A DNA stretch of 63,835 nt, the filler included, from Bigelowiella natans CCMP2755 (lineage: Eukaryota; Protista; Cercozoa), in the NCBI GenBank assembly GCA_000320545.1. It is 9 parts of 9 records of this genome, joined end to end, with 100 filler letters (N's around TTAATTAATTAA, not from the genome) between each part and the next. Parts side by side here need not be neighbours in the genome. Positions count along the whole stretch, not along the records: positions 1 to 16,740 come from ADNK01002161.1; 8 more parts are not named here. One strand, written 5' to 3'. Of this stretch, positions 1 to 63,835 are shown piece after piece. Every line of letters begins with the position of its first letter. The first letter of the stretch is position 1. Under the pieces are notes generated by a model. It ran no database searches and was not told the origin of the DNA. It worked only from the letters and a program-made list of their open reading frames with translations. Position numbers and translations under genes: made by a program.

Positions 1-785
1 GTAGTCGTGGGTGTACGTGTTTGTGTGCTGTCTGCGTATGCTTTAGAAAGTAAAGAATGCAGTACCATTACGTATATCATCGCAAATACGCTCTCATGCC
101 GATAATTATCATGGAAAACTTTTAATAACCGAAAGGGAATGGGATCATCACCGCTAATCATGATGTAATACGAGAAACACTAGGGGGGTAATTTGAGTAT
201 GCTATGGCTGGAGTGCAAGCCACGGCACATCAACAACATGAACAGAAGATACACTTTCGTCGAGGGTATCCCGGAAAAGAAAACCGAGACGACGAGGAGG
301 GTAATACCTACGAGAGGAGAACGAGACAATGGAGCTGATGTGTAAGGTGCGGATGGTCTCTCTATCGCACTTCCCCGCAACGTATAATTGGAACAAATAT
401 CAAGCCAAATATATCTAAAAATATCTTCTGAATTCCTTGCTTCAGTGTGTTGCGTGATCTTACCCGCAGACTCTCTTCAGTGCTTCCAAATTGATTCTTC
501 AGTCAATTTCGGTTCGACAATTAGACTTGGAGAAACTAAATGCATGTCTGAATCATCACTATGTATAGGAAAACGACATGAAAGGATCATTGTCTCTTGT
601 ATAGTATTGGACAAAGACGGTTATTCTAGGCGTTCGTTTGTAAACGACAAGGACATTCTCCTTGTCGTTGTGCTTACCCTATTCGACAAGGATGATAAGG
701 GAGTCGAATTTTAAGAATTTCTTTCATTTACCATGTCGCAGAGGGGGATTTCCCTATAAATCATCCCCCATATCACACCAGAAAA

Positions 786-1990
786 ATGACTGCCTCTTAC
801 GGTCTAGGTGCCCCTCTTGCGCACCCCCCTACTGCACAGCGCCGCTGGATCGGGGCAGCTGCTCTGGTTGCAGTCGCTACAGTGTGCTCCGTATGCTGGT
901 ACGGAAGTTCGAAAACCCTGAGCAGTGCGGTGATGTCGCGTGCGAGACCTGCCGTTGTCTCCACCAACTCTGCATGGAGAATGACGAAGAAACCTTCGAT
1001 TACGCGCTCTGAGACAAGCTCCCGTGCTTACCATCGATCCCAGAACCAACCAATGCAGGCCATTGCCCCACCTTCGCTGAAGAAGAAGACATTCAGCTAC
1101 CCCAATGTGCGCATGGAGCCAGTAATTAAAGGCTTGCGTTCTGAGGCTGTCGTACAGGCACTACGAGATCCGGAGACGCAGAAATGGATCAATCCCTCCA
1201 AGTCGCTCAAATTTGTCGCAACAGAATCCCTGGACCAGCCTCTCTTTGGACACTCCAACGTGCTTAAGTACTGTTACAGGACGCTTAATAGCAAGTGCGC
1301 CGCTCAAAAGCCCGGCTCCGAGGTGACGGAGCTGCAGGATCTCGCCACGATGGTCTGCGAATCTGCATTGCAAGATGTGCGGGAAAAGGCAGCCGAGCGT
1401 GTGCCTCTCGCACATAAAAGTCCCTCCTCCCGTACTATGGTCATGGCAGAATCTGACGACGATTCGGATGTGCGCCAGCTCTTGGGGGTCCGCGGCGGCT
1501 CGAAAACTGACAACATTTGGAAGATTCGCCTGCAGCTGATGAAGCCAGTTACATGGGTGCCTCTCATCTGGGGGGTCATATGTGGCGCGGCTGCTTCGGG
1601 AAATTATAACGCCGTTTGGTCAGGTGCCCCACTGGAAGTCTGCCTCGAGGATCTCGGAAAGTCTCTGGGATGTATGGTGCTCGCTGGACCGCTTCTGACA
1701 GGCTACACGCAGACGATTAACGATTGGTATGATCGTGAAATCGACGCCATTAATGAGCCCGATCGTCCTATCCCTTCCGGGGCTATTAAGGAGAATGAGG
1801 TTATCGCTCAAATTTGGGCGCTTCTGCTAGGAGGGCTTGGACTTGCGTACGGCCTTGACCAGTGGGCAGGCCATGATTTCCCCATGGTAGAGCGAACGAA
1901 CGAATGAGCGAAATGATGCAGATAATAGAAACAACATCTCTGTATCTCTATTTTTCTTTCTTTTCTCACTCTTTCTCTTTTCTCTTTCTC

Positions 1991-2036
<46 letters not shown>

Positions 2037-3791
2037 CCCCCTCTCTCTTATCTCCTCTCTCCTCCCTCTCTCTTTCTTCTTATCTTCATGATAAAATAAA
2101 TCTTAAATAGACGCGCGCGCGCGCGCACACACACACACACACATTCACGTGTGCACTCGCACAAAGACGCGTCATATAATATATTAAAAGCGAGTGCGCG
2201 CGCATGTGTGTTGTGTTGTGTTGTGTTACATATCAATTACTAAAAAGAGCTGTAGTAATTGCTCCTGAACTGATCATTTACAAACATGACCCCCCCTACC
2301 CATTTCCCCCTGTTTTTCAGGTCACTGCTCTCTCTATTGGGGGTTCCTTCGTGTCGTACATCTATTCCGCGCCGCCACTCAAGTTGAAGCAGTCAGGCTG
2401 GGCAGGAAACTACGCCCTCGGATCGTCTTACATCGCTCTGCCTTGGTGGTGTGGACAGGCCATGTTCGGTAAATATCTTCAAGTCTCCCTCCCCCCCCCC
2501 CCCTCCCCATTCCCCCTTTCTCCCTTACCGATATTACATGATATATGCCTAATTAATATTTATGTTCTTTACTAGGGACCTTGAATGCCCCCGTTATTGT
2601 ACTGTCGCTACTCTACTCCATCGCAGGCCTTGGGTTGTGCATTTTAACATTTTCATAGCAAATCAGCGAAGTCAATGCCGGTAGCTGCTCTCGGCCCTGC
2701 GAACGAGTTCAGTGAGCGACTCTTTCTTCTAAGCAGGGCCAAGACGTACCGCATCATGGACAATTCATACTATATAAAAACCATATGGCGTTCCTTCACA
2801 CGCGCGCGCGCACACACACACACACACACTTTATGCCTCCTCCCCGTCGTTATTTCACCCCTTTTCCCTCCTCCTTCCCCCTCCCCCCACTCCCTTCCTC
2901 GATATGGTCTAGAATTGCGATTGTGAACGATTTCAAGAGTATAGAAGGAGATCGCAAGCTCGGGTTGCAGTCTCTCCCTGTAGCGTTCGGAGTGGACACA
3001 GCAAAATGGCTCTGTGCGGGCTCCATTGACGTCACTCAGGTACACAACACGATCCCTACCACCACAAAATATGAGACGACCATCGCGCATAATTCTCCTA
3101 AACGGATTCCGAAATCCTGAGTGTTAGAAAAGAGCGAAAGCAGCTTGTGGTGTTGTCTTCAGACGGATGCATTCTAGAATTTTAGTAATGGATTCCACAT
3201 TGATTTTTTTCAAAGTCGCATTGGTGGAGACTTGCATTAGTTATCGATATCGTCCATCGTTGCGCTCTTCCTACCATCATTATCATCATCATCATCATCA
3301 TCGCCACCATCATCAAGTGGCTATCAAGGATGCATTCGAATAATAATTCTGTTTTCGTTCTTTCCTGCACAGCTCGGTGTCGCGGCTTATCTCTACAGCA
3401 TCGGAGAAACCACATATGCAAACATTCTGATTGCATTGATCTTGCCGCAAATGTTCTTTCAAAACAAGTACCTCCTTAAGGATCCAATCAAGTACGATGT
3501 CAACTACCAGGCTGCTTCCCAGGTATGTGTTCAATATGTAATAACTCAAATCTCGCACGATTCCGTTCCCCCCCCCTTCTCTGTATCTCCTCTCGATATA
3601 TGAATAACACCCGCGGGGCATTGGTGTGGGAGAGGATTGACGTTAGATATAGAAGTACAGATGAATTTTGTGTATCGTGGGCGTATTGACATTCATTGTT
3701 CTCTCTTGTCTATGTTGATTGTTGTCTATAGCCATTCCTCGTATTCGGGATTCTCGACACTGCCCTTGCCATGGGACATCATCAATTTTAG
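786..3791 (+). CDS. chlG: Chlorophyll synthase (UbiA prenyltransferase family) with long N-terminal plastid-targeting extension; 6 exons: 786-1886, 2321-2468, 2576-2633, 2913-3039, 3373-3522, 3732-3791
   Basis: Motifs RLQLMKPVTWVPLIWG, GYTQTINDWYDREIDAINEPDRPIPSG, YIYSAPPLKLKQSGW, IAIVNDFKSIEGDR and YQAASQPFLVFG. All junctions are GT-AG and in frame, with TAG at 3789-3791. An N-terminal hydrophobic stretch is followed by a S/R/K-rich transit-like region. Confidence 0.95.
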
Positions 3792-4479
3792 AAGAAGGTG
3801 GAATACACCATTCAAAGCATAGAATCATGCCCTACTCCTCGTAGCTGGTTTGGGTGAGCAGATGGAACATAATCATGAAATGATATTAACACGAGGCATA
3901 CTAGCAGCGCTCCAATCATTTTAATTCGTAGCGATGTGTTATAGCTGATAGCATCGAATGTTTCTAGATTTATGTGCACAAGCTAAGCTAGCTAAGCGCG
4001 ACAGCAGGAGCACAAAGCTAGCCCCATGCCATGCTCATTGACTTGATTGCATTGTGCCATCTAGCCATGCGATCGGCACGAGCTGCTGCCACGAATCGAA
4101 AGTACTAGCATTGCTGACATTGCGCATCTCTGGCATGATGGCTTCATCATGATCAGCTAGCTAGCTAGCGCACATGTTATAATGTAGCACAATGCATGCT
4201 AGCTAGCGATGTGTCCACCCCTGCCTCATGCTAGCATGTGCACATTGCATTGCACGCGTGCACTTATCTGTCCACCGTCTCCTTCCCAGACGGGCAGCGT
4301 AGCAGCTGCCCTCTAATCTGCCCAACTCCAACCCATGAACCCTTGCCTCCCGCCTTCCCACATGTGCACCATGCACAAGCCATCACACTGACCTTGGACA
4401 GCTTGTTTTCCTTTGTGTTGAGTCTGTCAGGTTCGTCATCGTGACCACCATCATCATCATCATCGTCGTCAGGTTGTTT

Positions 4480-5007
4480 CCTTCAAAGACAGCGATTGCG
4501 AACTTCAAGCTTCGGTTTTGAAGTTTCCATTTCATCGGGATGGCTGTGGTCTCCTTGCATCCTAGCTTCCTCTCCCGTGGGAGGTCGTGCACCCAACGCT
4601 CGTTCCAATTCTTTGATGAACATTTGCAAGTGTGGCATGTCTCTGGCGAACACAAGGATTCTGTTCTCGATGCACTTTTGCTCCGGTTGGAGCTCTCCAT
4701 CAACAGCGTGTTGCCAAGAACGTCCATCGCCTCAAACTACACTTGCCTTCTCATCCAATTAGACACTTGACAATCTCCAGATGACCTTCTTTGAAACTCT
4801 GAATTGACCTCCTCGACATTTGCCTTCTCACCAACCAGACACTTGACAATCTCCAGCATGACCTTCAGTGCGGAACTCAAAATCAACGGCGTGGAACCGC
4901 AACGGTCCTTCCTCGATGTTTGCCCTTTGCTCAGTTGAACGCTTCAGATGAAGAAGGTTGTCATCACGTGCTACTTTGAACATTGCTGCTTCGAAGATGT
5001 TAGACAT
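4480..5007 (-). pseudogene. Degenerate ankyrin-repeat gene fragment (frameshifts and a stop), inside a TpA-erased domain
   Basis: Two similar ~47-bp units (4743-4789, 4820-4866) translate on the - strand as (E)GHLEIVKCL(I/V), the ankyrin GHLEIVKYL motif with Y read as C. Upstream reads MSNIFEAA...LKRSTEQRANIE. The frame is broken. Confidence 0.6.
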
Positions 5008-5251
5008 TGTCACACCACCCTCGTTCGTCCTTTTGTTTGATCTTGTTTCGGTCTTGGTTGACTTGTGGATCATTGCCAAATAGCAGTACGGTTCCCTCCC
5101 GAAGAAAGAAAGCAGGCAACGTTTGCACAGTCTAAAGAGATCCGTTTTAACAATTATTCTGCTATAAATTGGTTGTCGCATCCTGTGAACAGCCTGTGAA
5201 AAAACCTCCCAGCTCATTATCCCTTCATCATTATACGACTAGTTCTCCAAG

Positions 5252-6087
5252 ATGGCCAGCACGACGACCCCGATGCCGGATAGAAAGCAGCATCTCGAGG
5301 ACTATCCGTTGCTGTATGAGGCTATCAACAACAACATGACTTCCAAGCAACTCAAGGCGAAGGGCAACAAATGTGCGTTTGTGTGTGTGTGTGTGTGTGT
5401 GAATGTGTAAAATGTGTTCAGATATTTAGGGATATAACATATTTTGCACGTGTATGCCTGTTTATGTGCGAGTCTCTGGCTTCTTCGAGTTTGTAAATGC
5501 ATACATAAAATGTTAGATCAATATGTGTGCAGTGTTGTACATGAGCGGGTATACATTTTTTCAACTCATAACATTTGTACTCAAATAGCATTCCAGGCCA
5601 GCCCAGCGAAAGACGACCTAATCATGGCACTACTACTGACTGCGGCAAAGAGATCAGAGGACGACAAGCTCGAGTTTGCAGGTATTGGTAGTTATGATAA
5701 TGATGATGAAGATGATGATGATGATGATGGTATTGATAATGGTGATGCAGACACAACGAAGCTAATGAAACTTCTGACATCGGGAGCGAAGAAGAGTATG
5801 ACGTTTGAGGCTCGTGAGGAGTGGGCCGATTTTGTTTATAGTGCTTATTACAGGTTTGCATGCACTAGCACGGTTGCACGCGTATGTGCATGTTTCGGAA
5901 GAGGGGTTATAAAATATAGCATTGATAATGTAAATCAGAGACGATGATGAGGGAGGAAATTTTGAGATATCGAAGGAGTGCTGCCCACAATTGTACGGTG
6001 CCATAGATGCCAATATGACTAAGAAGGCAATAACAGAGAAAGCAAATAAATCTGAAAGTCCTCCGAGTGGTATGTTCATCGTCGCCA

Positions 6088-6123
<36 letters not shown>

Positions 6124-6564
6124 GATATGGTCATTATCATTATTGTCCTCGCCATCATCATCATCATTATTATTATCATCATCATCATCCATAAGAGAGT
6201 TTTTTTTTCAAATTTTGTTTTCTCAGGAACCAAAGGAGACTTTGTTGTCGCTTTGATCAAGACAGCAGCATACCGAGCTGCAAATCACATTTCTGATCTT
6301 GAGAGAAAAGGTGATAGCGTTGATGATGATATCGATGCTGCTACCGATGATGATAATGATGATGATAATCTCGGTGCTGTTTTCGACGATGATAATGATG
6401 ATGATTATAAAAGTGATAGCAATGATGATGGCGATGATATAACAAGGCAAACGATTCAACTACGGGCCGATGAAAGAGCTCCGTGCATTACTCAACAAAG
6501 ATGCAGAAGATGCAGTTGATAAGCTTCTTGGTGATGAAGAGACAGAGATGAGCACTAGGTTGTT

Positions 6565-6596
<32 letters not shown>

Positions 6597-6962
6597 TCAG
6601 AATCTGTATACACACGCGTATGTACACATACCAGGTTCGAGTGGATCAGGAGTGTGAGAGAGAAACACTTAGGCAAAACGAAGAAACAATTAATCGACGA
6701 TGGAGCCTACATCGTAAAGAGGGAATAAGGAGTTGCTTCAGCTAAAAGCAATACTGGCAGTGGTACCTTTTCTGTAGCATTTTTTTTAGTTATACTTATT
6801 GCGATTAGCTTCTTCTACGTGTCGCCATAAGGTCGTTCTGTATTTACAACAACATTCTCATTCGCGAAGGAATGTCTTCTCTTTTAATACCTTTTCTTCT
6901 TCTTTTCCTTCTTCCGTTTTCCTTTCAGAGGACAGGGTGTAAACCATCAAAAACTACATGAA
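5252..6962 (+). CDS. Hypothetical multi-exon protein with two internal SAP/HeH-like repeats and acidic tracts
   Basis: ATG at 5252. YPLLYEAINNNMTSKQLKAK...SPAKDDLIMALL is echoed by CPQLYGAIDANMTKKAITEK...SGTKGDFVVALI across a GT-AG intron. Exon structure and 3' end are uncertain. Confidence 0.45.
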
Positions 6963-7053
6963 TTCAACCTCTTCGGACACATTGAAATGGAATGAAAATC
7001 CTGCATAGAGAAGCAGCTTCGTCCCTCCTGTGATGCTGCATGGAGATACAATA

Positions 7054-7090
<37 letters not shown>

Positions 7091-9244
7091 ACCATTGTAA
7101 CAAATGCTCCTATGGTTCTACCACTAGAATAAATATTTTCGTCTTTCCAACAAATTGTGACCATGGATATTTTTAACTGCGATGCGGCGGCTTGAGATCG
7201 CAAGATGGGACAAAATTTCGGATGTTTTGATTTTGTTGCTTTGGTTTATGAGCGATATAGGCGGTGAGAGTTCCTCATTTCGTTGTCACGTTGTGGCATG
7301 GCGTTATACAGGGCGCCATTTGTTTGTTCACGCGCTCATGCCTCTCATCGAGTACATGCTGTTTGGTGGATTCTGTGTGCTGCGTGGCCAGGATGGAGAT
7401 AACAGATCCACCGAATCCTGTCAGTTTCCATCCTAGCGAATTGCTCGTCTCACCAATCACCTTGCACGCATATACGTCTTTGTGGACGCGTCAGAATCAT
7501 TTGAGAACAATCATGCATCGTGATTTTCTTGTTTTTGCACACGCACACACACACACACACACACACACTGTAGACATGTACTGTGTCCATTGTGCACACA
7601 CACACACACACACACACACACCACGCACACCACGCACACATGCACATTGTGCACATGCACATGTGCACGGCAGGCAACGCACATTGCAGGTGAACACAGT
7701 GTGCCTGTGTTGATGTGGACAAAGAACAAAGTGTGCATGCAAGCACAACAACATCTCAGCGGCCAGCTGTGTGCATTTTGCACTTGCGCACACGCACAAT
7801 GCGCACCATGCCATGTTCATTGCAGCGTGTCATTGATTTTGCGTGCATTGCCACAAATTGTCTGATGATGTGGCGCATGCATGCAGCTAGCACGCGTGTG
7901 CTTGCATGCATGCAATCCACTGAACAATCTGGCATGCAAGTGTCACCTTTCCACGGCATCCATCACATCAAACTGACAAACACGAAAGTCTCTCTACCTA
8001 GTCGTCTTGACACTCCGAAGGTGCAATGTTCACTAATGACACCTCCTTTGCAGTTGAAGTGATCTTGTGTGGACTGCATCCAATCGGCGTTTGTCCAAAC
8101 TCCACAGCAAACTCAGTGCAATCGGTCGCAGTTGTGTCTTCTGTGCGGCCCCAGAGCACTTGATCCTGTTTGAGAATGCTGATCGTCAGAAACACACATT
8201 TCATTTTGGAAAAACAAAAAGAGTTTTTTTGGGTTCCACATTCCAACGCCATCCTTTTCGATTTCTGTGCCAGGCTTCACGACCAATTTTTTGTCAGAGC
8301 CTTGCGGTGCTCCTTCGGATGCTGAAGGCTAAGACCTGAAGGACCTTCCTACAGTTTGAACCAAGTTTGCAGTTAGGATGGAAGTTAGGACACTCCCCCT
8401 TCACAGCAAGGATGTGTGTGGGCCCACGCCTGCAGCGGCTCACGTCTTGGTTGCGTTGGACGACGTGGAGGTCCTCGGCTGTTGCGAAAGAGAAAGAACG
8501 GCGTACGGAGGATTCTATGAAGAAGTCCTGGGTTTCGTACATGCGACAATGATCCAGCCTCATCTTTATCCCTGGAAAACAGGTTCATGTATCTCGAGGG
8601 AGCGCGTGGAGTTTCCGCATCTTCGACACCAACCGGCACTAAAGTAAATTCGCTTTCTTTTGTACATTTCACCTAAAGATAACCAGCGGCATGAAAGGGC
8701 ACACTCTTTTAGTCCTCTTGTGGGAATGGGTTATCAGATGTTCAGGATTAAATTTCCATCAATTTTACACCTATTTCTTTATGGGCGTCTTTAAAAATGC
8801 ACTCAAAATTACTAATAATCACATTGAAATTAAACATTTTCACCAGTTTCAGATATGCACTGATTCTTTAACTTGGGGGTGTTTCTGTAGAGTATTTCCA
8901 GATTTATCTTCTTTAATATAGCCTAAGTAATCAAGTAAATCCGATCTCTTTATTAGTATTTTGGGATAAATGTGCAAAATCAATCATGAAATGGGGGGAA
9001 AAGTCTTTTGTTTTCGACATTTTTCAAATCTGATTACAGATTTACAGTAAGGGGGTGCTACTGTGAAGTTGGGCCTGAACGGATGATATTCGAACGCTGT
9101 TTGGCACCTAAACATAGGAGATTTCGCTTTGAGATGGCGGGCATAGGTTGTCTTAGTAGCATAAACGCCTTCCATTTTCGTTGCCTAAAGAGTGTGACTG
9201 CACAAGAGCGGAGATAGTTTTTTCACATCCCATTTGCTCGCATC

Positions 9245-10285
9245 ATGGATACCTCCCTCCTCAACGCTACCCCTAAGCAATCCAACATGAAGAAGTACGG
9301 CCTCGCCGCTTCTGTCGCTGTAAACTGCGCTCTCGTCGCTGGAGTTGCATACATGTCCTTCTCCCAGCCTGAGCAGATTGGAGCTGGAACTGTTGCACGC
9401 ACCGGCGCTACTATGGTGAACTCCGCTGTCCGCGGTGTTCAGGCTGTTGCTGGAAAGAAGGTTTCCATGGAGCAGGGACGTGCTATCCTCTCCCACTCCC
9501 CTAAGGCTAACCTCCTTGTCAAGACTGGAGCTATCACCAACAAGCTCGTCAAGTCTGGCATGAGCATCCCTGAGATCGCTCAGCAGGTTACCTGCCAGCA
9601 GATTGGAGGTGCTGCTTGCCAAGAATGGTACGGACCTGACCGTGCTCTCTGGCTCGGCCCTTTCTCTGAGGGATCCGTTCCTTCCTACCTCACCGGTGAA
9701 TTCCCTGGAGACTACGGATGGGATACTCAGGGACTTTCCGCTGACCCAAACACCTTCGCTGCTTACCGTGAGACCGAAGTTATCCACGCTCGTTGGGCTA
9801 TGCTTGGAGCTCTTGGATGCGTTACCCCTGAACTTCTTGCTAAGTACTCTGGCGTTCCTATCGCTGAGCCTGTCTGGTTCAAGGCTGGATCCCAGATCTT
9901 CGCTGAAGGCGGACTTGACTACCTCGGAAACCCTTCCCTTGTTCACGCTCAGTCCATTCTTGCTATCCTTGCTTGCCAGGTCATCCTTATGGGAGGAGCT
10001 GAAGCTTACCGTGTGAACGGAGGTCCTGCTGGAGAAGGCCTTGATGCTATCAACCCTGGTGGAGCTTTCGACCCTCTTGGACTTGCTGACGATCCAGATA
10101 CCTTCGCTGAACTTAAGGTTAAGGAGATCAAGAACGGCCGTCTCGCTATGTTCTCCATGCTCGGATTCTACGTTCAGGCTATCGCTACCGGAAAGGGACC
10201 TGTTGAAAACTGGGCTGAGCACATCGCTGACCCTGCTGGAGTTAACGGTCTCACCAACGGTATTGCTACCAAGTTCACCCCTTAA
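9245..10285 (+). CDS. Intronless chlorophyll a/b-binding light-harvesting protein (LHCII/Lhcbm-type) with bipartite presequence
   Basis: [52 protein letters not shown] and [19 protein letters not shown]; strong C/T-ending codon bias; about 125 aa of N-terminal extension containing a hydrophobic segment. Confidence 0.97.
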
Positions 10286-11560
10286 GTAGGTCTGGCTAAC
10301 AACTGTGGTTGTTAAAGAACCTAAGCGCGTGCTGCAAATTCGAATTTCTTATTTAACACGAAAAACGCCATTGCGGCGCGCATCCTTAATCAGTGCAACG
10401 TGACATCTTGCCTGCAGCATTCGCGCACAAACAACTCAGCATAGCATTCAACATAGTCTTGTTAGATCGCATGAGTACGCCGATGAACTTGCTTTGGGCC
10501 CACTGAAAAGAGGCGTCACATGCGACGCGCTCTGCTACGTTCAAGCAAGCCTGGCTAGCTGGGTAGCATGTCCAGATCTAGAGATGGTGTAGATCATCGT
10601 CTGCTGGCATCAGCAGCTAGCTAGAGCCACAGAGCGTCAGTGCGTGCATGCTGGCACAAATGTTTCCAGCATCGCATGCTAGCTAGAGATGCTAGGATGG
10701 CCTGCTACTAGCTAGCTAGCTCTAGCTAAGCTAGATCTAGAGATGTTACTAGACTAGCAGGACATGCTGTGGCTAGCTAGCTAGCAGCTAGCTTGGTTGT
10801 CCACTTTGGAGACAAGAACCACGCGCCGCGAGTTGCTGAACCCACGTGTGAAGGCTGCAAACGCGCTTCGTTGCGCAATTGCGATCACGATCGCCACACG
10901 TGCGTCGAAAGCAAATCAAAACTCCCACGCAAACGCGAGCTCAGATTGCAATGTGTGTGAATGTGAAAACCATCTCGTGAAACATGACATGAAGAATGTG
11001 CGAAGTGCAATGACAACGGCGATGTTCTCTTCACAAAGCGGAAACGTGTGCACGCCACATGCGGTCATGCCATGTGTTCCATCTGAGCAAAGTTGTGCGC
11101 ATGGCGTCGAGTGCCGAATGTGATTTGCATCATGTCAGAACAAACAGCATTTGCAGCGTTCCACACTCGACATTGCAAGGCACAAATGATGCCTTTTCAT
11201 GCCAATTCAGCCGCGTCAATGATGTGTTGCGAACACACCAGTGCATTCGCAACGTTCAGCCGAGAACAGCGACATGCATGCGTCTCATCAATCTCCAGAT
11301 GGGCTCACAAGGTCATGAGAGAATGCCACAAAATGAACACGTCTCCATGTGTGTGACTCATCCAATCAATCACAAAAACTGCCATCATCATCATCACCAG
11401 AAGACAACATGAAAATGTCATCTCCACTGCTGTCATCCATTCCAACATCAGTGTTGGCACAAGGGTCGGCGTGCATGGGTTTCGGTGCTTTGTCCAATCT
11501 CCTTGATTTGCGTGTTGGAACCTGATGGAAAAGACAGTTGATGTGTGAAAGTGAGCTGAT

Positions 11561-13604
11561 TCATGCATGCAACGTCACCGAGCTAGTGTGTGCATCTCGT
11601 GAAGTGTGTTCTTGGAGTCTTTGCCTTCTTGTTGCGTTGTGAACAATGCGCAAATCTGCGCCAATTGATGCTGAGCTTGTTTCATCATCATCTTCATCGT
11701 GTTGCATCGCATCTTCAATTGAACTTGGTTCGTCGCTGTCATCGTGTTTGTGTTCACTCGTGTGGTCTGTGCTGGAACTGTCTGATTCACACTCGGGGTG
11801 ATGCCTAGCCATGTTGCTTCGAAACCATTCTGGGCCAGAGTGAATCAGCTCAATGATTTGTTTCTCGAAAGAAGCGATGTGATGCTTGATGCGGGTTTTG
11901 TCCATGCAATTGGATTGTTGGTTGAGTTTTGTTTTGCACATGTCAACATTGTTTGCAGTTGAACAGCATTTGTTGCAAGTGCATTTCACGTCATCGTCGT
12001 GCGATGATTTGTCTTTCACAACTTGAACAAGGTGTTTGATTCGCTCCATGAACCAATTGGATGTCTTTTGCAAGTTCGGAGTGTTGTTTCTGATTTCTGG
12101 TTGTTTCCGCTGAAGGTGTCCTTCTCCCATGGAAGTGCAAAATGTTTTGGTGCTGTTCCACATTGTTTTCATGATCTTGAAATGTTCATTTGCATGTTTG
12201 ATGTCTTCAGAATGGGTGTCCCGAATCACTTTGCGACCACAAATTGACAACATGGATTCACCAGGCTCTTCATTGCCATGATTTGGACTTTTGCTGAAGT
12301 TCAACCAGAAATCAGTGGAGGCATTTCGGTGCATCTCAAGAACAATGTGGTTCATGCATGTGTTCCTTCCACATTGCCTGTGTCCAAAATTGGCAAAAGC
12401 TGCCATGACACTTTTGTGCAAACTGAAAAGCATTTGAAAGTCGTCGACTTTCAAAGCGATCGTGCAATCGTGTAGCAACGGTGTGCAAAACCGAAGCAAA
12501 GAGCACCAAGAATCCAGTTCTTCCCTCTCTGGGATGTGTTGTCGATGAACGCTGCAAGCTGGACACTTGTCAAACGATTCTTTGTTGTCAATGTTCCAGT
12601 TGGCATCCAAAATCTCGTCTGTTTCACATTTTTCACCAGAGCATGTCACTCTCAAGAGTGAAAAAAAGCACACAATGTGCGCGATGTGCTTTGGTTTCGA
12701 TTTCCATTTCTGCCCAGGGTGCAGTTTTGCAAATGATGGCATGAAAATGTCTTCATGGCTTCTCCATGCGAGCATGGAAAGAAATTTGCAAGAGTGCCAC
12801 CATCCTAGAACAGGCACAATCAGGTTCCTCACATCCAAAATGCATGAACTTTTTGACCAAAATGCCTGAGCAATGACACACAAGGTTGCGAATGTGCCAG
12901 CACATTCGCAACAAAGCAGAACATTGCAAATGACCTTCAAAATCCTTTCACAAATGGCTGCATCCGAAACCACCGTGATCATGCAATTTTGTGGAATGTT
13001 CTGTTTGCACAAGCTCAATGAAATCTTGAACAGTCCTTCATTTGCCGAGACGTTGTGTTCGTTCATCTCGTGAGGTTGCACACGTGATGGAGCGTCGACC
13101 CGGTTTTTCACGGCCTTGATGTGTGCGTTCCTTTTCTTTTCATCTGCCACACATCTCATCACAGCATCCACTGTCACTTTGATGGGCACATGCCTGATGT
13201 CCCATTTCAAACACAAAGCAACACCGGACAAATTGAACTCAGCTTCGTCGATGAAACGCATGAACCAATTGGATTTGTCACTGAACAATGAGGTGACATC
13301 ACATTGAGGATGTCCCTTCTCAATGTGCCAACATGGTTTCTTGACAAAAGGACAGATTGCACTCGGATGCTTCTTGACAGCCACTGCACACCATTGACAG
13401 TTTTTGTGCACATTGTTTCCTCTTGGTGTTTGAACTGCCAACGCTTTCCCGCAATCATCAATCCACATCAAGCTCAGTTTTGATTCTCTGATTTCCACAT
13501 CATTCTCAATGCGGAGTTGTTTGCATCTCCTTGAGAATGAAGATTTTCCACCACCAATCCCAATCTTGGACAAAAGTTTTGCACCATTCAATGATGAACC
13601 TCTG
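11561..13604 (-). mobile_element. Academ/DUF6589-like DDE transposase gene, hypermutated (no Tyr) and 5'-truncated by a copia insertion; probable in-frame 69-nt intron at 12866-12934
   Basis: Motif order WIDD(C), VVSDAAI(C), PVLGWWHS(C)K, D(C)TIALKVDDFQMLF..K..MAAFANFGHRQ(C)GR, NEEPGE resembles Academ/DUF6589 transposases as I recall them (not searched). The frame stays open to the LTR junction and meets TGA at 13607-13609 inside the LTR. Confidence 0.6.
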
Positions 13605-14020
13605 TGTCAGCGGTCTGGCCGCGCCACCCACGATCAAGGAGCTGTCGCAGCATGCGCACGTCCACTCGTGCTGCACGCTGCGCTGCGCACATGCGCATGG
13701 AAGTTCTCAGAACTTCGGGAATCTTCGAGAAGCTTCGAGAATCTTCCAGAAGCTTCGAGAACATTCCGGAAGATTCGAGAATCTTCCAGAATCTTCGAGA
13801 GCATTCCGGAAGCTTCGAGAATCTTCCAGAGAATTCGAGAGAATTCTGGAAGATTCGAGAATCTTCGCGAATGCGCCGGAACCCAATGCGCACATGCATG
13901 CAGCGCAAGTCACAAGTCATCAACACAATTCAAACGCACACAGGACCGCGTGTTGACACTCAGTGACATCAGCACAGTCCCGCGCACAAAAGCTAAGCAG
14001 CTACCGCAAGCCCGCTAAAA
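13605..14020 (+). mobile_element. 5' LTR (~416 bp) of a Ty1/copia retrotransposon
   Basis: Starts TGTCAGCGG (13605) and ends CCGCTAAAA (14012-14020), an imperfect terminal inverted repeat. It is followed directly by a PBS and the gag-pol ORF. Confidence 0.8.
13719..13871. promoter_or_regulatory. Tandem heat-shock element array (nGAAnnTTCn) within the LTR
   Basis: 15 in-phase decamers plus a final GAA; 12 match GAAnnTTCnn exactly and 3 begin GAG (e.g. GAATCTTCGA GAAGCTTCGA GAATCTTCCA). Confidence 0.8.
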
Positions 14021-14031
14021 GGTTATGAGCC
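14021..14031 (+). promoter_or_regulatory. Primer-binding site GGTTATGAGCC (Ty5/copia-type, initiator-Met half-tRNA primer)
   Basis: Abuts the LTR 3' end and matches the PBS type complementary to the tRNA-iMet anticodon arm used by Ty5/copia-like elements. Confidence 0.8.
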
Positions 14032-14190
14032 TCAAGAGGACTTGCAAAAGAACCAAGCAAACCCCCCACCCCCCCCCTTCAGCTACATCCTTCCAGAAGA
14101 AGGAACTGAAAGCGACAACAGCATTCCCTCAGCCAATCTTCGGTCAAGCCTCCAAAGCACTGAAAACAAAGAAAACAGGAACGAAACAAC

Positions 14191-16740
14191 ATGTCAGAAA
14201 AGCAGATAGACTCCCTGCTGAAAAACTTCACCCTCAAGTACGATGGTAGCAACTACAAGCCCTACATGTACAAGCTAATGTCTGCCTTTGAAGCAGCGGA
14301 TTTGGAATCATGCTTCAATGTCAACATAGAAATAGAAGGAAAGGTGACAGAAGTCAATGTACGCACCGACCCCGCTCACCGACGAGAAGTACTCAAGCTA
14401 TCCCCGGAGCAATTCGATATCCTCAATCCCAAACCTGAAGGAAGAGGATCACAAGAAAAGATAAACAAAAGAAAGAGAGGAAGATTCTTCCTCACTGCTA
14501 CCCTTCCTGATAAATTCTTCGATCTACTCGAAGGAAAACCCAAAGACGTAGCAGTTACCTTAGCAGCCTTGCTGGAGAAGTACGAGCCTACCAATCCTGT
14601 AGCCGTCAGGAAACTTTATTCGAAACTAAGTGATATAAACATGGGTCAGTACAATGGAGACTTCACAAAGTATCATTCTGACCTTGACTCGACGATCAGA
14701 AGACTTCGGGCACAGCACGAAGGGTACTCCGACAACCAAGCGCTTGCCACTCTACTTCGAGGACTTGTACCTAGCGAAAAATACGAGACTATAGTTACAG
14801 TCATCAACAACAAGAAAGATGTTACCTTCGACTCTGCAGTGGACATGATCCGCTCCCACATAAACTCCCGATCATTAGATGACGGGCAGAGACCTTCAAA
14901 GAAACATGCAGGACACACCAGTGCAGAACACAAATACGTGAAGATGTACGATGGCTTGGAGAAAAGGCTAAACGAACTTACAGGTCAGCTGAAGACCTAC
15001 AAGAGGAAATTCAAAAAGGGAAAGAACAGATACAACAGCGAAGCATATCAAGACAATTCCAAGAAGCAAAAGAGAGAAGACTATTTCTTGAACTTAAAGA
15101 AAAGAACAAAATGCCATTACTGTGGCAAGAAAGGACATTGGGAAAAGGAATGCAGAAACAAGATGAGAGATGAAGGCAAGCAGAACAAAGGAAAACACTA
15201 TTCTTTTATTGATCATGGCTCCCCTTCCCAAAGACCCTCTTACATTAATAAGATGGCACGCGACAATTCTTACCTGCAAACGCTGAAGTACAACCATAAG
15301 CCTTTGATCCTTCTCGACAGCGGAGCCAACAACCACTTCTTCTGCGACCGCGACTTCTTCAACGAGTTGAAACCTATTCAACCACGATACATAGAAGTTG
15401 GCAAAGATGGGACAGGATTCTTTGTGAATTATGCAGGCGACGTCAAACTAACTACAAAAAACAAGCAAGGAAAGATGCACAAAATTGTTCTACAAGGAGC
15501 TTTGTACTCTGAAGAAGCTGCAGGCAATGTGATTTCTCTAAACAGACTAGTTAAGAGTGGCAGCGAGTACAAAGGAACAAAACAAGGAATAAGCATTACC
15601 GCCAACGGAGAGGAATACGCGTTCGGGGACTTTCAAGACGACGGCCTATTTTATTTGAGATATAAACAAATAAACAAAAGTACAAAAACACAAAGATTTA
15701 AATCCTACCCAATGAAACAGCCATCTTCAATCAAGCACGCACATAACATCCTAGGGCACATCGCAGCGGATAAGATAAGAGACACCTATGCAGTTACAGA
15801 AGGTTTACCTTATTCCAAGACGATAAAAATACCAAAGAAGATCTTTTGCAAGGCCTGTGATGTAGCCAAAACAAAAAGATCTCCGATCTTTGATCCAAGC
15901 GCCCAAGAAAGGATGAAACAGCATCGGAATAAAGCAAAGATTGAGGACGATGCTGTCAAAAAGAAGCAAAAATGTGTACCTGATATCCACAAGAAAAACC
16001 GGATGTGGAATAGAATTCACTCTGATGTAAAGACCATGCCTAACAGCATGGATGGTTACAAGTATTTCGTAATATTCGTACATGAAGGAACAAGGTGGGT
16101 TACCTTGGAGCTCTTGAGAAAGAAAAGCGAAGTTACGCAGAAAACCATACAGTTCATAAAGCACATCAGAAAGCTTCCAGGTTGTGGAAGCATAGACGAA
16201 TTCAGATCGGATGGTGGAGGTGAATATATGAGCGCAAAGCTACATAGCTGGCTCACCTCCGAAGGAATAAAATGGGTTCCTAGCACCGCCCGAACACCTG
16301 AGCAAAATGGAATGTCCGAGCGTCACATACAGACTATCATGGCGAAAACAAGAGCTATGTTAGAACATGCACGCTTACCGGTCGGATACTGGTCCTACGC
16401 AGCTCAGACTGCAGCATATCTCCACAACGTCACCTCACATCGCAGCACACCTGGTAGAAAAACGCCTAAAGAACTACTGCACCATGAGCAACCAAATCTA
16501 AAGAATCTAACTACCTGGGGATGCATCGGAGTAAACCACATTGACAAGGAACTCCGACCTGCAGGTGGTATGGGTGCTAGAGGTGAATACGTACGTATGT
16601 TGGGATATGACGATAGATTTGGTACTTTTCTCGTCGCCACGAAGACGCTGAAAATTAAAAGAGTCCGTGTAACTAAATGGTACCACACAGTGTATAAGTT
16701 TCCTTCGCTGAAGAGAAACAAAGTTAGTGATTCGGCTTTG
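14191..16740 (+). mobile_element. Ty1/copia gag-pol polyprotein (gag, zinc knuckle, protease, integrase); RT, RNase H and 3' LTR lost at the assembly gap
   Basis: Uninterrupted ORF with CHYCGKKGHWEKEC knuckle, LLDSGANNHF protease, HNILGH..CKAC, integrase IHSDV / FRSDGGGEY / PEQNGMSER, and MLGYD. Integrase directly follows protease, which is copia order. Confidence 0.95.
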
Positions 16741-16840
16741 NNNNNNNNNNNNNNNNNNNNNNNNNNNNNNNNNNNNNNNNNNNNTTAATTAATTAANNNN
16801 NNNNNNNNNNNNNNNNNNNNNNNNNNNNNNNNNNNNNNNN
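16741..16840. other. Artificial contig linker N44-TTAATTAATTAA-N44; also at 25537, 28302, 34506, 51123, 54782, 58552 and 61645
   Basis: The same 100-nt block with six-frame stops occurs eight times. Confidence 0.99.
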
Positions 16841-17074
16841 GATGAGGATAATGAGGAGGAGGAGGAGGAGGAGGAGGAGGAGGGAGGGGCTCACGTAATA
16901 GAGACGAACGAACGAAAAGCGAAACAGGAAGGCAGATGATGGTGATGATAAGACAAATTGTGAGTGTGTGTATGTAAAATTGATCTAGGCTGCAGCACCA
17001 AGAAAAATATATTAAATAGCCTCCTCTCCCCCCCCCACCTCCCCCCCCCCCCCCCCCTTCAATAACTACTTTAC

Positions 17075-17423
17075 GATGAGTTTCTTCACAAGGGGAAGCG
17101 GTATTGCGGCCGCTTCATCGATAACGAGGAGTTCCGCTTGCGACAACAAATGGCTATCTTTGGGTTGTATGTACTGGATAGTCTGTCGATGAGCGCGGAA
17201 TACGTTGACCTAGGGAGTAAGCGAGGGGGGGGGGGGGGGGGGAGGGGGGGCGAATACAAAAGGCATTAAAGAGAAACCGAGGGGCAGCACGTGGTGTGCG
17301 AGGGGAGGGGAGGTTATCCTTTTGATTATGATAATAAGAGCCAAACAGCTTCACAAAACATCATGAGGGTAGTATCTGATGATGAAGCATAAGCACGTAG
17401 CTCTAGGTTCATCGTTATATCAC

Positions 17424-17463
<40 letters not shown>

Positions 17464-17578
17464 GTTTCAGTGAGAAGCTTGCTCACCCGCACGACGCAGT
17501 TTTTCAGCTCAGGGTTCGTGGATTGAACTATTTCATAGTCGCTGTGCTCCTGCATTCCGGAAGAGATAAGAATATATG

Positions 17579-17619
<41 letters not shown>

Positions 17620-17989
17620 TTGTGTGTGGAGCTCCGTGTGCGGTAGCAGCAAGACGCACCTTATATTCCAATGCGTCCAGTCCCCGAAACACCATCTCGA
17701 AGACAGTTTTAAGGTTTTCCGGCGAGGGCGATGTCACGAAGATGTTAGAATATCTTGGGTGCGTTTGAAAAGCAGCAGCAAGAGGAGGAGGAGAGTAGAA
17801 GAAGAGGAGGGAAGGGGGGGAGGGGATGACCGAACAAGCGTGGGAGCAGCGACAGAAGAAAATTTTTATAATGGATTTAAGGTTTTTGATTTTGGTTTTG
17901 GTGTGTGTGTGTGTGTGTGTGTGGGTGTGTGTGTGTGTTAGATTGTACGCAAACTTTCAAAGAGACAAATGAGAAAAATGAGAGACACA

Positions 17990-18037
<48 letters not shown>

Positions 18038-18456
18038 AAAAAACCGTGTTGATCGTACTGCATCTTGTTGATCATGTGAATGCGCGCAACAATGACAGGC
18101 TCACAACCCATACGAAATCGCCCCAGCAATCGCGAATCCTAGAGCAGCAGATTTGCCACGTCCTCTGCCAGCAGTCATTGATACCTGTATTGTCGTTATA
18201 TCAGGTATACAGTTTCCACAATAATAGTAACTGAGAGAATAATAGCGGAACAGTGGCCGTTGGAGCTTGTGGCCTCCTCATCTTGAACGTACATAGTAGC
18301 AGAACTATTGCTGCTTTAGACATAAGTTGGAAATTTTCCTTCCTCCTCCTCTTTCTCTTTCTTCTTCTTTCTCTTTCTTCTTCTTCATGCATAGGAGCAG
18401 CAGTGCGTTTGTCCTACTATCTGCTGCTTTGAACGCTTGCTGCTGTTCTTATTGCG

Positions 18457-18491
<35 letters not shown>

Positions 18492-19639
18492 CAGCCGTTG
18501 TTGGCCGACTCTCCCACGCACCGTCGTGCTCAGTTGCTTGTCAGAGATCGCCTCGATGAAAGTCAAAACAGCTTTCGCCTATATGGATGGTGGGGACGAA
18601 GTAGATGGGGGGGGGGGGAAGAGGAGGATAAGGAGGAGGTAGAGGAGATTTTAATCATCCTTTGCAAGCTATCATCGTTGTCTTTTTCCGGCTACAGTAT
18701 TCACACCCAAGATCATCCTGTGTGCTTCCGAAGCACGATCTTACCAAGATCTCCATCATTTCCGCCACCACCATGACCGTTATCATCATTATCACCACCA
18801 CCATCATCATCATCATCATCTTCACCTGATCCAGAGTTTTGCACAGGTCAACAAGGCTACCAGCGGGCTGCGTGTCCTGCATTGCCGTCTGCACTTCCTT
18901 CAGCTCTGTCTCGTTCTGAAGTACAGCGATGGTGATGGTTATATTTTGTATTTGGGGGCGGGGAGGGGGGGGCAAGTAACGACAGGGATTCGTGAAAACG
19001 ACGGGACGATGCGTTATCGATGCTGCATAGATGAAACAGGTTGTTTTGGGGAGTGGAGGGATTAGTAATACCTCACTCTCTTCACGATCATTCGGCATCT
19101 TCTTGATGTTTCTGAACGGATAATAATAGCGAAGAGACAGAGTGGTATTTAGAATGATGATGATGATGATATGATGGCTCGCTCTCTCTACTTTCACTTC
19201 TATACTATATGATATATATATATATATATATATATATGTAATATAAATGTGTGTGTGTGTGTGGAGAGAGACGCCCCCCCTCTCTCCCTCCTGCTGTTTC
19301 CTATTCCGTCTCTCTGCTACTGCTGCTGCTGCTGCATTGCGGCTACTACGACACACTTGATGTGCGAGGATATCGGGAGGATGTTCAGCTCATCGTCAAC
19401 CACCTAACAACAACAATAACAACAATAAATCGTAACGAAGCTATTGTTTTTTAGACCATATACTCCCCATCAAAACCCTTGTTTCCTCTATCGCCCCTTA
19501 CAACGCTACGAACGACAACGACGGCATCATACAATGCAGGTCTTGCAGACGGCGAGGGAGAGGAGGAAACGCTCGTTGAACCGCGCGACGACGTCCTGGT
19601 GAGCTGCAGTTCGGAATCTGGTGGTATTGTGTGGCGTGT

Positions 19640-19677
<38 letters not shown>

Positions 19678-19685
19678 TAATCATG

Positions 19686-19720
<35 letters not shown>

Positions 19721-19912
19721 TATCCACATACGCATTTCGTGGTGTATGGCTAGTGCGCCGCAGCAGCAAGAGCAGGCTGTCTTAGCAGCGGGGAAGAGAC
19801 AACTGATGGTATCGATGTGATACCAGCCAACGCTACCACCACTGCTACTACCCCACCGTCGTCCTCGCCATCGTTCAATAAATATTATAAATATTTTTTT
19901 AATTTTGAATAC

Positions 19913-19945
<33 letters not shown>

Positions 19946-20491
19946 GTGTATATACTATATATCCCATGATCATCATCTTCTTCTTCTCTTTCATATACCT
20001 TTTGTGCACATCCATTGCCATGGTGTACAGCTGTGTCAGGGAGTTCATTGACTTGAGCATGAGGAGAATGATGCCACCCCCCGCGACGGTCTCCACCGTC
20101 CTCGCCAGCAAGTTGGGAGTGAGGAATTCGAAGTCCTTGGAGAAAAGGGGTAGGGATGTTAGTTAAGCGATTTCGTACAAGACTCCCTTCTCTGAGACGC
20201 CTCATCATCATCGTCATCATAATCACCATCACCGCCCTCGCTATCATCATCAACGACGCAATCGCTATTATTATCACCTGCAGCACGCACATCCCATAGG
20301 TGCTACCGAGAATCTTGTGCGTTTCATTGTAGTAGCAATATCTGTGCAGATACGGTGATGACGATGATGATAAGGATGGTGGTGGTGGTGGTGGTGGTGT
20401 GATAGGGATATGTAAGGTCAGGATGAGGAGGAGGAGTGCAGTACTCGAAGAACGAAAAAAGTTGGACATGGCACACACACACACACACATA

Positions 20492-20526
<35 letters not shown>

Positions 20527-21361
20527 TTTGTTGTGATACGAAACAAAAATAACACCACCTGATGTCGGTACAAGTAACGAACAGCTCGAAGGGGTTTTGC
20601 TCGTCAACCTGAAAAATGAGAGGGAGATCATGGCGGGTTAGCCGTCGCGCCGTTCTTCAAAACATTCAAGTTTCGAATAAGGAAATACGGAAGGGAGGGA
20701 AGAAAACATATGCACAGAGTACTCGCACGCGTACATTTTGACTGCATGCGGTGCACGTAGGCGAGAAATGCACACAATTCAGCCCACCTCTCGAATTCCG
20801 CGAGCGATGTCTCTTTTGAGCTTTGCCGCTCTCTTCCTCCTGTGTGTCGTGAAGCCAAGCTCCTAGAGAATGTTTGAAGTAGTATTGATTGACAGCATGC
20901 AGTAGGTAGGAGGCATTCGTCGTACATGCTCAATAACATCGAAGTAAAGCTGCTGCTGACCTTGTTGTAGCACCAGAGAACAGAGGGCCGTTTATCAATC
21001 GTAGTCTTCGAAAGTATGTAGTGCAAATTCGCCACCTGCTCCTTTGCGCGGTCCCTGAAAGGGTACAGGATGGGGGGGGGGGGGATTTTCGGGGGGGGAA
21101 AGCGAGACCGCGACGTAGGAAAGGAAATTACGATGAAATAAGAGGATGAAAGCGACACAGATAAACGGTCGTTTCGCGCCTTTCTATGAAACCACTTTCC
21201 GTTGATAACTAGCAGTTCACTACGCTTCCTACAACCGAAGCTGCCGGTAATAAGTAATACCCGACGATGACGAACATGGAGCGATGGCCAAGCTTCACCG
21301 CGTTCTCCACGAGCGTCCTGACCCTCGCATCGACCTTCTTGCGGACCACAGTCTTGGGCAT
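17075..21361 (-). CDS. NAT10: RNA cytidine acetyltransferase NAT10/Kre33, 5' portion (multi-exon, 3' end beyond the gap)
   Basis: Exons encode RKKVDARVRTLVENAVKLGHRSMFVIVG, KRPSVLWCYNK, RYCYYNETHKILGSTYGMCVLQ, LTPNLLARTVETVAGGG, DTQPAGSLVDLCKTLDQ, NIFVTSPSPENLKTVFE and AELLVIDEAAAIPLPLVKKL. Confidence 0.93.
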
Positions 21362-21852
21362 GATGTCAGCAACGAGGAGTGTGATGCACGGCGGCGGTGG
21401 GTGGTGCTGTGTTGCGCTGTGCTCCCTGCTGGCCTTTTCTTCTTCCTCTTTCTTTGCTTGTGTGAGGAGCTCGTTCCGTGCTTCAGGTCCGCTCCGGCGC
21501 CATGAGCTGCCCGATTTTTGCCGATTTTTGCTCCGCGACAACGGCGAGATGCTCTGCGCGACAAAAACCGCTCTCTGGGAAAAGTTCTCTCGGGAAAACA
21601 TCGAACATCCAACCGAGCTGCTGCATGAGGGAGCAAGCACGCGGATTCTGCCTCGGCAGATTTGGATTTTGAAGTCTCAGGGTGGAAAATACAGGCGATT
21701 TTTCCTTGGATCGTAAACTGCCCTGAAACGTCAACGCCCCTCCCAGGGTCTTTCTGCCCCGAGGCACTTCTTTCCAGAACAAGAGCTAAAAACCAAGGGG
21801 AGGAACCACAGGAAACAAGAGGGTGAAAAAGGCTTTTATCCATTCCGGGCAG

Positions 21853-22701
21853 ATGATCCGAACGGCGCGCAAGTCAAAGGATTCTAACCTTAAAATAGTG
21901 ACCAGAAGGAGACAAAAGCCAAAGCGAGTTGACCCGATCAACAGTGCAGACCAGGTTACTAGAATTCTGTTAGAAGATAATCGAGATAGTCTCAGACTCA
22001 GAAATTCTATCTTTTGAGTTTAACTTTCGAACCGTTCCATAACAAATGATTCTATACTGATTGAAGCTTTTCTGCAGGATGGCAGGACAACGTTAATAAA
22101 CGCAACTATCTCGAATTGCCAGTCTATCATTGATGACCTTCTCAGTTCACGGGCCAATGTAAACATACAGGATAAGGACGGTAGAACAGCATTGATTCAC
22201 GCCTCTAAGCTGGGACATGTCGACATAGCCTCCCAGCTTCTGGATGCAAAGGCAGACGTCAGCCTCGTGGATAAGGAAAAGAAAAATGCATTCATGATCT
22301 CAAAAAGTTCTAAAATAAAAGCTTTGCTTGCACCTCTCTACGAGGAAATTCCGGAACATCTAGCCGCAGAGCTCAGGAACAAGTCGAAGTTTGCGGAAAG
22401 CTGCAGGATCGAGGGAGATCGACACAAAAAGCGCGCCATTTCTTCAACAGATGATTCCATAATCTTACACTCAGCCTCCGAAGCAATTCGATATTATGAG
22501 CTTGCCCTTCAACATGAACCCTTTGATTTATCCCTCCAAGCTGCCAAACGGTCCGCATCCGATTTCTATAATCGTTTGGGTATCTTAATTGACGCACATA
22601 GCCAGGTGAAGTCGCACTTCGCATCATCTCTGAAGCACCCCGACCAAGCCCAGGATTCTTATGATATGGAGGGAATGAAAAATAAAGATGAGGAAAAATG
22701 A
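21853..22701 (+). CDS. Ankyrin-repeat protein with a C-terminal TPR-like helix pair; exons 21853-21954 and 22078-22701
   Basis: DGRTTLINAT...ANVNIQDKDGRTALIHASKLGHVDIASQLLDAKADV; EAIRYYELALQHEPFD; in-frame GT-AG intron. Confidence 0.75.
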
Positions 22702-37633: not shown

Positions 37634-37703
<70 letters not shown>

Positions 37704-37853
37704 CAATAGAAGCCAGCATCATCATCAAAACTTATGATGATTATTTGGAAACAAACAAAACAGGAAAGAGGATCATCAATCATGGTCGGTGCGTTTGATT
37801 ACAACTTCTGCTATCGATCTACTCGTCCGCTAACACAGCAAACACCTCATTCT

Positions 37854-37888
<35 letters not shown>

Positions 37889-38537
37889 GTAATTACTACG
37901 ATGACGACGAAGACAAGTAGTCTATGCGCATCGCAGTCATCATCACCATCATCATCATCATCACCATTATCATCATCATCAATCAGACAGACCCATAGAG
38001 CATCGTCGAGAGGGCTAGCGTTTGTGATTCATATTGCGTGTAGTTGGAGAGGAAGAGGTAGGCCATGTAGAAGGGGATGAACACGATTAGCAGCGCCATC
38101 ATCACGTACAGATCAATCTGATGATGACGATGATCATGATAACGGAAAGGGGGGGGAGGGGGAGGAGGAGGAGGAAGAGTATTCAAACACATCCAAAATT
38201 TATGTGCGATGTAAGTTACTTCGCGCGTTTTGAGCTTGTTGTCGGTCTCTCCAAGCCCGCCAAAACGTACAAAAGCATTTAAACATTTTAGTAGTGCTGC
38301 AGATACACTCTTTTTCTTCTCCCCCCCACCCCCCCCCACTTGTCCCATCATTAAGATCTACTGTTGCTATGGCCGCCCACCTTCCAATTCCACCATCGTG
38401 AGTTCCTATCCAAGATGTCCAGTATCTCGAAAATGATCAGCTCAAACATATTGCATGAAAGTGCGAACACGAGGGAGAAGAGAGCCTGCCCCGCTACGTT
38501 CCGCACCTGCGCAAACAAGCCAGCGAGGACGCGCGCG

Positions 38538-38607
<70 letters not shown>

Positions 38608-38694
38608 AAAAGTGGTTCAATACAATGAATGATTTACTCTTTTGCTAATACTGTGATACGCACTTATATTTTATGAATAGCATGTAAATCAAGG

Positions 38695-38738
<44 letters not shown>

Positions 38739-38936
38739 CAAACACACAACACAAATAACATATTTTATCGGCGTCTATATCATGCTTCTGCCTTTTTAGA
38801 GATCATGTGATACTCAATTTGCTCATGGTTTTGTAGAAAACCAAACCACCTCGTAATCTTCGAATATCCGCTTGAAAAATAGCCATGCGAACGCGAAAAA
38901 GCATGCCAGCGTCGCCCCGACGAGCAATGCATCCAT
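34850..38936 (-). CDS. GPR89: Golgi pH regulator / GPCR-type G protein (GPR89/GTG family), multi-exon, 3' end uncertain
   Basis: [80 protein letters not shown] and [19 protein letters not shown]. Confidence 0.9.
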
Positions 38937-39884
38937 GAAGATGCGGGAGGAGTGTGCAGGATAATAGATCATCTCCTCCAAAGCCTTCTCCATGGCCAGC
39001 CCTTAAACAACAAGCAAAGGCAGGGGGTCAGAGTTATCAAACACAATATTGCTGCGGCAGTGTGTGCCTAAATTTAAAAAGATTGCATGTATACCAAACA
39101 CCAAACACCAAACATGAAATATTGGCCTCGAGGATGAATCTCTCTGCTGAATACACTCCCATCCCCCCCCCCCCCACGTTCGATTCACTAAGCTAGGGCA
39201 CACCGATGGCGACTTCGCCAGAGCTTGCGACAGTTCCGTTTCCACCCGCCATTCCCACGCTGGCATTGTACGTAACCACCTCCTCATAGAGGTCCATGAC
39301 AACAGCTTAGATACTTACTTCTTCTGGGTAATAAAGAACACGGGTTGCACACGGAACCTTGCTTCCAGAACCAAGACTTTGAAAATCAGTTTTCAACCTG
39401 GTTTATATACGCCAAGGTGCTTCGAGATGCCGCCCCCCCCCTCTCCCAAAAGGACTTTTTGGTAGTTTCAAGTTGGTTGGTATGAAGGCAGATCCTTACA
39501 GCGGGCCACTCATAAGGCCAACCAAGGCGCTCTAGGTCAACAGCCTCCGCTTGGGGAAGCCTCACACAGACTATCTCCTCGATTTAGGCTTAGTACGAGT
39601 TTGTACGCGATTTCCCAAGCTGGGAGAGAGGGAAGGGGGCGGGCAAGCGTTAACGTTTCCGTGATGACGCGAATTGTACCAGAGCTAGTTCAGACTTATT
39701 TTGTTCGCTTTTCCCCCGATATCTTATGATAAACCAGTTGCCATTTTTGGAGAGCGACAATCAATTTAACCTCATTTCGATTATAAAAGAAAATAATTCT
39801 TCTGCGACAATATTTTGGGTTTGTCGCATGGATAAATTCCCCGTTATTTTTGTCTAAAACCGAGTCTCACTCTCTCCTAGGAAA

Positions 39885-40526
39885 ATGGGTTCGCACCGGG
39901 CGCAAGTCCACTCCTTGCTTTGGAGACTCCTCCGAACGCAAAAGAAGGTGTTCAGGTAATTGCATTCTCATCTGCAACGAGAATATTATATCGATAAACT
40001 GTAGTAGGCTGTGCTCGTAGAAAAAGTGCAAAACAGGGATGTGTTTTATAAAATGTAGGTTGGTAGTGATGTTTCATTGTTTATATTGATTTATTCAAAA
40101 TAAAGAGGGGATTTGCCGATCCAACTCAAAGCTCGGGAGGAAATCTTCTCCAAATTTAGAGAGAACAAATCCGCACCCGCCGAGGAAGTGCCCAATTTAA
40201 TCAAGGTGAAAACACTCCGATTACACATCAAAATTTGGTGAAGGAGCTGTTCGTTGATCTTCAAACTTTGCGAAACTGCATAATTGGTATTCGTCCTATT
40301 TTGCCCCTTATAGGAAGGTATTGACGCAGACGAGTTTCTCCTTGCTAACGTGATCCAAGCGGAATATAACCCAGACACAGGTATACGATTGTTGAAGAAG
40401 ACTGTCATCCCAGAGCACGCAGGTTGTAATTGTGACTATTTCTCAGGCAACTACACACAGAAAATTCGTCCTGAGCATACTAGAGAAGGCGACATTCCAC
40501 AGGGAACTCCATTAGAGCGTAAATAA
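39885..40526 (+). CDS. LYRM7: LYR-motif complex III assembly factor (LYRM7/MZM1-like), 4 exons
   Basis: MGSHRAQVHSLLWRLLRTQKKVFRGDLPIQLKAREEIFSKFRENK...EGIDADEFLLANVIQAEYN...IRPEH; GT-AG introns; TAA at 40524-40526. Confidence 0.75.
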
Positions 40527-41252
40527 GACGCAAATGAATCAAAATCTCTACTCAAATGCGAAGCCGAGTCGTACGTGTACAACTACATTACCTTTAGCAA
40601 CAACACCTGTGGTTATTTGTGCGTCACACGACGTGTATGCCATGGCGCGATGTACTAATAAAGAGAGCGTCTTGCTGTGCACATTGCATGCTCAGATAAG
40701 ATACGAGATTATTGATTCATGCAATGATATGAACAAATAGTGTGCATGGTGTTGTTATGGCTAGCATAATTATATATTGCATGTCTATCATTAGCTGCGC
40801 TTCACGTACGGTGCTTATTTCATCGATTTATAATATTTGATGATATACAACGTATATCATATATGTACTATATGTCATTATTTTGCACTGCATATGTGTG
40901 CGTCTTGTAATGGAGCATGTACTGTGTGCACAATGTATGTGAGCACACAGCACAACAATAAACAATGATGCCAGGTGCACGTACATTGTATACTCGTGCC
41001 ATGAGAACACGACGAACGTACGCGCGCCGTAGCAGCCTGTTATACGGCTAAATAGAATGTTTGCATGGCTATGCAAGGCTAGACAAGCTCATATACATAC
41101 GTACTATACATGCGATTGTGCATTCTCAACGTCGGCATTCAGCTATGCTGGCACCAATGGCCAAAGTTCTAAATGGGCGCTTACTCCCAACTTCATGTAA
41201 TCCTTCGGTAATTGGATTTTCCTATTCCTATACACCGTTTTCTTGTTCAAAT

Positions 41253-41634
41253 TTATACATTTTGCTCAGCTGTGCGGTCACATTTCGGTGTCTCTTTCAT
41301 TGCCAGCGAATTGATGTGTTGTTCCTTCTGCATCTGGCTCCTTTTTGGTTGCTTCGGGGGAGCTCTCTCAGGCTTTAGCCCTCTAATGGCACTTAATCGC
41401 GAATTGATTAACTCGTAAACATCATTTGGAGGGTCAGCATACATCCTCCTCTCCTTTACTTGATTGAACGCCAAGTTAAGTGATATCCCTTTAACTACTG
41501 CAAGATATAAACTAGCAGCAGCTGGTGCGTACGTAAAACCATCCATATCGACTATCAAAACGCCCCCTACAAATGAAAAATAAGGGAAATAAATGAAACG
41601 ACAATGGACAGTACCTCTTAAATCTCATAAATGG

Positions 41635-41729
<95 letters not shown>

Positions 41730-43150
41730 TAAAAATCAATACACTTACAAAGAGCATCTCTAGGACATCTCATCGTGCCGTGCACACGATTAGTCGAATC
41801 GTGACACGTAATATATACGACTCATACTCAGCTTTGGCGACACACACGCACACACACACACACACCGCGACCGCTACCATCTCTACCTGAATGAAGGCCT
41901 TCTTTAACAAATCGAATCATATCCCTCATCTGCTCCGTGTGAATGTCCACGTCGTTGGCAGAGCAGCACACCATTTCCCAAAAGCTCTTTTTCCGACGGG
42001 GCTACAGGAGGAGGAAAAGCGAAACGAGGTTGTGGAGGGAGATTCGAGGATAAGAGTTGATAATAACGAGACAACGTGCCAATGAGATTTTACTTCCCCC
42101 CGCCCTCTCTGAAGAAAGGATTACAAACGAGAAGAGAGGGAGGAGGGGCGGGGGGAGAGAGGAATGGCCGAATAATAATAGATACCGGTACTTTTGAAGA
42201 GTCTAATTCGATTTGTTTCACTTTGATCTTGACGCTAGTCCATCCATCTATATGATCACTATTCAGGGGGGGGGAGAGGAGAATAGAAAGCGGAGGAGAA
42301 GAGAAAGGCGTAAGTGGTTTTATGAACTTCAGACGAATTGGTACATAACGAAGGCGGCCAACGATTGAAACATACCTGGTAATTCTAGGGTCATATGTGC
42401 ACAGAAGAATTCTTGTTATCTTTCGCCTGAAGACAAAGTCGCTATTACACGCTGCCTGTACGCAACCAACGTATAGGTTGTTCCGGTATCCTTTCATTTC
42501 CCCCGCAACAAAGGAAGGCAGCTTGGGATATTTCCGCTCTAACAACTCCAATATCAAACTGTAGTCCTTGATTTGGAACCTGCATCGTCGAATAAATCCG
42601 AAATTCAACGAGAAACAAGTAATAAACGAATCGAACAAAAGAAGATAGCATTGCCTGGGCTGCACAATTTTACCAAGATCGTTTACTTTTATTGTCATCT
42701 AGTCCCCTCCCTCCCCCTCCCCCCCCCCCCCCTCCTAGATGCAACTATTCAACCGTGCGTAATCTGTTATCTTATTCCCATCCACATCTTCAAAGCTGCG
42801 ATTTATGTCGGGAACGAATTCTCTATTGATGATTTTATTCTTGAATTTGATTAGGCGAGAGGGACAAGCCTGAGGGAAAACAGCACACCGTAATTATCTT
42901 TCTGCATATCGCTGACCAGTCAACATGGCGTCGATTTATCCAGAAACCCATCCGTATATCACTAAGCGTATGTGCTGACCTCTGGAATGGATTGGCCAAA
43001 ACTCGACGATGAAGGTATTCTTTGAGACTTCTCACGAACAAATTGGCTACGACTCAACGATAAAGATAATTTTCGAGCCTTCTCATCATTGAGAACACCG
43101 TTACGTTTTATGGGTGATTTCTGCTCCTAGTTATGGAGGAGCAAGTAGTA
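41253..43150 (-). CDS. Dual-specificity-phosphatase-fold protein lacking the catalytic motif (pseudophosphatase); start uncertain
   Basis: NLYVGCVQAACNSDF...ITRIL, MIRFVKEGLHSGGVLIVDMDGFTYAPAAASLYL and ISLNLAFNQVKERRMYADP follow the DSP pattern, but HCxxGxSR is absent. Confidence 0.65.
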
Positions 43151-45326
43151 TTGATAGTCAGAGGAGAAAGTTGTCTCATGTGAGTAATTTGGGTGAGGCA
43201 GTAGTATGGGCAATTCTAAAAGTGGGAAACCAATTACCGCTGCCAGAATTTTATTCTTGTGTGCTACGGCACGGTTTAGAGCTATAATATATTCCCTTTT
43301 TATCATTTTCGAGGGTGGACGGAATTCCCTAGATGTTGGATCGCGCTGCTACCGAATCCCCACCTTCGTTCTCGTCATTCTGCAACGACGTGGAAGGGAC
43401 ATTTCCAACACTCATGTAAGTATATAGTAACCGCGGTGCACCGCATGGCTAGCTAGCTGGGAAAAGGGAAAACATCACTAACCGAACTCCCAACGCCCCC
43501 TCCCAAGGGGGTGAAAACGAAATCAGCGTTATCAGTCGTAGCGTTACAGCTTGTACCGTGTGCTGGGATTGCTGGGAGACTTCTAGCCTGCGACAAGGAA
43601 GGATTGTAACGTGCGACATCCTTAAGTTGTTGTCGCAGTCTAGAAAAAGATGCAGCGCGGGACGAAGGAACTGCGACAACTTTCGCCCTCACTTGAACGC
43701 TCGTAGATCTACAGAACTCGCAACACTCACCGTTCCTTTGCGTCGAATTGATGAAAACAAATGCGATTTTACTACTGCGACATACCCCAAAACGTGTCGT
43801 TATAAGGAACGAAACGCCAAGTTGCGAGCTGGTTAGAGCACCAACCTTTGCCGAGGTTCAAGGCAACATTCATTCAGGTTTCGTTGAAGAATCAGCTGAA
43901 GATGTGATGGGGAAAGCCTACTGACAAAGACGTAGCGAAGGCGAGAACGAGAACTACATGCAGCAGAGGGCCTGCTGGAGCGAACAAGGGCGGGATGGCA
44001 CAAAAAATGAAGTTCCGATTCAGACGCCGCGAACGACTGAAAGCTGAAAGTGGTTTGAAAATTCAACTTGTGTCCCTTGGTGAAATCTCTCTTGAAGGAG
44101 GCAATGCACAACGAAGAGAAATCATGCTATCAGTATCAGTTTGCCGTTTGCACTGCAGCCAAACTTGGCAAACATCTCGGCTCTAGGGCTGCCCTGCTAG
44201 CCTGTGGACTGTGGACGTGTGCCTAGCTTACGCCTGCGCAATGAAATTATTGAAGCAATGAAGCAACGAACCAACCAACTGATGATGCACTGTGTCCGTC
44301 GAGTGTGAGCCACAATATGTGTATTAGCCGATGATGGAACAAACAGAATCGGATTCTGGAAATTGTCCAGTGCGTGCCATGCTCGCTGGCATGCATGCAT
44401 AGCAATGAAGCGGAGACATTTCAGAGGGCGCAATAGAACAAATATTAATGATCAAGCGCTATACTTATACTTGAGGAAATTTCATGTCCAGATTTCTGTT
44501 AGATAGCGCGTAAGAGTAGCGCTAACTATCAACTTCACAACGCTACATAGTTGCGACGTTTTTGTGCGTGCTTAGGCCGGCCGACGGCAAACGTTGTCAA
44601 CTGTTTCGGTTTCGAATGAACATGCACACCAAGAATCCATTTCATTTGGCCACATGTCGCCATGCGTTGTTAGAGTTGTAGGCATTGGGCAGGATGGACG
44701 CACACAAGCATTTCGTACTGTACAGACAGACCTCGAGTCGTAGTAGTACATTCATGCATAGACTATGCGTGGATGCGACGCGCTACGATGAATTCGATTT
44801 GATTCACATTTAAAGAGGTGGTTGATGATGAAATCACAGCACTATCGCTAAGCTTCTTCGAGAAGAGGGACAAAGAATTTTGTGGGCCTCTTTCCAATGT
44901 TCCCTACAAAAACAACAGAGATACGATCGCCCGAGTCAGCGAGCCAAAAACGCACAAACAAAAGATATTTAGAAAATACCTGACACAAGAAAACTTGCAG
45001 TATAAGTTCTCCTTGCAGTAGTAGCATCTTTGCGGCCTACATGATAGATATCCAATGCATTCAGAAGCGAACGTGTAGATCAAACAGAAATGCAGTACAA
45101 TTCAACGAATAACATAAATATAAATAATTAAATTAATATATGTATATACACATATGTGTATATATAAAGATCTTACATGGTTGGTTCCGAATTCGTGCAA
45201 AAAGTACAAGGCATTGCATCTTTCACCCCTAATAGACACACACAATGCACAATTAATGGTATTTGGTGCTGAGGGTGGGTAATCCAATTAATGCAGGGAA
45301 AAATATTGTGGAGGGAGGGAGAGGGA

Positions 45327-45364
<38 letters not shown>

Positions 45365-45394
45365 AACTGAAGGTAAATATATTTTACATGTTTA

Positions 45395-45462
<68 letters not shown>

Positions 45463-46078
45463 CACATACGTCGTCTATTACCCTCTGACTCAGCCACGAC
45501 ACAATGCATTACGGCGCAGCAAAACCGCAATAAAAGCAGCGTGCGGAGTTTCTAATTGCACAATAAGGGTTCAAAGCGTGCATAATCCCATCTGGTACTG
45601 ACAGCCAGCAGCACGCATAGAGCGTGCTTGCACACACACCCTCTCAGGCACAACACACGCCTCTTTTACAGTAAACGAACATGGGATTCGTATACTCTCT
45701 GGAGACGGTTATTATTCACTTCAATTCCACAAATCGGGTCTTTAGGCATGATTTCGCTGCATCTTTTTCATCAGCTACCAATCCCTTCATATGTATTGTG
45801 ATGCTGCTGCAGTACAATTTGATCGGATGCAGCAATGCATGCCGTGCACACACTAAATCCTACCTTGGAAAGAAGGCTCGGATCTGTTTCGCCCCTCTCC
45901 TAATAGAACACAGTTTGGTTTTGCGCCAAATCAAAAATAGGTGAGACCTCGAGGAGCTCGTGTGTGCGTTGGCTGCTATTCTCGCCTAAAGTATGAAACG
46001 AAGGCTCGCTGCTTCGAGATTGCATCAAGGTGAAATGAAAGGCCATTGTCATTAAACGGAAAGAAAACGACGTTTGGA

Positions 46079-46322
46079 TTATGTGCCGCGTAAATTTCTA
46101 TTGGCTCTTTTCAGTGAGAGACGATGTTGTTTTAGGCTGAGGACCACGTCGGGGAAGATGACGTCCAGATCTAGATTTTCCGATTTCGCCTTTACAAGCC
46201 TGATGACCTGAGATAAAGGGGCGAGACACAACAACGGTGTTTCTGTGAGAATTCGACTGTCAGTGCAGGCTATGTTTTCATCACCATACCTGCCACCAAA
46301 CACACACAACACACACACACAC

Positions 46323-46353
<31 letters not shown>

Positions 46354-46470
46354 TAAAACTTGTAAGAAGGAAGAAGGGTTGTCAAATGATAAATAAAAGC
46401 TCAAACGAATAGTCCCTTACTACCTCTAGGACACTATCAGGGGAAGGACCGGTTAAGCTGTTACAGCACA

Positions 46471-46502
<32 letters not shown>

Positions 46503-46744
46503 TAATATATGTACATATAAATATTCTATATATATGTCATATTATAAACTGAACATGCTCATCTCTTGTCTCTGTTGGTGCCCCCCCCCCCCCCCCCCCT
46601 ATAACCCCGATGCCTCAAATGTTTATTCGTGTGAAACAAGCAAACATCCTTCCGCTGAGGCCTTTACCCGGGATGGTGAAGCTCGGGGCCAACGAGCGCA
46701 TAGGCATGTTCCGTGATAGTTCGTGCTGCAGGGACGCGCACACA

Positions 46745-46785
<41 letters not shown>

Positions 46786-47080
46786 ACATTATATCTGGCA
46801 TTAGAATCGCAGGTGTTGGGTTTTCAAAGTCCACGAAGGAGCTGGTAACCGATGTATGCAGGCTCGGATTTTGAGTAGCGAATGTCGTGGCTTTTCCTTT
46901 GCTCAAGCGTCCAATTCTTCACCTTGTTAGAAGTAGTGGTTAAGTATGCAATATTTTGACTGACCGCATCTCCCCCCCTATATCCCCCTTTCCTCTAGGT
47001 GGGGACGATGCGGGTGTGTTTAATATTCACACCACACACGCTCCACAATAATGTGTGTGCTACATATGCGCAATTATATA

Positions 47081-47120
<40 letters not shown>

Positions 47121-47183
47121 AATGATGTGCGTATTATTCTATATATCATATGTATCCATCATATAAATATAAATGTATATATA

Positions 47184-47223
<40 letters not shown>

Positions 47224-48701
47224 AGCAACCTTCTCCGGGGTAATCCCCTGACTCTCAAAGACACGCATCGAGACCAATTCGTACAAAAACTGCCGCACCG
47301 ACTGCATTGCCATCAAAGGGAAGAAGAAGAAGAAGAAGAGAAGGAAAAACCCACGTCATCCCGATGACGAACTCCTCGTCGTGAAGGCTATATTCTTGTC
47401 AATCGATAAAATATAGTCTACGGCGACGTTGCACGGAGCACACCATCAGTCCAACAGCTTTCTCTTATGATGAAGCTGTCGATGCTGCTAAATACCCTCG
47501 GTGAATTCAGATCAAAGGGCGGCATTATTTAGGGATTGTGTGTGTGTGTGTGTGCGTGTGTGTAAGTGTATAAGTTTGACAACTACCTGCTTTGCCCGGC
47601 CGATAAGCAGAGCATTTGCCAATGCGCCTTCTTCCTTGTGTTTGCTACGGGTGTGAGAAATGGGGGGCGGAAAATGCTCCGTGAGGTTGGCATCGTAGCA
47701 GGTGTTGCTTGTAATACACGGTTGAGGAATGTTTCTTGTGACTGTCACTGCTAGCGTGGAGGAGGCGACGAATGCGTCACTCCTCTTCACTTTCTGCTCG
47801 CATGTGTTTCCTGCACTCGTGCAATTCAGTACAGAGTCGTTGGCTGTGTATTGTTGTGGAGAGGCAGAGGCGTTCGCCTACCTAGCCCCCCATTGGATTC
47901 GAGAAGGATCTTGTGAAGCTGCTGCCTGAGAGAGGGGGGGGGGGGGGAGGAGGAGGATGGCGGTGATGACGAAGAAGAAAGTGGATAACGCCTTTAATTC
48001 ACTAAGAATGATCCTAAATGAAGAGGCTTTGAGGTGGTATAAAATGCGACATTGACGGTTCAATCGTAATCCCAGCCTTGGAGAATGTGCACGCCCGTCC
48101 CCCCCCCCTCCCGCCCCCCTTACTCTTCATGTCATTCCTACATTTTGCGTGACACGAGCTGCTGCGCCACGGGACCACAGCCGACGAATCCGGTCTTCAA
48201 AGGCCTTTTGGAAAGATGCACCCACACACACACACGCACGCACACATACGCACACACAGACACATCCACGCACGATATGTTACAGAGAGAGCATCTAATA
48301 TCCACAGTCGCTGAATCTCTTCGCGTCATCGTCGTGCATATCTCCATGGCAAAAGGCTGATATCTTTCTTTCGTCCACAATAAATTGAGGGGGGGGGGGG
48401 AAGCTGCACTTGTCGGGGTGATACTGCGATTCAATCCCGAGAGAACAAGCAACACTCTCGCCTTCATCATCACCACCTTCATCATCACCACCTTCATCAT
48501 CATCACCACCACCATCATCATTATCATCGTCATCGTCATCTGCTACTACCTGTGTAGACCATCCGAAGCGCTTTTCCTCTCGGCTCCATAGCTCTCGCAC
48601 GGGGTCGCGGGACTGTTCACAAATGCGGATATCCGTAAGCAGCCGTGTTGGATTTTGAGGCAAAACAAATCAAACCCACGCACACACACACACACGCACA
48701 C

Positions 48702-48748
<47 letters not shown>

Positions 48749-49437
48749 ACGTCTTTATACTAACACATAAGAAAGATAAGATGCATGAAAATCCTCTGAT
48801 CTCTCTGCTCAGTAATCGACCAAACAATGCTTGAAAGCATCAAGACCCAGGTTTGCGCGACAACAACAAGAACAACAACAACATAACACAACAACATAAC
48901 ACCCAATAATGCGCAGCATCATCATCATCCAATAAACGGCGAAACCTTCTCAATGATCGCGGTTAGAGTCGGAAGATACTTGACGAATCTATCGTGTATT
49001 TCCTTTGGCATTACACGCTCACCCCCACCAAACTCCCTGTCCATAATAAGGAGAAGAGATCTCGCGTAAGGCTCATCCTTTCTTTCATTCATCGCATCAC
49101 CCATTTGCATGTCTGTAACCCCCCCTCCCCCCCCCTCCCGGCCCGTGCTGTCGCTCCATAAAATAACGACAACTTGACGGTTCCATATGACTCAAGAAAA
49201 TGAGCTATTTCCTACCATTCTTGCTGCACCGCGACGTCGCGATAGATCTTTTCGGCATCGAATTCTGCCTCGCTGTCCTGGTCCACGACGAAGTGGCCTT
49301 CAGCCTCCCCATCGTGGGGATGGGAGAACAGCTGGATGTGCTCCTATTCGGTGCAGGATTGGTATAATTATATCTTTTCAAGAGATCTTTGGGAGATAAT
49401 AGTGCTGCTGCTGACTATTTTTCTGTATTATCATCAG

Positions 49438-49470
<33 letters not shown>

Positions 49471-49831
49471 TGACCATCATCCTCATCATCATCCTCTTCA
49501 TCATCATCATCATCATCTTTATCATTGTAAAACCTACCTGCGACCGATTATTGCATGCTGATTGTACGCAGAGGCAAAGGAAGGAGGAGGAGGAGAAGAA
49601 GAAGAAAAAGAAGATCATGAAGAAAGATCATACATATAAACATACGGGAAAGAGGGCATGATAATTCAATCCATCTCCCCCCCCCCCCGAAATAAAGTTT
49701 AGTTTCGTTGCTGATGCGTCCCCCAACAACTAATACTTCTTTCTCTCCTTTCTCCCAATGGTCATCGTTTACTTGTATTCGGCATCTTCGTGCCAGGAGC
49801 GATGTATTCATTGCCTTGATGGATCTTTGAA

Positions 49832-49878
<47 letters not shown>

Positions 49879-50048
49879 AAAACAACACAACAGTAACGTA
49901 TCGTCCTACTCTCGCCCCCCCCCCGAAGCTATATTCTCCTTGCTTTCTCAAAAAACGTAACAAATGGACGCACGTAGTAGCAGACGTGGCGATATTTGGC
50001 CGTGTGCTCTTTATCTTCCAGCAAGCGGCACCAGCAGGAATACTGAGA

Positions 50049-50087
<39 letters not shown>

Positions 50088-50125
50088 GTATACATATATT
50101 CTTTAGTAAGCGGTGCGCACGGTCC

Positions 50126-50167
<42 letters not shown>

Positions 50168-50205
50168 GTATACATATATTCTTTAGTAAGCGGTGCGCAC
50201 TGTCC

Positions 50206-50250
<45 letters not shown>

Positions 50251-50262
50251 TGTTATACATAT

Positions 50263-50300
<38 letters not shown>

Positions 50301-50551
50301 TGCGGGCGTGCCCTTTGTAACAGCTACCTTGCATTCTGGGTTATACCTCGTACGATTTTTTACACCACTGCCTCCTGCTGCTCGAGTAGAGCCCACCCCC
50401 CCCTGGTCGTCGCTTCCCTCTGTCAATCTTCGAATATTAACTCGTTTCATCATCACACGCTTCTTGTTTCCGTGGAGCTCCTGTGGTTGATTGGAATTTG
50501 ATGAATAGCTACACAAGCGCGCGCACCCACACACACATTAAAACATATAAG

Positions 50552-50617
<66 letters not shown>

Positions 50618-51045
50618 AGTTTACATAAACACACATTCCATCTGCACACTTTAGAAACAAAAGCCGGAGTTCTTACCGAATCTTCCGTCTTCTACTACTA
50701 CTGCCACTACTACTACCACTACTACTACTCCTACTCCTATATCCGCGCACCACAATGTATCTCTGCTCATCCTTGTCGAAGGAAGTAACATTTCCCTGGC
50801 ATTCACACAAGTTGGGAGAATCATCACCATTTAATCACGATTGTTGCCAAACACCAACACGAAAGAGTAGCAGCGGCGGGGCATGCAGCATCAGCAGCAT
50901 AATACGTGTGCTGATAACGCTCTTTGATTCGCAGCGGCTGCTTAGCTACCCTCCTCCCGTTGAGATGCGTGGCTGATTTCAGGGCGACGAGGAGCACCGT
51001 CGCGCCAATCAGATCATCGTTGCGATGGACAACGGGCCTGACCTA
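46079..51045 (-). CDS. Hypothetical multi-exon gene or genes, product not recognised
   Basis: A series of GT-AG-bounded coding-like blocks between microsatellite introns, e.g. [58 protein letters not shown] and [21 protein letters not shown]. Confidence 0.4.
50051..50245. repeat. 80-bp tandem duplication containing (AT)n, in an intron
   Basis: (AT)n-AATATGTATACATATATTCTTTAGTAAGCGGTGCGCAC(G/T)GTCCGGTAA occurs twice at an 80-bp period. Confidence 0.85.
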
Positions 51046-51630
51046 TTTTGGATGCGATTGTGTGGGTGTGTGCGTGCGTGTGTGTGTTGTGTGAGTGTGT
51101 TGTGTGTGTGTATTGTGTGTGTNNNNNNNNNNNNNNNNNNNNNNNNNNNNNNNNNNNNNNNNNNNNTTAATTAATTAANNNNNNNNNNNNNNNNNNNNNN
51201 NNNNNNNNNNNNNNNNNNNNNNGTGGATGCAAGAGAGGAGCGGGGTCTGTCAAGATCTTTTTCAAGCGGTCATCTTGGATGATAAGGGATAAGGATGATA
51301 TAGCAGTAGTAGTGGTAGTAGTAGTAGTAGTAGAAGCAGGGGTAGTAGGCGATAACATTTCAGGGGCCCCCCTTTTTACCGGAAAGTGGCCCTCTTAAAT
51401 CCGGTTATATTGTCTTTTTTCCCTCTCTCTCCCTCTCTTTCTTTCTCTCTCTTTCAAACCCACCCCCCCCCCCCCACACACACACGCAAACACGTATTAT
51501 CGTTATTTGATTAATCTGAAACAGATTTGCATGTGCTAATATTATTCCAAACTTGACCCACGCACAGGATTGCACGCACGTGTGCACATATCACGTCCTA
51601 CCGCAAGGAGAGGTCAGCAGCATTCACACA

Positions 51631-51661
<31 letters not shown>

Positions 51662-51733
51662 GCGCACACGCAATATTACAACCATACTCTCATCATGCAG
51701 GCACCGCCGCACGCTGGGCCAACTAACGCTAGC

Positions 51734-51780
<47 letters not shown>

Positions 51781-51788
51781 CTAATCAG

Positions 51789-52688
51789 GCTGAATTCACG
51801 GAGGTTGAAGCTAAGTCGGGAAAGAAAAGCTCTCAATTCATCAAGAAGCTAGAAAGGTCATTTTGCGTTGCTTTTCCACCATCGTAGCGGATGGTGAAGG
51901 GTGAAGAGACGAAGATGAGGATGCACACACCGTACGGGGAGGTATGAGGGGGGTTTGGCACGATGATACGTGTCTATGCTGCTGTTATCTGCTGGTGCAG
52001 AGACCAAATGTTCATTATAATCCGCCAGTGTGTGTGTGTGTGTGTGCATGTATGTGTATGTGTGTGTGTGTGTGTGCGTAAACTTGCTCCTACGATGCGA
52101 CAGTTGTATCTTGAAAAACAGCGGCAACCCTGGCATATGTACATGAGCAGCGTTGGATTGTAATAGTATGCATCATTTGGGTATATGTTCTCCTCCTTTA
52201 CTATGTGCTAGGCACCTGAAACCTGCTTTGACGGCAGCGAAGAACATAGAGGCAATTCGAAAGTAATAGACGCGTTTGTGTGCCCCTGCACCCAGGAACT
52301 ATCGAAGAAACGAGGAGAAAGAGAGAGCGGGAGACAAGGGACGGGGGGAGGGAGGGAGGGAGAGAGAGAGAGAGAGCGAGCACTCGCGCGCTTACAGTCT
52401 AATATTAACTGTGTACAATCATCACATTCAACTATTTTTTCTATTCATAAGGGCGGCATCGAAGTTTGGAGCAGCAATTGTATCCACTTTTCATACTGCA
52501 AAGCATCCACAGGTGCTGCTACTAGCCAACACACACACACACACACACACACGCGCGCGCTATTAGTAGCCATCATCTTGCAGTGCTGAATTTCATCTAT
52601 TTTCGTAGGAAACGTTAGCGATGCGAAAGGCGTCGATGCAGTTCCGAGATGCTGCATTTATGCAGCTTTCCGATAAAAAGGTGCCTGA

Positions 52689-52723
<35 letters not shown>

Positions 52724-52744
52724 ACAATTATGGTTGGGGACTTG

Positions 52745-52787
<43 letters not shown>

Positions 52788-54330
52788 TCTCTCTCTCTCT
52801 GTGTGTGTGCATCTTCGTATGTTCCACGCATTTTGCTCCATTTTGAACGCTCATCAGGTGAGGTAATTTCCCTTCGGCTACCTCGTTGATTTGTTTGGCA
52901 TGATGCTGTTTTATATCCTCAATTCAGTACTGATATCGATAGATAAATGAAGTGATTACATCATTAGGCCGCGAAGGCACTTGGAGGGGAGGAATGGGTA
53001 GTAGTAGCAGTAGTAGTAGTAGCCGCAGCAGCAGCAATGCAGTAAAGACACACAAACAGAAATATAATGAAGTAAGAGTTAACGGCCACTCACAACCAAA
53101 CAATCACCAATGATTTTAGTATATATTGCCACCGCCTTAACCTATGCTGCGAGGCAAAACATTGCAGATATTTCCGGCACAGCTATTCCGATTGCTTGTG
53201 CCTCTCCCCTAAGCAGCATTAAATGACTAGTTGCTTTGCATGCTCACGCTAAAAGGTCTATGCAGTGATGAAGAAGAACAAGAAAGTCGTCCTTCCTTTT
53301 CCTAGGGACCAGGAGCTAACGTAGTGATAACATGAATAGATAATAATGTGTGTTGTGTGTGTTGTGTGTGTTGTGTGTGTGAGTAATGCATGTGGTAGCA
53401 GCTGTTACATTCTTTCTAAATCCCAACTACAATGGATCAAAATTCAACACACTCCTCTTCCTTCTCCTCCTCTTCTATTCGTCTTCTTCTTGTTTTTCTT
53501 CTTCCTCTCCTTCTTCCTCCACTTCTTCTTCGTTCGTTTTCGTAGGGAATCAAACCTCATTGACTTTGCAAAGAAGGCCATTGTAACTATCAACATATCG
53601 TCTATCATTCTTTCACTAAACACACACACACACACACGCACAATTATGCGTGTACTTACCCGCGTGTGCTCTCCTGTTTGCTGTTACCTCTGCCAAGGCC
53701 CCCCCCCTCACTTTGGATTATACCTTTGAAAAACGACTTCCTCTAGAAAAATCCAAAATACCAGTTGCGAAGGTGCCTTCTCTTAGAGCCGCTTTTACGA
53801 CGATGATGATGATGATGATGATGGTGATGGTGGTGATAGTGATAGTGATAATAATGATAATGGTGATGATAGTAACGATGATGACCTTTGCTATGCATAA
53901 TCACATACGTGCATGTTTTCGAGCGACTGCTGCTGAGGGCCTTATCGGTAGTAGTATCTGGTGTTACTCTATTATGAACGTCTCCATCAAATAGATATAA
54001 TTGACTCCTCCCTCTCCCACTCCCCCTCGTCCAATTAAGATATACGTGAAAGAGACGATGAAGAACAACGACCCATTTCTGAGCATTATCAAGTAAGATA
54101 ATAATGAAGAGGAAGAAGAAGAAATCACCGAAGGATTACAACCTTTGGAGATAAGAAACGAAGAGAATGTGATGACATTTGAAAGACAGTAGATATCCAA
54201 TGGCCGCAGTGATAGGAAGAACTCTGCACGGTGCGGATGATGAGTCAGCCACCAAACATATTATAACAACCTGTAGGAGAGTCTCGAAGAAGTTCCAGGG
54301 AAGGATTGCGACCCTTGTTTGTTCTGTAAG
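51789..54330 (+). CDS. Multi-exon coding fragments, possibly the N-terminal part of the downstream P450 gene
   Basis: AG/GT-bounded blocks AEFTEVEAKSGKKSSQFIKKLER, ETLAMRKASMQFRDAAFMQLSDKK, IYVKETMKNNDPFLSIIK and YPMAAVIGRTLH; same strand as the P450 across a gap. Confidence 0.4.
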
Positions 54331-54393
54331 TGGCCATGCCGACGTTGATGATGATGATGATGATGATGACATTTGAGATATATCCCTAACACA

Positions 54394-54433
<40 letters not shown>

Positions 54434-54477
54434 GACGTACATATATGCTCCCCGATTTAAATATATGCATATATGCG

Positions 54478-54514
<37 letters not shown>

Positions 54515-55330
54515 TATATATATGCGATGTATAATGTTTGGTTGCAAACCTCCTGCGAGTATGATGTTGCTGCTGGCTGCTCGCTCACACCTGATGATAC
54601 ACGTTCCTTCCTTCCCCCCCCCCACCGTGTGTGTGTGAGAGAGCGAGAGAGAGGGTGTGGGGTAAAGATAGAGATACGGAGGGGGGGGTACACGGACAGA
54701 AAAAACAGGGAGAGAGCTCTCTCTTTTTTTTTTATTAGGGAGAGGTCTCCCTGTAGTTTGCGCGGGTGGGGGGGGGGACACNNNNNNNNNNNNNNNNNNN
54801 NNNNNNNNNNNNNNNNNNNNNNNNNTTAATTAATTAANNNNNNNNNNNNNNNNNNNNNNNNNNNNNNNNNNNNNNNNNNNNCGATGTGTGTTATATCACA
54901 GGATTCACAGTACGATATGTCTTACTCTCTCGTCCAAAAAGTACGTGAAATAAGCTACGATGACTAGAATTGTCGATTGATCATTTTCAGTAGTAGCAGC
55001 AGCAGCAACAACAACGACAACAACAACAACAACAACAACAGTGTATGGTCATCGGGGTTGTTCTTTCTATCTTTTTATCATGTTATCATGAGTGTCGGGG
55101 TTGGTGTTACGAATTCGTAGCAGTAGTAGTAGTAGAGAAGTTGTTGTTGTTCTTGTTGTTTTGGTATGTCTAGTTATCTGCTGCTATAGTCGATCAGCCT
55201 GATATTAGTTTCACGTTGGATTATATATTGTATCATTAATTGTTACTTTATGACATTACTCTTCATCTCTCATTTGTACTACCTGATGGCTGACTGCCAT
55301 ATTATTACATTTTATATGTATAAATATATA

Positions 55331-55414
<84 letters not shown>

Positions 55415-55860
55415 GTCTCCTCGGAACAGGCCAATTGACAGGACAAACGTTCAATCGCATTATGGACGCGCCTCAGTCCCAAATCCCGCTGTACAAAAAA
55501 GATAAGCTTCGGTATCTCAAGGAGAGTGCTCGATTGCAACCTCCTGTGACATCTGTTACGCATACCGTCGCAGAAGACAAGAAGGTTAGTATGGGAAATG
55601 GATTGGAACCAGTTGCGGTAGCAAAGGGAACAACGGTGCAGGTCATCATAGCCACTGCAAATAGCGATCCAGCCGTGTTTGGAGGCAAATACAGAAGCAA
55701 GAAGTAAGCAGTGCGTGTTCAGTGAATCGATTATGTGCAAAGAAGAAGAATGTGATGATGATAGACAACTTGATTTAATGGGTTGTAGTTGGTTACTCCT
55801 ATGGGTATTATTATACATCGTTCTTCCTCGTCTGTTCTGTTGTTTCTAAATTACGTTCGC

Positions 55861-55895
<35 letters not shown>

Positions 55896-56257
55896 CATAC
55901 ATCGTCACTACATTCGCCACCAGCCTTTTGATTGCCCAAAAATTCCATAACTATTCGCAGGTATGCCGAGACGTTTGACCCATCCCGTGAAAACCTGGAC
56001 AAGATAGTGTCGTGGAATGGGGTTGAAATGAGCGTACAGTCTCGAGAAGGCCCTCGTTGGTGTCTAGGCCATGACTTATCTCTAGATGTTGCTACTAAGA
56101 TACTTGACTATATACTCCCCACCGAGGAAGAGGCTGCTGCTGCTGCTGCAGCAGCAGCGATGGAGTCTGATAAAGCAATAGTAGAGGCGGAACAGTTTGG
56201 TGAAGATTATCACGAACTTAAGCAGGTTACTGGTAAGTTGCCATTACTCGCCATGGT

Positions 56258-56290
<33 letters not shown>

Positions 56291-56681
56291 GTCATTTCTC
56301 TCATCCTCACCATTATAATGAGCCCCTTTAGTTGTATAAAAGCTATTAGTCACAATGCTTGTACGTTCTTGTCGTTAACCTCCACTTCCTCTCCACCCCT
56401 TCTTTCCCCTTCCTTCCTTGTTCTTTACTCTACTACCAGGGTTTTTTAGCCTATGCGTATTTGTTATTGCACTCCTTTTCATCATATGCACTACTGGAGG
56501 ACCTGTCGCGACGAGCTTTGCACATATCGTGATTGCCATGATTTTGCAGCAAGTGGGGTTGATCCTCGATGTGTCGTGGATTGGCTACATCTTTAAGTTG
56601 TATGAGGCAGGGGCAATGTACATCCTACGCAACGAATTCAAACGCAGATCAGACAGAAAGGTCAGTTGGTTTCATCATCCT

Positions 56682-56716
<35 letters not shown>

Positions 56717-57157
56717 TAAATTATTGTAACAACAACACTTGAATGTTCACCGGCTGTTTATATATGCTACCCATATACTACGCACAAGAGATATTGGTTG
56801 TGGTAATTATCTTATGATGGGGCTCACAGTGCTCGAGGAATAATGTGTGTGTGTGTGTGTGTGTGCGTGCTGCTGCTGCTGGTGTTTCTAGGGTCCGAGG
56901 TTATGCATAGATTTCATCAACATTCTGATCCGTATTGGTTTACCGATGAGTCTTGTGGGAGCCTTATACTTTCAGTTTGGAGATGACTTTCCGCTTTACA
57001 CGGCAATCATTACGGTAGGAACAATAGTGGTAGTAGTAGCAGCAGCAGTTACATTGATTGGAAGCTTACTGGTGATTCATTTCCTCCATCTCCTCTTTCA
57101 TAGACTCAATATAAACACACATACACTCCCCCAACCACTCTCTCGCTTTTTCTCTTG

Positions 57158-57229
<72 letters not shown>

Positions 57230-58299
57230 GGGGAAGGGGAACTAATTCGAGATAGTGCTATATGCGCCATGATGAAAAGATGTGGAGGCTGCTAATTTCC
57301 ATTCTTGTCATATTCTTCTTTTGTGTGATCATGGTCTCTTACCATCTCATTATCATGATCATTGCTAAGTTAATTACAATCGTACTCATTAGATTCTACT
57401 TGCACCTGCACGGGTGAGGTTGATTTGGTCCTTCGCACAGCATTGGGGAAAGAATGGCTGGCTGGTTTGACAACAAACACCGTGGCCCATCATTTTGTTG
57501 ATATTAGAATCAATAGCATACATGATTACTAGATGATGCTCAATCATCATACTGCTCAAAAGTACTTTGTTCATCTCCCTCTCCTCCTCCTCTCTCTAAT
57601 CAGCTCTCAGAATTTCTCGGACTTGGCGTTGTCATTGTGATGTTTACTCCTGTGCTAAAATTGGCATGCGAAGCTGCTGGAATCAAGGTGTTTTTTTAAA
57701 TTTATGATTAAGAAGGAAGTTATGATGGTGGTGGTGGTGGTGGTGGTAATAATACTGGTAGTAATGGCAGTGATCTCACGGTTTTGTTGGTATGAATTAC
57801 CCATCTTGTTCTTCATCAGGAGGCAATAGTAACACCTGCTACATTGATTTTCAATAGTATCATCGGTATATTATGTAGTAGTAGTTGTTGATAATATGAG
57901 AAGAGGAGGAGATGATAGTGGTGGTGATAATGATGCTTATAGCGGTCATGACGATTATGCTGGTGGTCATAAGAGTTATATGAAATGGAAGTGTTTGTTT
58001 TTCCCGTTTATTACAGTTAAACAACAGAGTACTCATTCTTCTTCTTCCCCATTCTTCTCATCATCGTCGTCATCATCATCGTCATTATCATTTTGCATCT
58101 CATCAGGTTTACCGCTGGTAGTAACAGTGATCAGCCATCTAGACAACCCAACGCCGGAGAGCATTGCCGATGAAGAAGGGTACTTAATCATTGATCCATT
58201 CGTCATCACTTCTTCTTCATGGTCGTCATCGTCGTTGCCATCTTTCCTACTGGTGGCAGGATGATGATGATGTTTGTTTATGTGTCACCTCATCATATT

Positions 58300-58357
<58 letters not shown>

Positions 58358-58440
58358 TGGTGAATAAAAGCCGCGAAGGGGAGCGAATTGAAGTCACAGC
58401 AGAGCACAAGGAAAAAGCACGTTCCTATGCCAAGGAGAAG
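55415..58440 (+). CDS. Cytochrome P450 C-terminal half (CYP74-clan-like heme loop) continuing into a multi-transmembrane domain; partial at both ends
   Basis: K-helix KESARLQPPV, ATANSDPAVF, FDPSRE and heme region VSWNGVEMSVQSREGPRWCLGHD. I saw no stop before the downstream hydrophobic exons (56459-58160). Confidence 0.8.
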
Positions 58441-58779
58441 GTGGTGATGTAGGATGTTATTGTAGATGTTGATGATGTTCTCTGTAAGGAAGATGATTTA
58501 CACTTTTATTATTTATCCTCCTCTTTTTCTCCACAAAGACTGCTTACTACGNNNNNNNNNNNNNNNNNNNNNNNNNNNNNNNNNNNNNNNNNNNNTTAAT
58601 TAATTAANNNNNNNNNNNNNNNNNNNNNNNNNNNNNNNNNNNNNNNNNNNNAGGGCTTTACCTGTGTTGCTGGTGAATGATTCTTGTAGTCACAGTATTG
58701 TATAGCTCTAATTCTAGCGTGCGGCTTTTGCTCTATGCTCTTGTTCTTCTTCCACAAAGCTTTCAAGATAGCGGACAGG

Positions 58780-59366
58780 CTGAAGCCCGATCTGCTACAG
58801 GTGGTGGAGAGCTGTGTGCGCCCTTCCTCGTCCTTCCGCGACAGTGCCATAGACTCTCATCCCTTGGCTGCTGCGATGGCAAAAAGCAGCTGTTTCCCCA
58901 CGCTTTCGCATTTCTGGGCCTCTTTCTGGGGAACATCGCGCGCACGCGCGCGTGTAATGAGCATGCATTGCGAGCATCTGTACGCTTGCTGCGCTACCGT
59001 GCCCCCATCTGTTTATGGTGTCGTGTACGCATCGATTTGGTCGTCACTGCTGCTGCCCCTCCCCCCCCCCCCCCATATACATTGATCTGCCAGGGGTTAA
59101 TAACGCCCAATACCTCCTCCTCACACGGAGGGGATGGCGAACTGCTTCACCCACAGGGCGAGGAGGAAGAGGAGGAAGAAGAAGAGGAGGAGGAGGACAA
59201 GGAAGGGGAGGAGTTGTTGCTGAATCTATATTATCAGCAGCAGCAGCAGCAATTGGGCCAGGAACGTCAAGCCCCCCCCTCCGCCAACTGGAAGCCGCCT
59301 TATCCCAATATTCTCATCACAGGTGAATGATGGAGAGTTCTTATTAAGGCTCGTGGCAGTCGTCGT

Positions 59367-59408
<42 letters not shown>

Positions 59409-59861
59409 TAGGCGTTTCCTGTGTGCCTGCGACGGCGGTGCTTGGTGGAGAGACACTCCCCCCTTTCCCCGAAGAAACTGTCACCATCCACAGCGTCGTG
59501 AAATCATCCTGAAGTCAGTGTGTCTTTTGTACGTTTCTTCCTGGCGGGTGAAGGCACCCCCGCGGCAGGGAAGACGACGCTGGCCCGCAGGATTAGCCTC
59601 TTGTCATCGCGGGGTGGGTTAGGAGGAGGCGTCAGTAGTGACGCTGATCGATCAGAGAAGCGCTCCTTCCCCTTCTCTCCTGCAAACGCCTCCTCCTCCT
59701 CCTCCTCCCCTCCCTCCCTTGCCTCGTCCACCCCGCTGCGGGCCGCGGTTCCGGAGAGAGGCTTCATTCATGTAGACGTTGCTGATATGATCAAGCGGTT
59801 CAACTACTCAGCAGGTGTGTGTGTACCACGACCATTACAACTACCAACACCACCACTTCCA

Positions 59862-59897
<36 letters not shown>

Positions 59898-60828
59898 TTT
59901 AGCGAATCCCGATGTGCCACTTCGATGAGGCAATCAATCCACTGTGCGCACGAGGCGGATGAGGCCAATGCTCACTTGCTTGCATGCGTGCAGGGAGAGA
60001 CGTGGATTGGGACTCGTTGGTTATGGATCAGGTAACGATAGCACGGTTGCTCAGCTGCGGCCCACGAATATAACCCACTTGTGTCTGCTTGAGGCGAGGG
60101 GGCGGGGATTGGGGAGGAGGAGGAGCTGATGGCATACGTCTGTTATTTGTGCATGTTTGGCCAAACTTCCATGCCAATATCTCCCGGATGAATGCGGGAC
60201 TGCTGCAGGCGTGCGAGGACGCGATCATTGACCAGCTCGAGCCCATCATGTGAGATGCCATTTGTTTCGTAACCGAGGGGAAGAGGAAGGCTGTAGTACA
60301 ACTTACCACTGCGAAATTGATTCTCTCCACCTCCCCTCCTGCCCCCTCTCCCCGTCCCTGTCGTTGCGCCTCCATTCCGCAGAAGCCTGGGCGGCGTGAT
60401 CATCGACTACCACACCTGCGATTTCTTCCCCGGTCATTGCCCAAAACTCACATTCGTGATGCCGCGCCATGTAGCAGCACGCTGTTTGTCTTGAAACCCT
60501 ACTGCTGCTTCGTGTGCAGTCTGCACAACGGTGTTTTGCCTCTCATCTACGTTTCTCCGGACAGAGCGTTGGTTCTCCAAGATCATCATCCTGCGCACGA
60601 ACACGTCGGCTCTGTATCCGCGACTGCAGTCGAGGTCGTGTTGTTACTCTGCGGGTTTAACTTTGGTTTTTCAATTCATGTTTGTTTTTTTAATTAATGA
60701 TATTTGTTTCCATGAGGGGGGGGGGGGGGGGGGTCTAGCCCTCTTGACGCCAAAATTCTAAGTCGGTGTCCGTGTACAACGAAGAAATGTTTCAGCGTTT
60801 CTTGCTTCTCCCTTTCCTCTCTTTCCCT

Positions 60829-60872
<44 letters not shown>

Positions 60873-61546
60873 ATCGATGATCTCCTATCAGGGGCTATGC
60901 TAGTCGCAAGCTCGAAGAGAATATAGATTGCGAGATTCACGGCGTGGTGAGATTTTAACCGATGGGGAGGAAAGGCGGGGAGGGGGGGTTAAGCAACGTG
61001 TTTAAATGTATGTTCATCAGTGGAAATGCAAACAACGCTAATCCCCAAATCCCTCCCCCCTTAACATTTTATGTGTCCTTTTCGATTCTCGCTCAATCTG
61101 CTGACATTCAAGCACCAACGTTCTTTTCGCACCTAATGCGTCTTTTATGCAGGTTGCGGACATGGCCTACGATAACTATATGAACGCCACGACTACCGAG
61201 ATATACAGTAAAGAAGAGAGAAGGGAGAGTAGAAGACACGAGAAAAAGAATATGACGACGACGCGCGCTGAAACAATGGAGGGAAACTATTGCAATCTTG
61301 CAAAATTGTGCGCATATGAATAAAAAAAAAAAACAAATGAATAAATAAATAAATAAATTTGAGACCTGCGCTCGGTTTCCCCGAGTTTCGGCCTCGTGGT
61401 CAAACATTTTCAAGATTTCCATCGAGTAGCAGAGCGATTGACATCCATGCACATCCTGCCCTCCCCAATGGCGCGTAAATTGAGTTTGGGACTTCTCTCT
61501 CTCTACAGACAACGACTGGGAGGACTATAAACGGAACGTAAACTCG
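58780..61546 (+). CDS. AK6: Adenylate kinase 6 (AK6/Fap7/hCINAP) with N-terminal extension; ends lie at gaps
   Basis: PNILIT|GTPAAGKTTLA, EDAIIDQLEPIM, GGVIIDYHTCDFFP|ERWF..IIILRTNTSALYPRLQSR|GYASRKLEENIDCEI. Confidence 0.9.
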
Positions 61547-61858
61547 GTATATCATGCGCTCCTCCTCTCTCCCGTGAATCCATCGTAGACGGACATGCAG
61601 ATGTGGTGGCGGAGGGGGGGGGGTGGGGGGGAGGTAGACGAAACNNNNNNNNNNNNNNNNNNNNNNNNNNNNNNNNNNNNNNNNNNNNTTAATTAATTAA
61701 NNNNNNNNNNNNNNNNNNNNNNNNNNNNNNNNNNNNNNNNNNNNCGCAAGCCCGGTAACACGATTCGGCGCTAAAGTAATGAGCTCGAACCTCGTTCCAA
61801 ATCCCTCTGCAACCATCTCAGAAGCCAGAAGTAGACATCACAAGACCCGCTGGATTTC

Positions 61859-62077
61859 TCAAGGTCCCAAATCGTATGGATTTTGCCTCGTCTGCCATTC
61901 GACTTTCAGAATGTGAGAGTAGTGCACAGAGACTTCCGCGCAATCTATAGTCTTTCGCTTTCCGCTTTCCAGTGTGACGCCCTCCACTTCTACCAGTCCA
62001 TTCAGCTTGTCTTCAGTGCTTAGGGAAACGCGAATCTTGTACGAAAAATCGTTCACGACGGAAACCCTGCCCCCCAT
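61859..62077 (-). CDS. Short hypothetical ORF or gene fragment
   Basis: MGGRVSVVNDFSYKIRVSLSTEDKLNGLVEVEGVTLESGKRKTIDC...; protein-like composition with no recognised family; next to a gap. Confidence 0.3.
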   Translation of the reverse strand: MGGRVSVVNDFSYKIRVSLSTEDKLNGLVEVEGVTLESGKRKTIDCAEVSVHYSHILKVEWQTRQNPYDLGP

Positions 62078-62961
62078 TGTGAACGCTTTCCGATTGCTGG
62101 ATTGACGTATGAGAGTTCGGTAGTCGGCGCAACGTAACGTCGGCGTCGAACGCAATTACATGGGGTTACTACCCTGCGACATCGAATGATTTGCGAAACG
62201 ACATGAGGATTCTTTTAGCCTGGGATGCTCAGTGCAGTGCGACATCACGCAACTGGGTATCTCAAGCCTGCGACAAGGCTACTTTCAAGACGCTCGCCTT
62301 ATGTTAGCATATTTTTATGGTTTTTTGTTTTAGGGTAGAAACGCTATTGAAATTGGTGTGGAGTACGACGTAAAAGCGAGTCGCAGGCCGATTTTCCGAG
62401 GCACAAGTTTCGTGGCAATAATAATGGCGGGTGGTAGTTTCGTTTGTTCCTGCTCGAGCTCAAATCGGGCCACTGAGGATTAGGGGGGGTTTCTACAAGC
62501 CCCACACAAAAAGATGGAGGGGGGAAATCACCGAGCAATCATCCTTTGTGACGCATAGCCACCCTCCAAGCAAGGAATCAATCAATCACCAATGACTTAT
62601 TTGGGGCTCGGGGGGGCCCTTTTTGTTTTGGGGCAAGACAATGCGAGAGTCACATCATCCCCTCGGGAATTCCCTTTGATCAAAACTTTGGGGAAACGAA
62701 TTCATTTCCATTCCCAACCTGCATATTCCCCCCCCCCCCCCCCCCCCCTTCCACACGCACACAATTTTGCTGTTTCATTCACCAGCAACGAATGTTCATA
62801 ATGGCTGCCCTTGATATCCCTGAGTTGGAGAAGTCCCGCAAGATGAGGTAGGTGGTGTTGATCTCTCTTTTTTTTTTTTTTAAAAAAACGAATATACAGC
62901 ATTGGTGACGTAATATCAGCACCTATAAATTATTATATGTGTATACATATGTATGTGTGTG

Positions 62962-63002
<41 letters not shown>

Positions 63003-63193
63003 TGTGAATGTGTTCAGTATATATTTGAATACATAAATATCATAACGCCATATTCAGTGAGCACTATCTGGAAAGGACGGAAATGGTCCTCATGGAGCTC
63101 AGGTGCTGCTTTATTTGGTGTTTTAGCTGCTTTTCTGAACCCCCCCCCCCCCATGATGCACTCAGTAGGGGAACATGCGTCCACAATCGTTTT

Positions 63194-63236
<43 letters not shown>

Positions 63237-63835
63237 AGTCTTTCTTCCGCGCGCGCGCGCGTATATGTGTGTGCACACATATGGGCCTTTGTGTTTTGGC
63301 TGCCGCCCCAACCCTCTCTCTGACATTGATTCATCACGAAATTAAGTATTAAGAGAAGGGAATGCTTATTCTGAAACCGGACGTGTGCGTGGCTCCCCAT
63401 CAAGTTGTTGTTGTTGTTCTTCTTCTTCTTCTTGTTGATGATGTAGATGTTGTTCATCACAACATATGCTGCCACGATAAACATAGAAATAAAAATTACA
63501 ATTTTTCCTCCTCCCCCCCCCCCCCCCCAAAATTGGTGCATGCGAGATATATATATATATATATATATAATTAATTGATTATGCATCCGTCCGTGTGTGA
63601 GTTTGTATATTAGATCAATACTATAAATATGAATATATGCAATCAGCTATTTTCACAACACTGCACTCTTCCTTCCCCCCCCAATTGATGAAAAACAGTG
63701 GTATCCTCTACGATCGCATCTGGGGGAGACATGGCGGATGAGAATCACTGTGGAGCCCCCCGTAAGAAGAAGCACATTATGATCATATCCCCAAAAAAAA
63801 AACATGTACTGGAGGCAATCTGAAGTCCAATATTA

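What the first reader, a model, noticed from the sequence alone, without database searches (positions are those of the whole stretch)
11561..13604. 676-aa transposase-like ORF with zero tyrosines; expected Tyr positions read as Cys or His
Seen: no Y in 676 codons and a conspicuous excess of C and H. TAY->TGY (Cys) or CAY (His) is exactly what TpA->TpG/CpA produces. Positions where I would expect Tyr in Academ/DUF6589-like proteins carry C (DAAIC, GWWHSCK, LHDCTIALK, GHRQCGR). The change also removes TAA/TAG and cannot turn a sense codon into a stop, so the mutated gene stays open, a probable intron (12866-12934, GT..CAG, 69 nt) reads through, and long spurious ORFs appear in other frames. Inference: inactivation is by missense saturation rather than nonsense, so such dead genes will be mis-annotated as intact proteins.
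Basis: partly seen in the sequence, partly recalled or inferred. Interest (0 to 1): 0.85.

Follow-up and report, generated by a model that had tools for sequence, protein, structure and literature searches.

The report
Tyrosine-free dead transposon gene, TpA-hypermutated
The tyrosine-free 676-codon reading frame is a dead, truncated copy of a repeated mobile-element gene in the alga Bigelowiella natans whose TpA dinucleotides were almost all mutated to TpG or CpA, a process (and this gene's TpA depletion) already reported in a 2026 preprint.

Summary
ORF 11561-13591 (-) has 0 Tyr in 676 codons, with 5.6% Cys and 5.9% His. It lies in a 3.2-kb tract (10796-13993) holding 4 TpA where about 158 are expected.

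The window is Bigelowiella natans nuclear DNA, and the ORF is JGI model 89796.
- At columns where unmutated homologues have Tyr, this copy has Cys or His.
- Among five paralogous copies, Cys/His is the commonest kind of variable column, and Arg (the double hit) and leftover Tyr share some of those columns.
- Against a second DNA copy, 15 sites read TG in one copy and CA in the other.

Only TGA stops remain. A 69-nt intron, at a position where the Amorphochlora homologue has a spliced intron, is read through.

This copy is also cut short at its 5' end, and the gene model borrows a tandem array as its first exon.

The Academ/DUF6589 label is not supported. The family is an orphan, although one homologue lies in an element with terminal inverted repeats.

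The TpA hypermutation, and this gene's presence in the low-TpA lists, are published (bioRxiv 10.64898/2026.01.13.699255). What is added here is small: the effect on protein composition, independent hits in paralogues, and survival of TpA only in TAG/CTA contexts.

The parts
10796..13993 (.). TpA-free hypermutated tract (3,198 bp, 4 TpA)
   Evidence: TA observed/expected 0.02, CA 1.74, TG 1.69; about 158 TpA expected from the rest of the window. The left edge is sharp. The right 390 bp (13604-13993) has no TpA but little TG enrichment, so the true right edge is uncertain.
11561..13603 (-). Tyr-free ORF: a hypermutated, 5'-truncated copy of a repeated orphan gene (JGI Bigna1 model 89796)
   Evidence: 676 aa with 0 Tyr. 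99% identical to P0004 and 73-94% to four paralogues. Homology to paralogues begins only at their residue 97 or 132. The stop codon is TGA.
12866..12934 (-). 69-nt intron-like segment (GT..CAG, phase 0) read through in frame
   Evidence: It adds 23 aa between the 'ILK' and 'AFWSK' motifs. The Amorphochlora homologue has a 56-nt GT..AG intron at the same point, and it is spliced out in the transcript-derived protein P0042. The metagenome homologues P0043 and L001 are also interrupted after the equivalent 'LK'/'IK'.
13683..13892 (.). Tandem array of 10/20-bp units with a (GAAnnTTC)n pattern; the JGI gene model uses it as its first coding exon
   Evidence: Tandem and palindromic repeats. The N-terminus of P0004 is the translation of this array.
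10536..10795 (.). CTAG-rich stretch next to the tract; it may belong to the targeted region
   Evidence: 24 TpA, of which 19 are in CTAG, 2 in GTAG and 2 in CTAC. These are the same contexts in which TpA survives inside the tract.
4315..4972 (.). Second small tract with the same signature (tract A)
   Evidence: TA observed/expected 0.07, CA 1.51, TG 1.47. No Pfam hit for its ORFs.
7641..8330 (.). Third small tract with the same signature (tract B), just after a (CA)n microsatellite
   Evidence: TA observed/expected 0.09, CA 2.02, TG 1.92. No Pfam hit.
14191..16740 (+). Adjacent Copia-type gag-pol ORF, not hypermutated (internal control); it runs off the piece
   Evidence: Pfam hits to Retrotran_gag_2, Pol_BBD and rve. 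TA observed/expected 0.75 over 13994-16740, which includes this ORF; Tyr 4.8%, Cys 1.2% in the ORF.

Best explanation
[quoted passage not shown] A DNA-level hypermutation process has converted nearly every TpA in it to TpG or CpA, that is A->G on one strand or the other.

Effects on the coding sequence:
- Tyr codons (TAY) became Cys (TGY), His (CAY) or, after a hit on both strands, Arg (CGY).
- Ile (ATA) became Met or Thr. Leu (TTA, CTA) became Ser or Pro.
- TpA spanning two codons gave Ile/Met->Val, Lys->Glu, Asn->Asp and Thr->Ala.
- TAA and TAG stops disappear or become TGA, and no sense codon can become a stop. The frame, including a 69-nt intron, therefore stays open, and gene finders call it a protein.

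Each copy was hit independently after the copies separated.

Shown here: the mutation signature, its independence among copies, its effect on the protein, the truncation of this copy, and the chimeric gene model.

Shown by others: the same TpA->TpG/CpA mutations arise in real time in mutation-accumulation lines of this species.

Inferred and untested: the chemistry is adenine deamination on DNA by an ADAT2-like enzyme, as the preprint proposes. What directs the process to this element and not to the neighbouring Copia element is unknown.
For: - Organism and locus: the best hits are JGI Bigna1 models, and P0004 (model 89796, scaffold 55) is 99% identical.
- DNA signature: 4 TpA in 3,198 bp with CA and TG at 1.7 times expectation. 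The non-coding 3' flank is depleted as well.
- Outgroup test: at 11 columns where unmutated homologues (Amorphochlora and metagenome sequences) mostly have Tyr, this copy has Cys 5 times, His 3 times and never Tyr. Where at least one outgroup has Tyr, 26 of 59 window residues are Cys or His.
- Paralogue test: of 176 variable columns among five copies, C/H is the commonest type (16). There are also 4 C/H/R, 2 C/H/Y, 3 C/R and 3 H/R columns, and the sets M/T, I/T, L/S, L/P, A/V, M/V and I/V are frequent. Leftover Tyr is seen in P0003 and P0005.
- DNA test: against a second copy (L004, 527 bp, 88.6% identical), 15 columns read TG in one copy and CA in the other. That accounts for 30 of 56 substitutions. 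Four more columns pair TA with TG or CA, and all other adjacent double differences add up to 6.
- Signs that the gene is dead: the first ~96 residues present in paralogue P0001 (131 in P0005) are absent. The Asn of a W-x-D-N motif, present in all 14 family members that cover it, is Asp here. The conserved Tyr of the WHS[YF]K and DYG motifs is Cys.
- Published mechanism: 230 of 231 new mutations in two viral regions of B. natans lines were A->G or T->C, which the authors place on TpA. Model 89796 and its paralogues are in that preprint's lists of TpA-depleted genes.
Against: - No other genomic copy from B. natans itself could be fetched. So I could not test whether the edges of the tract coincide with the edges of the repeated element.
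- The neighbouring Copia element is a repeat-type sequence and is untouched. Repetition or 'foreignness' alone therefore does not explain the targeting.
- The model name 'estExt' suggests that ESTs support the gene model, so the locus may be transcribed.
- The enzyme has not been identified.
Confidence: 0.9

Rival explanations
1. The Tyr-free protein is functional, for example a domesticated gene, and its TA-free coding sequence is maintained by selection.
For: The frame is open for about 680 codons and is modelled as a gene with an 'estExt' tag. The candidate acidic residues (the Asp of W-x-D and D-x-N, and N-E-E-x-G-E) are still present.
Against: - Copies differ freely between Cys, His, Arg and Tyr at columns that are conserved Tyr in the family.
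- The family-invariant Asn of W-x-D-N is lost in this copy.
- This copy lacks the N-terminal residues of its paralogues (96 of P0001, 131 of P0005) and has no ATG start.
- Non-coding flank DNA is equally free of TpA.
- An open frame is no evidence of function here, because this mutation type cannot create stops.
Confidence: 0.03
2. The changes were made on RNA (ADAR-like A-to-I editing of double-stranded RNA, which favours a 5' U), and the edited RNA was copied back into the genome.
For: ADAR-type editing prefers UA and acts on repeat-derived double-stranded RNA. The preprint discusses the resemblance.
Against: - Both strands are hit about equally: 212 CA and 234 TG in the ORF, and 38 Cys against 40 His.
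- All copies keep the intron-like 69 nt, so they are not copies of spliced mRNA.
- A homologue lies in an element with terminal inverted repeats, which is the DNA-transposon type.
- The published new mutations arise in single-copy, transcriptionally silent genomic DNA.
Confidence: 0.03
3. TpA is avoided by ordinary compositional or codon bias, or by selection against a TA-targeting nuclease or TA-inserting transposons, and no mutator is involved.
For: TpA is mildly under-represented everywhere in the window, at 0.66-0.80 of expectation.
Against: - A ratio of 0.02 with sharp edges is not a bias.
- TG-versus-CA columns between copies, and C/H columns between paralogues, require an ancestral TpA that was resolved independently in each copy.
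- Neighbouring genes and the Copia element have normal TpA.
Confidence: 0.02
4. Sequencing or assembly artefact, for example miscalls at a modified base.
For: None found.
Against: - The signature appears in the JGI reference assembly and in an independent metagenome contig, L004, where it resolves differently at individual sites.
- The preprint observed the same mutations in Illumina data from separate lines.
Confidence: 0.01

Closest known systems
TpA->TpG/CpA hypermutation of integrated viral and other foreign sequences in Bigelowiella natans (Mettrop et al., bioRxiv 10.64898/2026.01.13.699255)
   Same: Same species, same dinucleotide target and same products. Model 89796 and its paralogues 70429, 84157, 147291 and 75421 are in that paper's Tables S6 and/or S8 of TpA-depleted genes.
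   Different: The preprint measures new mutations in two integrated viral regions; it confirmed the giant-virus region as single-copy and says the virophage region resembles other virophage insertions. It treats other genes only as dinucleotide statistics. Its main text has no occurrence of 'tyrosine', 'stop codon', 'copies', 'context' or 'TAG'. Here the target is a dispersed multi-copy element that is saturated (98% of TpA gone).
Repeat-induced point mutation (RIP) of fungi
   Same: Dense dinucleotide-specific transitions confined to a sharply bounded repeated segment, hitting copies independently and leaving a dead gene.
   Different: The direction is opposite. RIP is C->T at CpA, makes TpA and many stop codons, and lowers GC. 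Here A->G at TpA destroys TpA, cannot make stops and raises GC. Dependence on duplication or on a sexual stage is untested, and the preprint's giant-virus (NCLDV) target is single-copy.
Deaminase hypermutation in animals (APOBEC3 on retroviral DNA; ADAR hyper-editing of double-stranded RNA)
   Same: Clustered transitions in mobile or viral sequences. ADAR shares the preference for a U/T before the edited A.
   Different: APOBEC deaminates cytosine. ADAR acts on RNA and is restricted to animals (general knowledge). Here resident DNA is changed on both strands.
DUF6589 (PF20231) and Academ transposases
   Same: A large eukaryotic ORF that appears to be carried by a mobile element. One Amorphochlora homologue gives a weak DUF6589 alignment.
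   Different: No member reaches the Pfam threshold. No Academ-specific feature was seen or could be tested.

Membership tests
B. natans TpA-hypermutated sequences (Mettrop et al. 2026) | Strong TpA depletion together with CpA+TpG enrichment over at least 3 consecutive 1-kb windows (their cut-offs: Rho TpA <= 0.43, Rho CpA+TpG >= 1.52) | tested here: met
   The 1-kb windows 11001-14000 have TA 0.01-0.03, CA 1.63-2.02 and TG 1.42-1.76. The whole tract has 0.02 / 1.74 / 1.69.
B. natans TpA-hypermutated sequences (Mettrop et al. 2026) | Substitutions are A->G / T->C at TpA on both strands | tested here: met
   15 TG-versus-CA columns and 4 columns pairing TA with TG or CA, against copy L004. C/H/R/Y columns among paralogues.
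B. natans TpA-hypermutated sequences (Mettrop et al. 2026) | The gene is listed by the authors as TpA-depleted | tested here: met
   jgi|Bigna1|89796 occurs in Table S6 (324 genes) and Table S8 (470 genes).
B. natans TpA-hypermutated sequences (Mettrop et al. 2026) | Foreign (viral or transposon) origin of the target | tested here: inconclusive
   Multi-copy family. A 21-22%-identical homologue lies in an 8,286-bp element with 41-bp terminal inverted repeats and differing flanks. No relative was found in IMG/VR, and no terminal inverted repeats were found in this copy.
Fungal RIP | C->T at CpA (G->A at TpG), giving excess TpA | tested here: not met
   The opposite is seen: TpA is nearly absent and CpA/TpG are in excess.
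Fungal RIP | Acts only on duplicated DNA, before meiosis | not testable with these tools
   The family is repeated, but the preprint reports hypermutation of a single-copy region in asexual lines.
DUF6589 (PF20231) | Pfam match at or above the gathering score (27 bits) | tested here: not met
   The window ORF gives no hit. Only P0006, one of 25 members, matches, at 15.1 bits and E 0.0098.
DDE-type (RNase H-fold) transposase, including Academ | RNase H-like catalytic fold with a conserved acidic triad | tested here: inconclusive
   The family conserves W-x-D-N, D-x-N-I-[FY]-x-R and N-E-E-x-G-E. However, the AlphaFold models are poor (mean pLDDT 63) and Foldseek against the PDB gave no match with E <= 0.001. 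A profile search of PDB sequences found nothing.
Academ superfamily | Academ-specific accessory domains and target-site duplications | not tested
   No reference sequences or models for Academ were available in the tools. No Pfam domain of any kind was detected.

The most novel reading that the evidence does not exclude
TpA-directed A->G hypermutation is a defence against transposons that reaches beyond the laboratory strain.
- A family member only 26% identical, on seawater-metagenome contigs (L001, L002), is also nearly free of TpA.
- The process has a third-base rule. TpA survives only where it is part of TAG/CTA, above all in CTAG. This would reflect either the enzyme's specificity or protection by a modification.
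- Related elements with terminal inverted repeats carry an adenine-methyltransferase-like gene, which could act as a counter-measure.
Probability: 0.2. Interest if true: 0.75.

Novelty: already known. Interest (0 to 1): 0.4.

Why it matters
A natural process that rewrites TpA to TpG or CpA in resident DNA is remarkable, but it has been described, and this gene is already on the published list. This locus adds three things.

1. It is a clean, saturated example in a dispersed repeat family. It shows that the copies were hit independently after they had spread.
2. It gives a simple protein-level diagnostic: no Tyr, excess Cys, His and Arg, and only TGA stops.
3. It carries a practical warning. 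This kind of mutation cannot create stop codons. Dead elements, and even their introns and neighbouring satellite arrays, therefore survive as long open frames and enter protein catalogues. JGI model 89796 and four paralogues are in EukProt. Such entries inflate orphan-gene counts and distort amino-acid statistics for this species.

The survival of TpA only in TAG/CTA contexts gives a testable clue to the specificity of the enzyme.

Tried and rejected
- Fetching other B. natans genomic copies. Exact look-ups of P0001, P0002 and P0005 found nothing on record. A metagenome scan with the ORF found no relative. Only one 529-bp near-copy (L004) was obtained.
- Naming the family. Pfam was run on the ORF, on 10 homologues and on all 25 members of an alignment. 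PHROGs and NCBIfam gave nothing for the family. A profile against PDB sequences had 0 hits. Two AlphaFold models (mean pLDDT 63.4 and 63.3) with Foldseek against the PDB gave no match with E <= 0.001. Two further protein-database searches, with P0042 and with the family profile, returned only known members.
- Viral origin. No relative was found in IMG/VR with P0042 or P0043.
- Terminal inverted repeats around this copy. None was convincing.
- RNA genes. No Rfam match and no tRNA in the piece.
- ORFs of the two smaller tracts. No Pfam hit.
- Rejected readings: codon bias, a functional Tyr-free protein, an RNA-editing retrocopy and a sequencing artefact (see the rival explanations).
Full report
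**1. Observation**

The ORF listing gives a 676-aa ORF at 11561..13591 on the minus strand. Its translation has no Tyr, 38 Cys (5.6%) and 40 His (5.9%). Controls in the same window have normal composition:
- Copia gag-pol: 4.8% Tyr, 1.2% Cys, 3.6% His.
- Light-harvesting (LHC) gene: 2.9% Tyr.
- UbiA-like ORF: 2.7% Tyr.

At 2.8% Tyr, the chance of no Tyr in 676 residues is about 5e-9.

**2. The cause is in the DNA**

Between 10789 and 13994 there are only four TpA dinucleotides. About 158 would be expected from the rest of the window. For 10796-13993 the observed/expected ratio is 0.02 for TA, 1.74 for CA and 1.69 for TG.

The 765 bp downstream of the ORF's stop have no TpA at all. In the ORF, TpA is missing within codons and across codon boundaries alike: 2 CTA codons and 2 boundary TpA remain. 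This is a property of the DNA tract, not of codon choice.

**3. Where the window comes from**

The neighbours are a UbiA-type prenyltransferase ORF, a chlorophyll a/b-binding protein gene and a Copia-type gag-pol. The ORF's best database hits are gene models of Bigelowiella natans in the JGI Bigna1 catalogue.

P0004 (model 89796, 'estExt_fgenesh1_pg.C_550132', scaffold 55) is 99% identical to the ORF and is this locus. P0001, P0003, P0005 and P0002 are paralogues on other scaffolds, 73-94% identical. All five models are nearly free of Tyr, with 0-2 Tyr each.

**4.

(a) Outgroups. A full HMMER scan found 28 relatives. They include proteins of the chlorarachniophyte Amorphochlora amoebiformis and fragments from marine metagenomes. 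P0042, a transcript-derived Amorphochlora protein of 793 aa, has 2.8% Tyr.
- In an alignment of 5 B. natans copies and 10 outgroups, 11 columns have Tyr as the outgroup majority. There the window has Cys 5 times, His 3 times and never Tyr.
- Where at least one outgroup has Tyr, 26 of 59 window residues are Cys or His.

(b) Paralogues. Among five copies, 176 of 635 gap-free columns vary.
- The commonest type is C/H (16 columns). That exchange needs two base changes unless both derive from TAY.
- There are also 4 C/H/R, 2 C/H/Y, 3 C/R and 3 H/R columns.
- The sets M/T, I/T, L/S, L/P and A/V (from NTA codons) and M/V, I/V, E/K, D/N and A/T (from TpA across codon boundaries) are also frequent.
- Leftover Tyr is visible in P0003 and P0005 exactly where other copies have Cys or His.

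(c) DNA. The only second DNA copy I could obtain is a 529-bp metagenome contig, L004. It aligns to window 12468-12990 (-) at 88.6% identity.
- Of 56 substitutions, 30 lie in 15 columns where one copy has TG and the other CA.
- Four more columns pair TA with TG or CA.
- All other adjacent double differences add up to 6.
- Discordance at 15 sites implies about 30 ancestral TpA in 527 bp, or about 6% of dinucleotides. That is the genome-wide TpA frequency given in the preprint.

Conversion is therefore nearly complete, and it happened independently in each copy after the copies separated.

**5. Consequences for the reading frame**

A->G or T->C at TpA can only make G or C, so no sense codon can become TAA, TAG or TGA. 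TAA becomes TGA or CAA. TAG becomes TGG or CAG. TGA itself cannot be changed.

In the tract the stop trinucleotides are 86 TGA, 4 TAG and 0 TAA on the plus strand, and the ORF ends in TGA. Stop density over six frames is 0.029, against 0.043 and 0.040 in the flanks. The effect on other frames is therefore modest; the longest other open stretches are 113-186 codons.

The segment 12934->12866 (-) begins with GT, ends with CAG and is 69 nt long. It adds 23 residues between two conserved motifs. In Amorphochlora a 56-nt GT..AG intron sits at exactly this point, in phase 0 after 'VLK', and it is absent from the transcript-derived protein. Two metagenome homologues are interrupted at the same place. 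I did not build or search an intron-removed (joined) version of the ORF. All searches used the frame as it stands, by reference.

**6. This copy is also broken in other ways**

tblastn shows that homology to the paralogues starts at their residue 97 (P0001) or 132 (P0005), at window position 13603. The N-terminal part is nowhere in the piece.

Upstream lies a 210-bp tandem array of 10/20-bp units with a (GAAnnTTC)n pattern. The JGI model takes its first ~105 residues from that array. The annotated protein is thus a chimera of satellite, hypermutated pseudogene and retained intron.

The Asn of a W-x-D-N motif, present in all 14 family members that cover it, is Asp in this copy only. That is a change at a TpA spanning two codons. 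The conserved Tyr of the WHS[YF]K and DYG motifs is Cys.

**7. What the gene was**

No Pfam, PHROGs or NCBIfam family matches the ORF or its unmutated homologues. The only hint is a sub-threshold DUF6589 hit for one Amorphochlora fragment: E 0.0098, 15 bits against a cut-off of 27. A family profile finds nothing among PDB sequences. Two AlphaFold models are of low confidence (mean pLDDT 63), and Foldseek finds nothing.

The family conserves W-x-D-N, D-x-N-I-[FY]-x-R, W-H-x-[YF]-K, D-Y-G..L-K-x-D-D-F and N-E-E-x-G-E. This is compatible with an acidic-triad nuclease but does not prove one.

The best evidence for mobility comes from the homologue P0043 (21-22% identical).
- It lies in an 8,286-bp unit bounded by 41-bp terminal inverted repeats.
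- That unit recurs at 99.9% identity with different flanks in five metagenome contigs.
- The protein is recorded in 34 blocks of the contig collection.

'Transposon-borne gene' is therefore reasonable. 'Academ/DUF6589 transposase' has not been demonstrated. No relative was found in IMG/VR.

**8. Comparison with what is known**

A preprint (Mettrop et al., bioRxiv 10.64898/2026.01.13.699255, version of April 2026) reports a mutation-accumulation experiment in B. natans.
- Two integrated viral regions mutate about 1000 times faster than the rest of the genome.
- 230 of 231 changes there are A->G or T->C, which the authors state all fall on TpA.
- The authors list 324 TpA-poor genes and 124 genomic clusters with the signature.
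- They propose adenine deamination by an ADAT2-like protein.

Model 89796 is in their Tables S6 and S8. So are 70429, 84157 and 147291, and 75421 is in S8. The process, and this gene's membership, are therefore already known.

The main text has no occurrence of 'tyrosine', 'stop codon', 'copies', 'context' or 'TAG'. The protein-level corollary, the independent hits in paralogues and the points in section 9 are small additions. No other paper on such a process turned up.

**9. Additional observations**

(i) Context of surviving TpA. All 13 TpA left in the three tracts of this window and in L004 are part of TAG/CTA on at least one strand. Six are CTAG, five are GTAG/CTAC and two are TTAG/CTAA. 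In the unmutated parts of the window 37% of TpA are in such contexts (234 of 632), so the chance of 13 out of 13 is about 2e-6 (arithmetic mine).
- The 260 bp left of the tract hold 24 TpA, of which 19 are in CTAG. The targeted region may therefore extend to about 10536.
- In the preprint's Table S2, my hand count gives 3 TAG among 91 A->G changes and 17 CTA among the T->C changes on scaffold 10. A G after the target A looks disfavoured but not excluded.

(ii) Two smaller tracts carry the same signature: 4315-4972 and 7641-8330, with TA at 0.07 and 0.09 of expectation.

(iii) The adjacent Copia gag-pol is untouched.

(iv) Metagenome contigs L001 and L002 encode a full-length relative only 26% identical. 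They are also strongly depleted, with TA 0.03-0.16 over the 3' half and CA/TG 1.3-1.9. A Tara contig, L010, is partly depleted, with TA 0.27-0.41. Their organisms are unknown.

(v) The Amorphochlora locus is not clearly depleted, with TA 0.4-0.6.

**10. Rival explanations**

- A functional Tyr-free protein is contradicted by the free C/H/R/Y variation among copies, the lost invariant residues, the truncation and the equally depleted non-coding DNA.
- RNA editing followed by retro-copying is contradicted by the balanced hits on both strands, the retained intron and the published mutations in resident DNA.
- Compositional bias and artefact are contradicted by the comparisons between copies and by the independent assemblies.

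**11. Limits**

- I could not obtain the other genomic copies from B. natans, so the relation between the edges of the tract and the edges of the element is open.
- The right edge of the tract is uncertain. Positions 13604-13993 have no TpA, but TG is not enriched there.
- The idea that this stretch is the 5' LTR of the Copia element, which would have truncated the gene on insertion, is an inference I could not test. The piece ends inside the Copia element.
- Nothing in the window looked human, and no toxin, effector or animal, human or crop virus gene was involved.

Noticed in passing
window 11584, 11806, 12473, 12806; 4563, 4738, 4760; 7888, 7995, 7999, 8034; L004: All 13 TpA that survive in the hypermutated tracts are part of TAG/CTA on at least one strand (6 CTAG, 5 GTAG/CTAC, 2 TTAG/CTAA). 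The background share in the window is 37%. A G after the target adenine seems to protect it.
   Followed up: partly
window 10536-10795: A CTAG-rich low-complexity stretch lies directly left of the TpA-free tract: 24 TpA, of which 19 are in CTAG. It could be part of the targeted region that escaped because of its sequence context.
   Followed up: partly
window 4315-4972 and 7641-8330: Two further short tracts have TA at 0.07 and 0.09 of expectation and CA/TG at 1.5-2.0. Their ORFs have no Pfam match, and their origin is unknown.
   Followed up: partly
window 13683-13892: A 210-bp array of alternating GAA/TTC units, (GAAnnTTC)n. This is the pattern of a heat-shock element repeated about 16 times. 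It lies between the truncated ORF and the Copia gag and may be part of a Copia LTR. The JGI model translates it as an exon.
   Followed up: no
window 13994-16740: A Copia-type gag-pol with an open frame of 850+ codons, normal TpA (0.75) and 4.8% Tyr lies directly beside the saturated tract. The hypermutation therefore does not hit every repeat, or else this insertion is younger.
   Followed up: partly
L001:1825-4165, L002, L010: Seawater-metagenome contigs encoding distant family members (22-26% identical) also show strong or partial TpA depletion with CA/TG excess, and their proteins are poor in Tyr (P0010 0.5%, P0013 1.0%). The source organisms are unknown.
   Followed up: partly
L005:69-8354 (also L006-L009): An 8,286-bp element with 41-bp terminal inverted repeats carries the homologue P0043 and five other ORFs. 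It recurs at 99.9% identity with different flanks. One ORF (L005:535-1581, 348 aa) has weak matches to N6-adenine DNA methyltransferases (PHROG E 2.6e-7; NCBIfam CcrM E 1.1e-6, far below that model's cut-off).
   Followed up: partly
preprint Table S2: In the published list of new mutations, four T->C changes on scaffold 10 have the contexts ATG or ATT, not NTA. TAG is much rarer among the A->G changes (3 of 91) than CTA is among the T->C changes (17). These are my hand counts.
   Followed up: no
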